Shown piece after piece: positions 1-64,000 of a stretch of DNA of 64,000 nt. This DNA is from a virus (Duplodnaviria; Caudoviricetes). The DNA lies in the IMG/VR virus record IMGVR_UViG_3300049988_000286, positions 256,001 to 320,000 of that record; one strand, 5' to 3'. Under the pieces are notes generated by a model that saw nothing but the letters and a program-made list of their open reading frames with translations, was not told where the DNA came from and did not search any database. The first letter of the stretch is position 1; every line of letters begins with the position of its first letter. Both the position numbers and the translations under genes were made by a program.

Positions 1-164
1 CACTCCGATCGCGACGAGGATGTATTTGCCATAATGCTTGAGGAAGCCTTTGACACGGAGCAGAAGAGCAGTGGCGGTAACGGGGTCGATCATGAGAAAT
101 CTCCTTTCCGGTATTTAGTCCATACCTTTCTCTTGATATTACGCAGTTCTATGGTAGGCCTCTG

Positions 165-653
165 GTGAGAGGACGAATAATGCGTTTCACCATCTGGACC
201 TTCTTTGGTCTGATCTTTTTCGGCGTAGTGGCCATGAACGCGACCAAATCGTTCGCGCCATTGGAGCGCCTGTACGTCAACCTCGGCTTCATCACCGATC
301 CTAACACGATCATGACCAACATCGGAACTGTGCAGTGGCGCGGTGAAGAGCGAACGTTGCTGGTCTCGGTCAGCAACACGACGAGCGAGCCTTACCATAG
401 GTTCAACCTTGACTGTGAGACACACGAAGGACGTATCTTCTCCATTCTAGATCGATCCGGCATCCGTCCTGACCGACAGAATGATGTGCGGGTCTACCGG
501 CTATCAAATGCGGCGATCTCCAACGCGAAGTTCTGCGTCACTGCCGATGTGGAGAGGGGCAAACCCACACCATGGCTTCCCGGAATGGAGCCGCGTGATA
601 ATGATGATCGGTTGGCGATCACGGATGCAGAGATTCCCGAGGACATTGAATGA
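165..653 (+). CDS. Hypothetical exported/membrane-anchored protein
   Basis: 162-aa ORF with an N-terminal hydrophobic segment (IWTFFGLIFFGVVAMNA); no recognisable family motif. Confidence 0.6.
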   Translation: MRGRIMRFTIWTFFGLIFFGVVAMNATKSFAPLERLYVNLGFITDPNTIMTNIGTVQWRGEERTLLVSVSNTTSEPYHRFNLDCETHEGRIFSILDRSGIRPDRQNDVRVYRLSNAAISNAKFCVTADVERGKPTPWLPGMEPRDNDDRLAITDAEIPEDIE

Positions 654-654
654 G

Positions 655-1215
655 GTGTGTTCGCTAGCGCTCACACGACCTATGATCACTCATTTGTGTT
701 CAGCAAGCTTCACACAAACAATATGATCAACTGACAATACAGAGATGAGGTCATCATCCTCGGGAAGAATGGAACTTTCTATCCCCCTCCATGACCGATA
801 CGCTTTTACAAGCAGACAATCTCTCGATTGCTCGACCATGGAGGGGGAAAGTAGCATCATCCTGCGGTTGTGAATGGCTCTCGCTGGCAGCTTCGGCGTC
901 TATAGCCTAGCAGGTGGTCGCCCGTGACCCTGCATTACTGCCCTTTCCTGACACCTTTCGGTATCACGACGGTTATCTCATTTGAGAAGCGATACCGCCA
1001 AGCCGCGAATAATTGACCGGGCGGGATCGAAGAGTTGTCGGTTAGACATAGCTCTTCTCTTTACATGTGTCTCTTGTGTCCACCCTTGGTGGGACCGGCA
1101 ACACTCCCCGGTCGGCTACTCCGCCTAACGCCTTCCCGGAACACGGCCCCCTAGAGCGCCTTCAAAGTCCATCGAGCATGTCACTGATCAGGCGCGAGGC
1201 CCTTGAGTAATTTGA
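655..1215 (-). ncRNA. Putative large structured non-coding RNA, family unknown
   Basis: ORF-poor interval with many nested inverted repeats (782-793/837-848, 693-699/712-718, 1093-1098/1108-1113, 1156-1161/1190-1195). Three stems are capped by GNRA loops only when read on the minus strand (GAAA 956-959, GAGA 822-825, GTAA 806-809). A minus-strand TTGACA promoter lies upstream. Confidence 0.55.
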
Positions 1216-1221
1216 GTCCTG

Positions 1222-1250
1222 TTGTAGAATCCTGCTCCGAGTCGTGTCAA
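1222..1250 (-). promoter_or_regulatory. sigma70-type promoter pointing into the structured region
   Basis: TTGACA at 1250-1245, 16-17-nt spacer, then TCTACA/CTACAA. The -35 overlaps the inverted repeat TCAAAT-ac-ATTTGA (1247-1260). Confidence 0.55.
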
Positions 1251-1267
1251 ATACATTTGAGACAATA

Positions 1268-1281
1268 GCCCTAAATAGAGG
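1268..1281 (+). promoter_or_regulatory. Late promoter (TAAATA) inside a short inverted repeat
   Basis: ccct-AAATAG-aggg; TAAATA at 1272-1277 upstream of the holin-like gene. Confidence 0.6.
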
Positions 1282-1308
1282 GAACTATTTCTTGAGAGTA
1301 CCCCGAGC

Positions 1309-2082
1309 GTGAACGCGATCATCGTAAGTCTTCAAAGTTTGATTGTGACCGTCCGCCGGAACTTCATGTCCAGCGTGGCGACCATGTTCATGCTTATCGC
1401 GGTGATCGTCGTTTGGAGCGCACGCGGCAACATTGCGACGTTCCTTGAGCGTAACCCCACCGCCGCGCAGGAGAAGGATCGTTTCGACCAGTCGATCGTC
1501 GCCGACGCACAGATCAACGAGACGTTGGAGCACATCCGCGCGACCATCAACGCCGATCGTGTGCTGATCCGCCAGTTCCACAATTCGAAAACCGATCTCA
1601 CGGGGCTGCCGTTCGCGAGCGTGTCCACGACCTATTACGCGTTCGGGCCGGGCATCACACTGACACCGGGAAGCTTCAACCCCTTCCCGCTTTCGACCGT
1701 GAACGAGGTTCTCGCGCAGATGTTTCAGCCCCATACGGAGCCCCAGTGTGCGATGACCACCACCTCGCAGATTCGCAACTCCGCCTACCAGCGGCTCCTT
1801 ATCTCGAACGGCGTCGCCCTCTTCTACTCGTGCCCGATCATGAACCTCCGTGGGCAACCGATCGGCTTCATCCTTGCCAGCTACCTTTCTGCGGAGAAGA
1901 AGCGGCCCAAGGACGACGCCATCAAGGCAATCATCGGCAACACCGGTGAGCGGGTGGTAGGCTACCTAGACGATGTGATCGCCAAGGAGAAGAAGCCTTG
2001 GTGGCAAGCGATCTTCGGCGGCAGTGAGAGGAAGAAGATCGAGCCACCGGTGTCATTGGAAACATCCGAAGTGAATAAATAA
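1309..2082 (+). CDS. Holin candidate, T4 gp t-like (single TM plus GAF-like periplasmic domain)
   Basis: One N-terminal TM (VATMFMLIAVIVVW), then ADRVLIRQFHN and LFYSCPIMNLRGQPIGFI. The latter resembles the YSCP-x-x-NL-x5-G-x-I motif I recall from the T4 T holin C-terminal domain. A late promoter lies upstream. The start could be GTG 1309 or a later ATG. Confidence 0.55.
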   Translation: MNAIIVSLQSLIVTVRRNFMSSVATMFMLIAVIVVWSARGNIATFLERNPTAAQEKDRFDQSIVADAQINETLEHIRATINADRVLIRQFHNSKTDLTGLPFASVSTTYYAFGPGITLTPGSFNPFPLSTVNEVLAQMFQPHTEPQCAMTTTSQIRNSAYQRLLISNGVALFYSCPIMNLRGQPIGFILASYLSAEKKRPKDDAIKAIIGNTGERVVGYLDDVIAKEKKPWWQAIFGGSERKKIEPPVSLETSEVNK

Positions 2083-2085
2083 TTT

Positions 2086-2286
2086 ATGCAAAACTCGCTC
2101 GCCAAACCGGAGACCAAGATGAAGGCCTCTACCAAGTTGCTCATTTCTGGCCTCCTCACCGTTCTGGCGGTCATTCTCGCGGGGACGATCTTTGATGGAC
2201 TGGGTGTCCTGTTTGGCCCTGAAGCGGCTGGTATGTCGGGCATCGCGGGATTGATCGCATCCTTCCGTCTCCTCTCCGGCACCTGA
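2086..2286 (+). CDS. Small two-TM late membrane protein
   Basis: Two hydrophobic stretches; TAAATA (2076-2081) sits 4 nt before the ATG. Confidence 0.65.
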   Translation: MQNSLAKPETKMKASTKLLISGLLTVLAVILAGTIFDGLGVLFGPEAAGMSGIAGLIASFRLLSGT

Positions 2287-2324
2287 ATATTGCGACGCGG
2301 GGTTCGGCCTCGTAGGATCACTGC

Positions 2325-2636
2325 ATGGAATACCTGATTGCCGCCATATTCTTCGCAGCCGGTTGGGGCGTGGGACGCCGCCGCACCGCGCCAAATCTTT
2401 TGACCGAGATCGTCAAGGAGCAGTTGACTACACTGCGCCTTGAGGAAATGGTAGAAGAGCGGCTTGCCACCATCGAGCCCCGCGTTGAGATCGACACCCA
2501 AGCCGTCTTCCACGCCAGCGCCGCCCTCGATCTAATCGAGACCCACGTTGAGGAGACCGGTATTCCGCTCTCCGTGGAGCATCAGGCAATCGTAGATGAG
2601 ATGCGTCCCTTTTATACAATTGAAACCACTCATTGA
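2325..2636 (+). CDS. Hypothetical protein with N-terminal membrane anchor
   Basis: TTGCGA-17-TAGGAT promoter ends 6 nt before the ATG; hydrophobic N-terminus. Confidence 0.65.
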   Translation: MEYLIAAIFFAAGWGVGRRRTAPNLLTEIVKEQLTTLRLEEMVEERLATIEPRVEIDTQAVFHASAALDLIETHVEETGIPLSVEHQAIVDEMRPFYTIETTH

Positions 2637-3259
2637 GTCAGTGGGTTGACTTAGACGGGGCGGGTGGTCATTTCTCGGCGGAACAACTTCGGGTACCGCG
2701 ATCTCAAACTCTACATCTACGGGTTGATCAGCTTATTGCTTTGTATTGGCCTACGGTGTCGATACAATTGATCAGAGCTAACATTCCTATGATGCTCAGT
2801 TGGACCATCAACTGTTTGAAGTCCACGAGGCATTTCCATGCGGCACTATCTAGAAATAAGTGTCGTCAGTTACGATACCTTTTGTCATGTCCCACTACCG
2901 TTCGGTATAGCTGGGAGCAAGCAGGACGTGACCTAGCGAAGACGCTGGATGCAGCGGGTATATTGTATTCCTCTTGCGAAGATGGGCAATTTATACCTCT
3001 AGATAAACCCCCTCGTTTTATGAATTCTAAAAAATACACAAGTGGTTCTCGCGCAGTCAGAAGAACGTACAGTATGCACGCGCCAGTTGAAAGTTGGCCA
3101 GATATTGTCCGCTATCAACCCTCCTGTATATGGACGGCTAAAGCAGCCCATGTGATCGATAACGGTGTCGTGAAAACTTGGTTCCGATACACGTTTGATC
3201 GGAAATACGAGCGCGCTGCGGCTAAATTGAGCACCTGTCACACAGTAATATTGCCGTAA
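2633..3259 (+). CDS. Hypothetical protein, visibly AT-richer than its neighbours
   Basis: 208-aa ORF fills the gap between two co-oriented genes; the true start is uncertain. Confidence 0.45.
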   Translation: MSQWVDLDGAGGHFSAEQLRVPRSQTLHLRVDQLIALYWPTVSIQLIRANIPMMLSWTINCLKSTRHFHAALSRNKCRQLRYLLSCPTTVRYSWEQAGRDLAKTLDAAGILYSSCEDGQFIPLDKPPRFMNSKKYTSGSRAVRRTYSMHAPVESWPDIVRYQPSCIWTAKAAHVIDNGVVKTWFRYTFDRKYERAAAKLSTCHTVILP

Positions 3260-3286
3260 AGGATTCGATTCCGGTATGGTAAAGCC

Positions 3287-3814
3287 ATGTCGAATTGGGA
3301 ATACGTCGTGTGGGATATCGAAGCCAATGGCTTCCAACCTTCGACGATCTTCTGCATCTGTATCACTGATCTCTTGACGCAAGAGCAGCGGATGTTCACC
3401 GGTGACGAAATCGCCGATGCTTGTGTCTTGCTCCAAGAGGCCAAGATGATCGTGGGTCATTACATCCGGGGTTACGACTGCCCCGTCATCGAGCGCCTCA
3501 CCGGGGGTATGATCAAGTTCAAACCCGAGACGATCGTTGATACCCTCGATATGTCGAAGAAGCTGACCTCGCATAAGAAGCACGGGTTGGAGTTCTGGGG
3601 TGAGCGTTTCGGACTGCCTAAGATGCCCTCGCCGTTGTTTGAGCGCTACACCCCGGAGTTACTCCCGTATTGTCGCCGCGACGTGGACATCAACGTCAAG
3701 CTGTTCTTCCACCTGCTCGAAATCTATCTGGAGGCCCCTGTGGCAGAGTTTCGCAACCATGAGCGTCTTGCGCTCTTTGTCGAGGCCTTCGCGGCCCATA
3801 TCGCCAATGGGTGA
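3287..3814 (+). CDS. Standalone 3'-5' exonuclease (DnaQ-like, T7/PolA proofreading-domain type)
   Basis: ExoI VWDIEANG, ExoII GHYIRGYD, ExoIII YCRRDV; also DTLDMSK and HGLEFWG motifs. Confidence 0.85.
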   Translation: MSNWEYVVWDIEANGFQPSTIFCICITDLLTQEQRMFTGDEIADACVLLQEAKMIVGHYIRGYDCPVIERLTGGMIKFKPETIVDTLDMSKKLTSHKKHGLEFWGERFGLPKMPSPLFERYTPELLPYCRRDVDINVKLFFHLLEIYLEAPVAEFRNHERLALFVEAFAAHIANG

Positions 3815-3968
3815 GATCAACCCCCGGTTTTCAATCGGCTACGAGACCGGTTTTGGTTGGGTGCTCCGTTGTGATGGGCGGATGATCGACCGCAGCGTCT
3901 GTGAGTATGATCTCCTCCATATTGCGCTTGATCCTCGAACCTTGCAGCAGATCGACGGTGGGAACTAA
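3807..3968 (+). CDS. Small hypothetical protein
   Basis: MGEINPRFSIG... overlaps the exonuclease stop and ends at the terminator. Confidence 0.5.
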   Translation: MGEINPRFSIGYETGFGWVLRCDGRMIDRSVCEYDLLHIALDPRTLQQIDGGN

Positions 3969-4000
3969 AAAGGGGAGCGCGAGCGCTCCCCTTTCCATTT
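3967..4000. terminator. Bidirectional intrinsic terminator
   Basis: AAAAAGGGGAGCG-cgag-CGCTCCCCTTT between convergent genes. Confidence 0.8.
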
Positions 4001-4015
4001 CTGCGCCTTGTCGGA

Positions 4016-4891
4016 TTAGAGGCGCAGCATGGTCTTGATCATCTCCCAGTCGGCGGGATCGAGGGTGACATTGACCACCTGCTCGTCGCCGTCGCCGACC
4101 GTCTCGACCTGATCGGCATCGATCGCGGCCTTGAGGATGTTGGTCATCGCGGCCTTGAGCGACGGGCCGGTGGTGAGGGTCTTGGCGGTCACGCGGGCCT
4201 TGCCGGTGCTCGCCGCCTTCTTCACACCCTCCGCCAGCGCGTCAGCCGTCTTCGAGTCGTCGAAGCCGTTGGCCCGAGCAACCGACAGGGCGGTAGTGGA
4301 CGAAACCGTGCCGTCCTTGATCAGCGCCTTGACCTCGGTGGACAGCCCCGCGATATCGAGAAGCTGGGTGACACGCTGCTTCGACATGCCCGCCCGGTCC
4401 GCGATCTGCTGATCGGTCCAGCCGTGACCCTTGAGGCGCTTGATGACCGACGACTTGCCCAGCGGGGTGAGGGCGAGACCCGAGTTCTCGGTCAGGATGC
4501 CGAGCACCGAGTCGGCGTCGCTCTCGCTGCGGGCGGTCAGCTTGACCGGGATGGTGGCGATCTCCGCGCCGTAGACATCGATCGCCCGGATGGTGGCACG
4601 CAGACGGCACTCACCGTCCTTGAGGAGGAGGCGACCGCCCTTGTTGCGAACGGTGAGGGGACGCTGGATGCCGATCTCGGCGATCGACTTGGCGAGACCG
4701 TCGATGTGCTCGGCGACCTCGGCGGTCTCGAAGTCACGGACGTTGAAGCCGTCCTCGACCTCGATCAGGAGCGGGTTGATCTGGAAGATGTCGCTGCGGC
4801 CCTCGGCAAGCTGCTTGATGCCGCCGGTGCGCTTCGCAGCGAGGGTGGCGAGGTTCTGGCCGAAAGCGGAAGTGGGGGTCAGGCTGGTCAT
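4016..4891 (-). CDS. ParB/Spo0J-like protein
   Basis: FNVRDF...LAKSIAEIGIQRPLTVR...LKDGECRLRA (ParB N-domain) followed by an HTH (WTDQQIADRAGMSKQRVTQLL). Confidence 0.8.
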   Translation of the reverse strand: MTSLTPTSAFGQNLATLAAKRTGGIKQLAEGRSDIFQINPLLIEVEDGFNVRDFETAEVAEHIDGLAKSIAEIGIQRPLTVRNKGGRLLLKDGECRLRATIRAIDVYGAEIATIPVKLTARSESDADSVLGILTENSGLALTPLGKSSVIKRLKGHGWTDQQIADRAGMSKQRVTQLLDIAGLSTEVKALIKDGTVSSTTALSVARANGFDDSKTADALAEGVKKAASTGKARVTAKTLTTGPSLKAAMTNILKAAIDADQVETVGDGDEQVVNVTLDPADWEMIKTMLRL

Positions 4892-5022
4892 CGTGCAATT
4901 CCCTCATAGGAGCGTTGATAGTGATGCTCATCTACTCGGTAGTTCGGTAGCGGTCAAGCGCTATTTGAATAAAAAATGCGCCGGGAAACGATTTTTGTTC
5001 GCAGGGGCATGGTTGACGCCGT

Positions 5023-5343
5023 TTGGTTGACCCGAAAATGCAGAGTCGTTACAGGCAAGTCATGAAACCTCCCCGTCAGACCGCCCGCGCAGTCCTATCC
5101 CGGTATCTCAACCAGCCCATTGGCGAAGAGAACCGCTTTGATGGCTCGCGTACTCGGCTCGCTATCTATTTCGCCAAAGGGTTCTACTGGTCGGCCCCGC
5201 CGGTGAGCGAACGACCAGTTACGGGTTGGGAATGGACACATATGGGCGATCATGAGGGTAGGCCGATCTTTCGCGCCACCATGCCCCCGGAGCGGCTCTG
5301 GTACACGAAGTCAGGCGTCCTGCAAGTCACCCTACCCGGTTGA
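5023..5343 (+). CDS. Hypothetical protein
   Basis: 106-aa ORF divergent from the ParB-like gene. Confidence 0.55.
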   Translation: MVDPKMQSRYRQVMKPPRQTARAVLSRYLNQPIGEENRFDGSRTRLAIYFAKGFYWSAPPVSERPVTGWEWTHMGDHEGRPIFRATMPPERLWYTKSGVLQVTLPG

Positions 5344-5513
5344 GTGTCGCGGCCAGAATCCCGATTCTCCACTGGCTCTTCTTGATTGCCGATCTCGCGA
5401 TAGCGGCCACCCGCGTGGGGTGAGTAAACAAGCGTGCAATTTATGGATCGTATCTTAATGCCCCTCTGGGGATCACCACACCACGCGACAACACGGTGAT
5501 ACCCCACCGTCCC

Positions 5514-5780
5514 CTATTGCGCAATAATGATCGCCAGCGCGGCCTCGGCATAGCGCCGCCCACGTTCATCGACGGGTAGTCGATGAACTGATTTCGCTGT
5601 ATCGCCCCGGAGGATCGACTGGCGTTCTGCCACCCGTGCGATATGGCTGCCGGACAACTCACCCTTGTTGATTGCTCTGATACTCTGATCGATGAACCAT
5701 AGCCGCCTTCCCACAACGGGGAGAGCCGCCTCCGTCTCCAACATCGCCCGCGCCTGACTGGCGATGACTTCAGTTTTCAT
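5514..5780 (-). CDS. Hypothetical protein
   Basis: 88-aa ORF coupled to the upstream minus-strand gene. Confidence 0.55.
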   Translation of the reverse strand: MKTEVIASQARAMLETEAALPVVGRRLWFIDQSIRAINKGELSGSHIARVAERQSILRGDTAKSVHRLPVDERGRRYAEAALAIIIAQ

Positions 5781-6972
5781 TTGGCATCGGCATCACATAG
5801 CCGAGCACGGTATGCTCTTGGACCTCCTCCGGGAAGAGAAAGAACACTTGGTTCGCGGGACGCCCATCGGTAGCGGGTTGCTCTCCCCGGAACATGACCG
5901 AGTACATGAAATGGATACCCGACGCGCCGGGGGTACCGCCAACATAGCATTGGTTCATCAGCATCCCGTTCCAGCCGCTGGCCCTCACACCCACGACTTC
6001 AACCTCATAGGCGCGTTCGATGAAGTCAAGCTTCTCGCGAATATCTCGCTTCGCATAGTCGGGGATGCGCCCCTGTGGCTGTCTCGTGCGTACACCTTTC
6101 AGATAGTTCTTCACGAAGACACCGCGCCAGTAGAGGAAATCACCGGTTCGGCCAAAGGAGGCTCGCAGCTTCGTCCCGATCTTCACCTTCGGGCTGGGAA
6201 GATCATAGGCGCGACCCTTCGGTCTCCGAGGATCGGGTGAGTAGGCCTTCTGTGGCGGCGATGGTGGGGGAGGCGGCGCGGGGGCGAGCATCGAGGCGAT
6301 TGCCTGACGAACTGATCCCCCACCGCTAAATGTTTGCTGGCGACTGCGCCGATAGCGAGCCTCGAACAAGGCTTCTCGCCGCCGCTTAATGTCACTGCCA
6401 GTCGATTTCCAAAGAGGCTTGTGCCAGTAGGAGCGCAGTTCATCACCACGCTCACTCTCTTTGATGGTTTCCAACCGCGTAATCAGCCGCCGCGCTGCCG
6501 CGTACTTTGGTGGTAGAAGGAGAGTGTCATTGTAGACGTGTCCCCCCTCAAGGTCGCGCGCGGCGTTTGCAATGGTGTATAGCCGCAGAGATGCCGCTGT
6601 GGTGATGTTCCCCCAAGCGTCATACCCTTCGATGAGCAACATGACTTCATCGCCGCTCGACCGGAATAGACCTTCGCGACGCGCACCCTGCGTGTTTGGC
6701 TCGGGGCCGCGATCCAGCCACCCCTTCACCTTGGCGTAGAGGCTCATCTGCTCGGCAGCGTAGTCCATCTGCTTGGTGGAGTAGTCGCTGTCCAAGTCAG
6801 GGAATGAAAATTCATCCATTGCCCGGTGCTGCATCGCGAGATGGATCATCACGCTGATCTGCTCGGTGGTAAGCCCGGCAATGCCAGAGAGATACCCCTC
6901 GACGGGATCGCCATCCTCGTCCACCTCTGCGGTATCGATCTTCATGAAGATGGGGCGCGGTTTGAATCTCAT
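5770..6972 (-). CDS. Hypothetical protein (~400 aa)
   Basis: Start revised from 7125 to ATG 6972 (MRFKPRP): a minus-strand TTGACA at 7007-7002 gives a -10 ending 6 nt before this ATG, and this removes the overlap with 7043-7450. Confidence 0.65.
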   Translation of the reverse strand: MRFKPRPIFMKIDTAEVDEDGDPVEGYLSGIAGLTTEQISVMIHLAMQHRAMDEFSFPDLDSDYSTKQMDYAAEQMSLYAKVKGWLDRGPEPNTQGARREGLFRSSGDEVMLLIEGYDAWGNITTAASLRLYTIANAARDLEGGHVYNDTLLLPPKYAAARRLITRLETIKESERGDELRSYWHKPLWKSTGSDIKRRREALFEARYRRSRQQTFSGGGSVRQAIASMLAPAPPPPPSPPQKAYSPDPRRPKGRAYDLPSPKVKIGTKLRASFGRTGDFLYWRGVFVKNYLKGVRTRQPQGRIPDYAKRDIREKLDFIERAYEVEVVGVRASGWNGMLMNQCYVGGTPGASGIHFMYSVMFRGEQPATDGRPANQVFFLFPEEVQEHTVLGYVMPMPNEN

Positions 6973-7042
6973 CCTTGGCGTATCGCTGATGAGCGACGAA
7001 CTGTCAATTGACTTCTCGACCACGTAGCGGTTAGATCGCGGG

Positions 7043-7450
7043 ATGAATGTCGATCTCGACCTATACGCGATCTCGGGAGATTTCTCGTTCCTGTGCGCGG
7101 CCCTCGGCCTCTGCGACGATAGCAAAATCGATTACTTGGAAACGTCGAGCTACCCGAGCATCTACCCGGATGAGACGCGATATTGTGATGCGTGGATCGC
7201 GCATCGGTTGTGCACCAGTGATCACACTATCGCGTGGTGTGTGCCGCATTATCAGCAAGGCAATGTCAAACGGCGCATCGAGGCGATCACTGATCAGATC
7301 GGACATCGACGTGGGCGGTTGCTCATTCGCAGCACTGGCCCCTACTCGGTTGTGGGAATGACGTTCGACATCGCAGTTGCGCAGCGATGCAACCTTGCTG
7401 TGAAGAAAAACCTCATGGCGCGATCGAACCAGATGATCACCATCGTCTAA
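7043..7450 (+). CDS. Hypothetical protein
   Basis: TTGACT (7008-7013)-18-TAGATC promoter just before the ATG. Confidence 0.6.
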   Translation: MNVDLDLYAISGDFSFLCAALGLCDDSKIDYLETSSYPSIYPDETRYCDAWIAHRLCTSDHTIAWCVPHYQQGNVKRRIEAITDQIGHRRGRLLIRSTGPYSVVGMTFDIAVAQRCNLAVKKNLMARSNQMITIV

Positions 7451-7457
7451 ATACCTG

Positions 7458-8399
7458 ATGAGAAAATGGATCGACCTCCTCAACGAGAACGCAGAGGTGC
7501 ATCACAAGTCGTTCAAGAACGAGTTGGGCAACGAGATCGAAGCCCGCGTGACGAAGTACGATGACGGTCGCAAAGAGCCCGTGAAGCTGCAACTCATCGG
7601 TCCCGACTCGGAGTCGGAGAACGACATCACCACCAAGGAAGCAGAGGTGGTTCACGCCCTGTTGACCAATGCCCTCTATCCCGAGCAGCTAGAGGAAGAG
7701 GCGCTCGACTTCGACGATTCCCATTACAGGGATGAGCACGGCAGTCCCAATTACGAGACGCGCGCACACGCGGTCATCGCCTCGGTGAAGGACTTCGCTG
7801 GACCCCTCCCCATCACCGTTGAGTTGCAGCCCTACCGAAATTATTTTACCCACGCTGTGCAGGGTGTGACGCTGACCGATCTCTACGCTCGCGAACCCGG
7901 CTCCGGCACCGGCTCGGCGGTGATGCGCCACATGTGTGAGATCGCCGACCGTGCAGAGATCAACCTCTACACCGATCCCGAGGGACCGCGCTCCAAGGCC
8001 TTCTATGAGAAGTTTGGGTTCGAGCGCAACCGGAACAACTCCCCGATGCTGGTCCGATACGCGGACGTGCCGGTCTGGGATGACGATGAGGGATTGATGG
8101 AAGGCAGCACCCCCACCCTCTACCCCGCGATCAGGATCGGGCGTAAGCTCTTCACAGCGAGGGATCAGGGCGCGACGCACTTCGATGCCCTTGATCTCAT
8201 CACTGATCCACAAGCGCGCGGCGCTGCGATGCTCGACGGTGACAATCGCGGGTTCGTGGATGAGCGGGGCCGGTGGAAGAACCGTGCCAAGGCAGCCCAA
8301 TACGCGCGCGACTACCAGCTATTCGACACACAGCATCCCGAATACCGCGCTTGGATGAAGGACGCGTATGAACTCTCCTCGGAGACGCCGCTCCGATAA
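7458..8399 (+). CDS. Late multidomain protein with a GNAT acetyltransferase domain; probable internal head protein
   Basis: GSGTGSAVMRHM...AFYEKFGF GNAT motifs; leader MRKWIDLLNE; TAAATA 7448-7453 lies 4 nt before the ATG. Confidence 0.7.
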   Translation: MRKWIDLLNENAEVHHKSFKNELGNEIEARVTKYDDGRKEPVKLQLIGPDSESENDITTKEAEVVHALLTNALYPEQLEEEALDFDDSHYRDEHGSPNYETRAHAVIASVKDFAGPLPITVELQPYRNYFTHAVQGVTLTDLYAREPGSGTGSAVMRHMCEIADRAEINLYTDPEGPRSKAFYEKFGFERNRNNSPMLVRYADVPVWDDDEGLMEGSTPTLYPAIRIGRKLFTARDQGATHFDALDLITDPQARGAAMLDGDNRGFVDERGRWKNRAKAAQYARDYQLFDTQHPEYRAWMKDAYELSSETPLR

Positions 8400-8458
8400 T
8401 GGGGAAGATCGCCTCGTTCTAAATTGCAGCACAGGCAGGGATGAGGTAACTACCCTGA

Positions 8459-8926
8459 ATGGTTGACCTCACCCGCTTGTGCGCCCTCGCAACGACGATC
8501 ACCAAAGAATTCGGCACGAGGGCATTTCCCAGTCCCCACCATCTTTGCAACCGAGACGCATTGTTCGGCCCTTTGGAGATGCTGTCTTGGCTCGACCTGA
8601 CCAATGATGGCAGATACCAATATAGCACGCGCGGCATTGGTAGCCTTCACTACACATTCAAGCATGACATTGCCGAAGTCTATATTCGACACCAAGGACG
8701 CACCGAGCAACTGGGAAATAACTATAAGGTGCGATCGGGACCGTGGGAAGCCATGATCGAGGAGCACCTCTGCTGGTTCGAGGCTGATGTGGAAGCCGCT
8801 GTGATGATGCGGCAACAAGTCATTCGCGACGCCGAGGCGGCGCAGAAACAACATGAAGCAGATAGAGAGGTGGCTCATCAGCGAGCCTTGGTGGAGTTTT
8901 GGGAAGAATCGATCAAACCCGCGTGA
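8459..8926 (+). CDS. Hypothetical protein
   Basis: 155-aa ORF with a charged helical C-terminus. Confidence 0.6.
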   Translation: MVDLTRLCALATTITKEFGTRAFPSPHHLCNRDALFGPLEMLSWLDLTNDGRYQYSTRGIGSLHYTFKHDIAEVYIRHQGRTEQLGNNYKVRSGPWEAMIEEHLCWFEADVEAAVMMRQQVIRDAEAAQKQHEADREVAHQRALVEFWEESIKPA

Positions 8927-9206
8927 GATCGTCGGCGAACATCAGCCGGAACAGTGTCCAATCCTCCAAGGTGCGGAAACCAATCTCGCGCTTGTCCAGT
9001 CCCCGCGCATAGAAGGTGCAGGGAGCATAGCCGAGATTGTCCCACCCCCATATCGCATACCGCTCGTCGAGGATGAGTCGCATGTAGCGGTTGGCAGTAA
9101 GCATCCGCCATGGAATCTCTACCCAGATCGTGATGTCGGGATAGCCGTGCCGCCGCGTCCATGCGGAGAGGAAAGGTTCGTTGATCATCGATAGTTCATG
9201 AAGCAT
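8913..9206 (-). CDS. Small protein of the dispersed F-x-x-x-x-D-A-x-L family
   Basis: C-terminal IGFRTLEDWTLFRLMF. Confidence 0.6.
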   Translation of the reverse strand: MLHELSMINEPFLSAWTRRHGYPDITIWVEIPWRMLTANRYMRLILDERYAIWGWDNLGYAPCTFYARGLDKREIGFRTLEDWTLFRLMFADDLTRV

Positions 9207-9544
9207 AGCAGCGCGTCACTCTCATGCTTGAACGACATGCCCCAGAAACGAAGATTGCGCTCAATCGTCTTTGGGGTGATGTCGAGCATGTCGAGGAGCC
9301 ATTGCGTAACCTCCACACGACCATCCTCCGATAGATCGCAGTAATGACCTTCCGCGCTTACCTCGGACAACGAGACGATCCAGATATGATCTTCAACTTC
9401 GCTCATCCCGGTTGCAGTAACGCGATATGGACCAAACGATCCCCGGTTGCGAAAATGTCCCATCCCGGCTTGATAGATCAATGATGAAGTTCGGTCAAGG
9501 TGAAGCGAACGCGACACGGTGGTGATCAACTCCACTCCCCTCAC
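9185..9544 (-). CDS. Small protein of the dispersed F-x-x-x-x-D-A-x-L family
   Basis: C-terminal MSFKHESDALLCFMNYR. Confidence 0.6.
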   Translation of the reverse strand: MRGVELITTVSRSLHLDRTSSLIYQAGMGHFRNRGSFGPYRVTATGMSEVEDHIWIVSLSEVSAEGHYCDLSEDGRVEVTQWLLDMLDITPKTIERNLRFWGMSFKHESDALLCFMNYR

Positions 9545-9668
9545 GGGGGGTTGCGACTCGCGCCCGCTTCAATGCCGGGGTAGCGCAAACCCGCCAGATT
9601 GACAACATGGCGAAAATAATCCTTGCGCTAATCGTTTATCCGAACTATTGGAGAGGCAGGAGAACGAC

Positions 9669-9947
9669 ATGACCGACGACAACTTCATCGGCCCGCGCGA
9701 GCCCATCGATTGGCGCGCCCTGCTTCACTCTCACCTTCGTGACGCGATGGGCCTCACCCCCAGCGAGGGAAAGTCGTGGACGTTCGACCTGTCCGACACG
9801 GCTCCTGATCAGGTCTACCGTAAGGGTCGTGGTGGAACCGAATTGCGGCCTGTCGTCGTCGATGTTGTGCCCGGACTGGTGCTCATCATTACCGACGATG
9901 ACACGGACTACGCCACGCCGATGGAGACGATCGAGAATCGTCGCTGA
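9669..9947 (+). CDS. Hypothetical protein
   Basis: SD AGGAG before ATG MTDDNF; TAATCGTTTAT box upstream (9629-9639). Confidence 0.6.
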   Translation: MTDDNFIGPREPIDWRALLHSHLRDAMGLTPSEGKSWTFDLSDTAPDQVYRKGRGGTELRPVVVDVVPGLVLIITDDDTDYATPMETIENRR

Positions 9948-10093
9948 TGGCGCTCGCAGACGAAGATCGCGCCCGCTACGATCGCCTCCGCGCGCTCGAA
10001 AAGATCGCCCGTGATGAGCGCTCGGAGGCGGATCAGGCTGAAATCGATCTCCTCCTCGACGCCCTTCGGGAACGCTTCCCCGGCGCGTTCTGA
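9947..10093 (+). CDS. Small charged helical protein (48 aa, not in the ORF track)
   Basis: MALADEDRARYDRLRALEKIARDERSEADQAEIDLLLDALRERFPGAF; TGATG coupling with the upstream gene. Confidence 0.55.
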   Translation: MALADEDRARYDRLRALEKIARDERSEADQAEIDLLLDALRERFPGAF

Positions 10094-10112
10094 AAATTAT
10101 CATGAGAGACCT

Positions 10113-10349
10113 ATGAGCAAGATCGACACCACACTCGCCCGCGAGATCGCACGCCGCCTCCAGCAAGGCATCGTGCATCCCTCCATGGAAGCGGGGATCG
10201 CCCGCGCCATCGAAGTGATCGAGGCGACCTGTGCACACGCAGAGAAGGTAGAGCACTGGCACCGGTACGGTGGCGTCTACGTCTCGAAGGAAGCCGCCGA
10301 TGCAGAGAAGCTGCGACTTTCGAAGCCGAAGACCGATAAGCTGTTTTGA
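10113..10349 (+). CDS. Hypothetical protein
   Basis: MSKIDTTL... in an operon-like run. Confidence 0.6.
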   Translation: MSKIDTTLAREIARRLQQGIVHPSMEAGIARAIEVIEATCAHAEKVEHWHRYGGVYVSKEAADAEKLRLSKPKTDKLF

Positions 10350-10561
10350 CCATGAACGCCTTCTACGACGCTGCAACGACACGTCTGATCAGCGTCGCGG
10401 CGCTGGCAGTGATTAACCGCATCGAAACCAAGCAGATCAGCGTGGCTGAAGCCGATGCGGAGATCGACGCCATTGCGATCCGTTATCCCGGCGCAGAGCG
10501 TCAGCAGCGCTTCTATGCGGCGATGAAGGCACTCGCCCGCAAGGTCGATGATGTCGATTGA
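10346..10561 (+). CDS. Hypothetical protein
   Basis: 71-aa ORF whose start overlaps the upstream stop codon. Confidence 0.55.
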   Translation: MTMNAFYDAATTRLISVAALAVINRIETKQISVAEADAEIDAIAIRYPGAERQQRFYAAMKALARKVDDVD

Positions 10562-10586
10562 ATAATTTCGGACTTACAGCTATAAT
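10558..10586 (+). promoter_or_regulatory. Near-consensus sigma70 promoter
   Basis: TTGAAT (10558-10563)-17-TATAAT (10581-10586). Confidence 0.75.
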
Positions 10587-10592
10587 TGCTGG

Positions 10593-10730
10593 ATGACATC
10601 TGATGACATTAACAAAATATACGCCGATCTCTTCAAACTCGGGCGCGAAATGCTGGCCGATGAGGATTACTATGACGGGATCGGGTATTTTCGCGATGAA
10701 GCTTTGAAAGTATTAGCTCAACGCAAATAG
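10593..10730 (+). CDS. Small AT-rich leaderless protein (45 aa, not in the ORF track)
   Basis: MTSDDINKIYADLFKLGREMLADEDYYDGIGYFRDEALKVLAQRK; ATG at the expected +1 of the promoter above. Confidence 0.6.
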   Translation: MTSDDINKIYADLFKLGREMLADEDYYDGIGYFRDEALKVLAQRK

Positions 10731-10834
10731 AGCACGCATTTTTATCAACATGCTCGCGCGTAGCGATAATCATCTACTCACGCTGGCGTCACTACTGTGA
10801 GCGATGCGGCGTCTTACTGGGCAAACGTGGGCGG

Positions 10835-10875
10835 AAAAATAATTGTTGACACTGCACGACCCGCGCTAGAAACCA
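10835..10875 (+). promoter_or_regulatory. Early promoter with AT-rich UP element
   Basis: AAAAATAATTGTTGACAC (10835-10852), identical to 11604-11621. Confidence 0.7.
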
Positions 10876-10897
10876 CCGCTAACAAGGGTGGTAGCTG

Positions 10898-11611
10898 ATG
10901 CCGTGGCGATTTTCCAAACGTGTTAAGATCATGCCCGGAGTTACTCTAAACTTCGGTAAACGAGGTGTGTCGGCGTCGGTAGGTCCACGCGGCGCAAAGC
11001 TGAACTTTGGATCGAAGGGCGTGAGGGGCTCGGCTAGCATTCCCGGCACGGGCTTGAGCGCATCGACCATGCTCTACGGTCGAAAGAGGAGCCCATCGCC
11101 ACTCGGAACGCTCCTGTCTTCGCGGAAAAGTCCGTCACGCAGATTAGCTGGGTGTGGATCAGTTCTTGTTGGACTGGCGCTGCTTGGCCTTGTGTCAACC
11201 TGTATGCGCGGAGTTTCGTCATCACCAGAAGCTGCGGCGATCGTTGACATGCCAGCGCTTCTCGACGTTTCGGGCAAAGAGGCCCGAAGTGCCTTGGGTG
11301 CACCATCGGAATGCGACGTTTCAAAGAAGGGCGAGACTTGTCGCTATCGCTTCAAGGAGCGAGATGTAGAGCTTTACTTCCAACGCGGTGCGAGTGCGTC
11401 CGTTACGGTCAGCGGAGTAGATGAGCATTTCGGGTCGTCTTCGTTGCCGGTATTCGGAATCAGAGAGCGCACTCTGACCACCGCGACGCCGATCGTCATC
11501 AGAGCAGATACTACGGTGCGAGGCAAGGCCGCAGCAGTGAGCATGTTCCCACGGAAGGATAACCGTGTCGATTACGTCTATCTCAAAAAAGCGACATTGA
11601 ACAAAAAATAA
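10898..11611 (+). CDS. DUF4236-domain membrane protein
   Basis: N-terminal WRFSKRVKIMPGVTLNFGKRGVSASVGPRG...SIPGTGLS is typical of DUF4236; then a TM and a C-terminal extracytoplasmic domain. Confidence 0.75.
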   Translation: MPWRFSKRVKIMPGVTLNFGKRGVSASVGPRGAKLNFGSKGVRGSASIPGTGLSASTMLYGRKRSPSPLGTLLSSRKSPSRRLAGCGSVLVGLALLGLVSTCMRGVSSSPEAAAIVDMPALLDVSGKEARSALGAPSECDVSKKGETCRYRFKERDVELYFQRGASASVTVSGVDEHFGSSSLPVFGIRERTLTTATPIVIRADTTVRGKAAAVSMFPRKDNRVDYVYLKKATLNKK

Positions 11612-11644
11612 TTGTTGACACCCGCGACGCCCTGTGACTAAATA
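11604..11644 (+). promoter_or_regulatory. Promoter region of the tRNA cluster (TTGACA plus late TAAATA)
   Basis: TTGACA 11615-11620 with UP element; TAAATA 11639-11644. Confidence 0.65.
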
Positions 11645-11811
11645 AGTGCATGTCCACGATGACTCTCTCGACGCGAAAGCGCAAACGCCTCTAAAAGAGA
11701 GCCGCCATGCTGCGCGCTCTCGAAGCAGCCAGCGTGGGAGAGACGATCAGAGATCGTCGGTGTGACAATTCCCAGATTTTGCGCTGTGCTGCTCCCCAGA
11801 GAGGGTTGAGT

Positions 11812-11886
11812 AGGCCATTAGCTACAATTGGTCAGAGCGGCGGTCTCTTAAATCGCGGGTTGTGGGTTCGAGTCCCACATGGCCTA
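11812..11886 (+). tRNA. tRNA-Lys(CTT), no encoded CCA, acceptor stem extended to 21 bp
   Basis: Cloverleaf: acceptor AGGCCAT/ATGGCCT, anticodon arm GCGGT-ctCTTaa-ATCGC, T arm GTGGG-TTCGAGT-CCCAC. Confidence 0.8.
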
Positions 11887-11909
11887 CTCAACCCTCTCTC
11901 TACTTTGAT

Positions 11910-11986
11910 GGGTCCGTAGTTCAATAGGTTCAGAACAACCGGTTCTTACCCGGTATGTCCCCGTTCGAGTCGGGGCGGACTCACCA
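11910..11986 (+). tRNA. tRNA-Lys(CTT)
   Basis: Acceptor GGGTCCG/CGGACTC plus ACCA; anticodon arm ACCGG-ttCTTac-CCGGT; T loop TTCGAGT. Confidence 0.85.
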
Positions 11987-11998
11987 TCTCATCTTTGT

Positions 11999-12075
11999 GG
12001 GCGCATAGTTCAATAGGTCCAGAACAACCGGTTTTTACCCGGTATGTCTCCGTTCGAGTCGGAGTGCGCTTACCA
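11999..12075 (+). tRNA. tRNA-Lys(TTT)
   Basis: Acceptor GGGCGCA/TGCGCTT plus ACCA; anticodon arm ACCGG-ttTTTac-CCGGT; near-duplicate of 11910-11986. Confidence 0.85.
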
Positions 12076-12106
12076 TCACGCGCAAACGCCTATATGGACC
12101 CTTCCC

Positions 12107-12277
12107 ATGACCGACCCCACCATCCCCGACCTCTCCCTCCTCACCCTTGACCTAGAGATCGACCCGGAGGGCGACTCCGACTATCTCCGCGTCACGCTCC
12201 GCTACGATGGCGAGACCCTGACCAGCGATTCGGTGCAGTTGCCGAGACGGCGTGACTCCGCGTCGTACTACTACTAA
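12107..12277 (+). CDS. Small acidic hypothetical protein
   Basis: MTDPTIPDL... directly after the tRNA cluster. Confidence 0.55.
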   Translation: MTDPTIPDLSLLTLDLEIDPEGDSDYLRVTLRYDGETLTSDSVQLPRRRDSASYYY

Positions 12278-12282
12278 CAGTC

Positions 12283-12595
12283 ATGATCGATAGTACCACT
12301 CTGGTCGGATCGTACCGAGATTTAGCTGCCATCCTCTACTCGCTGTTTCGAACAGAATGTGAGATGATACTGCCTTCAAGACGTAGGCGGGTAAACTCTG
12401 GCATCTACGTATAAATTTGCGTGCCAAGGATATTCGATTGCAGTGTTGACTTCTATTCGGGATGGGACATGTCCTGTTCGCCGCTATTACCTTCGATTCA
12501 GCAATGCGGTTGTAGTTTGCGAGGAAACCGCTCAAAAAGGCATGATGCTGCTTCGAGGCGATGACCATACCCTCACGCTGGCATCGCTCCTCTAA
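12283..12595 (+). pseudogene. Frameshifted first member of the GDEH-LTLA array
   Basis: The frame from ATG 12283 stops at 12412-12414; the +1 frame reads ...RYYLRFSNAVVVCEE...LLRGDDHTLTLASLL* to 12595. Confidence 0.6.
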
Positions 12596-12632
12596 CCCTT
12601 GACCCCATAGTTCGCCCCTGCTATGCCGAGCC

Positions 12633-12920
12633 ATGGCCCCAGAATTCCATCTACTCGTTCGCCTGATCCGCCAAGCCAAATCGCTGGACCTTGGTCGCTC
12701 CCGGCGGCTAGGCCCGTGGGGCGAGGCGCTCGCGCACTCTTTGGTGGGTAGCGGTTATGCCTTGATGGTCTTCTCGCTCTGGAAAGGCGATGTGCCGCTC
12801 GGGCACCGTCACTACCTCCGGTTCAATGGCATGTTGTTGGTCATCGATGAGAGCGGTGGGGGTGATTTCTCGTATCGGCGCGGCGACGATCATACCTTCA
12901 CTTTAGCGGCACTGCTATGA
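12633..12920 (+). CDS. GDEH-LTLA array paralog
   Basis: RHYLRFNGMLLVIDE...YRRGDDHTFTLAALL*; TTGACC-17-TATGCC promoter just upstream. Confidence 0.75.
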   Translation: MAPEFHLLVRLIRQAKSLDLGRSRRLGPWGEALAHSLVGSGYALMVFSLWKGDVPLGHRHYLRFNGMLLVIDESGGGDFSYRRGDDHTFTLAALL

Positions 12921-13192
12921 CCGACGCTATTTTCCACCGGTTGATCAAGCAGTTATGCGCTAGCACGATCTTTGTTTCCACCAGAGCCTTGAAGGATGGC
13001 GAAATTCGTCTTTATTCTAAAGATGCGGGACACTATAGCGTGCACATCATTTCTACGCGTCTACTGGATCGTTTCGCCTATCGTTACAATATCTGCTTCT
13101 CTGGCCACCGCGTCGCGATTGCGATGTCGCAGGGTGGCTTGCGGCTAGTGCACGGTGACGAGCACGCCCTCACCTTGGCGGCACTGCTATGA
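12917..13192 (+). CDS. GDEH-LTLA array paralog
   Basis: RYNICFSGHRVAI...LVHGDEHALTLAALL*; ATGA overlap. Confidence 0.75.
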   Translation: MTDAIFHRLIKQLCASTIFVSTRALKDGEIRLYSKDAGHYSVHIISTRLLDRFAYRYNICFSGHRVAIAMSQGGLRLVHGDEHALTLAALL

Positions 13193-13503
13193 TCGATCTC
13201 GAAGCCCTCATGGACCGTCTCACCTCCACAACGCCAGTGCGCGTTAGTGAGAGGGATGGTAAGAGGAAGCTCTTCGGTAATCGTCACCGCCTATACTGCT
13301 ACGGGGGCAGTGACGGTAGCTTCTGCCTCTTCTGCACAACCGTTGACAGTTTTAATGGTACTTCTTGTCACTATCGGTACAATCTTGTCTTCTCGGGGGA
13401 GCGACTGGTTATTGAGGTGAGGTTTGATCGGCCAACTGATAAGCGGACCTTCACGATGATCCGGGGCGATGATCACGTCCTCACTTTGGCAGCCCTCCTT
13501 TAG
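13189..13503 (+). CDS. GDEH-LTLA array paralog
   Basis: RYNLVFSGERLVIEV...MIRGDDHVLTLAALL*. Confidence 0.75.
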   Translation: MIDLEALMDRLTSTTPVRVSERDGKRKLFGNRHRLYCYGGSDGSFCLFCTTVDSFNGTSCHYRYNLVFSGERLVIEVRFDRPTDKRTFTMIRGDDHVLTLAALL

Positions 13504-13538
13504 CTTGACCGTTGAGGTTAAGTAGATCATACGACAGT

Positions 13539-13856
13539 ATGGCACGCACACTTTGCCCGCTTGGACGGATGGTCGAAGACCTTGGGTCGCGCCATGCCGC
13601 GACGCCAGTCACGGGCAAGGCACAAAGGCAGTTCAGGGGTGGGTTGGTCAATCGTCTTCGTATCATTGCCGATGTCTACACCTTGGTAGGCCTGACGCAG
13701 CGGAACGAGAAAGGGGCCGTGATCGCCCATCGCTACCACATCCGCTTTTCCGGATATTGCGTCACCGTTGAGGAAATACTTCACGGCTATGGTCTATCCA
13801 GCTTTCGCCTCTACCGTGGCGACGATCATGCCCTCACCCTCGTGGCGCTATTGTGA
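13539..13856 (+). CDS. GDEH-LTLA array paralog
   Basis: RYHIRFSGYCVTVEE...LYRGDDHALTLVALL*; start revised to ATG 13539 behind TTGACC 13505-13510. Confidence 0.75.
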   Translation: MARTLCPLGRMVEDLGSRHAATPVTGKAQRQFRGGLVNRLRIIADVYTLVGLTQRNEKGAVIAHRYHIRFSGYCVTVEEILHGYGLSSFRLYRGDDHALTLVALL

Positions 13857-14125
13857 TGGAGATATCACCCGATCATATCCTTTTGCGGCGGATACGCGGC
13901 ACAGCGCAGTTCAAACTCATCGGTCGTCGAGGAATCTTTTCCCTGTATCGTAGCGACAGTCTGGTAGGCGCGTATATCCATTACCTCTATTACGGACTGG
14001 TCCGATATAGATACAATATTGTCCTTGATGGTTGCCGCGTAGTAATCAAGGCCGATCCAGAAACGGATCACTACACGCTCGTCCACGGTGATGAACACAC
14101 CCTCGTGCTCGCCTCCCTACTCTGA
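13853..14125 (+). CDS. GDEH-LTLA array paralog
   Basis: RYNIVLDGCRVVIK...LVHGDEHTLVLASLL*. Confidence 0.75.
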   Translation: MMEISPDHILLRRIRGTAQFKLIGRRGIFSLYRSDSLVGAYIHYLYYGLVRYRYNIVLDGCRVVIKADPETDHYTLVHGDEHTLVLASLL

Positions 14126-14163
14126 CGATTGACCGTAGAGTTCGGCAATGATAGAGGCGGGGT

Positions 14164-14520
14164 ATGAGTATGTTCTCCGCCCTCCGCCGCGCGATATTCG
14201 GTCCTTGCATCCCCGTTCCGGCAACCCCGGCGGAATCGGAAGTGATGGTCGAAGACATCACGCCCATCTACCTCGACATCGAGACCGATCGTGGCACCTA
14301 CCGCTGTCACAAGTGCTCGCAGATGCGCGCCGGGGAGATTATCCACATGCCAGATGGTGTGGGCCAGTTTGGCGACACGGGCGAGCATCTCGTCGAGGTC
14401 ATGCGCTACCATCAGGCATCGTGGAACACTCATTCATCGGGATGGTGTGTCGCGTGTGTGCGCAAGATCATCGCGCGCAACTCGCTTCAGCGCTTCTTCG
14501 TCCTGCGGCGTCGCGGGTGA
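14164..14520 (+). CDS. Hypothetical protein with CxxC pairs (possible Zn binding)
   Basis: CHKC and CVAC; TTGACC-17-TAGAGG promoter ends 6 nt before the ATG. Confidence 0.6.
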   Translation: MSMFSALRRAIFGPCIPVPATPAESEVMVEDITPIYLDIETDRGTYRCHKCSQMRAGEIIHMPDGVGQFGDTGEHLVEVMRYHQASWNTHSSGWCVACVRKIIARNSLQRFFVLRRRG

Positions 14521-14855
14521 GGTTTCCGCGCATCACCGAGAAGGTATTGCTGGCGCGTGGTGTGGACATTGATCACCGCCACCACATCTTCCGTGTCTTC
14601 GATCAGATGCGTCTTGGCTGGCAAGAGCGCCAGCCGATTGTTTCGAGAGGCTGCACCCTTTACCGCTACAGCGATGGGGTGAACCACTATTGCGAGTTGT
14701 TCTTCTACGTGCACCACACAGTATTTGTTCGAGCCTCCCTCATTATGCAGGGCTTGCCCCGGATAGTCATCATCGAGCGGACGAATGCAATTGAGAACGG
14801 TTGCCGTCTCGTCCAAGGTGATGAACACGCTCTTGCACTGGCGACGCTGCTATGA
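14517..14855 (+). CDS. GDEH-LTLA array paralog
   Basis: GTG 14517 overlaps the upstream stop; ends LVQGDEHALALATLL*. Confidence 0.7.
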   Translation: MRFPRITEKVLLARGVDIDHRHHIFRVFDQMRLGWQERQPIVSRGCTLYRYSDGVNHYCELFFYVHHTVFVRASLIMQGLPRIVIIERTNAIENGCRLVQGDEHALALATLL

Positions 14856-15139
14856 TTTCCATGACGATGCCGCAAAGTCGGCGCTGTGCCGTCACCCTGA
14901 ACGGGCGAGAAATTGTCTTGCGCAAAGGCGAGCACGCCGTGTTGGAACTGCTTTTACTCGCCCGCCCGCATCCTTTATCCACGGAGCGTATCATCGACCT
15001 CCTCTGGCCCATTGCTGATGACGAGCCAGAGTGTGTCCGGCGGACTATCCAGATACGGCTGGCGCGGTTACGCCATCGTGGCTTCCCCATTTCGAAGTGG
15101 GAACTTGCCGGTTATCGCATCGTGGGAGATCAAGCATGA
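14852..15139 (+). CDS. Standalone OmpR/PhoB-type winged-helix DNA-binding protein
   Basis: VLRKGEHAVLELLL...PLSTERIIDLLW...VRRTIQIRLARLRHR...GYRI matches the Trans_reg_C pattern. Confidence 0.7.
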   Translation: MISMTMPQSRRCAVTLNGREIVLRKGEHAVLELLLLARPHPLSTERIIDLLWPIADDEPECVRRTIQIRLARLRHRGFPISKWELAGYRIVGDQA

Positions 15140-15450
15140 ACATGGCGGATTTTATGAAGCGTGGCGAGGATGATCGTCGCATTGATCAATGTTTATTCGA
15201 TCACCTCGCGGACAGCGTGCGGGAGGTAGTGATCAAGCCCGAGAGGGCCTTGGAAGTAGTGGAGGGGCAGAGCTACACCCTCTGGATCACATCCGTGAAC
15301 TTCGGTTCCTCCACTCTAGCCCGGTTCAATCTCCTGTTCGCGGGCGGGCGACTTGTCGTCGAAGGGTTTGGAGAAAAGGATGACGAGGAGCCGGTCATCC
15401 GTTTGATCCGGGGCAGTGATGAAGAGATCATGCTCGCCAAGCTATTATGA
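15136..15450 (+). CDS. GDEH-LTLA array paralog (divergent)
   Basis: RFNLLFAGGRLVVEG...LIRGSDEEIMLAKLL*. Confidence 0.7.
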   Translation: MNMADFMKRGEDDRRIDQCLFDHLADSVREVVIKPERALEVVEGQSYTLWITSVNFGSSTLARFNLLFAGGRLVVEGFGEKDDEEPVIRLIRGSDEEIMLAKLL

Positions 15451-15734
15451 CCCGCAATCTGCACATCATCCTCCAAGGTGAGCAGACCGCGCTTGCGATG
15501 ACGATCCTCGACATGCGGGCACAAGGACTCCCGTTCCTCGTCTACTCTCGTCGCTGGACGGCCCTTTTCGGTATAGTAGGTCGAGTCATTTCATCTCGTC
15601 TGCTGGCAGCAGCAGAGTACTCGATCGCGCTGGGTAAGTATCAGGGGTTGATGATCAGGCGACACGATCTCGAACTGGTCAAGCTGCTATCGCGGGTTTC
15701 TGTCACGATCGAGGGATCGGAGCGGAGGCGGTGA
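15447..15734 (+). CDS. G(I/L)PF-family small protein
   Basis: NLHIILQG...MRAQGLPFLVY...IRRHDLELVKL, similar to 19129-19392 and 19389-19646. Confidence 0.6.
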   Translation: MTRNLHIILQGEQTALAMTILDMRAQGLPFLVYSRRWTALFGIVGRVISSRLLAAAEYSIALGKYQGLMIRRHDLELVKLLSRVSVTIEGSERRR

Positions 15735-16045
15735 CTGAAGAGGAATTCGCACTGCGGCCCGGCCGCGTTATCGAACGTGATTGGTGGCATCGGATCGGCG
15801 ATCTCATGGATCGTACCGGGATGGTGCGTGAGGTGAAGTTTTCGCAATCGCTGCGCTGCGGACTAGAGACCTACCGCAATGACGATCACATAATCTTCTG
15901 TCTAGATATTAGCAACCTCGATCGCTACAGCGTCACCTTCCCCGGCGGGCGCGTGGTGTTTGAATTCCTACACCGCTATCCCGAGATTCACGCGCGCGTT
16001 GTCGTCGGTGAGGATCAACTCACACTGCTCGCCCTGTATCTGTGA
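15731..16045 (+). CDS. GDEH-LTLA array paralog (divergent)
   Basis: RYSVTFPGGRVVFEF...VVVGEDQLTLLALYL*. Confidence 0.7.
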   Translation: MTEEEFALRPGRVIERDWWHRIGDLMDRTGMVREVKFSQSLRCGLETYRNDDHIIFCLDISNLDRYSVTFPGGRVVFEFLHRYPEIHARVVVGEDQLTLLALYL

Positions 16046-16224
16046 GGGGGTGTCGCGGTGGCTGCTGGACTCTAACCAGCTTACCTTCCGTCCAGTGGCT
16101 GCTCATTTACGCGGGGCATGTCTCCCGCTAGCGCTTTCTTCCACCGCAACGACTACCGTTTACCAGATTTTCCGCACCACGCAAGTAAATTGTTTTCGCA
16201 ATCATAGTCGGCTATAACACCACG

Positions 16225-16488
16225 ATGCCGCTACGCGCCATCGATGTTGTTCCCCGCGACGCCTACGTGGTGTCGTGGTTTCCGTCATGCCGAGCGTGGC
16301 GGGTGTTGTTCGGCTTCGAGCGCGGTATCTATGATAGCTTGGATGCGTGGCTGGCAGAGAACGGCATCTCTGCCGACAACGTATCGATCAGCCGATGCAG
16401 TGCGTCGTTCGACAGTCAACTCGACGCTTTGCTTTGCTATTGGGCCTTCCGCGAGGTAAAGCGCTGCGATGACCCAAGCGGAACTTGA
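16225..16488 (+). CDS. Small protein of the dispersed F-x-x-x-x-D-A-x-L family
   Basis: ASFDSQLDALLCYWAF; TTGTTT-17-TATAAC promoter ends 6 nt before the ATG. Confidence 0.65.
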   Translation: MPLRAIDVVPRDAYVVSWFPSCRAWRVLFGFERGIYDSLDAWLAENGISADNVSISRCSASFDSQLDALLCYWAFREVKRCDDPSGT

Positions 16489-16777
16489 TCTCTATGGCTT
16501 GATGGAAGCTGCCGCGAAGGCGGCGAAGCGCGATTCGTCCCTGTATATGAAGCACTGGTCAGAGCGCGGTCTATTTTTGCGGCGGTACCGTCACATGACC
16601 TTTATTCGCCGCTGGTATGAGCGTGATCAACGCGTCGATCGTCATATCTTCACCGTTGGGGGCGCGCGAGTAGTAGTCGATGCGTTCGTTGGTAAAGTCG
16701 ATGGTATTATGACGCTGCGTAGCGTGCGTCTCACGAGGGGGCAGGAGAGTGACCTCGTGCTTGCCGCTTTGCTGTGA
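16469..16777 (+). CDS. GDEH-LTLA array paralog (divergent)
   Basis: RHIFTVGGARVVVDA...LTRGQESDLVLAALL*. Confidence 0.7.
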   Translation: MTQAELDLYGLMEAAAKAAKRDSSLYMKHWSERGLFLRRYRHMTFIRRWYERDQRVDRHIFTVGGARVVVDAFVGKVDGIMTLRSVRLTRGQESDLVLAALL

Positions 16778-17142
16778 ACATCGAGGCGGCGCTTGAGCGG
16801 TATTGGGAAGCCGCGCGTCCTCACCCTGCGGTCAACGAAGCTTTGGTGAAGAGAATAATGCGCTTGAGTGCGGGCAATCCTTATCAGGAGCGCCGCGCTT
16901 ATGTAGGACGCTCGATATGGCACCACGATCTTCGCACCCTGCATATGCAATGGTGGTATCGCGACGATTGGACCACGGGAGAGCGAATACAATTTCGACG
17001 TTTCAACATCGTGCTTCATTGCGCGCACCGGCTAGTGGTCATCAATCGAAATTATCGCGCGTGTTGGCCATCAGATATCACGGGTGAGTATCGGCTCGTT
17101 TTCGGTGATGAGCACAGTCTGACCATGGCGTCGCTGCTATGA
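16774..17142 (+). CDS. GDEH-LTLA array paralog
   Basis: RFNIVLHCAHRLVVIN...LVFGDEHSLTMASLL*. Confidence 0.7.
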   Translation: MNIEAALERYWEAARPHPAVNEALVKRIMRLSAGNPYQERRAYVGRSIWHHDLRTLHMQWWYRDDWTTGERIQFRRFNIVLHCAHRLVVINRNYRACWPSDITGEYRLVFGDEHSLTMASLL

Positions 17143-17390
17143 AGGTGACACAGGAATTGATACAGAAGTTTGTGACTACTTGCACCAAGGATCACAAACG
17201 GGGCATTTGGGGAATGCGAACCTTCCGACAAGGAGCAAGCACGACCTTCCTTATCCACCAGAGCCCCCGCCGTTGGGCGCGGTATGTCATACGCTTTAAC
17301 GATGAACGACTTGTCGTTGAGTTTCGCGACGAGGAGTTCCACGTTCGCAGTGGCGGGGAAGATGTAGTCGTGCTAGCACACTTGGTCTAG
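17139..17390 (+). CDS. GDEH-LTLA array paralog (divergent)
   Basis: RYVIRFNDERLVVEF...VRSGGEDVVVLAHLV*. Confidence 0.7.
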   Translation: MKVTQELIQKFVTTCTKDHKRGIWGMRTFRQGASTTFLIHQSPRRWARYVIRFNDERLVVEFRDEEFHVRSGGEDVVVLAHLV

Positions 17391-17399
17391 GAGACTGCG

Positions 17400-17804
17400 A
17401 TGAACCCCGCCAACACTGATCCGACCGTCACCAAAGCCATCGAGGCGCTCGGTGATCCATACGCCACCTTGATGCTCCGCATGTTGGAGGGATGGGTGGT
17501 CGATTGGAACAAAACCAGCGACAAGGATACGCGCTCTTCCTTCCTCGCGGTCACAGGCGGAAACCAAGTTCATGCCGCGATCCTCGATCTCATGGGTCAC
17601 TGGGGCAACGATCTCGCCTCCATCGCGGAAGAGGCCTATGGTCTGCGGATCGTCAATGAAGCCGGGATCGAACTGATGGGCAGCGACACGAGCCGCTACG
17701 TCGCTACCGGCGAGCACATCCATGTCGAGCTTGTCCCCGTGGGTGAGCAAGCGTATTTCGAACGTCGTGGCTGGGCTTGGCCAGCGGAACAGGAAGATCA
17801 GTGA
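17400..17804 (+). CDS. Hypothetical protein
   Basis: 134-aa ORF with an SD-like GGAG upstream. Confidence 0.65.
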   Translation: MNPANTDPTVTKAIEALGDPYATLMLRMLEGWVVDWNKTSDKDTRSSFLAVTGGNQVHAAILDLMGHWGNDLASIAEEAYGLRIVNEAGIELMGSDTSRYVATGEHIHVELVPVGEQAYFERRGWAWPAEQEDQ

Positions 17805-18388
17805 TGCTCAACAGTTTCTATCGCTCGCTCGTGCCCGTCTCGCTGCCCTTCCGGGGGCGGGATCGCTACATGCATGGCTTCGACCTTGCCGCGCCCCGGA
17901 TGGCGGAAGGTTTCGAGGACTACCTCGAACCCGTGACTGCATTGTGCCGCGCCGCCGGGGCGTTGGTGGGTAAGGCCTATATGACGGTGGACGAGAAGAT
18001 CGTTCAGCCGGGCCGTAGCCAGCGGCGACCGGGACCGCATGTCGATGGCCAGTTTCTGCCAGAGAGCGCGTCGTGGGGCCACGATGGCGGCGGCGGTTGG
18101 AACCACATCTGCAACAACGTCCCGATGGCGAGGATGCCGGTCATTGTCGCGGCATCGGCGGTAGGATGCCGGGTGTGGGATGGCGACTTCGATGCTCAAC
18201 CAGCCCCTGATGGCGATCTCTCCCATATCGTTGATCGCCTCGGAGAGGGTGAGATCGTTCCGGCGGGGATGGGCTATCTCCTGTCGCCGGATTGTGTCCA
18301 TGAGAGCATGGTGTTCGAGGCTCCGACGCAGCGTAGCTTCCTCCGCATCGCGCTACCGATCGCGTTTGGCGAGGCGATGCGGCGCTGA
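17804..18388 (+). CDS. Possible 2OG-Fe(II) oxygenase/cupin-like protein
   Basis: RRPGPHVDG (HxD), distal CVHES, then RSFLRI, consistent with an HxD...H...R triad. Confidence 0.45.
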   Translation: MLNSFYRSLVPVSLPFRGRDRYMHGFDLAAPRMAEGFEDYLEPVTALCRAAGALVGKAYMTVDEKIVQPGRSQRRPGPHVDGQFLPESASWGHDGGGGWNHICNNVPMARMPVIVAASAVGCRVWDGDFDAQPAPDGDLSHIVDRLGEGEIVPAGMGYLLSPDCVHESMVFEAPTQRSFLRIALPIAFGEAMRR

Positions 18389-18831
18389 TGGACTGGCGCG
18401 CCTTCAGGGATGAGCGACCGCAGGGGAGTGGCACGGTGCTGCTCTCCACTGCGTCGGGGTGGACTCGACTGGCGTCAGCCAACGCGATCCCCGATGATGG
18501 CGTGTTGGACGGCATCGTTTTCGTGCACTTCTGTTACATCGATCACCCCTATTCGATCCCTGACGAGCACGACTTCTCCTCCATCTGTCTTCTCAATGAT
18601 GGCGCAGCAGATGACAAGGTGCTCGCGCTGCGGGAAACCTTGGCACCAATGGGGCTAGCGGAAACGTGGTTAGAGTTCATCGCCGAGGGGAGGCTCTTTC
18701 TCGGTCAAGCGAGAAGCACCGAGACTTGGATGTGCAGCAACGATTTCGTTCTCGTTGCAAAGACCGATAGTGAACTCACGCTTGCCGTCATCGTAATCGG
18801 TAATCCCGCGACTGCTATCAACGATGCGTGA
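18388..18831 (+). CDS. Hypothetical protein
   Basis: 147-aa ORF coupled by TGATG. Confidence 0.6.
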   Translation: MDWRAFRDERPQGSGTVLLSTASGWTRLASANAIPDDGVLDGIVFVHFCYIDHPYSIPDEHDFSSICLLNDGAADDKVLALRETLAPMGLAETWLEFIAEGRLFLGQARSTETWMCSNDFVLVAKTDSELTLAVIVIGNPATAINDA

Positions 18832-19138
18832 TCTGCGTTTTCGCATCCGCCTCGTCGATATGGACGTGCCGATGGAGCGTGAGCGGTGCAGCGATCGATT
18901 TCTTGCGCGCGAGTTGTTTGACCGAACGGCGTTGAGTGCTTTCTTGCAAGAAACGCGTTCATCGTATTTCTTGTCGCAAGTCGTGAGTAGCAACTTCACG
19001 CCCTCGTATAACATCGGTGGGGGTGTTGTTCAGCTTAACACAGCGTTGATCATCTATGCGATCTTCATCGCCAAGGTCACTGATGTCAACGAGGTGCTAT
19101 TGCGCCTTGATGAATATGAAGGCGTGACTTGGTTGTGA
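18824..19138 (+). CDS. Hypothetical protein
   Basis: 104-aa ORF in the same run. Confidence 0.55.
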   Translation: MRDLRFRIRLVDMDVPMERERCSDRFLARELFDRTALSAFLQETRSSYFLSQVVSSNFTPSYNIGGGVVQLNTALIIYAIFIAKVTDVNEVLLRLDEYEGVTWL

Positions 19139-19392
19139 ACATAGTGATAGAGATCACTGGTACTTACTGTGATGTTGCGGCCAGTCTTGCAGCGTTGAGG
19201 CGATCGGGCATACCGTTCATCGACTACCGGCGCGTGGGCTCGCGAGCCATCGTCGAGGACTTTGAAAAATATGCATCATTGGCAAGTTGGACAGTCGAGG
19301 TTCGCTACACGATTCGTGAGCGGGATTTTGATCTAGCCCGTCTTGCGTGCACCGCCACCACGAGAATCAGTGAGCCGTGGCCAATTGAATGA
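19129..19392 (+). CDS. G(I/L)PF-family small protein
   Basis: NIVIEITG...RRSGIPFIDY...IRERDFDLARL. Confidence 0.65.
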   Translation: MVVNIVIEITGTYCDVAASLAALRRSGIPFIDYRRVGSRAIVEDFEKYASLASWTVEVRYTIRERDFDLARLACTATTRISEPWPIE

Positions 19393-19646
19393 ATATCACC
19401 ATCTCGCTGATCGGTAACTCCAAGAGTATAGGCGGATCGATGAAGTCGTTCCGGCGCGCCGGTATTCCCTTCCTCTACTTTTCAAACCTTAATCGGACAG
19501 ATGTGCCAAGATATGTCGTTGGTTCGCGCACGCTCATTCGTAAATGGTCGAAGCGAAACCTTGTGAACCGCTACGAGTGCCGGGTAATGATCAGGGAGCG
19601 TGATTACGCTGTCGCCGTCTTGGCTGCAAAGTCATATACTAGGTAA
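19389..19646 (+). CDS. G(I/L)PF-family small protein
   Basis: NITISLIG...RRAGIPFLYF...IRERDYAVAVL. Confidence 0.65.
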   Translation: MNITISLIGNSKSIGGSMKSFRRAGIPFLYFSNLNRTDVPRYVVGSRTLIRKWSKRNLVNRYECRVMIRERDYAVAVLAAKSYTR

Positions 19647-20718
19647 TGATCTGAATCATCTCTGGCGGGATTGTGCCCTGATATGCGATCTGGGCGAAGT
19701 CAGAGAGGGAGTGCCGCCAGTCGCGCGGATCAGCGGGAGTGCCCGCGCGAGCCATCTTCCCCATGTAATCGTCATCGGCGAACAGGTGCTTGAACTCGCG
19801 TCGCGGTAGAACGATCTGGAGAATGACGGGCTCGATCTTGTCCGCGTGTCCGCGCAGCTTCTCGATGATCTCTTTGGCTCGTGTGGCCTTCTCCAGTTTG
19901 TCCTGCCACTTCGCCCGCTCTTTGTCGGTCTTCGCATACGGGATGCTGTTGCGCGCAAAGCCCTCGTTCCCACGGGCGGTAGCCCAGCCGTGGTAGGACA
20001 GGCGGCGGCGATCAACCTGTGTGGCCTTCCGGGCGTAATAGTCGGCTTGGTTGCGACTGGCGGTTAGGTAAATGCAGTCGGCGCGATGATCGGGGGAGTT
20101 CTTGTCTTTGTTCCAGACCCGCTGACTCGCCGACAAGGGAGCAAGGCCTTCCTCCATGATCACCTTCGCGCGAGCATTCGAGGTGCCGTGGTAGAGGATA
20201 AGGCGGCTGGGTGTCTGCGCGGTGTTGAGGATCGCGGAAACTGACCCCATGAGATCACCGTCCTCGTCCCGACGAGCCCAATTGCCGACAAAGACGGGAG
20301 TGCGGGCATTGACGATATCGAGGTCGAGCAACCGGGCCACGATGGTGCGGATATCCTCGGAATAGCGATTGCGATTACCGTTCCAAGACGGGCCTTCGCG
20401 CCACAACCCGATCTGCACACCCTTGGGGGTAAAGCGGATCATCAAGGTGTCGTCCTGCACGCTGGTGTCCATCTCGCGTCGAACCATCTGCATGACGCCC
20501 TCGCCCTGACCGGGATCGTCGTGGGTGCTCCACGGAATGCGATTCTCCTTGCCGTGATTGAAGCTTCCGCCGGGATAGGCGAAGATGATCGCGCCGTGAT
20601 CCTTGGTGAGGACGACGTGCGTCTCCTGATTGGGAGTCTTGCCGGTGCGGAGATCAATGACGCGGTTGCTGCCCGGATGATCCAGCATCACGCGCTCAAA
20701 GAGTTGTTGTAGTAGCAT
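19639..20718 (-). CDS. Late protein with an ADP-ribosyltransferase-fold domain (HGT class); probable internal head protein
   Basis: LYHGTS...IMEEGL...IYLTASRNQADYYA...VILQI...GTIPPEMI; leader MLLQQLFE; TAAATA (20728-20723) lies 4 nt before the ATG. Confidence 0.65.
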   Translation of the reverse strand: MLLQQLFERVMLDHPGSNRVIDLRTGKTPNQETHVVLTKDHGAIIFAYPGGSFNHGKENRIPWSTHDDPGQGEGVMQMVRREMDTSVQDDTLMIRFTPKGVQIGLWREGPSWNGNRNRYSEDIRTIVARLLDLDIVNARTPVFVGNWARRDEDGDLMGSVSAILNTAQTPSRLILYHGTSNARAKVIMEEGLAPLSASQRVWNKDKNSPDHRADCIYLTASRNQADYYARKATQVDRRRLSYHGWATARGNEGFARNSIPYAKTDKERAKWQDKLEKATRAKEIIEKLRGHADKIEPVILQIVLPRREFKHLFADDDYMGKMARAGTPADPRDWRHSLSDFAQIAYQGTIPPEMIQIIT

Positions 20719-20764
20719 CGCTTATTTATTGCGAACTATCACGCAGTTAGAGCATGGTCCCTGC

Positions 20765-20938
20765 ATGAAGACTGATAAAGAACTCATCGAGGAGTATCTC
20801 GCCGCCGGTGGCACTGTCACCCGCCTCCCTTCCACCCGCGTCAATCGCGATGACCTTATCCCCAAGGCGACCAAGGATCAGCAAATCCTTGACGACCTCA
20901 TCCGGCGCGCCGGGGTGGATGATGTCCTCGGAGGCTAA
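20765..20938 (+). CDS. Small phage protein (EYLAAGGTVTRLP type)
   Basis: MKTDKELIEEYLAAGGTVTRLPS, a motif I recall as common in large-phage small proteins. Confidence 0.55.
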   Translation: MKTDKELIEEYLAAGGTVTRLPSTRVNRDDLIPKATKDQQILDDLIRRAGVDDVLGG

Positions 20939-21176
20939 TGCATGGCGGGCCAGCATCGCGTGGGCGAAGATGACCACCACGGCATGGGACTTGGAACAGA
21001 TGCGCGCCCGGCTTGACCGGGAAGGCCCGCCCCTCCATCCCACCGCGAAGGAACAAGCAGCGATCGAGATTCTGGCGAGGGGATTGGTGTGAACTGCTCT
21101 CTCCGAGGAACTACCAGCGTCCGCCTTTACTTCGGATAATATCGCAACCTTGGTATCGTTGTGATATTCATATTGG

Positions 21177-21184
21177 TATAAATA
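21177..21184 (+). promoter_or_regulatory. T4 gp55-type late promoter TATAAATA
   Basis: Exact T4 late consensus at the head of the structural run. Confidence 0.75.
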
Positions 21185-21199
21185 TCGCAATGGAGAATA

Positions 21200-21475
21200 G
21201 TGGTGAATAGTAGCAATGGTGCAGCGGGTCATTTTGAACCCGAGGTCACTCACACGTTCCTGCCCGGTTGTCGGGAGTGTGGTGGCTCGCATCCTTTGGC
21301 CCGCAAGCCCCAGCAGTCGCCTGATCGCTGCCCCGATTGCGGTGCCCCCGCTGGAAAGATCGGGCCGACGATCCGCGAAGGCGCGGTGCTGTCGGGATAT
21401 TCCCCCGCTGCTCTGTTCAGCCGTGCCACGCTCGCAATCGGTGCAGCGTTGACCAACCTTTCGAAGAGGATTTAA
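21200..21475 (+). CDS. Zn-ribbon protein
   Basis: CRECG...CPDCG. Confidence 0.6.
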   Translation: MVNSSNGAAGHFEPEVTHTFLPGCRECGGSHPLARKPQQSPDRCPDCGAPAGKIGPTIREGAVLSGYSPAALFSRATLAIGAALTNLSKRI

Positions 21476-21479
21476 CCAA

Positions 21480-21713
21480 ATGATGCAGATCAAGTACACG
21501 GTCTCGTCGTGCACCGAGAACGAAGTGGCCGTCAAGGCAACTGTTGCCGGGCGCGAAGTCGAGGCAAAGATTCCCGGACTCGTCGTCGAACTCATGTCAG
21601 AGGATGGCGGCATGGGCCACACCTATCGCCTCACCCCCGATGACTTCGAAGCCGCCAAGGACTTCTTCACCATTGGCGAAGATGTCATCCTCACGTTCAG
21701 CAAGCCCGAGTAA
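21480..21713 (+). CDS. Small late hypothetical protein
   Basis: 77-aa acidic ORF with strong codon bias. Confidence 0.65.
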   Translation: MMQIKYTVSSCTENEVAVKATVAGREVEAKIPGLVVELMSEDGGMGHTYRLTPDDFEAAKDFFTIGEDVILTFSKPE

Positions 21714-21722
21714 AGGAGCCAA

Positions 21723-22190
21723 ATGCCCGCTATTGCCCGTCCCCTTCCCCAGCCCACCACCGGTGACCGTATCGCGGATGCGATCCGGGGTGGCCTCGTC
21801 TCGCTCGCCACGGTATTCACCAACGCGGGCACCTCGATCGTGACCAACCGGATCATTCAGGCCGGTACCGCGCCCAAGAACATCGGCTGGGGCACCGGCA
21901 CCACCGCCGCCGCCGTCACTGATACCGCGCTCGTCACCGAAGCCGCCCCCACCACTGGTGGTGGTCGCACGGTTGGCACGGAGTCGCGCACGACGATCAC
22001 CGTCACTAACGACAACTATCAGGTTGTCGGCACCGTGACCGCCGTGTCGTCGCTCGCCATCACCGAAGCGGGCCTGTTCGATGCAGTGTCGGGCGGAAAT
22101 CTCCTGATCCGCTCGCAGTTTGCGGCGATCAACGTCTCGGCTGGCGATTCCATTGCCTTCACAGTTGGTCTGCGTTTCGTCGCTTCGTAA
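21723..22190 (+). CDS. Virion structural protein (Gly/Thr/Ala-rich beta protein)
   Basis: IGWGTGTTAAAVTDTAL...ITEAGLFDA...DSIAFT, a pattern typical of tail/baseplate-associated structural proteins; SD AAGGAG. Confidence 0.65.
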   Translation: MPAIARPLPQPTTGDRIADAIRGGLVSLATVFTNAGTSIVTNRIIQAGTAPKNIGWGTGTTAAAVTDTALVTEAAPTTGGGRTVGTESRTTITVTNDNYQVVGTVTAVSSLAITEAGLFDAVSGGNLLIRSQFAAINVSAGDSIAFTVGLRFVAS

Positions 22191-22217
22191 AGACTAGCAC
22201 TCGGGTTTATGAAAGCG

Positions 22218-22248
22218 AAGGGTCGGTCTCCACCGGCCCTTTTCTTTT
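22218..22248 (+). terminator. Intrinsic terminator
   Basis: AAGGGTCGG-tctcca-CCGGCCCTT followed by a T-rich tract. Confidence 0.75.
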
Positions 22249-22293
22249 GCTCTAAATAGACGACACGGCGTAGATCAAGTATCTTGGAGACAA

Positions 22294-23448
22294 ATGAGTA
22301 AGCTCGCAAATCGCGTCAAAGTAGGCATCACCTCAACGGGCACGGGAACACTCTCGCTCGCCACTACCGCTGACACCGGATACCAGACATTCGCCGCCGC
22401 CGGTATCGTCGCCGGTGATATCGTCTCCTACGTCATCGAAGACGGCACCGCGTGGGAAGTCGGAACCGGCACCTATAGTTCCACCCCAACGCTGACCCGC
22501 ACCGTGATCAATAGCAGCAACGCCAACGCTGCTATCGCTGCCACCGCTACGGCCAAAGTCTTCATCACCCCCAACGTGGCGGACTTCGACAGCCCGGAGA
22601 TACGATCGAGCGTCGCCACTGCACCACAGGCTAACGCGGTCAAGCTTTATCGCAAGGACTTCGGCGGTCGGCAGATGATCGGTGTGGTCGATGCCTCCGG
22701 CCTCGACTGGACTGTGCAGCCCCACATCCATCGCAATCCTATCTCCCTCTGTGTGCCCGCCGGTGCGGCATCTACTACGTGGTCAACAGTAGGGATCGCT
22801 GCGCCCGTGACGGCAGGAAGCGCGACGGCGAGACTTCCCTCCGCCACGAACCTGTTCACTCGCGCTAGACGCATCGGCTACACTACTTCCACTACAGCAG
22901 GTACTCTCGCCTATCTGCTGTTCGGCTCACCAACTTGGACGATCGGCGACGGAGCGAACACGGGCGGGTTCCACCTTCATATGCGTTTTGGTCAAGCGGA
23001 CGGCACCGTGCAATCGGGGAGCCGTTTCTTTGCGGGTATCTCGTCCAATACTGCTACTCCAACTAACGTGGAACCCAATACGCTTACGCAGACGATTGGC
23101 ATTGCGAAACTCGCGTCCACTACCAACTATTACATCGTTTACGGGGGCTCAACAGCACAGACAGCAATAGACCTCGGATCGAGTTTTTCCGCCGCCACTA
23201 CCTCCGCCGACATGATCGACCTTCAAATCTACTCCTCTCCGATGGTGGCCAACACCGTCTACTATCGGGTGGAAAAAATAGGGACCACCTCAACCGTCGT
23301 GACGGGCACGTTGACAGCAGCCACCGCAGGGACGCAGCTACCCGGATCGTCAACGTTCCTTGTGCCCCGAATTTGGAAGACCAACAACGCTACTGCGGCG
23401 GTTGTTGGCTTCGATGTGATGGGCGTTTTGGTCGAAGCAGACAATTGA
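22294..23448 (+). CDS. Tail fibre/receptor-binding-like protein
   Basis: N-terminal LANRVKV..TSTGTGTL...YVIEDGTAWEVGTGTY...TLTRTV..SSN anchor module; beta-rich C-terminal domain; TAAATA 22253-22258 upstream. Confidence 0.7.
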   Translation: MSKLANRVKVGITSTGTGTLSLATTADTGYQTFAAAGIVAGDIVSYVIEDGTAWEVGTGTYSSTPTLTRTVINSSNANAAIAATATAKVFITPNVADFDSPEIRSSVATAPQANAVKLYRKDFGGRQMIGVVDASGLDWTVQPHIHRNPISLCVPAGAASTTWSTVGIAAPVTAGSATARLPSATNLFTRARRIGYTTSTTAGTLAYLLFGSPTWTIGDGANTGGFHLHMRFGQADGTVQSGSRFFAGISSNTATPTNVEPNTLTQTIGIAKLASTTNYYIVYGGSTAQTAIDLGSSFSAATTSADMIDLQIYSSPMVANTVYYRVEKIGTTSTVVTGTLTAATAGTQLPGSSTFLVPRIWKTNNATAAVVGFDVMGVLVEADN

Positions 23449-23455
23449 TCCTTAG

Positions 23456-26400
23456 ATGGTCGGCTTCAATCCTCTTGGTGGATCGCCGCTAGCTGATCCA
23501 CCCAGTATCGCGGCACCGGTAGTCACGCCGGTGTCGTGCCTTGCCGCGACCGCTCCCGCCGACAGTTTCACGATGAGCACTGCCCCGGTTCTGCGCGGGA
23601 TTGCCGCCGCAGCCAAATCGTTTTTCAACCGAGTGGGCAAACTCATCCCGCAGTCCTCGGCTGTCGTTGCGACAGCGTTCGATCGCAACAACCGCTCGAT
23701 CACGGCAACCACCGCCCCGGCTGACAGCATGAACCTGCGGACCAGCCGCACTGTGGTGACGCCGGTTAGCGCATCGACGCTCCTCGCGTCGGCGAAATCC
23801 TTCTCGATCAAAACGCAAAATGCCGCCTCGGTGCTCGTCGCTGCCACACGCGCAAACCTGCGTTCCATTCGCACCAGCATCTCTTCGTTGACGCAAGTCT
23901 CTTCGCCAACCACTCGTTCCCGTTCACTACCCACCAGCGCGACACCGAGTGCGACGCTCATCCCATCGAACCGCTTGAACCGCGCCCTTCTCGTTTCCAC
24001 GACAGCGGCTCGATCACTCTCGTTGGCGATCATGTCGCGGATAATGACGAGCAGCGCTCCGCTTGGAAGAGCCAGCGACACGACCTCGCGAACCATCCCG
24101 GTGCTCGTCGGCGCGCAAGCCACCAATCGTTTCCTGTCGGTCCGTCGCCTCAACGCCTTGGTGGGAAACATCGCCGTGTTGGTGAGCAGCGCGCGCAAGA
24201 CGATCAACACGTCGGTTTCCAGCATAGCGATTGATTTGGGGAGCGTCCGTAAGTCAATCGTTACTATGGTCACGCTTGTTCCTACCAGCATGGACACTAT
24301 CCGCAAGTCGATCATCGCCACGGGGATGAGCGTGGCTTCCGATATCATCAATGTGCGCAAGACGATCAACACAGCAGTAGTCGCGTTTGCATCCGAGTTC
24401 ACGCGCAACCTTCGCACGTTATTGGTCCCATCCACCCCGATGGCGGTGATGTTCACGCGTCAGCAATTACTCCGCAGTGTGTTCGTGACAACGACCCCCA
24501 CGAGGACTTGGTTGAACCGGACGAACAAGGGCGCGCAAGCAGCGGTGTCGTTGGATGAGCCACCGATGGTCATTCTCGGCATCCCCATGGGGGGCAGCAA
24601 GGGCGCGACCATGACCATGCGCTACATGAAGGGCTTGCAGATCGTCGCCACCGCGACATCGACGATCATCGAGCGTTTCAGTCTTGTTCGTGCCCTCAAT
24701 GCGGCGAGCACACCTCTGACCCGCAGCATGGACGTTCTGGCACGAAGCATTACTGTCGAGGTCGCGGCGGCGGCGAGGAACATCGCGAGGGTGCCGCGAA
24801 CCATCGTTGCAACGACCCAGCCACGCATGATTTGGTTCGCCACCATCGCGACGACCCTGCGCGCCACTGTCTCTCCGGTGCCCCGCCAGACCATCTCTGA
24901 TCGCGCCACGATGCTGGCGCGCGCCCAGACCATCTCGACTTCGAGCACGATCGCACAGCGCTTCCGCACCTTGCTGGCATTGGCACAACCCCTCGCCCGT
25001 GTTCGCACGGTCGCTGGGGTGTCGTTCAAGACAGCGGTGATGAGTGCCGCGAGCGTGACGGGATTGTCGCGTCGATTTGTTTCGATCACATCTACGACCA
25101 CGGCTGCCCCGGTGCTGAAAACAATCGCTGCGCGCTTCGTAGCGCTGATGGCGATGGTCACTGGTTCATCATCGCAGACACGATCGAACATGCGGTATCT
25201 CGCGGCTATGTCGGGCTCGGTGAGTTCCGCCACGCGGGCGATCGTGGACAGCATCACCCAAACCGTTGGCGTGAGCGCGGCGATGAGCCGATCGATCACC
25301 GACCGCATCATCGCTGCGACCGTGCCCCTAGCAATATCTCGTGCCACCACTGTCGTGCAGGAAAGTGCCACCGCGAGCGTGATCAACCGCGTTGATGTTC
25401 TACCCGGCCATGCCTTCTACACTTCCGTGTTGTCCTCTGCTGTGCAGATGAGCCGCGTTGGTAAATTGATTCGGGGCGATGCCTTGGGGGCGGGCACGAT
25501 ACTCCGCTCGATTACAGCAAGAATGATCGCGGTCGCGCCCGGTAGTGCGCGTGTCGTTGTGGAACTCGCCCGTGCGCTGCGCGCTGTCACCACCACGATC
25601 GCAACGATGTCGCGGCGAGTCCCCATGTCGTTTGGTGTTGCGGCCCCGGTATGGGTGATGACGCGCGTCAATGCCGTCGTTGCCCTTGCCGCAACGGTGC
25701 GTCCGCTACCCCTCACAGTGCGCTCGATCATCGAACGATACACCGCCACGGTGGGCACCATCACCGCCACCACGATGCGCACCACCGCCAAACGCGCCGC
25801 CGTTGTGGGCACCAGCACGCGCAACACGGTCCGGACCACGGCTGTTCGCCGCGTCGCGACGACGGCGCTTTCGAGGATGAGGTTCAACGTTCGACCCATC
25901 CTCCGGGGTGCAGTTGCAGCATCGAGCACACTCTTGCGCGCCGTCGCCGCAAGGGTCATCGCCGCCTCTGTGGCAAATGCCCGCCTCGCTTCCATGATCG
26001 CCCTGACGGCTCGACAGAACGCCGCGCTCGCCGCTTCTTTGGCCATCACATCGCTGCGATCGTTGATGGCCAGCACCTCAACGGTCACGAGCCGTAGTGA
26101 AATGGATGGCCACGATATCCGGGCCAGCGCGCCTGTGGTGGCCTCATCGACGCGCCTCCGCGCCTCGTCGATACTGGCGAGTGTCTCGCCGCTAGTGAGC
26201 CGCACGATCCAGACCATGAACCGCATCAGCACCATGATGCTCCCGATCGCCGATGCGATCAGGTCCACCGCGCGAACGACCCTCGCCGACACCATCTCCG
26301 TCCCGGTATCTCGGATAGTGCGCGACCTCACTACGGCTACCGTGGTGCGTGGCAATGCTGCGACGCGAGCGGCTTCCGATCTCGTTATAGCGGTTCGGGC

Positions 26401-26926
26401 GACGCTCGCCTCCATGGTGGCCCGCTCCAATGCCGTTTTGGTGTCGCGTGAGGTCGAGACTACAGCGATTGGACAAAGCCGCGTCGCGGTGTCGAAACAA
26501 AGCCGGGTTGAGAATGAGTCACGCCTGACCGGAGGGCATCGCAGTATCGCGGAGATGTTCGCACAAAGCACGGGAGCGGGTAAATTCTCTTCCCGGTTCG
26601 CGATCATGGCACGCGCGCGCGCCGCGCTCGAAGCAGCGATCGATCTCTTACCAGCGTTCCGGCCCCGCGCCCATGGTGGTGGGTTCCCCCGCCCGGCGGT
26701 TGATTGGTCGAGGGCCAAACCAAAACGCTCAACGCCCACGCCGGAGATCACCATATCGATCCGTCTCAACGGTCGCGCCGATGTCAAGCGTTATCCGATC
26801 AACGACGCTGTGATCAAGATCGGGATAAATATCCGTAAGACTGTTGCGGGCATTCTGGTGAAGATCACTCGATTGTTTAAGCAAGAAACCAAAGCCACCG
26901 TGAGGATTAGAGATGATCGAGATTAA
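23456..26926 (+). CDS. Long repetitive fibre-like structural protein (degenerate ~18-aa repeats)
   Basis: 1156 aa rich in A/T/S/R/V; RKTINT, RKSIVT, RKSIIA and RKTINT are spaced exactly 18 aa apart; N-terminal GFNPLGGSPLA. Confidence 0.7.
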   Translation: MVGFNPLGGSPLADPPSIAAPVVTPVSCLAATAPADSFTMSTAPVLRGIAAAAKSFFNRVGKLIPQSSAVVATAFDRNNRSITATTAPADSMNLRTSRTVVTPVSASTLLASAKSFSIKTQNAASVLVAATRANLRSIRTSISSLTQVSSPTTRSRSLPTSATPSATLIPSNRLNRALLVSTTAARSLSLAIMSRIMTSSAPLGRASDTTSRTIPVLVGAQATNRFLSVRRLNALVGNIAVLVSSARKTINTSVSSIAIDLGSVRKSIVTMVTLVPTSMDTIRKSIIATGMSVASDIINVRKTINTAVVAFASEFTRNLRTLLVPSTPMAVMFTRQQLLRSVFVTTTPTRTWLNRTNKGAQAAVSLDEPPMVILGIPMGGSKGATMTMRYMKGLQIVATATSTIIERFSLVRALNAASTPLTRSMDVLARSITVEVAAAARNIARVPRTIVATTQPRMIWFATIATTLRATVSPVPRQTISDRATMLARAQTISTSSTIAQRFRTLLALAQPLARVRTVAGVSFKTAVMSAASVTGLSRRFVSITSTTTAAPVLKTIAARFVALMAMVTGSSSQTRSNMRYLAAMSGSVSSATRAIVDSITQTVGVSAAMSRSITDRIIAATVPLAISRATTVVQESATASVINRVDVLPGHAFYTSVLSSAVQMSRVGKLIRGDALGAGTILRSITARMIAVAPGSARVVVELARALRAVTTTIATMSRRVPMSFGVAAPVWVMTRVNAVVALAATVRPLPLTVRSIIERYTATVGTITATTMRTTAKRAAVVGTSTRNTVRTTAVRRVATTALSRMRFNVRPILRGAVAASSTLLRAVAARVIAASVANARLASMIALTARQNAALAASLAITSLRSLMASTSTVTSRSEMDGHDIRASAPVVASSTRLRASSILASVSPLVSRTIQTMNRISTMMLPIADAIRSTARTTLADTISVPVSRIVRDLTTATVVRGNAATRAASDLVIAVRATLASMVARSNAVLVSREVETTAIGQSRVAVSKQSRVENESRLTGGHRSIAEMFAQSTGAGKFSSRFAIMARARAALEAAIDLLPAFRPRAHGGGFPRPAVDWSRAKPKRSTPTPEITISIRLNGRADVKRYPINDAVIKIGINIRKTVAGILVKITRLFKQETKATVRIRDDRD

Positions 26927-27608
26927 GCTTGAAGAGAGCACGAACCTGACACTGGAGATGAATGTCGAGGGCGCGCGCGATTCCAAGCCGGAACTTCGTT
27001 TCAGCGTCATGGTGGAAGGGTTGCGTATGAGCTTCCCCGGCACCCTCAAGGAGAAGGGTGTTTACGAGATCACCTTCCCGAAGCTGCTCGGTCGCATCAC
27101 CGAGGGGAAATACGAGGCGGAAGTCGAAGTGATCGTTGATGGCAAGCACTTCACGCCCCTGACTGAAACGGTCGAGTTCACCAAGGAGGTGAAGCCCACT
27201 GTGTCCTTGAAGGAGACGATGCGGCAGATCGAATCAACGGTGAAGATCACGCGGCCCGTCGTGACCAAGATCGTCGAGGCGAAGCGCGTCGATGATGTTC
27301 GCGGCCTCTTGGTTGCTTTACGCGAGGGCGGAGAAATCGACACCAGCTTCGCGATCCGTTGCGTCGAGGGTCTGGCGAGCGGCCAAGGCTTCACCGATCA
27401 GGGACTGCGCATCGCGCCTTCCCGCACCCTATCGGAGGCGGAGGCAGTTGTTGCCTTGCGTCTCATCCGCGAACATGGATCGGACATCGAGGGCGCGTTC
27501 GAATGCGCGACGCTGCGTGATCTCTCCACTGCGGTTCGTGCAGAACTTCGCGAGACGCTCGTTGATAAGGGTGCGTCGAAGAAAGTGCTCCTCCATCACG
27601 GTCTTTGA
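26913..27608 (+). CDS. Late hypothetical protein (probably structural)
   Basis: Overlaps the fibre gene end; beta-rich N-domain (IKLEESTNLTLEMNVEG...YEAEVEVIVDG). Confidence 0.65.
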   Translation: MIEIKLEESTNLTLEMNVEGARDSKPELRFSVMVEGLRMSFPGTLKEKGVYEITFPKLLGRITEGKYEAEVEVIVDGKHFTPLTETVEFTKEVKPTVSLKETMRQIESTVKITRPVVTKIVEAKRVDDVRGLLVALREGGEIDTSFAIRCVEGLASGQGFTDQGLRIAPSRTLSEAEAVVALRLIREHGSDIEGAFECATLRDLSTAVRAELRETLVDKGASKKVLLHHGL

Positions 27609-27655
27609 TTGACTTAAACTCGAACTGTGGTATCTCGGGGCATAGGAGCCCAGAG

Positions 27656-28081
27656 ATGACCGATCAGAACACCGCCTTCATCGACGACCAGACGAAGGCC
27701 GATCATCTCGCCGCCATTCGCGGTGAGTTGCTTCGTCTACTCGACGGAGGCACGTTCAACGAGGCATTCTTCCAGAAGCTGTTCGGCCCGTCGCGCGACG
27801 AGATGTATCGTCTCCAGCGCGAACGCGACGGTGAACTCGGTCTTCTGCGCGCAGAGGTTACGATCGCCACCGCACCGGCGAGCACGGGCGACGTTCGCGC
27901 GCTGCGCGAATTGCGCAAGGCCGAGCGTCGCGTGAAGAAGTTCGAGGGCGTGTTGCGGGCGCGTAAGTCACTCCGCGCTATCGATCCCATCAATGCGGAG
28001 TGGCAGAGGAGCGTCGCTTACATATCTTCGGCCCGCGAGGCGGCAGTCCATATCCAGCGTATCCACCACGCGCTGAAATGA
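27656..28081 (+). CDS. Hypothetical coiled-coil protein
   Basis: SD GGAG before MTDQN; TTGACT promoter at 27609. Confidence 0.65.
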   Translation: MTDQNTAFIDDQTKADHLAAIRGELLRLLDGGTFNEAFFQKLFGPSRDEMYRLQRERDGELGLLRAEVTIATAPASTGDVRALRELRKAERRVKKFEGVLRARKSLRAIDPINAEWQRSVAYISSAREAAVHIQRIHHALK

Positions 28082-28299
28082 CGATCACGGACGAATTCGA
28101 GGAAGATGGCCATCATTACTGCTATCTTCCTCGAATTGACGAGGCGGATTGTGACGCTCTGATCGCTTTCTGCAACCGGTCCTACGCGCCCGGTTCATGG
28201 GGTTTTCAGTTTGACCCCTGCACCCATTTGTCACACGCTATTCAGTTGTGGTTCCTCGACGCCAATGATATGATGTTGTTGAAGCTATGGCTGGCATGA
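28078..28299 (+). CDS. Small protein of the dispersed F-x-x-x-x-D-A-x-L family
   Basis: WFLDANDMMLLKLWLA*. Confidence 0.65.
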   Translation: MTITDEFEEDGHHYCYLPRIDEADCDALIAFCNRSYAPGSWGFQFDPCTHLSHAIQLWFLDANDMMLLKLWLA

Positions 28300-28532
28300 A
28301 GATCACACAGGACTGGACCAAGCGCGACATCGGAGATACCTTCGTGTCACGCGAGATCACAGTCAAGACGCCGAGTGAGTGGCGTGAGGAGATGCGGTGC
28401 CGCAGCGGCATCGAGCGATGGTTGTTAGACAATGCATCGTCACTCTATCTCACTACCGTGGGGATCAGCCGCTTCACCGTGATCTTCTACGAGGACGACG
28501 ACGCCACGCTATATCGGTTGTGGCTCGCGTGA
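28296..28532 (+). CDS. Small protein of the dispersed F-x-x-x-x-D-A-x-L family
   Basis: IFYEDDDATLYRLWLA*. Confidence 0.65.
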   Translation: MKITQDWTKRDIGDTFVSREITVKTPSEWREEMRCRSGIERWLLDNASSLYLTTVGISRFTVIFYEDDDATLYRLWLA

Positions 28533-28744
28533 TCCACCGCGACGAAACCGAGTGTAACCCGGATGGCTCGTTCGGGGTCAGGAAGGTGTGGTTGCTCAAT
28601 TCAGAGAATGACAATGATGCGATAGCGCGCTGGTGCGAGGAGAGTCTCACCGGCGATTGGCGGCACGTGCCTCGACCCATGATCGATTATTTTTGCTTCA
28701 ACTCGGATGAGGATGCTACCTTGTTCGTGTTGAGGTGGTCATGA
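28529..28744 (+). CDS. Small protein of the dispersed F-x-x-x-x-D-A-x-L family
   Basis: CFNSDEDATLFVLRWS*; GTGA overlap start. Confidence 0.65.
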   Translation: MIHRDETECNPDGSFGVRKVWLLNSENDNDAIARWCEESLTGDWRHVPRPMIDYFCFNSDEDATLFVLRWS

Positions 28745-28989
28745 TCGTATCGAAGTATTTGTCTCCTTGGATCAAGTTCCGAGCATGGATGGGGCAGCGT
28801 CGCCTCGCTGCTTATCAGCACCACTGCTGTCCCGACTGTGGATGCGAGATCAAGCGGTGCGCCGCTATCCCCGGCTGTCGGACGGAGCGTAGTTGCACGG
28901 TTTGTCATCATCGCTGGAAGTCCTGTTACTATTCTACACTCGATCACGGCCAAACCATTTTACTTGCGCGGATCATTGAGCGCTGCTAA
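28741..28989 (+). CDS. Cys-rich small protein
   Basis: CPDC...C...CTVC. Confidence 0.55.
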   Translation: MIVSKYLSPWIKFRAWMGQRRLAAYQHHCCPDCGCEIKRCAAIPGCRTERSCTVCHHRWKSCYYSTLDHGQTILLARIIERC

Positions 28990-28998
28990 CCACCAGCG

Positions 28999-29295
28999 AT
29001 GAGCATCGCGGAGCAGCTTGAGGAAGAAGCGCGAGCACGCGTGGTCGCGCATGTCGCCGGTCCCATGAGCCTGAAACCGCCCATGATCTGCTGGATCGAT
29101 GGTGAACTCTGGTGGCGCGTAGAGGCAGATCATGCTGGAATGCTTCGGCACGCTCGGAAGAGCTTCGTCGTCGGTCACATGCGCCCATGGGCGCGCGACA
29201 ACGCAGTGGAGCATTACGCCCATTACGGTATCGGATCGATGATCTTCCGATCCCACGACGACGCCATGCTGTGCTATCTGGCGGTCGCGCCTTGA
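28999..29295 (+). CDS. Small protein of the dispersed F-x-x-x-x-D-A-x-L family
   Basis: IFRSHDDAMLCYLAV. Confidence 0.65.
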   Translation: MSIAEQLEEEARARVVAHVAGPMSLKPPMICWIDGELWWRVEADHAGMLRHARKSFVVGHMRPWARDNAVEHYAHYGIGSMIFRSHDDAMLCYLAVAP

Positions 29296-29325
29296 CGAAC
29301 CGTCACGAGCGCGTCACAAACCCGT

Positions 29326-29712
29326 ATGCGCTCAAACAAAGTCTTCGTGTTCATCGCCACGCAGAGCGGTGAAGTGAGTTTCACCAAGTCGCTGATGTGC
29401 TGCGATGAGGCCCAACGCCTTTATGACAGCATGGATGTCGGTGGTGCCATCGCCGCTGTGGAATTGGCGCGTGATGGTCTCACGATCGCGCGTAAGTCGT
29501 CGGCGCGCCCGGTAGTGGAGGATGAGCCGGAAGAACCCGAGGTGTTCGAGCCCGAGCCTTTGGTGCTCGTCATACCGCCCGAGGTCACGGCGGAGATTGT
29601 GGCCAGACTACCGCCACCGAAAGCGTGCCGTAGCTGTGAACGGCAGATGACCCGCGCTGACCTTGATCAGCACGGGCGTCTCTGTATCGATTGTGCGGCG
29701 GTCTACGCCTGA
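29326..29712 (+). CDS. Hypothetical protein with C-terminal Zn finger
   Basis: CRSC...CIDC. Confidence 0.6.
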   Translation: MRSNKVFVFIATQSGEVSFTKSLMCCDEAQRLYDSMDVGGAIAAVELARDGLTIARKSSARPVVEDEPEEPEVFEPEPLVLVIPPEVTAEIVARLPPPKACRSCERQMTRADLDQHGRLCIDCAAVYA

Positions 29713-29713
29713 A

Positions 29714-29962
29714 TCATTTCGGCCGCTTTCGGATGAGCATGATCGAAATATCGACCAGCGCCCACAGGCCGATACCGATCGCCCCGATGATCATAAAGCC
29801 GACGATGACCGCGATGCCGAGCCACAGCGGCGACAGCACCCAGAGCCACGACCAGTCGATGACGTGAGCAAGCTTGAGTCCGATGAACAGGATGGTGAGC
29901 GCACCGAGGAAGGTGATGCCGCCACTGCGTTGAGCGGGGGTGGTGGATTTCTTGGTAGCCAT
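29714..29962 (-). CDS. Small multi-TM membrane protein
   Basis: GITFLGALTILFIGLKLAHVIDWSWLWVLSPLW, a motif I recall from phage membrane proteins. Confidence 0.75.
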   Translation of the reverse strand: MATKKSTTPAQRSGGITFLGALTILFIGLKLAHVIDWSWLWVLSPLWLGIAVIVGFMIIGAIGIGLWALVDISIMLIRKRPK

Positions 29963-29986
29963 GTCTGATCTCCCAGAGAGTTGATA

Positions 29987-30613
29987 TCAGGCGGTCATCG
30001 CGTCGCGGAACGCGTACTCGCTGACGTAGGTGTTGGGCCTGATGAACTCCGCGAGCCCCGTCCGCTGGAGGGCGTAGACGCGCATGTCGGCGAAGTCGAT
30101 GTTCGGCCGGAATGCGGTGTAGATGTCCCTGCTGACCGCTACGACGATATTCTTCCGCAGCGCCTCCGCGACGAGTTCCTTCTTGTCCTCCAACTCGGCA
30201 GGGTTTCCGAGTTGGCGCAGATCATCGTTGAACTTCTGATTGACCTCCGTGAAGCGTGCCGTCTGCACTCCCTCGTCGTACTTCGACATGATGAAGTCGA
30301 AAATCTCCTTCGAGCGCGCGACGAGGGTCTGCTCCGTGACGAGATCGGCATCGTCCTCGCTCACGGCGGTGATGTCTTGGATCGAAACAGTTAGCGTCTT
30401 CGCGCCGCCGGTGAAGCCCTTCTCGTTCTTGGTGCAGACAACGGTTACCTTATCGCCATAGACCTTCTCGATGATAGTGATACCGCTGATGGTCACCGTG
30501 TTGGCGAGCAGAAGGCTGACCGTGCGGCCGGGATAATCGTTGAGATAAGCCTCCGCGCCGTTAATTGCGTTGCGGATGGTCTTCTCGCGATCGGCAGTCC
30601 GGAACTTGTCCAT
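29987..30613 (-). CDS. Hypothetical protein
   Basis: SD GGAG; TTGACA-N8-TAATCGTTTAT promoter at 30674-30650. Confidence 0.75.
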   Translation of the reverse strand: MDKFRTADREKTIRNAINGAEAYLNDYPGRTVSLLLANTVTISGITIIEKVYGDKVTVVCTKNEKGFTGGAKTLTVSIQDITAVSEDDADLVTEQTLVARSKEIFDFIMSKYDEGVQTARFTEVNQKFNDDLRQLGNPAELEDKKELVAEALRKNIVVAVSRDIYTAFRPNIDFADMRVYALQRTGLAEFIRPNTYVSEYAFRDAMTA

Positions 30614-30717
30614 GGTTGATCTCCGTTGGGTGTCTCTGATGACCCTGCTATAAACGATTATAGCGAACTGTCAACAGGAATATCGCTGAAGGTAATTCAG
30701 CGCGGTAGACTACGGGA

Positions 30718-31464
30718 ATGATAACTTCCGGCCTCCATCACGGCGACTGCATCGCGTTGATGAAACAAATTCCAGACCAGTCGATTGACCTGATTCTTGC
30801 CGATCTCCCCTACGCTACCACGTATGCGGAGTGGGATCGTCTCATCCCCATGGAGGCGCTGTGGGGCGAATATCTGCGCATCGCAAAGCCCGACACCGCG
30901 ATCGTCCTCACCGCAAATCAGCCCTTCACCTCCATGCTGGTGATGAGCCAGCCCAAGCTGTTCCGCTGCGAATGGGTGTGGGACAAGACGAATGCGAGCA
31001 ATTTCGCCAATGCGAAGAAGCAGCCGTTGAAGCAGCACGAGACGGTGTTGGTCTTCTCGAAGAAGCCAACGCGGTACTTTCCCCAGATGGTGCAGGGAAA
31101 GCCCAACCACAAACAGGGCGCAAGCAGGAGCAATCGCTCGGACACTAGGTTGATCTCGGGTAGGAGCCCTGATGATCTTTCCGGTCTCAAGTACCCAAAG
31201 ACGATCTTGAACTTCCCCAAGCATTCTAGCCAAGTCGGTCTTCATCCCACCCAGAAGCCCGTGGCACTATTCGAGTACCTGATCCGGACCTATAGCGCGG
31301 AGGGCGACCTTGTGCTCGATAATTGCATCGGAAGTGGCACCACCGCCATCGCGGCCATCAACACGCGACGACGGTGGATCGGGATGGAGCAAGATCGAGC
31401 CTACCACGAGGTGGCGGAACGCCGCATCGCCGAACATCAGCGCGACGATGGGATCACCGTTTAG
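30718..31464 (+). CDS. DNA methyltransferase, N6/N4 (beta class), orphan
   Basis: GDCIALM...DLILADLPY (DPPY-like motif IV)...HPTQKPVALFEYLIRTYS..GDLVLDNCIGSGTT (motif I). Confidence 0.9.
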   Translation: MITSGLHHGDCIALMKQIPDQSIDLILADLPYATTYAEWDRLIPMEALWGEYLRIAKPDTAIVLTANQPFTSMLVMSQPKLFRCEWVWDKTNASNFANAKKQPLKQHETVLVFSKKPTRYFPQMVQGKPNHKQGASRSNRSDTRLISGRSPDDLSGLKYPKTILNFPKHSSQVGLHPTQKPVALFEYLIRTYSAEGDLVLDNCIGSGTTAIAAINTRRRWIGMEQDRAYHEVAERRIAEHQRDDGITV

Positions 31465-31736
31465 CGACGGAGTGCGGCACCAAGGTCGGACATCGAGATC
31501 AACGTCGCTCCTTCGTTGATACGGTGAGCCACGACGGCGGCGAGGTAATCGCTGGCGATGGTATCCCATCGGGGATCACGTGCCGATGCCGACAAGGTGA
31601 TCATGCCTTCGAACTCATTCTCCACCACGAAACACTCGATCGGATGATCCCGTGTGCTCCTACTCGTGTAGCGGTGAACTTCACGCCGCCGGGGCTTTGG
31701 TAGCAGGGTGCCATCGGCGAGTTTGAAGTCACTCAC
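31461..31736 (-). CDS. Hypothetical protein
   Basis: GTG 31736 overlaps the upstream stop; the longer track ORF is an upstream extension. Confidence 0.55.
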   Translation of the reverse strand: MSDFKLADGTLLPKPRRREVHRYTSRSTRDHPIECFVVENEFEGMITLSASARDPRWDTIASDYLAAVVAHRINEGATLISMSDLGAALRR

Positions 31737-32347
31737 GCGCCCGCTCCCTGAAGCTTCGCGAGCCGCTCCTGCGCTACCGCGAGGTGCTGCGCTGCCTCCG
31801 CCTTGCTCTCGTCGGCGTTTTTGATCCTCGCCTCTTCCCGCGCGATCTCTCGCTTGGTATCGGCGATCTCGGTGGTGAGGGCGGCACGCTCGACCTCCTC
31901 GCGCCACTCATCGCCCCATAGCCAGCGATCCTCGAAGTAGAGGTGCATCGAGCGCTTCGCGTAGTGATCTTCGTAGCGATCGTCGTAACGATCCTCGTCA
32001 TCGATCGCCTCATCGTCGCGTAGATCACGCTCGCTGATCTCGTATTGGATGGTGACCGAAATCTTCTCATTGGAAGTCGGGTTCCAGTCCTTGACGAAGA
32101 TGTGTTTTGCGCGCTCATCGTGCGCAAGAGCGAAGGCTCTCGCGATCTCGTTGATGCGCATACCGAACCTACGGAGTTGTGCATACGCGGCCTTGGTAGT
32201 GGTGAGGTCCGTGGCCTCGCGCTCCTTCTCCTTTCGGGTCAACGCCGCGTGGGCGTCCTCGAACAGTTTGGTCATGCTACCCAGCATGGGGTTGTCGCGG
32301 TTAGCGGCAATCGCTTCGGCGAGTCTCGTAACGATGTTACTCTTTGC
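31733..32347 (-). CDS. Hypothetical charged/coiled-coil protein
   Basis: MAKSNIVT... after SD GGAAAGG. Confidence 0.65.
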   Translation of the reverse strand, partial: AKSNIVTRLAEAIAANRDNPMLGSMTKLFEDAHAALTRKEKEREATDLTTTKAAYAQLRRFGMRINEIARAFALAHDERAKHIFVKDWNPTSNEKISVTIQYEISERDLRDDEAIDDEDRYDDRYEDHYAKRSMHLYFEDRWLWGDEWREEVERAALTTEIADTKREIAREEARIKNADESKAEAAQHLAVAQERLAKLQGAGA

Positions 32348-32349
32348 CA

Positions 32350-32736
32350 TCATATATCCTTTCCATCGAGGTCGGGGGCGAGGCCAGCAAGATGATAGCC
32401 GCGCTGTACTTGGCGGGGGTAATAGCGAGACCACAGTCGCGAGAAAATACCCTTCGTGGTCTCCACCGCGCATTGATAGGCGGGACGCCGTTCATCGTAG
32501 CGATCATAGGTGATCACCACGTAGAGGACTTTCGCCCGCATAGCCTTGCCCGTCCCGTTATCGACGAAGATCACGTCACCGGGTTTATAGGGGAGTGCGG
32601 CTTTCCACGCGAGGACGCTCGTTCCCATCTCGGCGAGATCGTCTTCGGGACCATCGTAGTCCCACGTGTAGCGATGAGGAGCGACATCGAAATCTTCGAC
32701 GCGCTCCTCCTGCCAGTTACGAATGACTCGGCTCAC
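32350..32736 (-). CDS. Hypothetical protein
   Basis: 128-aa ORF in a coupled run. Confidence 0.65.
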   Translation of the reverse strand: MSRVIRNWQEERVEDFDVAPHRYTWDYDGPEDDLAEMGTSVLAWKAALPYKPGDVIFVDNGTGKAMRAKVLYVVITYDRYDERRPAYQCAVETTKGIFSRLWSRYYPRQVQRGYHLAGLAPDLDGKDI

Positions 32737-33185
32737 TTAACCTCTTCCCACGCGCGGTAAGCGGTATCGACACGAGAGCCCACGCTGCCGTCCTTCTTGC
32801 AGATGCGGATGAACAGCGAGCCGATCAGCGGGAGACCGTACCTCATGTTCAAGGGGAACCGCGTTTCCGCTACCCGCATTTCAAGGATGCCGAACGTCGT
32901 CTCCGTCTCCTGCTTCGAAGACCAGCGATTGACGAACCGGGTCGTCGTCTTCTGCATCTTCTTGCCGATCATGGGGTTCTTCGCTGCCATCTCGGCGACA
33001 CGCGCATCGTCGAGTGCCCGCTGCGCGGCGGAACAGGCGACGTTCGCGTCGTGGAGACGGTCGCGGTTCGCCTCGTGGATAGCGTCAGTCGCGGCCCGGA
33101 TCGCAGCACGGATTTCGTCCTTGATGCGATCCACCTCCTTCTCGGCGGCGCGATAGTCGGTCTGGCGGTCCTCGACGTTCGACAT
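32733..33185 (-). CDS. Hypothetical protein
   Basis: SD GAGGAG before MSNVEDR; TTGACA-N8-TAATCGTTTAT promoter at 33232-33208. Confidence 0.7.
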   Translation of the reverse strand: MSNVEDRQTDYRAAEKEVDRIKDEIRAAIRAATDAIHEANRDRLHDANVACSAAQRALDDARVAEMAAKNPMIGKKMQKTTTRFVNRWSSKQETETTFGILEMRVAETRFPLNMRYGLPLIGSLFIRICKKDGSVGSRVDTAYRAWEEVK

Positions 33186-33244
33186 CAATGTTCTCCTCAC
33201 CGCCCTGATAAACGATTATAGTTCGGTGTCAACTAAATATTTGC

Positions 33245-33613
33245 ATGTTGGGGGTCGAGTTTTCAGCCGTGTATGACGCGCGCCTAGATCAGGTGGATAT
33301 CTCCGCTCGACTCGGTGATGAGCAACTCGGCTACATCTGGATCGATGATGTTAGTCGCCACCCTGTTGTCGGGTATGCGAGCACTGGACCCAATGTCTAT
33401 CGATCGATCAGGGACAATCGTCGTCGCGGCGTCGGCGTGCAACTCTATGTTTTCGCCTCCATCTGGCTTCTCAATAATCAACATGGATCGCGTCTCTACG
33501 CCTCCCAGACACAGACCAGCGATGCAAAATCGTTTTGGCTGCGTCTTTGTGATCGTGGTTGGGCGCACGACGATGGCACCGGGCTTCATCTGGATGTCGA
33601 TCGCATCGCCTAA
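33245..33613 (+). CDS. GNAT-like protein (late)
   Basis: RRRGVGVQLY...LYASQTQTSDAKSFW; TAAATA 33234-33239 lies 5 nt before the ATG. Confidence 0.55.
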   Translation: MLGVEFSAVYDARLDQVDISARLGDEQLGYIWIDDVSRHPVVGYASTGPNVYRSIRDNRRRGVGVQLYVFASIWLLNNQHGSRLYASQTQTSDAKSFWLRLCDRGWAHDDGTGLHLDVDRIA

Positions 33614-33620
33614 ATAGAGC

Positions 33621-34676
33621 ATGGCAAGAATCCAACTCTGGAACCACGGGGCGAAGAACGCCGATTATCGCTTCACCGATCGCACCATCTTGGAATTCTT
33701 CAATGCGAGCGGCACCGGTCTATTCGTTCACCTGTACCTCGGCACCTACGGGCAGGACGGTCAACCCGATAAAGGCGTGACTGAAATCCAAGATGTGGTC
33801 TTTCAGGAGAACCGTGACCGCCGCTATTCTTCCGAGGTTTATGAGATTCGCGGCACCTACAATGTCGCGGACAGTGACTTCGACCTTCGCCAATTCGGTC
33901 TCTTCCTCACTGGTGATACGATCTTCATCGAGGTTCACTACAATGAGATGCTGCGCCTCCTCGGCCGCAAGCTGATGAGTGGCGACGTGATCGAGTTGCC
34001 CCACTTGCGCGATGATGCCCTCCTCGACGAGGGCAAGGCCATTAACAAGTTCTACACCGTGGAGGATGCGAGCCGTGCCACCGATGGCTATGGCTCCTCG
34101 TGGCTCCCTCACATCTGGCGGATCAAGGTCGCTCCGATGACCAACAGTCAGGAATACGCCGACATCCTCGATCAGGCCAATCGCGATCCCTTCGGCCTCG
34201 AAACAGGAGGGACGTTGGGTGATCTCATTGGAATGCTCAATGCCGACATGGCCACCAACGAGGCGATCATCGACGAGGCGGAAGTGCACGTGTTCGCACG
34301 CAACTTCGACACGCGCCAGTTCTATATGTGCCCCGGTGACGAAGAGACTAACAATCCCAATTCGTGGATTTTCTCCGGCGACGGCACGCCCCCGAACGGT
34401 GCAGTGGCTATTGGTTCCGGTGATGCCTACCCCGATGATGTGGAGCCGGGAACTTATTTCCTGCGCACCGACTATCTCCCCAACGCTCTCTTCATGCGGA
34501 CAGGGACGGGTTGGAAGATGATGGAGTTGGATTATCGCCGTGGACGGTGGAGTGCTGCTACCCGTCTCTTGGAGGATTTCTTCAACAATACGGAATCGAC
34601 GACACTCGAAGACGGCACGGTCATCAAGGCGCGTCAGGCTCTCTCGAAGACAATCAAGCCGAGCGCAGATTTTTAA
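33621..34676 (+). CDS. Neck/head-completion protein (T4 gp14-like, large-phage type)
   Basis: DYRFTDRTI.EFF..SGT..FVHLYLG, IQDVVFQENRDRRY, DLRQFGLFL, GRKLMSGDVIELPHL, WLPHIWRIK; late promoter 33611-33616. Confidence 0.65.
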   Translation: MARIQLWNHGAKNADYRFTDRTILEFFNASGTGLFVHLYLGTYGQDGQPDKGVTEIQDVVFQENRDRRYSSEVYEIRGTYNVADSDFDLRQFGLFLTGDTIFIEVHYNEMLRLLGRKLMSGDVIELPHLRDDALLDEGKAINKFYTVEDASRATDGYGSSWLPHIWRIKVAPMTNSQEYADILDQANRDPFGLETGGTLGDLIGMLNADMATNEAIIDEAEVHVFARNFDTRQFYMCPGDEETNNPNSWIFSGDGTPPNGAVAIGSGDAYPDDVEPGTYFLRTDYLPNALFMRTGTGWKMMELDYRRGRWSAATRLLEDFFNNTESTTLEDGTVIKARQALSKTIKPSADF

Positions 34677-34730
34677 CTTGCCTCGACAGTAAACCGGCGG
34701 CTATGGCGGGCTTCGATCAGAGGAGATCGT

Positions 34731-35846
34731 ATGCCCAAGAATTTCAGTTTCGATCCACCACCCGCTCCCGTCCCCGCTCCGGTCGCCTTTGCGCCGCCGA
34801 TTCAGGCCACGCCGATTCAGGTCGCACCCGCCCCCACCGCTGCGACCGCCATCGCGGTACCGCAGGGTAGCACCGACCTGTCGGTCCTGACCGGTCGTCC
34901 CGGCAAGGCGCTCACCATGGAGGAGATCGGTAACTACGGTGGTCGCGCGCAGGGGCAGCTTGCCTCGGTGACCGACAAGATTACCGGCGTCGCCAAGACC
35001 AGCGACATGGACGAGGTGGGCAAGCTGCTCACCGACACCATCATGGCGGCGAAGGGCTACGATCCCTCGAACCTGTTCAAGAAGGGCTTCATGAGCTTCT
35101 TCAAGGGCAAGGCCACCCAGATGCAGATGAAGTTTGATTCCGTCGATTCGACGGTCAATCGGCTCGTCGGCGAGATCGACAAGCGGATCAACCTGTTCCG
35201 CTCGCGCATCGGCGATCTCGAACAACTCGCCATCCAGAACCGCGCCTTCCATGACTCGCTCGACGACGAGATCGCCGGGGTGAACGAACGCGCCGACTGG
35301 ATGGAGGCCAACCTTCCCGAGGTCGATCCCGCTGACCCCATGTCGGCCACCACGCGCAACCAGTGGATCACGGTCGTCAACTTTGCGCGCAAGCGTGCCG
35401 ACGATCTCCGCCGCGCGCAGGTGCTGGCGCAGCAGCAGCAGGCGCAGATCAGCCAGATGGCCGACAACTCCGGCGCGCTGGTGATGACGTTCGCCGACAT
35501 CAAGCAGACCACCGTCCCCGCGATGAAAACGACCTTCTCCCTCTATGTGCTGAACATGGAGCAGAAGTCGGGCGCGGAGTTCGCCACGATGACCAAGGAC
35601 TTGAACGACGATGTGATCAAGCGCAACGCGGCGCTGCTGGGTCAGAACACGACCCTGATCAACACGGCGCTCACCCGGTCGAACGTGTCGTTGGAAGCCC
35701 TACAGGCGAACCACGACTCCGTGATCAAGAGCCTCGAAGAAGTCGAGCGCATCCGCACGGAAATGAAGACGCGCATCGCCGCCGAAGCGCCACGTCTGGA
35801 ACAACTTAGTTCGGACTTGACAAAGCGGCTGGCGCAGAAGAAGTAA
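34731..35846 (+). CDS. telA: Toxic anion resistance protein TelA/KlaB family
   Basis: Pro-rich N-terminus, then MDEVGKLLTD...FDSVDSTVNRL and TTVPAMK...AEFATMTKDLNDDVIKRNA helical pattern; first gene of the Ter cluster. Confidence 0.75.
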   Translation: MPKNFSFDPPPAPVPAPVAFAPPIQATPIQVAPAPTAATAIAVPQGSTDLSVLTGRPGKALTMEEIGNYGGRAQGQLASVTDKITGVAKTSDMDEVGKLLTDTIMAAKGYDPSNLFKKGFMSFFKGKATQMQMKFDSVDSTVNRLVGEIDKRINLFRSRIGDLEQLAIQNRAFHDSLDDEIAGVNERADWMEANLPEVDPADPMSATTRNQWITVVNFARKRADDLRRAQVLAQQQQAQISQMADNSGALVMTFADIKQTTVPAMKTTFSLYVLNMEQKSGAEFATMTKDLNDDVIKRNAALLGQNTTLINTALTRSNVSLEALQANHDSVIKSLEEVERIRTEMKTRIAAEAPRLEQLSSDLTKRLAQKK

Positions 35847-35870
35847 CCCTCGAACTACAAAGGAACGAAG

Positions 35871-36602
35871 ATGTCTGGTATTTCTCTCCAGAAGGCAACC
35901 GAGCGCAGCGAAAAGGTCGGCAAGATTCTGCTGACCAAGGGTGTCTCGGTGGCACCCACCATGCGCTGCGGTCTCGCGATCGATATCTCGGGGTCGATGG
36001 GTGGCTATTTCGCCCGTGGAACCGTCCAGAAGAGCGTCGATCAGTTGGTCGGCGTATCGCTCAAGTTCGACGACAACGGCGAACTCGACATGTTCAAGTT
36101 CAACACCGGCTGTGATTACGTCGGCACCGCCAATGTGAACAACTACGACACCTTCATCGCGGACAATCGCGTGTCGGCGAACGGCGGCACCGCCTACATT
36201 CCGATCGTCGAGGAGGCGGTGAAGTTCTTCTTCGCGGGCCAGAAGAAGTCGAGCGGTGGGTTCCTCGGTTTCGGCAAGAAGACCGAGGTGGTCGCTGGCG
36301 ACGATTCGCCCGTGCTCATGATGGTCCTCACCGATGGTGAGCCCAATGAACGTGTCAACGACATCCTGCGTGCCTTCAAGGACGCGGCCCAGCACAACAT
36401 CTACTTCCACCTCGTTGGCATCGGCGGTGATCGTCGCAGCTTCCCCACGATCGCGCGCATCGCCGATGATCTCGACAATGTGGGCGAGGTCTATCTCCCG
36501 ACGCTCGACATGACCGACGACGAAATCTACGCCCAGATCATCGGTGATGAACTGGTCCAGTGGATCAAGACCCATGGTGGTTCGCAGCGCGCGACCGCCT
36601 AG
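35871..36602 (+). CDS. vWA-domain protein of Ter clusters (TerF/TerY-associated)
   Basis: MIDAS LAIDISGSM, FDDNGELD, GGTAY, VLTDGE. Confidence 0.85.
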   Translation: MSGISLQKATERSEKVGKILLTKGVSVAPTMRCGLAIDISGSMGGYFARGTVQKSVDQLVGVSLKFDDNGELDMFKFNTGCDYVGTANVNNYDTFIADNRVSANGGTAYIPIVEEAVKFFFAGQKKSSGGFLGFGKKTEVVAGDDSPVLMMVLTDGEPNERVNDILRAFKDAAQHNIYFHLVGIGGDRRSFPTIARIADDLDNVGEVYLPTLDMTDDEIYAQIIGDELVQWIKTHGGSQRATA

Positions 36603-36609
36603 TTCACAC

Positions 36610-36639
36610 GAGTGAGGGCGGGGAAACCTGCCCTCATTC
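36610..36639 (+). other. Intercistronic GAAA-capped stem-loop
   Basis: GAGTGAGGGCGGG-GAAA-CCTGCCCTCATTC without a U tract. Confidence 0.6.
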
Positions 36640-36654
36640 CTCCCTGAAACCATA

Positions 36655-37740
36655 TTGGATAATCATATGGAAACGCTGAACAAATACTACCGATGGTCCT
36701 TCATCTTCGCGATCGTCGCCCTCTTCGCCGGGGCGGGTATCGGCTGGCAGCAGGGCGGTCTCCCGAGCGCGCTCTCGGTTGCCCTCACGGTTGCGATCCT
36801 CGCCGTGCTGGAAACCAGCCTGTCCTTCGACAACGCGGTGGTCAACGCCAAGATTCTCTCCAACTGGGATCATCGCTGGCAGCAAATCTTCCTCACGTGG
36901 GGGATTTGGATCGCGGTGTTCGGTATGCGGATCGTCTTCCCGATCGCTATCGTGTCCGTCGCGACCGGTATCGCGCCCTTCTACTTCCCCGGCTGGTTCG
37001 GTATGGATCAGAATGTGCTCTCGCTCGCACTGTTCGCACCCGAGCAGTACGCGGAGCAGTTGCGCAGCGTCCATCACGAGGTCGCGGGTTTCGGTGGTGC
37101 GTTCCTCTTCATGGTCGCGTTCGGTTTCTTCTTCGCGGAAAAGCACGTCTATTGGCTCGAAGCCATCGAGACGCGCCTCACCAAGCTGGGGCAGATCGAG
37201 GGTGTGTCGGCAGCGCTGACGCTCATCATTCTGCTCGTCGTCTCCAAGCTGTTCGACAACGCGGAGGAGGGCACGCAGTTCTTCATCTCGGGAGTCTGGG
37301 GCGTGGTGACCTTCATCCTCGCACATGGTCTGGGCTCGGTGCTCGGTGGCGAGGGTGACGAAACGGGCGAGAAGATCGTTCGTGCTGGACTGGCGGGCTT
37401 CCTCTATCTCGAAATCCTCGATGCCAGCTTCTCGTTCGACGGCGTGATCGGTGCGTTCGTGCTCACCAATTATCTGCCCGTGATCGCGCTCGGTCTTGGT
37501 GTTGGTGCGTTCTTCGTCCGCTCCATGACTATCCATCTGGTCGAGAACGGCACGCTCGCCGAGTATCGTTACCTCGAACATGGTGCCTTTTACGCAATCT
37601 TCGCCCTCGCCGTCTTGATGTTCGGCAGCGGCGTGGGCTATGAGCTTCCCGAGTGGGCGACGGGGCTCATCGGCGCTGCCTTCATCGGCGTCGCCTTCAT
37701 CAACTCGCTCTCCTACAACCGCAAGAATGGGAACGCATAA
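36655..37740 (+). CDS. DUF475 (TerC-like) integral membrane protein
   Basis: VLETSLSFDNAVVNA, WGIWIAVFGMRIVFP, YLEILDASFSFDGVIGAF, YRYLEHGAFYAI. Confidence 0.9.
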   Translation: MDNHMETLNKYYRWSFIFAIVALFAGAGIGWQQGGLPSALSVALTVAILAVLETSLSFDNAVVNAKILSNWDHRWQQIFLTWGIWIAVFGMRIVFPIAIVSVATGIAPFYFPGWFGMDQNVLSLALFAPEQYAEQLRSVHHEVAGFGGAFLFMVAFGFFFAEKHVYWLEAIETRLTKLGQIEGVSAALTLIILLVVSKLFDNAEEGTQFFISGVWGVVTFILAHGLGSVLGGEGDETGEKIVRAGLAGFLYLEILDASFSFDGVIGAFVLTNYLPVIALGLGVGAFFVRSMTIHLVENGTLAEYRYLEHGAFYAIFALAVLMFGSGVGYELPEWATGLIGAAFIGVAFINSLSYNRKNGNA

Positions 37741-37743
37741 GTC

Positions 37744-38394
37744 ATGACGATCAGTCTCAAGAAGGGTGAGGGCATCTCCTTGAAGAAGGAGGCCCCCGGC
37801 ATCACCAAGTTCTACATCGCGCTCGGCTGGGATGAGGAGCGCGGCGTCGATCCCGACGTAACGGCGTTCTGCTGCAAGACCGATGCGTCGGGCAATCCCG
37901 TGCTCTATCCCAACACCGCCGCCACCGAGCAGTCGGCAATCGACTACGGCAACCTCGTGTTCTTCAACAATCCGAAGAGCGCCGATGGTGCGGTGGTGCA
38001 CGGCGGAGACAATCGCACGGGCAAGAACAACCCCGCGCTGGCGGGCACGGCGGCGGCGGATGATGACGAGCAGATCGTCGTCGATATCGCCAAGCTGGAC
38101 CCGAACATCGATGAGATCGCGATCGTGGTCACCATCGACAAGGTGAAGGAACTCGGCCTCGACTTCTCGCGCGTGCGCAATTCGTTCATCCGCATCTGCC
38201 AGAACGATGCCACCGGCCGCGAACTCGCGCATCACAAGATCACCGAGGACTATGCGTCTGCTACTGCCGTGGCGTTCGGCTCGCTGCTCAAGGACCAGAA
38301 CGGCGACTGGGACTTCACTGCTGCATCGCAGGGGTTCGGATCGAAGAAGAACGTCGTTGATTTCGAGGCCGTCGTCGGCCAGTACCTCAAGTAA
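37744..38394 (+). CDS. terD: TerD-family stress protein
   Basis: MTISLKKG...LGWD...VFFNNPKSADGAVVHGGDNRTG...DDDEQIVVD...SFIRI...WDF.A..QG. Confidence 0.9.
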   Translation: MTISLKKGEGISLKKEAPGITKFYIALGWDEERGVDPDVTAFCCKTDASGNPVLYPNTAATEQSAIDYGNLVFFNNPKSADGAVVHGGDNRTGKNNPALAGTAAADDDEQIVVDIAKLDPNIDEIAIVVTIDKVKELGLDFSRVRNSFIRICQNDATGRELAHHKITEDYASATAVAFGSLLKDQNGDWDFTAASQGFGSKKNVVDFEAVVGQYLK

Positions 38395-38397
38395 GCG

Positions 38398-39270
38398 GTG
38401 CCGAAGAAGTTCGACTTCGGTAACGGGGAGGTGGTGCCAGCGGCACCGCCTCCCTCACCTGTGCGCCGGGGAAAGGCGTTCGATTTCCCCGAAGCCACCG
38501 CTCCTGTGGAAGAGGCTGCCCCGCCACGGCGCGGCAAGTCGTTCGACTTCTCCAACCTGCCCGCCGAAATTCCCACACCAGCCGAGCCCAAGCGCCAGCC
38601 CAAGGTCATCGTACCAGAGGGTCGGGGAGAGGTTCGTTACCAGCGTGCAGCCCGTGAGCGCACGCTCACCGATGCCCTGATGGACAAAGCGCGGACGATC
38701 GCTCCGGGTATGCAGATCGACCGCCTCCGGGGACGCATCGATCAACTGCTCGTCATCGACATGGAGGCGCTGACGAAGTGGGGCGACCTCAATCTCCTTC
38801 CCTTGCAGCAAGCGAGCGGCGTTCAAGCCGATATCGCCGCCAAGCTACAGAGCATCGATGCGGTTGGGCGTCTCAAGGAAGCCCACGACGCGGTATGTCG
38901 CCCGGTGACTTTCTTCGACCGTGTGGCGGGCCGTAAGCCCGAGCATTACGAGCAGAGCCTCGCGACGGCAAAGCGCGGTTTGCAGGAGTTGATGCTCAAG
39001 TCGGAGGCGCAGCGCCGCGAATTTGAGCCCGAGGTTATCGATCTCCACCTCGACGCTATCGCGCTGTCGGTGACCTTGACCGAGTTTAGTAATCCCAGCA
39101 TGGGGAACATCGCAAACTCTCGAACCAAGACGCTGTTGCTCGCGCACCAGACGGGCACCATGCTCCTGCAAGTGCTCACTAATACGATCGAGCAATGCGC
39201 GACATTCTTGGGCCAGATCGATTCGTTGATCAACGTCACTATCCCACAGTGGAAGCTGTCCCAGCGATAA
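38398..39270 (+). CDS. Ter-cluster helical protein with Pro-rich N-terminus (possibly KlaA/TelA-related)
   Basis: Last gene of the cluster; three FDF motifs in the N-terminal region, then a helical C-domain. Confidence 0.55.
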   Translation: MPKKFDFGNGEVVPAAPPPSPVRRGKAFDFPEATAPVEEAAPPRRGKSFDFSNLPAEIPTPAEPKRQPKVIVPEGRGEVRYQRAARERTLTDALMDKARTIAPGMQIDRLRGRIDQLLVIDMEALTKWGDLNLLPLQQASGVQADIAAKLQSIDAVGRLKEAHDAVCRPVTFFDRVAGRKPEHYEQSLATAKRGLQELMLKSEAQRREFEPEVIDLHLDAIALSVTLTEFSNPSMGNIANSRTKTLLLAHQTGTMLLQVLTNTIEQCATFLGQIDSLINVTIPQWKLSQR

Positions 39271-39290
39271 GAGTCCGATGAAGGGTCAGT

Positions 39291-39306
39291 TCCCCTAAAT
39301 AGGGGA
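39291..39306 (+). promoter_or_regulatory. Late promoter in a perfect hairpin
   Basis: TCCCCT-AAAT-AGGGGA; TAAATA 39296-39301; ATG 39306. Confidence 0.75.
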
Positions 39307-39923
39307 TGACCTTCACTGTCCAAAAACTCCGCGCTATCTTCCCGACAACGAAAAACGAGGTTCTCGAAACCTTTGTAGCGCCCCTTAATGCCACCTGCGC
39401 ACGCTTCGACATCTCGACGGTCGCGCGCCGCGCCGCCTTTATCGCACAGGTGGGTCACGAGAGCGGCAACCTTACTGCCATGAAGGAGAACCTCAACTAC
39501 GGCCAGAGCGGCCTGTTGAAGGTATTCCCGAAGTATTTCCGTGATGCCGCCACCGCGTCTCGGTACGCCCGTAACCCAAAGGCTATCGCCAATCGCGTCT
39601 ATGCGAACCGGATGGGTAACGGCGACGAGGCGAGCGGAGATGGCTACCGCTATCGTGGTCGTGGTCTGATCCAGATCACCGGCTCGTATAACTACCACGC
39701 GTTCGCGACCGTCATGAAGATCAGCGTCGCTGATGCTTGCACCTACATGGAGACGCTGGAAGGTGCGGCTATGTCGGCGGGTTGGTTCTGGTCACAGGCC
39801 GGGCTCAACGCGATGGCGGATCAGACGCGCTTCACCGACATTACACGGAGGATCAACGGTGGTGTAAATGGTTTAGCGCACCGGAAAGAACTCTGGGCGC
39901 TAGCCCTCAAGGCGTTGGCTTAA
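39306..39923 (+). CDS. Endolysin, glycoside hydrolase family 19
   Basis: FIAQVGHESG, ENLNY, YRYRGRGLIQITGSYNY, SAGWFW, ITRRINGG.NGL..R. Confidence 0.9.
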   Translation: MTFTVQKLRAIFPTTKNEVLETFVAPLNATCARFDISTVARRAAFIAQVGHESGNLTAMKENLNYGQSGLLKVFPKYFRDAATASRYARNPKAIANRVYANRMGNGDEASGDGYRYRGRGLIQITGSYNYHAFATVMKISVADACTYMETLEGAAMSAGWFWSQAGLNAMADQTRFTDITRRINGGVNGLAHRKELWALALKALA

Positions 39924-39961
39924 TTAATGCGTGGGCGGAAACGCCTCGCTATATCACTCCA

Positions 39962-40090
39962 ATGACCAAGCCCCTTGATCCCGCCCTCGCCCAGAAGATC
40001 GAGCAGATTCTCGATCGCCACGTCGATGATCGCGTCATGCACGCGGTCATGCATCGCCTTGCCGTGGCCTTGGAGCCGCACCTCAAGTAA
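39962..40090 (+). CDS. Small hypothetical protein
   Basis: MTKPLDPALAQKIE...; a -10-like TATATC ends 6 nt before the ATG. Confidence 0.5.
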   Translation: MTKPLDPALAQKIEQILDRHVDDRVMHAVMHRLAVALEPHLK

Positions 40091-40347
40091 TGATTACCGA
40101 CATCCCCATTGACCGCCTCGAAGCGCAAGGGGTGCGTTGTGGTACCGACGCGCAAGCCGTCGCGGTCAAGTTGCCGCCACGGATGGTGCGCTGGATGCGC
40201 GACCATTCCGCTGATCCCTATCGCTTCGAGATCGTTGAGGGCGAGGGTCTCAAATGTGGTGAAATCGTTATTCCGGTCGCGGTAGCATGTCGCCTTCATG
40301 CTTCGGAGAATGACGCCATTCTATTCCGGATCAGATTCGGTTTTTGA
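40090..40347 (+). CDS. Small protein of the dispersed F-x-x-x-x-D-A-x-L family
   Basis: HASENDAILFRIRF. Confidence 0.6.
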   Translation: MITDIPIDRLEAQGVRCGTDAQAVAVKLPPRMVRWMRDHSADPYRFEIVEGEGLKCGEIVIPVAVACRLHASENDAILFRIRFGF

Positions 40348-40362
40348 CCACCTAAATAGGTG

Positions 40363-41703
40363 ATGATCACACGATACGATTATTTTTGCGACTACCAGAT
40401 CAAGCGCTTCATCATGCAAGTGGTTCGCGCCTTTTCGGGTTTCCAGTATCAAACCGGTGCACGCGGCGACAAAGCACCAGAACTTCGCTTGGTGCCTTGC
40501 CTCCCTGCCAGCCGCAACCGTCAGGCAGCCGCTATCCGCCGTAACATGTCGGAGAACACCCTTCTATCTGTTCCTCTGATCACGGTGGATATGATCAGCT
40601 TTGAGCCAGATCGCGATCGTGTGCAAAGCCCAGATCACATCGACACCGTTCAGGTGCGCGAGCGCGAGCGGGATGCCATCACGGGCGATTACACAGGTCG
40701 AGCCGGAAACGCCATGACGATCGAGCGTATGATGCCTCGCCCTTACACGATGACGATGCAGGTCGATATTTGGACTGCGAATATGGATCAGAAGCATCAA
40801 TTGCTCGAACAGATCGACATCTACATCAATCCGTCTTTCGACATCCAGAACAGTGATAATCCCCTTGATTGGACCGCACTCACCACTGCCTTCATGGAGT
40901 CGCAAACTTGGTCCTCCCTCTCGATCCCGATTGGCACCGAGAACGAGATCGATGTGGCGACGATTACGCTCAAGATTCCCATGTGGCTCACACCACCCGC
41001 TCGTGTTTCCCGCCAGACCCTGATCCATCAAGTGGTTACCAATATCGCAACCGCAGATCGTGACGAACACGGCGTGATCCGGACTGGCGAAACCTTGATT
41101 GAGCACGTCACGACACCGGATGACTGTCATGTTCGTGTCGAGCGCGGCGTCCTCACGCTCCTTGGTAGCGGGGGTGAAGAGACGCGAGCCGATGGGAGCA
41201 CGTTCTCATGGCACGCCCTTTTGGGGAAGATGGGCGCGATCCTTCATCCATCAGAGACTCAAATCCGAGTGCGCTGCGATAACCGTGATATCATCGGCGT
41301 CATTCAGCCAACCGACGACGACAATCGGGTGATCTGGCAGACAGACATTGATACCCTTCCCCATAATACGCTGTCGCCCATTGATCGCGTCATCGATCCC
41401 CGGCGACACGTCCCCGGTGAGGGTAACATGGCCGCGCCCAGCGATGGTCAGCGTTACCTCCTGCTCGAAGACCTTGCGAGTAATTCGCTGGTCTGGGGGG
41501 CAATTACCGCACGCGAGGGCTCGATCATCGAGCGCCGAAATGGCGCGTGGGTTGTCGTCTTTTCCGGCACGAGCGATCAGTCCGAGTATGTGGTCAATCG
41601 CACCAGCGGGAGACAGCTTCGTTGGGTCGCGGATACCAAGGAGTGGGTCATCGCTATCGATGGTATCTACTCGCCGGGTGAGTGGCGTATCGGGATCGTT
41701 TGA
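40363..41703 (+). CDS. Tail terminator/sheath stabiliser (T4 gp15-like) with C-terminal extension
   Basis: YDYFCDYQIKRFIMQVVRAFSGF, IERMMPRPYTMTMQVDIWT, QLLEQI...NPS, EIDVATITL; CACCT-AAAT-AGGTG late promoter 4 nt before the ATG. Confidence 0.7.
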   Translation: MITRYDYFCDYQIKRFIMQVVRAFSGFQYQTGARGDKAPELRLVPCLPASRNRQAAAIRRNMSENTLLSVPLITVDMISFEPDRDRVQSPDHIDTVQVRERERDAITGDYTGRAGNAMTIERMMPRPYTMTMQVDIWTANMDQKHQLLEQIDIYINPSFDIQNSDNPLDWTALTTAFMESQTWSSLSIPIGTENEIDVATITLKIPMWLTPPARVSRQTLIHQVVTNIATADRDEHGVIRTGETLIEHVTTPDDCHVRVERGVLTLLGSGGEETRADGSTFSWHALLGKMGAILHPSETQIRVRCDNRDIIGVIQPTDDDNRVIWQTDIDTLPHNTLSPIDRVIDPRRHVPGEGNMAAPSDGQRYLLLEDLASNSLVWGAITAREGSIIERRNGAWVVVFSGTSDQSEYVVNRTSGRQLRWVADTKEWVIAIDGIYSPGEWRIGIV

Positions 41704-41746
41704 CAACTCGGTAGTTCGCTGCTAACTGATCTTCAAGGAGATCACG

Positions 41747-42124
41747 ATGCCGCAGAAGAAGACCGAAATGGAATCCGGAGATATTTCTGCGGAGAGCGGT
41801 TATGTCGCGCATACCCCGGAGCAGATGCGCCAACTCGCGATCGATGTCGCCGCAGGGAGCGTGTTCGGTTCGTGGCAGCTTCCCGAACACGATATGCAGC
41901 ACGTGAACCTGATCTTCATGCCACTGATGTTCATGGATGATATCATGGTCAAGGAAATGCAGCGCGACGGTGCTATGCACTTCTACGGCCATATGCGCGA
42001 CTCGTTTGATCGCGGCATCAACGGCTACCCGATCTTCATGTCGGTACGCGTGATCGATGCCGCTGACTGCGCGCGCCTCAATCAAATGCTCAAAGCCTTG
42101 GAGGCTCTCAATGAGGGTAACTGA
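41747..42124 (+). CDS. Hypothetical protein
   Basis: SD AAGGAG; TTGACA 41700-41705. Confidence 0.7.
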   Translation: MPQKKTEMESGDISAESGYVAHTPEQMRQLAIDVAAGSVFGSWQLPEHDMQHVNLIFMPLMFMDDIMVKEMQRDGAMHFYGHMRDSFDRGINGYPIFMSVRVIDAADCARLNQMLKALEALNEGN

Positions 42125-42404
42125 TCGCAAGCTTGGCGGCGAGGCCAATTTCGTCGGTGGAACCGCGCTCACCAACGAGCAGTGGCGTGCGCAGCTTCCG
42201 CCCATCCACTGGCATCGGCTGAAGTTCGCTTCATGGACCGAATCCCACTACGCCCTCGCCTACCGGTGGGCGGCGACGAACAGCGTCGGCTGGGTCTACT
42301 TCAGTGATGAGACCTACTATTTCGGCGACTCCGGTGACGCGGCGCTGTTCATGCTTTGGGTGACGGAGAGCGGCGTCGAGGACGACAGCGGCACGATCGC
42401 ATGA
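42111..42404 (+). CDS. Small protein of the dispersed F-x-x-x-x-D-A-x-L family
   Basis: YFGDSGDAALFMLW. Confidence 0.6.
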   Translation: MRVTDRKLGGEANFVGGTALTNEQWRAQLPPIHWHRLKFASWTESHYALAYRWAATNSVGWVYFSDETYYFGDSGDAALFMLWVTESGVEDDSGTIA

Positions 42405-43063
42405 TGCGCGTCGCCCACATGGCGGTCAGGGACTTTCGAGCTATTCGGAAGTTCGACCGGCGCTTCGATCCCAGCCACCAGATCATCGTCGGCCCAAACG
42501 GTTGCGGGAAGACGACGCTCCTCAACCTCTTGGCGATGGCAGCGGGAAGCGACCGCGCCTCGGGGCTGTTTGCGGGCGAGAGGATCGGTCATCTCTCCGT
42601 GACTCTCGTCAATGACGGTTGCGAATATACGATCGAGATCGGGGATCGCCTTGATCCCGACTATTTCGACGAATGCAAGGCTGCGTTGCCGCAGCGGGTG
42701 AACTTCGCCTTTGACGAGGATTACAGCGATTGGCTGGCGAACGGCAAGATCGATGTCGAGGAGGCGGAGCGCTTGATCGATGCATATCGGGTCCGTGAGA
42801 ACCTCGACACCAACGTCTTCGGGCGTCGCGGCCAGACGGTTCAGGCGTGCTTCGGTGACGGGTCGAAGCAGGGCATACGCCTTTGCCTGTGCGCGGCAAT
42901 GCGGGATGGCCCGCTCCTCTTGGATCAACCAGCACGCCACCTCCACATCGTGGTTAAGCGCTTCATGGGCATCATGTTCGCAAAGACTCCCCAGCAGGTG
43001 ATTTCCGTCACCCATGATCCGGAGTGGATTGCCGAATCCATGAACTCCGCGTTTAGTCTGTGA
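42401..43063 (+). CDS. Standalone ABC/SMC-type ATPase domain (AAA_21/AAA_15-like) with Walker-B E-to-Q
   Basis: VRDFRAI, Walker A GPNGCGKTT, signature-like FGDGSKQ, Walker B LLLDQPARHLH, H-loop VTHDP. Confidence 0.75.
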   Translation: MMRVAHMAVRDFRAIRKFDRRFDPSHQIIVGPNGCGKTTLLNLLAMAAGSDRASGLFAGERIGHLSVTLVNDGCEYTIEIGDRLDPDYFDECKAALPQRVNFAFDEDYSDWLANGKIDVEEAERLIDAYRVRENLDTNVFGRRGQTVQACFGDGSKQGIRLCLCAAMRDGPLLLDQPARHLHIVVKRFMGIMFAKTPQQVISVTHDPEWIAESMNSAFSL

Positions 43064-43102
43064 AAAATAGTTGTTGACAAGTCTTTCCAGTATCCTATTT
43101 GA
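43063..43102 (+). promoter_or_regulatory. Early promoter with UP element
   Basis: AAAAATAGTTGTTGACA (43063-43079), nearly identical to the 10835 and 11604 elements. Confidence 0.65.
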
Positions 43103-43134
43103 CGCCGGGTCGGAACAGCAACAGGAATTTCTAC

Positions 43135-43701
43135 ATGAACGACAATGCAAATCAGGCGATCGATCAGAGCCTCGACATCGCGTCGCGTATCGTCATCGCC
43201 TACGTGGGCAACTCGCACAACCACCTCAATACCGATGCGCTCAACACGCTGATCACTGCCACCTACTCGACTGTGCAGGGTCTCGCCGGTACGGCCGCGC
43301 CCGTCGCCGCCACTGCCGAGGTCGAGGAGGAGATGCGTCCTGCGGTCTCGGTCCGCAAGTCGATCGCCGATCCCGAGTTCATCATCTGTCTCGTCGATGG
43401 CCAGAAGGTCAAGGTGCTCAAGCGCTACATTCGCACGCGCTTCGGCCTGACGCCCGAGCAGTATCGCGAGAAGTTCAACCTCCCCGCCGACTACCCGATG
43501 GTCGCCCGCGCCTATTCGGATCGTCGTCGCGAACTCGCCAAGACGATCGGCCTCGGCACCAAGGGCCGTGTTCGCCAGTCGGCCGTCGAGGCGCTCGCCG
43601 ATATGACCGGCGAGAGCGCGGATACGATCAAGGCAGAGATGGACGGCAAGAAGCCGGGCCGCAAGCCGCGCGCCAAGAAGGCCGAGATGGCGGACGCCTA
43701 A
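43135..43701 (+). CDS. mucR: Ros/MucR-family nucleoid-associated regulator
   Basis: IVIAYVGN, PAVSVRKSI...IICLVDG...LKRYI...GLTPEQYREKFNLPADYPMVARAYS..RRELAK.IGLG. Confidence 0.9.
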   Translation: MNDNANQAIDQSLDIASRIVIAYVGNSHNHLNTDALNTLITATYSTVQGLAGTAAPVAATAEVEEEMRPAVSVRKSIADPEFIICLVDGQKVKVLKRYIRTRFGLTPEQYREKFNLPADYPMVARAYSDRRRELAKTIGLGTKGRVRQSAVEALADMTGESADTIKAEMDGKKPGRKPRAKKAEMADA

Positions 43702-43720
43702 TCGGCCTCGTCTGAATAAT

Positions 43721-43755
43721 AAAAGCCTCGGTGTCTTGCGACGCCGGGGCTTTTT
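43721..43755 (+). terminator. Intrinsic terminator
   Basis: AAGCCTCGGTGTC-ttgc-GACGCCGGGGCTT followed by T's. Confidence 0.8.
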
Positions 43756-43770
43756 CTATATCTTCCCATT

Positions 43771-44358
43771 ATGGAACCGAGCATTGCTGCACTGAATGTC
43801 TCCCCCTCGATCGCGGACGCGTGGCTCGCGGAATTATCGGCTCCGCACCGCTTCTACCACAATGAGCGGCATATTCGCGCCATCGTGGCTAATTACGATC
43901 GTCTCTTCGGTGGTGGCAACCCGATCATCTACGCCACCGCGTGGCTTCATGACATCCGTTACGATGCGCAGCGCGCCGACAATGAGGAACAGTCTGCGGC
44001 AGTCGCCGAGCGCGATCTCGACGGGACTGGGATCGACATCCCCGCCGTCACCGCTCTGATCCTCGACACCAAGTTGCATCGTGGCGGCACACCACTCTCG
44101 AATATCTTCAACGATCTCGACCTCGCGATCCTCTCCGAGCCGTGGGAGGTCTATCTCGAATATGCGAGGGGGATCAGGAACGAGTATCGCTTCGCCCCGC
44201 TTGAGCAATATGCAGAGAGGCGGGCTGCTGTCATGCAGGGATTCAACCGACATCAGCTTTACCGCACCACTGCCTTCATGGCTCGTGAAGCGCGTGGCCA
44301 CGACAATCTGCAACGTGAGATCGACCTCCTTCTCTCCAATCCGGCGATGATCGATTGA
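43771..44358 (+). CDS. HD-superfamily metal-dependent phosphohydrolase (COG4339-like)
   Basis: RFYHNERH, WLHDIRYD..RADNEEQSA, DLDLAIL, IRNEY; TTGCGA-17-TATCTT ends 6 nt before the ATG. Confidence 0.8.
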   Translation: MEPSIAALNVSPSIADAWLAELSAPHRFYHNERHIRAIVANYDRLFGGGNPIIYATAWLHDIRYDAQRADNEEQSAAVAERDLDGTGIDIPAVTALILDTKLHRGGTPLSNIFNDLDLAILSEPWEVYLEYARGIRNEYRFAPLEQYAERRAAVMQGFNRHQLYRTTAFMAREARGHDNLQREIDLLLSNPAMID

Positions 44359-44397
44359 CATTCTCGTAGTTCGTCTGTATCTAGGATGCAGGAGACT

Positions 44398-44952
44398 ATG
44401 ATGGACAAGCAGCTTATCACCGAGAGCATTGCGCGCGTCGTTGCCGCATCGCCGCGTTTCGCCGCCCTCGACGGCATCGAGGTCCGTTTCGTGGACAATC
44501 TCGATCCCTACTCCCCGCTTCGGCTGCGCGAGGATTCGTTCGTGCTCGAAGTCGCTGATGACATGAGCGAGGACTATCGCGCGGAGACGCTCGATTACCT
44601 CGTCGCCATCATGGCGGTTCGTCACGACGAGATCGGCCAGCGCGGCGATCGTGACCAGCGTATCTGGAACATGGCGGGCTGCATCCGCGCCGCCGCCGTG
44701 GTGGGTGCCGAGAACATCGGCGATCCCCTCGCGTCGTCCTTCTACCTCGACGGTCTCGACCCCGCGAAGTCGGTCGCGGAGGTGTACGACGACCTCCTGA
44801 TCGGTATGGTCGGCGGAGAGATCATGGTCAACATCGTTGGCATCGGTGAGTATGGCATTGCCCTTGATGCCATCCCGGTGGAGAGTGACGACATCCACTC
44901 CACCGAGCAACTTGCCGCTGATCGAGCGCGGATTGCGGCGGAGCGCGCATGA
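44398..44952 (+). CDS. Hypothetical protein, weakly resembling vWA/MoxR-associated peptidase-like N-domains
   Basis: RHDEIGQRGDRDQRIWNMAG; lacks an intact HExxH. Confidence 0.5.
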   Translation: MMDKQLITESIARVVAASPRFAALDGIEVRFVDNLDPYSPLRLREDSFVLEVADDMSEDYRAETLDYLVAIMAVRHDEIGQRGDRDQRIWNMAGCIRAAAVVGAENIGDPLASSFYLDGLDPAKSVAEVYDDLLIGMVGGEIMVNIVGIGEYGIALDAIPVESDDIHSTEQLAADRARIAAERA

Positions 44953-45410
44953 GTTTCGAACTCCTCGCTCCTTACCGAATTGTTGGCGTCGATGTAGATG
45001 ACACGTTGCTCGATAATGGGCGACCAGCCGATTACGCGCGCTTCTGGGAGTTTATCGAGACCAATCCCTATGATCAGGTCTTCCACATCATCACCTTCCG
45101 TTCAGGCGGCTGGGAGAAAATGGTGTGGAGCGATCTGCGCTTCTCGGGCTCGACGCTGACGGAGGATCACTTCGCGTCAGTGCAAAGCGTTCCCCACAGC
45201 GTGTGGGCGCTATCGCAGGGTAGTGCGCCGCGTATCATCACATCGATGTCGCAACTCGACGAAGACCCCTACATGCTCTGGAAGGGCAAGGTTTGCGCTG
45301 AACTCGGCTGCGAGGTGCTCATCGACGATATGACCGAGCACGTCATCCGTGGCTGTGATCAGTATGGGGTGAAGCACATCCACCCCGACGAGCTATTTGG
45401 TCAGGGATAG
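44949..45410 (+). CDS. HAD-superfamily phosphatase/nucleotidase
   Basis: VGVDVDDTL (motif I), ITFR (motif II), K...VLIDD (motifs III/IV). Confidence 0.7.
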   Translation: MSFELLAPYRIVGVDVDDTLLDNGRPADYARFWEFIETNPYDQVFHIITFRSGGWEKMVWSDLRFSGSTLTEDHFASVQSVPHSVWALSQGSAPRIITSMSQLDEDPYMLWKGKVCAELGCEVLIDDMTEHVIRGCDQYGVKHIHPDELFGQG

Positions 45411-45662
45411 TCGAACAAGGGTGCGGTCGGTTTCGTCGCGGAACATCGCGACAAAGTAGCCGTCCTTTATCTTGCTCGACCACGCCCCAGCTATCGCTTG
45501 TGGGCCGCATATCTCCTGCGTGCGCTGGATGATTTCACGTTCCTCATCCTGAAGGTAGCACTGTATCCAGAAGGGATAGGGTGAACCTTTTTCGCCATGC
45601 TGGGCGGGATCGAGAAGGCGGATGGCCATGATTGTTGATAACTGATCTTGCGTCAGAGTCAA
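45393..45662 (-). CDS. Small protein of the dispersed F-x-x-x-x-D-A-x-L family
   Basis: MFRDETDRTLVRL. Confidence 0.55.
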   Translation of the reverse strand: MTLTQDQLSTIMAIRLLDPAQHGEKGSPYPFWIQCYLQDEEREIIQRTQEICGPQAIAGAWSSKIKDGYFVAMFRDETDRTLVRLSLTK

Positions 45663-45673
45663 CTAAATAGTCG

Positions 45674-47080
45674 ATGCAAGACCTGATGGAATATGAGTTC
45701 ACGCATCGCACGACGCTGATGCGCGATGTTGCCAAGTATGTCGGTCAGGGCCTCTTTATTCATTTCGGCACTACACCGAAGTTGGGCATCAATCCGACAG
45801 CGACGCACGGTGATCCCGCTGGGGTCTACTTCTATCCCTTGGACTGGCTGGTCGCACAAGGCAAGTTCCTTGAAGGCAACCAATATGCGGTAGATCGTCC
45901 CTTTTGGACAATCGTGCGCCTCACTGCCACCAACGGAGTGGTCTTCTCGAAGCTGAACGAATTCGAGTTGGAGAACATCGCGGCTCGACAGAATTGGCCC
46001 GACTGGGCCGCGTTCAAAGCCTCGCACAGTGTGTCTGGAAAGCCCGAAGGATGGGCGTCGCTGTTCTGGATGAATGTGACCCGCCTCAATCGCAGCCTTT
46101 CTCCCAACCGGGCGCTTCGCGGTATCCCCTACATCTACGATGATGGCTTTGGTATTATCCACGGTGGCGAGCGCGCGCAGCTTCTCGTCATTGATCCCCG
46201 CGCTATGCAGGTTGTCGCGACGGGCAAACAGTCGAGCGGTAACAACAAGCTGATGAATGACCACGAGCACAGCTTCGTGCAGATGCTCAAGCGCTTTCGT
46301 GGTGAGTTCGGTGGCACACTGTTCTGGAAGCGCAAACTCCCCACATTGTCGTTCGACCATCGCGGCGCACACTTCGACTTCACATGGTTCGCCAGCAGCT
46401 TCGCGGCCTACCTCAAGATCGATGCCCGTTGGGGTCGTGCCACCAAGCAGATCACCATGACGGAGTATAATTTCTCCCAGAAGCCGATGGCGGAGACGGA
46501 GCAGTTCTTCCGAGACTTCATCGAGCGCATCGCGACTCTTGCCGCGAAGAAGCGTGACCTGTTCTTCACTCCCATTCTCACAGAGCAGCAGTGCCGAGAT
46601 GGTCTCGCAAAGGTGATCGATCCCTCGATGTTCGAGATCGTCACCGAGATTGACAATGAACGTCATGAGATGACAGTTACTGCTACCCGCAAAGTAGTCG
46701 AGGACAAGCTAGAACTCACCACCATGGTCTATGTCATTAATGGTGATGAGACTTTTGGTAAAAAGGGGTCTGGAACAGTCAAGTGGTATGCTAGTGTTAA
46801 ATCACAGCCATACACCCTCACTGCTGCTCGTAATTGGGAGGTCGAGCAACTTCCGCTCGGTATCGAGACAGCCTTTCAAGAAACCATCACCAACGTTGCC
46901 AAAGATAGTGACGGCTCGCCCAAGTTCTATTATGAAGAAGATCACCGCGCTTTTGTGGGCTTCGTCGCCAAGGAGTCGGGCATCCGCTCTCTGGCGGAGG
47001 ACCACGCCGACGAGATCGCCGCTTATGAGGCTTACCCACAGAAGGCGAGGCTCTACCGCGAAATCAAACGCGTTTTCTGA
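45674..47080 (+). CDS. Late protein, probable internal head protein
   Basis: TAAATA 45664-45669 lies 4 nt before the ATG; leader MQDLME; FIHF...KLGINP...PAGVYFYP N-domain. Confidence 0.7.
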   Translation: MQDLMEYEFTHRTTLMRDVAKYVGQGLFIHFGTTPKLGINPTATHGDPAGVYFYPLDWLVAQGKFLEGNQYAVDRPFWTIVRLTATNGVVFSKLNEFELENIAARQNWPDWAAFKASHSVSGKPEGWASLFWMNVTRLNRSLSPNRALRGIPYIYDDGFGIIHGGERAQLLVIDPRAMQVVATGKQSSGNNKLMNDHEHSFVQMLKRFRGEFGGTLFWKRKLPTLSFDHRGAHFDFTWFASSFAAYLKIDARWGRATKQITMTEYNFSQKPMAETEQFFRDFIERIATLAAKKRDLFFTPILTEQQCRDGLAKVIDPSMFEIVTEIDNERHEMTVTATRKVVEDKLELTTMVYVINGDETFGKKGSGTVKWYASVKSQPYTLTAARNWEVEQLPLGIETAFQETITNVAKDSDGSPKFYYEEDHRAFVGFVAKESGIRSLAEDHADEIAAYEAYPQKARLYREIKRVF

Positions 47081-47088
47081 AAGGATTC

Positions 47089-48150
47089 ATGAAGTCTAAC
47101 ATCTATATTTCGCGCAAGGTTCTCAACAAGCAGGACATTATTGACTACGCCACGGATTGTGGTTTCACATCGATGATGCCCGCCGATAGTCTCCACGTAA
47201 CTGTCGTCTATTGTAAGCGCGAAGTTGACTGGAACATCGTTGATCGTGACCAGCCCGAAATGCTCATCATCGAGAGTGCCGAGGACGAGAGCGAGCGGTC
47301 GATCCACAACTTTGACGGTGGGGCTTGCGTCCTAGAGATTACCTGCCCGGAATTACAGGAACGCAACGATGCGCTCCGGGAGCAGGGCATCCATTCCAAG
47401 TTCCCCGATTATCGTGCGCACATCACCCTCACGTACAAGAAACCGAAGAAGATGTCGGTCAAGAAGATCAAGCCCTACATGGGTGCGATCGTGCTCGGAC
47501 CGGAGATCATCGCGCCCGCGAGTTCTGGATGGCAAGAGGAATACAAGGAGGTCAAGCTGATGAAAAGAGAAGTGATCAAAGAGGCTCGTCTCGACGATCT
47601 TGACATCGATGCCACCTATGAGGTTTTTCGTTCCAGCTATGAATCCACGACTGGGCAGTCATGGACTCGCGAGAAGTTTGAAGATCGCGCCCGCAACTGG
47701 ACTTTCTACGGGGACGCGACAGGTTTCGTGGCCTTCCGCGAACAGGCCAGTGGGATGCGTAAACTCGTCGGTGTCGCCGGGGATACCAGCGGCGTCGTCA
47801 TCGGCCTGAAACAACTCGTTGATGAGGGTAAGCCGACATGGGGTGCAGTGAGCGAGAAGATCGCCCGCGCGGCCAAGCGCTTCGGTTTCATCGCCCCCCA
47901 CACCTACCTCGGTGGGGCGCTGGTGATGCGGCTGATCATGAAAGCCATTCCGGCGAGTGTCTTTGGTGGGGTGAAGCCGGAAGTCAATGGCAAGGGTGGC
48001 GTCACCCTCTCGTATGAGGATTTGGGCGAGCAGACGAAGTTTTTCATCGCGAACAAGGCCTACTTCGGTGAACTACTCAACAATCCCTCGTTCTCCGAGC
48101 ATGTCCAGAACCCGGTCGTGAAGAAATTTATCGAGGCGGTTTTGAAATAA
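47089..48150 (+). CDS. 2H phosphoesterase (T4 57B/Acb1-like) fused to an unknown C-terminal domain
   Basis: SLHVTVVY and YRAHITLTY (two HxT motifs), VLEI...ELQER, IVLGPE; a second ~185-aa domain follows. Confidence 0.7.
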   Translation: MKSNIYISRKVLNKQDIIDYATDCGFTSMMPADSLHVTVVYCKREVDWNIVDRDQPEMLIIESAEDESERSIHNFDGGACVLEITCPELQERNDALREQGIHSKFPDYRAHITLTYKKPKKMSVKKIKPYMGAIVLGPEIIAPASSGWQEEYKEVKLMKREVIKEARLDDLDIDATYEVFRSSYESTTGQSWTREKFEDRARNWTFYGDATGFVAFREQASGMRKLVGVAGDTSGVVIGLKQLVDEGKPTWGAVSEKIARAAKRFGFIAPHTYLGGALVMRLIMKAIPASVFGGVKPEVNGKGGVTLSYEDLGEQTKFFIANKAYFGELLNNPSFSEHVQNPVVKKFIEAVLK

Positions 48151-48184
48151 TGCAGCGCTGGGATGGCGCTGATACCATCCCGGC

Positions 48185-49066
48185 ATGATTATCGATTCAT
48201 TGATCTCGAAGAACCTCATCCACCCACCGAAGTGGATGCCCGCCAATACTCACTTTCTCACGATGATGGGCAGTCACGCCTATGGCGTCGCGAGCGAAGG
48301 GTCGGACATGGACATCTACGGGTTCTGCATCCCTCCCAAGGATATGGTGTTCCCACACCTCGCCGGGGAGATCGAGGGCTTTGGAACACAGAAGAAGCGG
48401 TTCGAACAGTGGACGGAAGCCCACATCCACGATGGACCCAAGGAGTACGACTTCTCCGTCTATGGCATCGTCAAGTTCTTCCGGCTCTGTATGGAGAACA
48501 ACCCCAATATGACAGATGCCCTCTTCGTGCCTCGTCGTTGCATCATCCACTCGACCAAGGTTGCCGAGCACGTCAGGGACAATCGCCGCATCTTCCTCCA
48601 CAAAGGATCGTTCCACAAGTTTCGCGGCTACGCCTTCTCCCAGATGGCGAAGATCAAGACGAAGAAGCATGAGGGTAATGCCGAGCGTAGTGCCGATCAG
48701 GAGAAGTTCGGCTACTCGACCAAATATGCCTACCACCTCGTGCGCCTTGCACTCGAAGCAGAGCAGATTCTTGTTGAGCACGATCTCGTTCTCGACAACA
48801 ACACCGCGATCCTCCGCAGCATCCGCAACGGCGAGTGGACCCTCGACGATATCGAGAACTGGTTCAAGGTCAAGGAAGCGGCGTTGGAGACCCTCTACTC
48901 CACTTCCACACTACGAAGCCACCCCGACGAAGCGGCAATCAAGAACCTCCTCTTGGAGTGCTTGGAGATGCATTGGGGGACGCTCAATGATGCGGTGAAG
49001 GTTGAGCGTCCCGCCGACCTGATCCTGCGCGAGATGCAGTCAGTGATCGATCGTTACAAAGGATAA
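48185..49066 (+). CDS. Nucleotidyltransferase, Pol-beta superfamily (PF10127-like)
   Basis: MGSHAYG...SDMDIYG (GS...DxD), NNPNMTDALF, KYAYHLVRL. Confidence 0.85.
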   Translation: MIIDSLISKNLIHPPKWMPANTHFLTMMGSHAYGVASEGSDMDIYGFCIPPKDMVFPHLAGEIEGFGTQKKRFEQWTEAHIHDGPKEYDFSVYGIVKFFRLCMENNPNMTDALFVPRRCIIHSTKVAEHVRDNRRIFLHKGSFHKFRGYAFSQMAKIKTKKHEGNAERSADQEKFGYSTKYAYHLVRLALEAEQILVEHDLVLDNNTAILRSIRNGEWTLDDIENWFKVKEAALETLYSTSTLRSHPDEAAIKNLLLECLEMHWGTLNDAVKVERPADLILREMQSVIDRYKG

Positions 49067-49072
49067 AGGAAT

Positions 49073-49285
49073 ATGCCCGAGTATGCAGAATATCAAGACG
49101 CCATCCAGTGTATCAGAGCCAAGGCCGCATTGGTTCTGGGAAGCCAAGATCGGGCAGAGGAATGGATGGATCATACCAGTGCTACGCTGGGTGGGAAGCC
49201 GCGTGATCTCGCGCACACCCCGGATGGGACGATCGCTGTCCTCCTCCATCTGGCGGCGATTTCGCGGCATTCGTTGAGCGACTAA
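49073..49285 (+). CDS. Orphan Xre/MbcA/ParS antitoxin C-terminal domain (DUF2384-like)
   Basis: VLGSQDRAEEWMDHTSATLGGKPRDLAHTPDGTIAVLLHL matches FG....A..W....ALGG.P.DL..T..G...V..L. Confidence 0.7.
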   Translation: MPEYAEYQDAIQCIRAKAALVLGSQDRAEEWMDHTSATLGGKPRDLAHTPDGTIAVLLHLAAISRHSLSD

Positions 49286-49455
49286 CCCTCGCCGCCACCG
49301 CCCATATCACCACCATCGGATGGTTCGCCGGGAGCGGGATCGGGAATGCCTCCGCGTCCGCTCCCCCAGCCGTACCAGCCGCCCACGTAGTAGCGTGGAC
49401 CAGCGCGGCGGCGCTTTCGCTTCTTGCGTTCAGTGATGATCTCGGTGATGCGCAT
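49282..49455 (-). CDS. Small late basic/Gly-rich protein (57 aa, not in the ORF track)
   Basis: MRITEIITERKKRKRRRAGPRYYVGGWYGWGSGRGGIPDPAPGEPSDGGDMGGGGEG; TAAATA (49465-49460) lies 4 nt before the ATG. Confidence 0.75.
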   Translation of the reverse strand: MRITEIITERKKRKRRRAGPRYYVGGWYGWGSGRGGIPDPAPGEPSDGGDMGGGGEG

Positions 49456-49505
49456 CGGATATTTAGCCGTGGCGGCTCCATGGCCTCGGAGGGGTAAATA
49501 CCCCT

Positions 49506-49757
49506 ATGGGGATCATCGATCAAATTTTCGCACTAAAGGCACTCGGAGGACTGGGGTTGTTGATCCCACTGCTCTGGGGCTATCGCGTCATCATGCTCTA
49601 TTGCAAGGAGACTCGGGAAAATTACCGGGATCGCCTGACCGCGACGGTGCTGGAATTGGAGGAACAGAAAACGATCAACATCAGGCTGGAGCTTCGCATC
49701 CAGACGATGGAGTTCCTCCAATCGATGCGTGAAGGCAAAGCAAATCAGCCAATCTAA
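49506..49757 (+). CDS. Late single-TM coiled-coil protein (possible lysis accessory)
   Basis: TM ALGGLGLLIPLLWGY; AGGGGT-AAAT-ACCCCT late hairpin promoter 5 nt before the ATG. Confidence 0.6.
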   Translation: MGIIDQIFALKALGGLGLLIPLLWGYRVIMLYCKETRENYRDRLTATVLELEEQKTINIRLELRIQTMEFLQSMREGKANQPI

Positions 49758-49813
49758 TTGCGGCGGATATAGCTGTGATTGAAAAAGGGCAGCGCATCGC
49801 GGCGCTGCCCCAT

Positions 49814-49981
49814 TCAAGCGATCAACTCAAGCACGTCCCAAGACCACCACAAGCGGTCCTGATCAAGCGCTTGCTGCTCATCGCAGTAGCGGCGTGCTTC
49901 TTCTTCGGAAGCCTTGTAGCCCTTGAGTTCGTCGCAGTCAGAGCACGACTTGAGGCCACGGATAATCACATATACAGTCAT
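49814..49981 (-). CDS. Small hypothetical protein
   Basis: MTVYVIIRG...; SD GGAG; TTGACA-N8-TAATCGTTTAT promoter at 50054-50030. Confidence 0.6.
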   Translation of the reverse strand: MTVYVIIRGLKSCSDCDELKGYKASEEEARRYCDEQQALDQDRLWWSWDVLELIA

Positions 49982-50050
49982 ATTCAATCTCCCAATAAAC
50001 ACACCGGAACATCGGGAGATGAGCGCCTTATAAACGATTACCCGTTACTG

Positions 50051-50611
50051 TCAAGCGTATAGTTCCATGATGGCGCGCTCACCATCTGGATTCAGTTCAC
50101 GGCTGCCGATCCCAGCGTAGACCCCCGTGGGGCGCGGCGGAGCAATGATGGGACACCAAGCCCCCTTCCACTGATACCATTGCTGTGAGTTCTGATCAAA
50201 GACGTAGCAGCGACCATCGGGATGCATGTCTGTGAACATCTGCGTCGCCCACGCTGTGCCGCCTTTGACGAGACCGTTCTTGTCCAAGGCGGAGATCGCG
50301 TAACAGGAATCGCTCCACGCCACCTGATAATAGTTGCGGCGCAGAAGGCTGGCGACAAAGTTGTTCGCGACAGGCCAGCGGCGTTTGAGCGTTAGATTCG
50401 CGTGTTCGAGATAGGGGTCGGCAACAAGGAGTTGATCCGGCGCGAGCACGACGATCTGTGATGCCGAAGCCTTGGAACGATGACCCCGGAACGTCCAGTG
50501 GACGACCGAGTGCCCATAGGCGGCGGCGGAAGTGCCCCAAGCCAGATCAGCGCCATCAGCGCCTCCGCTCAAGCAGACATCTTCGGTATCGAGGGCTGGA
50601 ATGACTTGCAT
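50051..50611 (-). CDS. SLOG-superfamily (DprA/YspA-like) protein
   Basis: CLSGGADGAD..W, GGTAWA, YAGIGSR. Confidence 0.6.
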   Translation of the reverse strand: MQVIPALDTEDVCLSGGADGADLAWGTSAAAYGHSVVHWTFRGHRSKASASQIVVLAPDQLLVADPYLEHANLTLKRRWPVANNFVASLLRRNYYQVAWSDSCYAISALDKNGLVKGGTAWATQMFTDMHPDGRCYVFDQNSQQWYQWKGAWCPIIAPPRPTGVYAGIGSRELNPDGERAIMELYA

Positions 50612-50659
50612 CCGAGGATATAATCAGGTAGGCGGTGGGGCGTCAATATTGGAATCACG

Positions 50660-51115
50660 ATGTATTACGTTCGTCGCATCCGTCAGTTGCCACTCTCCAA
50701 GGTGCTCGCGGATGGCTTCCGTATCGAGGCGAGTTGGAAGCGTGGCCGACGATTGTCTATCATGTTCCACGACGAAACGGTATGGTCGGTGCGCCTTGAC
50801 CAAGATCGCGATGGTTTCATACCTGTTTATCTCCACCATGTCTTTCGCCTATGCTGCGATTACCTCAACACGCCGCGAGCCGAATTGCTCGAATTTCGAT
50901 CGCCAAAACAGTGGAACGGCGCGTGCTCGGTGCTGGCAACCATCTTACCGCTGATCGATCGCCGAGTGGGCAAGTTTCAACTCTCCTCCTTGCTTTTCGC
51001 CACCGATGATCCGATCGTGCGGCGCATTGTAGCCCTACGGTTTAGGAAGTCGTTATGCTCCCCAATTTCATCACCCTCACCGGCATCGATAACCGAACCG
51101 ACTTGCGCCGCGTAG
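50660..51115 (+). CDS. Hypothetical protein
   Basis: 151-aa ORF divergent from the SLOG gene. Confidence 0.5.
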   Translation: MYYVRRIRQLPLSKVLADGFRIEASWKRGRRLSIMFHDETVWSVRLDQDRDGFIPVYLHHVFRLCCDYLNTPRAELLEFRSPKQWNGACSVLATILPLIDRRVGKFQLSSLLFATDDPIVRRIVALRFRKSLCSPISSPSPASITEPTCAA

Positions 51116-51696
51116 CCGATCTCTCGGCTGCCTTCCATGTCGAATTCGGCATCCTGTTCTCGCGAAATCGGCAAGGGCTGGACAATCGCTACCCCGATGA
51201 GACAACGATCGCGGAAGCATTGTCGGTCGCGGGTGTCGATTACGCGGCCCATTTGTGCGGTAAACATGCCCATGAAGTCATGGACGGAGTGTTCGATCGC
51301 GATAGCCTCCCTCTCGATCCTTTCCGCCGCATTCAGGTCAACCACGTTGCGCCCGATTGTCAGCGCCTTCGCGACTTTGCTCGTGATCAGGTAGTCATCG
51401 CGCAATGGCGAGACGAGAACGCCTTTCCGACGACGGATGAAGGAGTATCTTGGCTCTATGATCCCAGTGGCGGTCGCGGCGTAGCGCCAACACGGTGGCC
51501 GATCAATCAGTCGCCCCGTATAGTCGGCTACGCGGGCGGGATCACGCCGGAGAATTGCCGGTCTGTTCTTGATCAGGTTGGAGAGTTGTCCCAGCAGGGC
51601 TTCTGGCTAGATATGGAGAGCGGAGTCCGCACTGATGATTGGCTCGATCTCGACAAATGCACATCAGTGCTCGAACAAGTCGGTAGGCGTCGGTGA
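51055..51696 (+). CDS. TIM-barrel, phosphoribosylanthranilate isomerase-like protein
   Basis: ITLTGID, VEFGILFS, AHLCG, RIQVN, LYDPSGGRG, GYAGGITPEN, WLDMESGVR. Confidence 0.65.
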   Translation: MLPNFITLTGIDNRTDLRRVADLSAAFHVEFGILFSRNRQGLDNRYPDETTIAEALSVAGVDYAAHLCGKHAHEVMDGVFDRDSLPLDPFRRIQVNHVAPDCQRLRDFARDQVVIAQWRDENAFPTTDEGVSWLYDPSGGRGVAPTRWPINQSPRIVGYAGGITPENCRSVLDQVGELSQQGFWLDMESGVRTDDWLDLDKCTSVLEQVGRRR

Positions 51697-51986
51697 GGCT
51701 GACGGAGACCGGCCACGGGGGGCGGGTGGTATTTCATTTCCGGGAGGCAGATGTCGTAGATTGCGAAGACATCATCTCATGGTGCCAGCGCTCCTTGGAC
51801 GAAGAAGCACACTGGACAGTCTGGACGCCCATCGTGAAAGTATCGGGCCACCGATGGAGCCGCACTGGACAGCGGATGTTTGATCTTCTTAATGCCAGCG
51901 GTGATTTTCTCTTGTTTGTCCCCGGTGAGGAAGCCCCGCTAGTCAGGCTAGAGTGGGGCCATCTTGAGCGGATGGCTTTTCAATGA
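51693..51986 (+). CDS. Hypothetical small protein
   Basis: GTGA coupling; C-terminal FVPGEEAPLVRLEW. Confidence 0.5.
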   Translation: MRLTETGHGGRVVFHFREADVVDCEDIISWCQRSLDEEAHWTVWTPIVKVSGHRWSRTGQRMFDLLNASGDFLLFVPGEEAPLVRLEWGHLERMAFQ

Positions 51987-52596
51987 GGCGATCAATCTGC
52001 CTGTAGAGGGCAGGAAGGTCTGTGCTATTGTCGAGGACATGATCGGGCTCCTCCGCCATCCAGAGCCACTCGCTCTCATGGACGCGGAAGACGGTTCGCA
52101 TCCGCTCGGCCGCGATGGCGTCGCCGGATAGAGCGGAGACGGCGATCGGCTGCCATGCGGGATCGTCACCGCGACGGACGCGAAGAATGGTGCCACCGAG
52201 TTTGCGGGTCATCTTCAACTCGTTGGGGAAGCGCCCATCGGTGAGCACCACTGGCCCCTCTGCGTTGCTGAACTTGCGCTCGGTGTTGAGAATCCAGATA
52301 TCGTCGTGAAACCACTTGCGCATCACATCGGTGCCGAAGTTCGTCATCGCGAACCGTGGTGTAAAGTGCGGGATACCAAGGCGAGACGCCCACCAAGCAT
52401 CGACTTCCTCGCGCCAAAGTCGCGATTCAGGAGTACGCCCTTCCAGCATGGCACGATCCCAGTCGAATATTACAGCTAGACAATCCTTTAGACTGTCCGC
52501 GAACGAGAAGGTCCGGTAGCCGTAATGATCATGTAGGTATTGCCCAACGGTGTCTTTACCCGCACCCGCGAGGCCGCATAGTGTAATCAACTTCAT
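51943..52596 (-). CDS. Deoxynucleoside monophosphate kinase (T4 gp1-like)
   Basis: GLAGAGKDT, FADSLK, WDRAMLEG...SRLWRE, TPRFAM..FGTD, DGRFPNE. Confidence 0.85.
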   Translation of the reverse strand: MKLITLCGLAGAGKDTVGQYLHDHYGYRTFSFADSLKDCLAVIFDWDRAMLEGRTPESRLWREEVDAWWASRLGIPHFTPRFAMTNFGTDVMRKWFHDDIWILNTERKFSNAEGPVVLTDGRFPNELKMTRKLGGTILRVRRGDDPAWQPIAVSALSGDAIAAERMRTVFRVHESEWLWMAEEPDHVLDNSTDLPALYRQIDRLIEKPSAQDGPTLA

Positions 52597-52659
52597 TGCA
52601 TGACTTTACCGCGCCGGGTTTCCCGTTGACAATAAAACTCGATAGTGTAGACAAGGGTT

Positions 52660-53301
52660 ATGAGCACAACCACCCTCCTCTTCCGCTGGGGCGCACTACC
52701 CGAGCAGCGCTTCGCCTTCGAGAGTCTCGATGCCGCCCTCGACGCTTTGTGGGCGATGGCCAGTCTTGGCGGTGCAGCCGTCGATAGCAGCGATGGATGG
52801 CGCGAGGATCGGCGTCGCCGCCTCGAAGCCGGTGAAGTCATTCCGTTCAACGGCTTCACGGCAGAGATCGACACCGCTCTCGGAGTGACCGAAGAACAGG
52901 AAGCCGTCGATGGGCTGATCTGCTACCAGTTGGTGCGCAGCGATGTGCCCTCCTATGTCGTCGGTAAGGCGCTCGCTCAAGCCAACCACTGTGGCACCGC
53001 GATGGTTATCCGGGCACTCAAACGCGATGATCGCACCAACCTCGACCTCCTGCTCGAATGGGCGGAGGAGGCGGATGGTTTCGGAACCTGCATCACGCTG
53101 GAGGTCACGCTTCCGGTCGCGCGCCAGATCGTCTCGCTCGCCAACCTCTCGGGGCTCTACTCGGAGATGATCAACGATCCCACCTATCCGATTCGCGATG
53201 GGGACACGATCAAGACGCTACCGGTGGACACCTGCGCCTTCGTCTTCGGACGCCAATCGCGGGCGAAGGCTGTAGTGCGTGGCCTGAACCTCTTCCCATG
53301 A
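52660..53301 (+). CDS. Pth2-like peptidyl-tRNA hydrolase candidate with N-terminal extra domain
   Basis: VRSDVPSYVVGKALAQANHC (GK..AQ..H), W...GFGTCITL, DTCAFVFG; TTGACA 52626 promoter. Confidence 0.5.
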   Translation: MSTTTLLFRWGALPEQRFAFESLDAALDALWAMASLGGAAVDSSDGWREDRRRRLEAGEVIPFNGFTAEIDTALGVTEEQEAVDGLICYQLVRSDVPSYVVGKALAQANHCGTAMVIRALKRDDRTNLDLLLEWAEEADGFGTCITLEVTLPVARQIVSLANLSGLYSEMINDPTYPIRDGDTIKTLPVDTCAFVFGRQSRAKAVVRGLNLFP

Positions 53302-53696
53302 ACAGGGAAGACTTCGACCGACTACTGGAGTGCAAACCCTATGTTGCACCCTTCCACCTCGCGGTACCACTGTTCTCGTCCAATTACGACGACAGAACGC
53401 TGCTCTACGGCTACGATGTCGATCGGGCGACGTGGCACCTCTACGTCGAGGACGGCGAAGTCTTGCTTCATCGTTACCGGATGGAAGCGTCGATACTGCG
53501 GATCAATTTTCGCCACGCCGTGTTCCCCGAGGGTGAGATCGAGCGCCTCGTCGTTCCGAACAAACGCCTCTACCCCGAGCGGTGCGACTTCGAGTTCTGC
53601 CAATGGGCTCGACAGATGAAGCACTGGCATCTACCGTTCACCAAATGGGACGAGACCTTCGCCCATAATGGGTGCACTTACTTCGGGGAAACATGA
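53298..53696 (+). CDS. Hypothetical protein
   Basis: MNREDF... start overlapping the upstream gene's 3' end. Confidence 0.6.
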   Translation: MNREDFDRLLECKPYVAPFHLAVPLFSSNYDDRTLLYGYDVDRATWHLYVEDGEVLLHRYRMEASILRINFRHAVFPEGEIERLVVPNKRLYPERCDFEFCQWARQMKHWHLPFTKWDETFAHNGCTYFGET

Positions 53697-53953
53697 TGGT
53701 GGAACACTGGCAGACGCGCGATTATGGCGGCGCGGAGGGTAAGGCCGTGTCGTTGTCCAAGAAGGGACTGGGAGAGTTCTTCTTTCACCTCTTCTCCATG
53801 CAGGGACGGTTGGTGTCGAGTTTCTGCCTCAACGCAGCATACCACGGTTCTTACGTGCAACTCCTGATCGAGCTTCCCGAAGGCATGAAGGAGAAGTTCG
53901 AGCAGGAGAGTGGCTTCGCCCTTGAGAAACCGGCAAGGATTCAAGTAGCATGA
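53693..53953 (+). CDS. Hypothetical protein
   Basis: ATGA coupling. Confidence 0.6.
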   Translation: MMVEHWQTRDYGGAEGKAVSLSKKGLGEFFFHLFSMQGRLVSSFCLNAAYHGSYVQLLIELPEGMKEKFEQESGFALEKPARIQVA

Positions 53954-54162
53954 TGATGACCGGTAGCGAAATCCTCTCTGCTGTGCGAGCCGGGCAATAC
54001 CTCCTTGAGGAACCCGACCTCAATCAATTGGTGCAAATCTTTGAGGCGGCGCGCTCCGAGGCACAGCCGGGTGATGAATTCACCGCCGATCCCGCGAAGT
54101 GGCCGGTGGTTCGTGGGATCACGGCAGTCAGGGACGTGATGAAGGCAATTCGGGGCGACTAA
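53950..54162 (+). CDS. Hypothetical protein
   Basis: ATGA coupling. Confidence 0.6.
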   Translation: MMMTGSEILSAVRAGQYLLEEPDLNQLVQIFEAARSEAQPGDEFTADPAKWPVVRGITAVRDVMKAIRGD

Positions 54163-54195
54163 ATAGCTGATGCTATTTTATGTCGCGGAGAAGTC

Positions 54196-55803
54196 ATGCG
54201 CCTGAACGAATTCAAGATCACCCCCATGTCGTTCAAGGGCGTCCTCACAGGGCTGCAACAGCGCTTCGGCTTGAAGCGGGTTGGCGGCAATCAGCGCATC
54301 TACCGCGTCGGGGATGAACTCGGTGTTGTCTACCTTGTGCGCGGTGGGCCGAAGGCGGTGGGGTTCACGTGGCAGCACGGTGACGCGACCCTCCGCCGCG
54401 TCTATCTCTGGAACAACTTCAACGCCTCGCACTCGCCCGATCTGGTTGTCGATATCCCCCCTACGCTCGATCTGGAAAATGGTTTGCGCGAACTCGCCAC
54501 CTTCATCGATGGTCCTCGAACCGGCGTCTTCGAGGCCGCTGCTCCCATCACGACGATCGCAGCCTTGGTGGCACTCGTGAAGGCAGAGGGGCGCGATCCC
54601 AAGGCGATCAGCGCCGAGGAACTCAACCGCATCGTGGGTTCAACCGGCCATATTCTGTCCGCGCATCTGGCGGATCATCTCCCCGCCACCGGGACGATTG
54701 ATCTGACTGCCGAGGTGGAGCGTCCGATGGCGGTCACCATCATGGCGCGCGCTGCCAATGGGGTGATGTTCGAGGTTCCCGGTAGTGCCGAGATTGCGTC
54801 GCGGGTAGCCAAACAGATGGCTGCGGCGGCGGGCGGTTCCGGCGAAACTATGGAGCAGCAGTATGAGAAACTGCGCGCCAAGGTTCGCCTCGTCGCATCG
54901 GGCAAGTCCTCCTACATCAAATCACTTCTCATCACTGGCGCACCATCGGCGGGCAAGACCTACTCGGTCATGCAGGTTATCAAGGAGTTGGGCCTTCAGG
55001 AAGGGTCCGACTACATCGTGATCAAAGGCTCGATCACCGATGTGGCGTGTTACCAGACCCTCATCGAGCAGATCGATGGGCTGACGATCTTCGACGATTG
55101 CGACTCTGTTGTGAGCACAGTCAACGGCAAGAACATGATGAAGAACGCGCTCGACACCTACGCGATTCGTGACATCAATCGTCCGACCAATAACAGCATC
55201 AACACCAAGGTGATGCCCGAGGAAGAGCGCACGATCTTCGTTGACGCGATGTCGCGAGTGTTGCGCGGTGTTGCATCCGCTGATGATCTCCTCCACTTCG
55301 AACGCTTTGCGGTCAAGAAGAAGAAGGACGAGAAGGCTCCGAAGAAATCACCCTACATCAACGATGATGGCGATTTCTTCATTCCTGATCTTACGGGAGA
55401 GCTAGAGGTTCTCGACGACGATAATGCATCGTTACAAGATCGTATGCACGAGCTACAGCAGTACTTCAGCAAGCATCTTCCGAACAAAATTGATTACCGT
55501 GGACGAATCATCTTCATCTCCAATATGATGGAGTCGGATTGGGACTCCGCGATCTTGACCCGCGCCTTCCGCCAGAACATGAACTTTGCCGATGGTGAGA
55601 TGTTGGACTTCCTCGACAAGATCAAGGATACCATCGCGGCACCCGGTCTCTCGTCGAGCGACAAGGCAGAAGTGATGGCACACATCCGCACCATGTATGA
55701 GGCGGGTCAGCTTCACTCGCCGATCAACTTCCGCCTTGTTCAGCAGTGCTATGATCTTCGCCTGACCGGCGACGGATGGCAGCAGATGATGATCGGGCTT
55801 TGA
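54196..55803 (+). CDS. Late P-loop AAA-type ATPase with N-terminal extension
   Basis: Walker A GAPSAGKT, Walker B TIFDDCD, KNALDT, RGRIIFISN, AILTR; leader MRLNEF; TAAATA 54160-54165. Confidence 0.8.
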   Translation: MRLNEFKITPMSFKGVLTGLQQRFGLKRVGGNQRIYRVGDELGVVYLVRGGPKAVGFTWQHGDATLRRVYLWNNFNASHSPDLVVDIPPTLDLENGLRELATFIDGPRTGVFEAAAPITTIAALVALVKAEGRDPKAISAEELNRIVGSTGHILSAHLADHLPATGTIDLTAEVERPMAVTIMARAANGVMFEVPGSAEIASRVAKQMAAAAGGSGETMEQQYEKLRAKVRLVASGKSSYIKSLLITGAPSAGKTYSVMQVIKELGLQEGSDYIVIKGSITDVACYQTLIEQIDGLTIFDDCDSVVSTVNGKNMMKNALDTYAIRDINRPTNNSINTKVMPEEERTIFVDAMSRVLRGVASADDLLHFERFAVKKKKDEKAPKKSPYINDDGDFFIPDLTGELEVLDDDNASLQDRMHELQQYFSKHLPNKIDYRGRIIFISNMMESDWDSAILTRAFRQNMNFADGEMLDFLDKIKDTIAAPGLSSSDKAEVMAHIRTMYEAGQLHSPINFRLVQQCYDLRLTGDGWQQMMIGL

Positions 55804-55842
55804 TGCTTGCGCTGCGAGATACGGCATGGTATCTTCGCGGAA

Positions 55843-56346
55843 ATGAAAATATCAGTTGATACAGAAGCGAGCGGGCCTTGCCCCACTCTGGGTGATCTAA
55901 TCAGTTTCGGCGCGGTGGTGATCGAGCCGGGTTTGGAGCGGACCTTCCGCTCCCCCGACATGCGACCAACCTGCGACGCCTTTCAAGAAGGCGCGTATCG
56001 CTCGATCGGCCTGACCCGTGAAGAGCATCTCGCCTATACGGCTACTGTTGAGGATGGCTTTCGCCTCTTCGATGAATGGCTGTCGGGGCTGCGGGGCAAC
56101 CGTTACACGCTCGTGACCGACAATCCCGCTTTCGATTGGCAGTGGATTAACTGGGGGTTCCACACCTATCTGGGCCGCAACCCCTTTGGTCATAGTGCTC
56201 GTCGCATCGGAGACATGGCGGCTGGCTTGTCGGGGAAGGTCAACGACCATTCGAGTTGGAAGCGGCTTCGTCGCACACGCCACACGCATGATCCACTCGA
56301 TGATGCGAAGGGCAACGCAGAGGCGTTTCTCGCGCTGTGGAATTAA
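55843..56346 (+). CDS. DEDDh 3'-5' exonuclease
   Basis: VDTEASG, DNPAFDW, HTHDPLDDA. Confidence 0.85.
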   Translation: MKISVDTEASGPCPTLGDLISFGAVVIEPGLERTFRSPDMRPTCDAFQEGAYRSIGLTREEHLAYTATVEDGFRLFDEWLSGLRGNRYTLVTDNPAFDWQWINWGFHTYLGRNPFGHSARRIGDMAAGLSGKVNDHSSWKRLRRTRHTHDPLDDAKGNAEAFLALWN

Positions 56347-56681
56347 TCCCCCATAGCCGCGACCCCCATGACATCGCGCCGTGGCGCAGTCGTGATGAGA
56401 TCGACTTCTCCGAATCGATCCTCTGGTTCCCGAACAGCAGAACGCTGATCTGTGGTAGGAGGCGTGATGACCAGCGCGGCGACATCCCTGTTGCCGCCCC
56501 CTTTTTTGCTGTCATGCACGCCAGTCGCGTTTGGACGTGCTCTTCCACGCACTGGTTCGATGATATCTATAGCAGCAAGAACTGGCCTCGTGAGTTCCGG
56601 ATGCATAAAAATCGGCATGGACCAGTTGACCCAAATCCTTTCTTTCTCTCACATGCTCGGTTCCTCATCTCTGTGATGTGA
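56337..56681 (+). CDS. Hypothetical protein
   Basis: Overlaps the exonuclease stop; codon usage is more gene-like than the antisense ORF. Confidence 0.45.
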   Translation: MELIPHSRDPHDIAPWRSRDEIDFSESILWFPNSRTLICGRRRDDQRGDIPVAAPFFAVMHASRVWTCSSTHWFDDIYSSKNWPREFRMHKNRHGPVDPNPFFLSHARFLISVM

Positions 56682-56685
56682 ATGA

Positions 56686-57228
56686 TCACGCTTTCAACAT
56701 CTTGTTAGGTCTTGCCACGATGTTCCCATTGCCGTCTGCAACGCTGGTAAGGAACACGTCACCCATTACGGTAATTTCGTGTTCGTGAGGGTGAGAGAAA
56801 TGCTGCTGGAACGTTGTGGGCCAGTGAATCACGGTTGGTCGAACCTGTGCGGTGAGAAGTAGCCTTGTTTCTAATGCGGCTTCGCTGTGATACTCGCAAC
56901 TAGCACTACTACGATCATAGCTCCAGTGAACACCCAATGGCCTATGATCAAGCACCCCTAACCAATCATGCACATCTGCGACCGAAATCTCTCGGAACAA
57001 AGTAATGGTGCCATCACGTATGATCGAGGTGAAGCGGGACACACAGAAATCGAAGTAAGCCTCCTCCGCATTGTCTTCATCAAAATCAGCCACTTCGTCG
57101 TAGATGCCATCATGATCAACATCAACACCGGGGTTTTGTAGAAAGTCGTCTTTGGCGTTAATCATTTCTTGCAAACTGCCGCTATTCATCCAGTCCACAG
57201 CTTCGAATAGGGCGATCCATTTGCGCAT
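56686..57228 (-). CDS. Late protein with R-S-E ADP-ribosyltransferase-like motifs; probable internal head protein
   Basis: TLFREI (R), GVHWS (S), HEHEITV (ExE); leader MRKWIALFEA; TAAATA (57238-57233) lies 4 nt before the ATG. Confidence 0.55.
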   Translation of the reverse strand: MRKWIALFEAVDWMNSGSLQEMINAKDDFLQNPGVDVDHDGIYDEVADFDEDNAEEAYFDFCVSRFTSIIRDGTITLFREISVADVHDWLGVLDHRPLGVHWSYDRSSASCEYHSEAALETRLLLTAQVRPTVIHWPTTFQQHFSHPHEHEITVMGDVFLTSVADGNGNIVARPNKMLKA

Positions 57229-57283
57229 TGGATATTTATCGTGAATATTGCGAGGCCGGGAGCAGCCCCTCTACGCTGCTCCA

Positions 57284-57664
57284 ATGACTCGTATCAATGT
57301 TGTCCCCGCAGAAGAATTGTCACAGCTTCACTTGATTGCAGAATACCGCGAGCTTCCTCGCATCTTCAACCTAGTGCGTGCCGCTGTTGCGAGGGGTGAG
57401 CGTCCCGATGATCGCCGCAATCCCGTGCTCTATTGTCTTGGGAGCGGTCACTGCCGGTTCTTCTATCCCCGTTTGGGATGGCTGCGAGAACGCCAGCGCG
57501 CTCTCGTCGCGGAGATGTTGGCGCGCGGTTACCAACCCAACTTCACCGACATCGAAGGGCTCACTGCCGGTATCCCGGATGAGTGGTGTCAGGATTGGCA
57601 ACCCGACGACCTCGCGCTAGCGCTCAACCGGGGCCGGATCGAGGAACGCACCCCTAAACAATAA
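57284..57664 (+). CDS. denV: Pyrimidine dimer DNA glycosylase (T4 endonuclease V)
   Basis: MTRINVVP.EEL...HLIAEYRELPRIF...LGSGHCRFFY.RL.WL.ER...L..EM..RGY. Confidence 0.92.
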   Translation: MTRINVVPAEELSQLHLIAEYRELPRIFNLVRAAVARGERPDDRRNPVLYCLGSGHCRFFYPRLGWLRERQRALVAEMLARGYQPNFTDIEGLTAGIPDEWCQDWQPDDLALALNRGRIEERTPKQ

Positions 57665-57702
57665 TCTTGCCCTGCCCCGAACTTTGGGGTAAATAAACGA
57701 TC

Positions 57703-58275
57703 ATGGCTGACGTTCTATGCCTCAATGCCGACATGGCACCCATCAACCTATTGAAACTTTCTGTCATGGATTGGCAGGAAGCCATCAAGGCTGTCTTTCT
57801 CGATACCGTCACCGTCGTGGAGGAATATCCGGACTGGCAGGTTCACTCGCCTAGCGTCACGATGAACGTCCCCTCGGTCATCATGGCCAAGCGCCACGTG
57901 CATTTCACGCGCCTCGTTTCCTTCTCGGAGGACAATGTGAAGCTGCGTGACCGCTACACCTGCCAATATTGTCACCGCGTGTTCCCGGCCTCGAAGCTGA
58001 CGATGGACCATGTGCTGCCTCGCAAGCATGGTGGCCGGACTGCGTGGGACAACATCGCATCCGCGTGCGGGCCGTGTAACTTCCGCAAGGGACACAATCG
58101 CAAGATCGTGCCCCGGCTGTTGCCGCGTCGTCCCAGCTATTGGGAAATGGTGTCGATCGTCAAAGAGTATCCGCTCACCATTCCGTGTGAGACTTGGGTC
58201 GAATATTTGAACTGGCCCGAGGACAAGTTGTTCGTTGGTGGTCAAAAGATATTGCGGACCAGTCTAGCTGCTTGA
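57703..58275 (+). CDS. HNH endonuclease (McrA-like)
   Basis: VLCLNAD...WQEAI...PSVI...LRDRYTCQYC...TMDHVLPR..GG...WDNIASACGPCNFRKG; TAAATA 57690-57695. Confidence 0.9.
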   Translation: MADVLCLNADMAPINLLKLSVMDWQEAIKAVFLDTVTVVEEYPDWQVHSPSVTMNVPSVIMAKRHVHFTRLVSFSEDNVKLRDRYTCQYCHRVFPASKLTMDHVLPRKHGGRTAWDNIASACGPCNFRKGHNRKIVPRLLPRRPSYWEMVSIVKEYPLTIPCETWVEYLNWPEDKLFVGGQKILRTSLAA

Positions 58276-58278
58276 TAT

Positions 58279-58315
58279 TATCTCCTGATAGAGCCAACAA
58301 CCCTATCAGGAGATA
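58279..58315. repeat. 13-bp perfect inverted repeat
   Basis: TATCTCCTGATAG (58279-58291) / CTATCAGGAGATA (58303-58315). Confidence 0.75.
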
Positions 58316-58364
58316 AATGACTACTTGGCCATTACCTTCTGATCACAACCAGAAGGTCTAATAC

Positions 58365-58979
58365 ATGCAGATCACCAAGCATATCGGTATCGAGCCCTCG
58401 ACGAACTCGCGTATCGCCCTCATCATCCCGGTGCTGGAAGGCACTGACCATTGCCTGATCGTTTATGTCGATCGGCTTCCGCGTGACCTCAAGGACGGCT
58501 TTGATCACGTCCTCAACTCATCGGAGGGTCAGGCCGCGCAGAAGCTCGCCGATGTCCTCTCGCGCCGCCTCTACAGCGACACGAAGTCCGACTACCTCGC
58601 CACGCTCCATAACTACAAATTCCTCGTCAAGGCTCCGATTGATTCGATCGAGATGACGCCGATGCCTTCAATCAAGCTACCGCTGCGCACCGTGCTCGTC
58701 GAGAGCGGGCTGATCCCGCGCCCGATCGCAGAGGCGGTGGACAAGTTCAACCCGCACCTCCACAACTCGACCGCAGCCACCCATGGCGAGACGCTCGGTA
58801 CTGCTCGTAACATGCTGATCGAGGCCAAGATGCTCGAAGACGCTGCACGGACGAAGCGCGACGAAGCCTATCGTCTCGCGCCGTCGCTGCGCCCGGAGGA
58901 GCCCACCACGGCCCCGCAGATCATCGCCGACGAGGCAAATGCCGATAAGGCAAGTGCCGATCAGGCCGCAACGGGTTGA
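58365..58979 (+). CDS. Hypothetical protein
   Basis: 204 aa with strong codon bias. Confidence 0.75.
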   Translation: MQITKHIGIEPSTNSRIALIIPVLEGTDHCLIVYVDRLPRDLKDGFDHVLNSSEGQAAQKLADVLSRRLYSDTKSDYLATLHNYKFLVKAPIDSIEMTPMPSIKLPLRTVLVESGLIPRPIAEAVDKFNPHLHNSTAATHGETLGTARNMLIEAKMLEDAARTKRDEAYRLAPSLRPEEPTTAPQIIADEANADKASADQAATG

Positions 58980-59233
58980 TGCAACCCGTTGACCTGATCC
59001 TTGCGGAGCGCGAACGGCAGTTCAACCTGCCGGGGACGGAGCACGATGCGAGAAAGTCACCCAATGACTGGATCACCACCATCGTGTCCATCCTCGGTGA
59101 AGGGGTTGAGCGCAGCGGTATCCCTCCGACGAAGCAGGACTTCGAACGATCCATCACGAAAGCAGCAGCGGTATGCCTTGCAGCACTTGAGCATACCGCG
59201 CTGATGAGTGAGCAGAAGAAACTAACCCTCTAG
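58976..59233 (+). CDS. MazG-like all-alpha small protein
   Basis: ILAERERQ...EHD...DW..I...LGE...KAAAVCLAALE. Confidence 0.5.
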   Translation: MMQPVDLILAERERQFNLPGTEHDARKSPNDWITTIVSILGEGVERSGIPPTKQDFERSITKAAAVCLAALEHTALMSEQKKLTL

Positions 59234-59237
59234 GGGT

Positions 59238-59271
59238 GATGGGGTGTGCTTCGGTGCTCCCCATCTTTTTT
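59238..59271 (+). terminator. Intrinsic terminator
   Basis: GATGGGG...GC-TTCG-GT...CCCCATC-TTTTTT. Confidence 0.75.
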
Positions 59272-59294
59272 ATCATATGCGTAATAGAAACATC

Positions 59295-59570
59295 ATGCAG
59301 ACGATCGACATGTTCCGTGATTTGATTCAAGAACTCGATGCCACGGAGATACCGGTGAAGTATATCGCGGCTGCGTGTCACACCGACGAAGACGGGAACG
59401 AGAATGTGGTCACTGGCGACGACCTCGACAACCTCATGGATAGGAGCCATCCCTATGAACGAGTCATGGATGTTCAACTCCTCCTCGATCTCCGGGTAAT
59501 CGCCATCGATGTCGGACTAGAAGTCAGAGAACTATTCGATCGAGTTTTGGACCGGTTGGCTGTGGAGTAA
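59295..59570 (+). CDS. Acidic hypothetical protein
   Basis: MQTIDMF... Confidence 0.6.
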   Translation: MQTIDMFRDLIQELDATEIPVKYIAAACHTDEDGNENVVTGDDLDNLMDRSHPYERVMDVQLLLDLRVIAIDVGLEVRELFDRVLDRLAVE

Positions 59571-59608
59571 TATTGCCCGCTAGGGTGTCACTCCTGTACC
59601 ATCACGAA

Positions 59609-60559
59609 ATGAATAACGAAACCACTTATCTCGATCTTCTTCGAGATGTTCTTGACAATGGATTGGATCGCCCGGATCGAACCGGCACTGGTGTTCGCGG
59701 CGTGTTCGGCCGTCAGGCGCGATACGATCTCTCCACCTTCCCGCTCCTCACCACGAAGAAACTCGATCTACGCTCCATTGCAAGCGAGTTGCTGTGGTTC
59801 ATCGAAGGATCGGGCGATGAGCGTCGCTTGGCAGAAATCCGCTATGGGCGGGATCGTAGTGAACTCGCGGACAAGCGGACGATCTGGACCGACAATGCCC
59901 AAGCCCCCTACTGGCGCGACAAGGCCCGGTTCGAAGGCGATCTCGGTCAAGTCTATGGCGTGCAGTGGCGCAACTGGGAGACGCACACGCGCTACGAGTC
60001 CAGTGATGAACTCTCCCGTCTCCTTGATGCCGGATCGGGAAATTTCCTGCCCGATCCGATGGGGACAGGCGGTGTGGCGTTCCGCAAGACCGACCAGATC
60101 AAAGACCTGATCGATGGTCTGCGTCGCGATCCCTTTGGTCGTCGCCACATCCTCACCGCATGGAACCCCGGCAAGCTGTCCGAGATGGCGCTACCGCCCT
60201 GCCATGTCATGTCACAGTTCTATGTCGGTCAGGGGAAGCTGTCCTGTATGCTGACGCAGCGCAGTAATGATTTATTTTTGGGGACGCCCTTCAACGTCAG
60301 CAGTTATGCCCTATTCACTCATATGATCGCACAGGTGGTGGGTCTCAAAGCCGGTGAACTCATCCATTCGATGGGTGACGCACATATCTACAGTGATCAT
60401 ATCCCGGCCGTCGAAGAACAGCTTGCTCGCACGCCTCGATCTGCACCCTTCCTCTACGTCGATCCGGGCGTGAAGGAGATCGATCAATTCAATATGGATA
60501 GCTTCGAGATCATGGGTTATGACCCACATCCCGCTATTAGAGCAAAGATGGCCGTATGA
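59609..60559 (+). CDS. thyA: Thymidylate synthase
   Basis: DRTGTG, FPLLTTKK, ELLWFI, LGQVYGVQWR, MALPPCH, QRSNDLFLGTPFN, GDAHIY; start revised to ATG 59609. Confidence 0.97.
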   Translation: MNNETTYLDLLRDVLDNGLDRPDRTGTGVRGVFGRQARYDLSTFPLLTTKKLDLRSIASELLWFIEGSGDERRLAEIRYGRDRSELADKRTIWTDNAQAPYWRDKARFEGDLGQVYGVQWRNWETHTRYESSDELSRLLDAGSGNFLPDPMGTGGVAFRKTDQIKDLIDGLRRDPFGRRHILTAWNPGKLSEMALPPCHVMSQFYVGQGKLSCMLTQRSNDLFLGTPFNVSSYALFTHMIAQVVGLKAGELIHSMGDAHIYSDHIPAVEEQLARTPRSAPFLYVDPGVKEIDQFNMDSFEIMGYDPHPAIRAKMAV

Positions 60560-61014
60560 TCACACTCATTGCTGCAATGGATGAAGCTCGCGTCATTGGT
60601 GCAAACAATGCCCTGCCGTGGCACCTTCCGGCAGACTTCGCGCATTTCAAAGCCACGACGATGAAGCAAACCATTATCATGGGGCGTTTGACGTTTGAGA
60701 GTCTGCCGTTGAGGCCGCTCCCGCATCGTCGCAATATTGTCGTGACGCGTGATCTCGATTATACCCGCAACGGTATCGAGGTCGCGCATTCCTTGGATGA
60801 AGCCTTCGAACTCGCGGGATCGGAATGCTTCGTCATCGGTGGACAGAACATCTACGAGCAGACGATCGACCGCGCTCATCGTCTGCTCATCACCCATGTC
60901 TCCGGGGTTCATGAGGGCGACGCCTTCTTCCCCGAGATTGGCGAGCGATGGTCCAAAGCGCGGGTGCTCGGCGCGGGGGAAAAATACCGCATCGTGGAGT
61001 ATATGGCGATTTAG
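60556..61014 (+). CDS. folA: Dihydrofolate reductase
   Basis: LIAAM...IG.NNALPWHLPADF..FK...IMGRLTFESL..RPLP.RRNIVVT...VIGG...GDAFFP. Confidence 0.97.
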   Translation: MITLIAAMDEARVIGANNALPWHLPADFAHFKATTMKQTIIMGRLTFESLPLRPLPHRRNIVVTRDLDYTRNGIEVAHSLDEAFELAGSECFVIGGQNIYEQTIDRAHRLLITHVSGVHEGDAFFPEIGERWSKARVLGAGEKYRIVEYMAI

Positions 61015-61088
61015 ATGTTGACATCCCTACACGGGCGCGTATCAGCACCCTTGCGTATCAAGCAAGTGTGACTGTGTAGGAATCCCAT

Positions 61089-61676
61089 ATGCCGATTTTT
61101 AACGCCCATCCGCGTGACCGGGTAACCGTGTTCATGGATGGCAACAATCTCTACGCTACCCTGCGCGCGCTCGATCTCAAGATCAACTACAAGCGCTTCA
61201 TCGCGCTCTTGCGAGAAGAGACGCGCCTCGTCCGCGTCAATTATTTCACCACGGTGCGCCCCCCGGCCGACGAGCAGATCGATCCCGCCCGCGCGCAGTC
61301 CGATTCACAGCTACGCCGTGTCCTCGATATGATGAGCTTCAATGGCTATCAGGTCGAGATGCGCGAGATGCGCGAATACGGTGACGATTTCGGCAACGTG
61401 CGCTTCAAGGGGACGGTGATCCCTGACATGATCGTCTCGATGATCGACGCCGCTGATGCCAACACTGATCACATCGTGCTGATCAGCGGCGATGGTGATC
61501 TCACCGCTGCCGTGGAGGCGTGCAAGCGCCGTGATGTTCGTGTCACCGTCGTATCGTCGGAGCACGCTGATGTCATCTCCGAGAACCTGCGGCGCTCGTG
61601 TGACCAGTATATCGATATCGAGGATTTGCCCGAGGACGTGATCCTCGACAGCAGCCAGCCTTTCCCCAACGATTAA
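61089..61676 (+). CDS. NYN-domain (LabA/DUF88, PIN-like) protein
   Basis: VFMDGNNL, HIVLISGDGDL...G/DVRVTV...LRRSCDQYIDI; TTGACA at 61018. Confidence 0.85.
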   Translation: MPIFNAHPRDRVTVFMDGNNLYATLRALDLKINYKRFIALLREETRLVRVNYFTTVRPPADEQIDPARAQSDSQLRRVLDMMSFNGYQVEMREMREYGDDFGNVRFKGTVIPDMIVSMIDAADANTDHIVLISGDGDLTAAVEACKRRDVRVTVVSSEHADVISENLRRSCDQYIDIEDLPEDVILDSSQPFPND

Positions 61677-62683
61677 ATCGAGGTTCCCAGTCTTCCAATA
61701 AATCCGTCACGGCCCACAAAGCCGATGAGGGTCTGGATGCACTCGTTGGTCTTGAACAAATTCTGCATGGCGTTTGCGGCACCGAGTTTGCGCAGCAGCG
61801 AAGTGGCCTGATTGGCGTGGGTGAGTTCCCGCCCAATCATGTCGAAGATGCTGGCGCGACCGGCGCTGATCTTCGCCACCGCAGAGTTGACGCTTGCCTT
61901 CTTGTTGAAGAAGTTGTTGAGCGTTGGGGTAAGGAACACGGCGATCTCGCTGCGGACCTGTGTAGCCGTCGCAGAGTCCTTGGCAAAGCCACCCTCGATC
62001 AGAATGGCGTCTACCTGATCCTGAAGACCCGTCCCCTTGACCACGCGGCTCAAGATCGTGTTGTTGACGCGACCGGTAAGGATTTGCACTACCTTGTCGT
62101 CGAAGGTGTTGATCTCACTCTGAATTTGAGTCTTGATCTGCTTCACCTCGGTGAAGACGTTCTGGATGTCGTTCTTGGCCGCGAAGAAACCCGCATAGGC
62201 TTCCTTTCCCGTTGACAGGATCGAGCCGAAGTTCTCCACGAGGCCTCCGCATCCAGCGCTCTGTCCGAGCGCGTTGCGGACGCTCTGCGAAGACGCATAG
62301 AGGGACATCCGATCCGAGAGATTGGCGAAGTGGCTGGTGACATGATTGCGGAACATGCCCGTCATACCACGCGGAAGGCCCACCAAGGCTTGTTTCATCT
62401 CTGCGCTGAATGGGACACCCGAGGAGTCGCGGATGTCCAGCGAGGAGAAATCGTCGAGGGTGAGAGGGGTCTCATCAACGGCGAGCACCACGTTGTCGAA
62501 CTGGGTAGTCGTTGGCGAGAAGCTTCCCATCACCGTGGAGTATTCGACCTTCTTGGCTGCAATCCCGGCGAGATCGGTGCGCAGCGTTGATAGCTGACCC
62601 GACAGGCTATCGTCGAATGCCGTTCCATTGGTGAGATCATCGATGATCCCCTTGGTGTTGTCGGGAATGGAGAAAGTGGCCAT
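61673..62683 (-). CDS. Hypothetical protein (probably baseplate/tail-associated)
   Basis: 336-aa helical protein directly downstream of the PAAR gene. Confidence 0.65.
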   Translation of the reverse strand: MATFSIPDNTKGIIDDLTNGTAFDDSLSGQLSTLRTDLAGIAAKKVEYSTVMGSFSPTTTQFDNVVLAVDETPLTLDDFSSLDIRDSSGVPFSAEMKQALVGLPRGMTGMFRNHVTSHFANLSDRMSLYASSQSVRNALGQSAGCGGLVENFGSILSTGKEAYAGFFAAKNDIQNVFTEVKQIKTQIQSEINTFDDKVVQILTGRVNNTILSRVVKGTGLQDQVDAILIEGGFAKDSATATQVRSEIAVFLTPTLNNFFNKKASVNSAVAKISAGRASIFDMIGRELTHANQATSLLRKLGAANAMQNLFKTNECIQTLIGFVGRDGFIGRLGTSI

Positions 62684-63649
62684 TTAGTATCGGTATCCTG
62701 AATTATAGGCTCCACCCGCCCACCAGCAAATTCGCTTGGCGGAATTCACGCCATTGCGGCGACAGGCTAGATGCAGCCAAGAGTTATTTTCGTGGATGAT
62801 CTGGGTAAACGGTAGCTTGAGCGTGTTGATGATGATCTTCTCGATCTCATCAAGTTTGCGTCCATCGGCCTTCTTACCATTGAAGCGAAACTGCACATCG
62901 CACGCCGAACCGATGTTGTGATCCGACCCATTACTCGCCCGTCGAAACCCTGACGTGATGATCATCGATGACCGACCAAACTTGTCCGCGACTGGATCGA
63001 GGAGATTGGTGGCGAGGTGGCGAAGGTTGCAGATGATCTCGGCCCGGCTCAAACCGCGATTGGCCAGCACCGCGCCCGAAGATGCCCCTCCTCCGCGTGC
63101 GCACGCCGCACCGGAACTCAAATCGGCAAGGGTGAAGTGGCGAGAAATCCGGAGGGAACCGGGGGCATTCTCCGGGATGTCGCGGCACGCGACCGGGGTG
63201 GCTTGGGTCACAGGAGCACCATCGGCGGGCGTGGGCTCACTATCCTGATCGCCACCAGCAGCGGCCATTAGCGCGCGGGATCGCGCTTGAGCGGCCGGAG
63301 AGGCACCAGAGAGGCCTCCGCCGTCCACGCCCTCGTCGAGGGTATCGTCATTTTCCATCAAGGCCTGATCAGCAGCGGAGACGCCGCTGGCGGGCGAGGG
63401 GTTGTTGAAGATGCTCGGGAGGATCATGGCCCCACATGCCGCCAATGCGGTCTGGTGGGCGGTGGCGCGACCATCCGTGAGCGGCATGTTGGGGATGATC
63501 TGGACGATCGGATTCCGACCGTGGATGGGGCAGTCCACCATGTCGCCCATGCGAGCAACGGGCTGGCCGTTGACGCGGCGGGTTGATGATCCTGTGACGA
63601 TCTTGGCATTGTGGGTGCACAGGTCGCCCATCACGGAGGTGGTGAGCAT
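62684..63649 (-). CDS. PAAR-domain protein fused to a peptidase M15-like domain
   Basis: N-terminal PAAR (GDLCTH...VNGQPVARMGD...CPIHG...ACGA); acidic/Gly-Ala linker; C-terminal ITSGFR...SDHNIGSACDV...WLHL. Confidence 0.8.
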   Translation of the reverse strand: MLTTSVMGDLCTHNAKIVTGSSTRRVNGQPVARMGDMVDCPIHGRNPIVQIIPNMPLTDGRATAHQTALAACGAMILPSIFNNPSPASGVSAADQALMENDDTLDEGVDGGGLSGASPAAQARSRALMAAAGGDQDSEPTPADGAPVTQATPVACRDIPENAPGSLRISRHFTLADLSSGAACARGGGASSGAVLANRGLSRAEIICNLRHLATNLLDPVADKFGRSSMIITSGFRRASNGSDHNIGSACDVQFRFNGKKADGRKLDEIEKIIINTLKLPFTQIIHENNSWLHLACRRNGVNSAKRICWWAGGAYNSGYRY

Positions 63650-63900
63650 CAGAGAGCCAATTCCCTGATCTCACTGGGGGTCTGGGAGACCACCATCGTC
63701 TGACCGTTGACGCCGATCATGGTGCCGTAATTGTAAGGGCACGGCGACAGGTAGATGATATCCTCGAACGCGACTTCGAACGAGGACCGCCTTGATACCT
63801 GCCACTCGTATCGGGGACAGAATACAGCCGCGATGCGCCCACACAGCGACGCGGGCGCGACGCAGCAGCGACGGAAGTGAAGGCGCTCCAGCGTAATCAC
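63649..63900 (-). CDS. Hypothetical small protein
   Basis: Coupled to the PAAR gene by TGATG. Confidence 0.55.
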   Translation of the reverse strand: MITLERLHFRRCCVAPASLCGRIAAVFCPRYEWQVSRRSSFEVAFEDIIYLSPCPYNYGTMIGVNGQTMVVSQTPSEIRELAL

Positions 63901-64000
63901 AGCAGCGGGCTGCTCGGCGCGAGATCGAGGCCCGAGGTCATCTTCACATAGGCGGCAACGAGTTCGTCACGCGGGCGCATGGCCTCGATGAGGATCGCCG
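63897..64000 (-). CDS. Partial CDS (3' end only)
   Basis: ...AILIEAMRPRDELVAAYVKMTSGLDLAPSSPLL*; continues beyond the window. Confidence 0.55.
   Translation of the reverse strand, partial: AILIEAMRPRDELVAAYVKMTSGLDLAPSSPLL

Follow-up and report, generated by a model that had tools for sequence, protein, structure and literature searches.

Several widespread anti-phage systems use an ABC-type ATPase head of the AAA_15/AAA_21 class as their sensor. In PARIS, the sensor AriA is an ATPase of about 55 kDa in which a domain inserted between the two lobes builds a hexameric scaffold, and it is adjoined by the TOPRIM nuclease AriB. Septu PtuA, Gabija GajA and the OLD proteins likewise combine such a head with an HNH partner (PtuB) or a TOPRIM nuclease. 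In ABC proteins generally, exchanging the catalytic glutamate for alanine or glutamine abolishes ATPase activity. Here we describe P0001, a small protein encoded in a leaf-associated phage genome of about 500 kb, which belongs to this class and carries a glutamine at the catalytic position. With its relatives, P0001 makes up a variant of this established ATPase class that is new and specific to phages. The gene lies in the stretch of 64,000 nucleotides that was analysed, hereafter the window.

The ATPase gene and its conserved block

The source record, an IMG/VR virus of 499,572 bp, is rated complete by CheckV, and a comparison of gp15 sequences identified Sinorhizobium phage Phosso (469 kb) and Agrobacterium phage Atu_ph07 (490 kb) as its closest cultured relatives. 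The ATPase ORF (42401..43063, plus strand) yields a stop-free translation of 220 amino acids; translation, Pfam, the AF2 model, fold matches and family membership identify it as a minimal ABC-type (AAA_15/AAA_21-like) ATPase. Phage genes nearby include a GH19-type endolysin (39306-39923) and a T4 gp15-like tail sheath stabiliser (40360..41703, plus strand; Pfam PF16724, 1e-14; phrog_11196, 9e-89), the latter being the upstream anchor of a conserved block. Downstream of this anchor, and all on the plus strand, come protein A (41747..42124), which is acidic, 125 amino acids long and modelled by AF2 at a pLDDT of 92; protein B (42111..42404), 97 amino acids long, tryptophan-rich and acidic, with homologues at the same position in other loci; the ATPase; and a MucR/Ros-family protein (43135..43701; Pfam PF05443, 1.2e-37). 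A strong intrinsic terminator-like hairpin (43721..43754, plus strand) closes the block 3' of MucR, and none is present inside it. An HD-like phosphohydrolase is also among the neighbours of the ATPase. Although the ATPase had been described as standalone in the initial annotation, its ATG overlaps the stop codon of B (ATGA), and it is part of a conserved four-gene block; A and B overlap by 14 nt, and such overlaps recur in other loci. The same annotation was right about the missing partner: no nuclease, TOPRIM or DUF4435 gene was found next to the ATPase in the Pfam, PHROG and PADLOC annotation of its neighbours.

The window and eight related loci from other samples share the gene order gp15-A-B-ATPase-MucR. 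It is complete in L001, L005, the P0009 locus, L011 and L013, while L006 ends before MucR and the sequences of L002 and L004 end before gp15; MucR directly follows the ATPase in all eight subgroup-1 loci with enough sequence. Across subgroup-1 loci, A measures 114-133 and B 73-112 amino acids, and homologues of B occupy the equivalent position in L001, L002, L005, L011 and L013 and, more widely spaced, in L017. The last of these is a distant subgroup-2 megaphage of 561 kb that carries A, B and the ATPase near gp15, with extra genes between them and without MucR. The order is kept even though identities across loci are low, at 26-41% for the ATPase, which evolves faster than gp15 (54-58%) and MucR (43-54%). 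Sequence inspection revealed a candidate sigma-70-like promoter 5' of A (41700..41728, plus strand; TTGACA-N17-TAACTG, with a weak -10 element), and similar candidate sites lie 5' of A in L001, L005 and L011, which makes four loci with the window. These sites are weaker than the candidate MucR promoter (43074-43101), whose TTGACA/T-N16-17-TATTTT-like sequence is conserved in six loci by promoter comparison.

Neither A nor B matched any Pfam, PHROG, PADLOC or NCBIfam model. A has no match among solved folds (best PDB Z 3.3), and searches of PDB folds and the Atlas with both proteins returned nothing informative. Prediction of an ATPase-B complex gave a score of 0.23 (mark 0.32), which weighs neither for nor against their association. 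Megablast of positions 41000-45000 against the INPHARED phage collection gave no match, tblastn of the ATPase against the same collection gave weak ABC-F matches only, and a search of viral contigs for related loci with the family alignment A5 confirmed no relatives. In a published comparison of jumbo phages, the ABC ATPases named are the SbcC-type and GNAT-linked ones only, and the P0001 family is absent (PMC7824862).

Phosso and Atu_ph07 share the endolysin-gp15 arrangement, but what follows gp15 in them shows no relationship to the genes of A, B, the ATPase and MucR, and the cassette is absent from both whole genomes, in which the family profile found only a P-loop match in a 781-aa ORF. 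We conclude that the block is accessory to the wider phage group and stably inherited in a subclade. Acb1, a bona fide anti-CBASS gene by its Pfam match (1.9e-28), is located 4 kb downstream of the ATPase and is found downstream in L001 and L017 as well. Given the accessory status of the block and the proximity of Acb1, a role in host interaction fits as well as an internal one.

Fold, motifs and active-site states

The two-lobed ABC head fold is present in P0001 according to the AF2 model (pLDDT 93.4, from a 42-sequence alignment), VIA and the Atlas. AAA_21 (48.6 bits, cut-off 27), AAA_15 (32.9, cut-off 32.1) and ABC_tran (32.1, cut-off 25) all passed their Pfam thresholds. In VIA-align, about 200 of the 220 residues were aligned with each of Rad50 (Z 16.3), SMC (16.2), AriA (15.6), PtuA (13.9), RecF (13.9) and OLD (13.2), whereas transporter NBDs reached Z 12-13 over about 175 residues. 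Foldseek placed AriA first (8v47_H, E 2e-10), and the ten nearest ESM-Atlas clusters are without exception bacterial AAA_15/AAA_21 ATPases (TM 0.65-0.78). The fold matches, Atlas clusters and Pfam results together make the AAA_15/AAA_21 assignment right, and they bear out the initial annotation's view that the protein belongs to the class of the defence sensors. Where the coiled coil or insert of its relatives would emerge, the secondary-structure map of P0001 has one short helical hairpin (residues 119-138); only about 45 residues separate lobe I from the signature motif, and neither the AF2 model nor profile searches revealed a coiled coil, a dimerisation insert, or an effector or nuclease domain. 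P0001 is a bare, insert-less ABC head of the AAA_15/AAA_21 (OLD/AriA/PtuA/Rad50-like) class. The PADLOC and NCBIfam models of AriA, PtuA, GajA and MAD3 match its first 50 or so residues only, far below their cut-offs (28 bits against 500 for the PADLOC PtuA model), ribo_prot_ABC_F reaches 37 bits against 380, and the match to TIGR00611 (RecF) is limited to residues 5-45. As judged from sequence, P0001 is outside every named defence family.

The motifs, all on the plus strand, are as first described from the sequence: an intact Walker A and H-loop, LLLDQP encoded by GAT CAA, and a degenerate signature. Walker A (GPNGCGKT, residues 31-38, 42491..42514) contains K37, invariant in 43 of 43 family members, and the H-loop His H205 (43013..43015, within VTHDPE) is matched by His in 41 of the 43. 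The signature FGDGSKQ (residues 151-157, 42851..42871) has Gly in place of Ser; GDG is found in 22 of 43 members and G154 is nearly invariant, while subgroup 2 keeps SETGAQR. Walker B and the D-loop read PLLLD-Q-P-A-RHLH (42911..42946), with the Walker-B Asp and Q176 at 42923-42928 and the CAA codon of Q176 at 42926-42928. The catalytic Glu by which members of the class are recognised, immediately following the Walker-B Asp, is absent from P0001: Q176 takes its position, A178 stands where the family usually has a Glu at +3, and H182 is at the D-loop position, where 23 of the 43 members have D and the other 20 have H. A His in the D-loop has been described in OLD proteins (PMC7049728). HMMER aligns LLLDQPARHLH with LLLD-E/Q-PTNHLD of ABC-F proteins, so that Q176 falls on their catalytic Glu. 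P0001 has a pI of 5.9 and the family a median of 6.4; A and B are both acidic.

It had been suggested that the CAA codon might be a single-base error, and indeed GAA and CAA differ by one base, and GAA is the codon in the two relatives closest to P0001. Against an error, the source run covers the codon at a depth of about 50 with zero variants, and CAA is unchanged in contigs X2 (42854-43298) and X6 (42718-42963) from two other studies, which differ from the window at a handful of other sites, mostly silent. Decay into a pseudogene is opposed by the intact ORF, by the high-confidence fold and by the strain variants within the ORF, of which 19 are synonymous; of the 4 non-synonymous ones, three fall in the last three residues. 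The ATPase gene is real, conserved and under purifying selection. CAA in the reads and in two other studies, together with the 19:4 ratio, for practical purposes excludes both a base error and gene decay.

When 1.84 billion representatives were searched exhaustively with HMMER, 46 proteins were found at E<1e-10. The family set consists of 41 short relatives (216-257 amino acids) from the best 150 matches, and the 43 sequences compared are P0001, these 41 and one member read from L013. From E of about 1e-12 on, the longer matches look like two-NBD ABC-F proteins, and no fused forms of the family head were found among the best 150 matches. On this basis the family comprises about 43 clusters, all so far on phage-like contigs among the best 150 matches, of a megaphage-like kind that points to T4-like phages related to Atu_ph07. 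The literature searched contains no earlier description of the family, nor one of a phage-encoded insert-less head that naturally lacks the catalytic Glu.

The Walker-B residue is D or E in 41 of 43 members and Q199 is invariant in the 42-sequence alignment A4, but the +1 residue after the Walker-B acid is hypervariable, with 14 different amino acids, among them E twice, D twice and Q in P0001 only. Conservation of the glutamine, which the initial annotation had proposed to check, thus holds for reads and strains and fails for homologues; a uniform Glu in the homologues was not found either, as E occurs there in just 2 of the 42 relatives. In 34 of 43 members there is an acid (E or D) at +3, in the context DxPE[RH]L[DH], which corresponds to the second Glu of the OLD-class 'DEPE'. 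Four have an acid at +1 only (DEPS twice, DDPG and DDPV) and none at +3, no member has both, and five have neither: P0001 (DQPA), P0017 (DNPS), P0026 (DNPA), P0034 (ENPG) and P0023 (DHMG). The exclusivity of the two acids (Fisher p 0.001) comes from only 2-3 phylogenetically independent contrasts and is suggestive only. In a family tree computed without the +1 and +3 columns, the +1 acid has two or more separate origins, and the members with neither acid, five in all, are scattered single tips, which suggests that the function of the family tolerates loss of the carboxylate. The family has given up the canonical Glu that follows the Walker-B Asp, and the P0001 lineage has lost the sole active-site carboxylate that its relatives kept. 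P0001 is most similar to the L013 protein (38% identity, DEPS). The best tree does not group P0001 with the DEPS pair, but such a clade is not rejected by the AU test (p 0.25), and the +1 codon is GAA in L011 and L013 and CAA in P0001, one step apart; a true E-to-Q change in a single step may therefore have produced Q176. The active-site states found in the family (DxPE, DEPS, DDPx and none) form a natural series, with which one can ask whether the +3 Glu of 'DEPE' is able to replace the canonical base.

Possible functions of the head

The Walker A Lys, Walker-B Asp, signature Gly, D-loop and H-loop His that would support ATP binding and an ATP-sandwich dimer appear to be retained in P0001, and the catalytic Glu is given up, which leads us to read the protein as a nucleotide-dependent dimerisation switch. 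The explanation that we favour, at a probability of about one half, is that P0001 is an ATP-binding, dimerising switch or clamp with slow or no ATP turnover, inside a phage module with A and B. The head would bind ATP and dimerise, and hydrolysis would be slow or absent. Synteny points to the small acidic proteins A and B, translationally coupled upstream, as the probable partners of the ATPase, and the adjacent MucR-like protein may also belong to the module. That the ATPase is constantly linked to A and B speaks for a phage complex of their own; A-B pairs without the ATPase (L015 and L016) and A alone (L014) count against such a partnership. Independent loss of the carboxylate in five lineages, together with purifying selection, argues that the function would rest on nucleotide binding and dimerisation over hydrolysis. 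Since Q is not conserved and most relatives have a DxPE carboxylate, deficient hydrolysis cannot be assigned to the whole family, in which the +3 Glu of most members, or the D-loop and H-loop acting in trans, might support hydrolysis. The A-B-ATPase block is a testable three-protein module from a poorly known clade of phages of 400-560 kb.

How far P0001 itself may still hydrolyse ATP bears on an unlikely alternative, namely that it is an active ATPase with another catalytic arrangement, for instance H182 of the D-loop and H205 of the H-loop in trans or a residue supplied by A or B, and that it serves phage DNA transactions in the manner of RecF or Rad50. The RecF, Rad50 and SMC heads are among its best fold matches, H205, H182 and Q199 are conserved, and RecF likewise acts with two small partners. 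OLD-class ATPases hydrolyse ATP despite non-canonical residues in Walker B, the Q-loop and the D-loop (PMC7049728), but the E393A substitution in AriA, at the residue corresponding to Q176, abolishes ATPase activity (PMC11464382), and the near-neutral to acidic P0001 with its acidic neighbours is unlike typical DNA-binding heads. We consider it very unlikely that the block is instead an exclusion or defence module against competing phages, with the ATPase as sensor and A and/or B as effectors, by analogy with the AAA_21 and AbiEii-like ATPases of abortive-infection systems. The Pfam name of AAA_21 ('putative AbiEii toxin') and the many matches to PADLOC ATPase models invite this reading, and phages and satellites are among the carriers of such systems (PMC11464382). 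However, the PADLOC matches are confined to the P-loop region, A and B have neither PADLOC, Pfam or NCBIfam matches nor features of nucleases or toxins, and a sensor without hydrolysis and without all insert domains would be unprecedented among these systems.

The initial annotation had proposed a possible decoy that poisons host defence ATPases. In this reading the insert-less, hydrolysis-dead head would form ATP-trapped heterodimers with host AAA_15/AAA_21 heads and lock or cap them, the targets being PARIS AriA, Septu or retron PtuA, Gabija GajA, OLD or Lamassu-type ATPases. P0001 is of the same structural class as these sensors, retains the dimer-interface motifs and has no active-site carboxylate, its LLLDQP..HL motif being that of the deposited PoxtA, YheS and ExpZ chains. 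The cassette is accessory, as its absence from Phosso and Atu_ph07 shows, has candidate sigma-70-like promoters of its own and lies between gp15 and the Acb1 anti-CBASS gene, a circumstantial support, and its ATPase evolves faster than gp15 and MucR. Yet beyond the generic head P0001 does not specifically resemble any defence ATPase in PADLOC or NCBIfam, and nothing indicates that it was captured from a host system; in sequence, ABC-F proteins are the next-best relatives. The E-to-Q state is specific to one lineage, relatives having DxPE or DEPS, and the position is stably syntenic and vertically inherited, always with A and B. The support once drawn from a trio of tRNA-Lys genes falls away, since these belong to a set of 41 tRNA genes in the genome that serves nearly all amino acids. 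On balance a decoy seems improbable to us, and we put forward only as a speculation, with rather long odds, the more specific view of 'head caps': phage-specific bare ABC heads that would catch the heads of host immune ATPases (PARIS, Septu/retron, Gabija or OLD type) while these are transiently open and hold them in an irresolvable ATP sandwich. Such a head would be expressed early from its own promoter, the sandwich would persist for lack of a catalytic carboxylate, and the acidic A and B might help in targeting. Were the decoy true, phages would have a counter-defence mechanism of a new kind, and head caps would be a potentially broad-spectrum anti-defence principle; were it false, P0001 would still be a clean case of an ABC protein selected for binding over turnover, as the dimerisation switch that we favour also implies.

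Comparison with known systems

Several ABC proteins share single traits with P0001. Among PDB sequences, its C-terminal half best matches the ABC-F proteins PoxtA (7p7q), YheS (9nlh, 9vvi) and ExpZ/VmlR (8buu, 6ha8), chains that we take to be engineered E-to-Q 'EQ2' trapping mutants; those of PoxtA, YheS and ExpZ read LLLDQPTNHLD as deposited, with the Gln aligned with Q176, against LLLDQPARHLH in P0001. Wild-type EttA, in the same match list, reads LLLDEP. ABC-F proteins bind the ribosome and consist of two tandem NBDs with a linker that interacts with the P-site tRNA, whereas P0001 is naturally a single NBD, and its fold is closer to SMC and OLD heads than to ABC-F. Natural loss of the catalytic Glu is known from the degenerate sites of CFTR NBD1 and TAP1, where ATP stays bound and is hardly hydrolysed. 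In those transporters, however, the same protein complex supplies a second, competent NBD as the partner of the degenerate one; no such partner NBD was evident in the phage genome, nor was a second family member.

RecF resembles P0001 in having a compact SMC-like head (VIA Z 13.9). It dimerises in an ATP-dependent manner, has very weak ATPase activity and works with two small partner proteins, RecO and RecR, to which A and B are unrelated. RecF is also larger (about 360 amino acids), has an inserted domain and binds DNA, and its sequence likeness to P0001 is found at the P-loop only. In SMC, Rad50 and RecF alike, a coiled coil or an inserted domain emerges from the head, where P0001 has only the short helix pair 119-138.

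With AriA, PtuA, GajA and OLD, P0001 shares the head fold, the N-terminal beta-hairpin with GxNGxGK[ST], the DxPE.HL[HD] layout of Walker B and D-loop, and an H-loop region of the Q..I..THSPE type. P0001 is about half their size and has neither an inter-lobe insertion or coiled coil nor a TOPRIM or HNH domain or partner. The scaffold-building domain of AriA has no counterpart in P0001, so that AriA aligns over the head only, and nothing like AriB adjoins it; no full-length HMM match to PtuA, GajA or OLD was obtained. The catalytic Glu, needed in AriA as E393 for ATPase activity (PMC11464382), is absent from P0001, and in contrast to the defence ATPases P0001 is encoded beside the structural genes of a lytic-type megaphage.

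Expression and surroundings of the MucR/Ros gene

The phage MucR/Ros gene, which follows the ATPase gene in the conserved block, has its own TTGACA/T-N16-17-TATTTT-like promoter at positions 43074-43101 of the window. Sequence comparison with the related phage loci L001, L002, L004, L005 and L011, all of which have an equivalent site, showed that this promoter is kept across six diverged phages, which suggests that MucR/Ros is expressed early, by the host RNA polymerase.

In the window, MucR is followed by a gene for a 195-aa protein (43771-44358) that matches a phage 'phosphohydrolase' PHROG (phrog_19425, 1.1e-15) and gave no match in a Pfam search. In one related phage, L005, the gene immediately downstream of MucR is a small PARP-like (ADP-ribosyltransferase) gene on the minus strand (4016-4435); it matches Pfam PF00644 with 28 bits, where the cut-off is 26.7. 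In the distant subgroup-2 megaphage L017, the ATPase gene is followed by a gene-free stretch of 550 nt (7736-8287) with a TTGACA-type promoter at its start. Inspection by eye found tRNA-like sequence within this stretch, and putative RNA genes would therefore occupy the position that MucR holds in subgroup 1.

Protein A and the Acb1 gene

Protein A (125 aa, 41747-42124) has 39 homologues, all of them on phage-like contigs. Its AlphaFold2 model is confident (pLDDT 92), and no solved structure matched it (the best VIA score was Z 3.3), nor did Foldseek return any match below E 0.38; the modelled protein may represent a new fold.

Further downstream, at 47089-48150, lies a gene for a 353-aa protein whose residues 5-150 form an Acb1 anti-CBASS domain (Pfam, 1.9e-28), the approximately 200 residues C-terminal to it being without a family match. 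Downstream Acb1 genes also occur in L001 and L017.

tRNA and tmRNA genes of the source phage

ARAGORN called 41 tRNA genes in the whole genome of the source phage (G000:C1). Two of them, at 102238-102314 and 106351-106425, have a CUA anticodon, are labelled Pyl, and could read TAG. A four-base anticodon (tcca) was assigned to one predicted tRNA (402970-403045), and a tmRNA-like gene was also called (15556-15913), all four sites lying outside the window. Taken together, these predicted genes hint that stop-codon suppression or recoding may occur in this megaphage.
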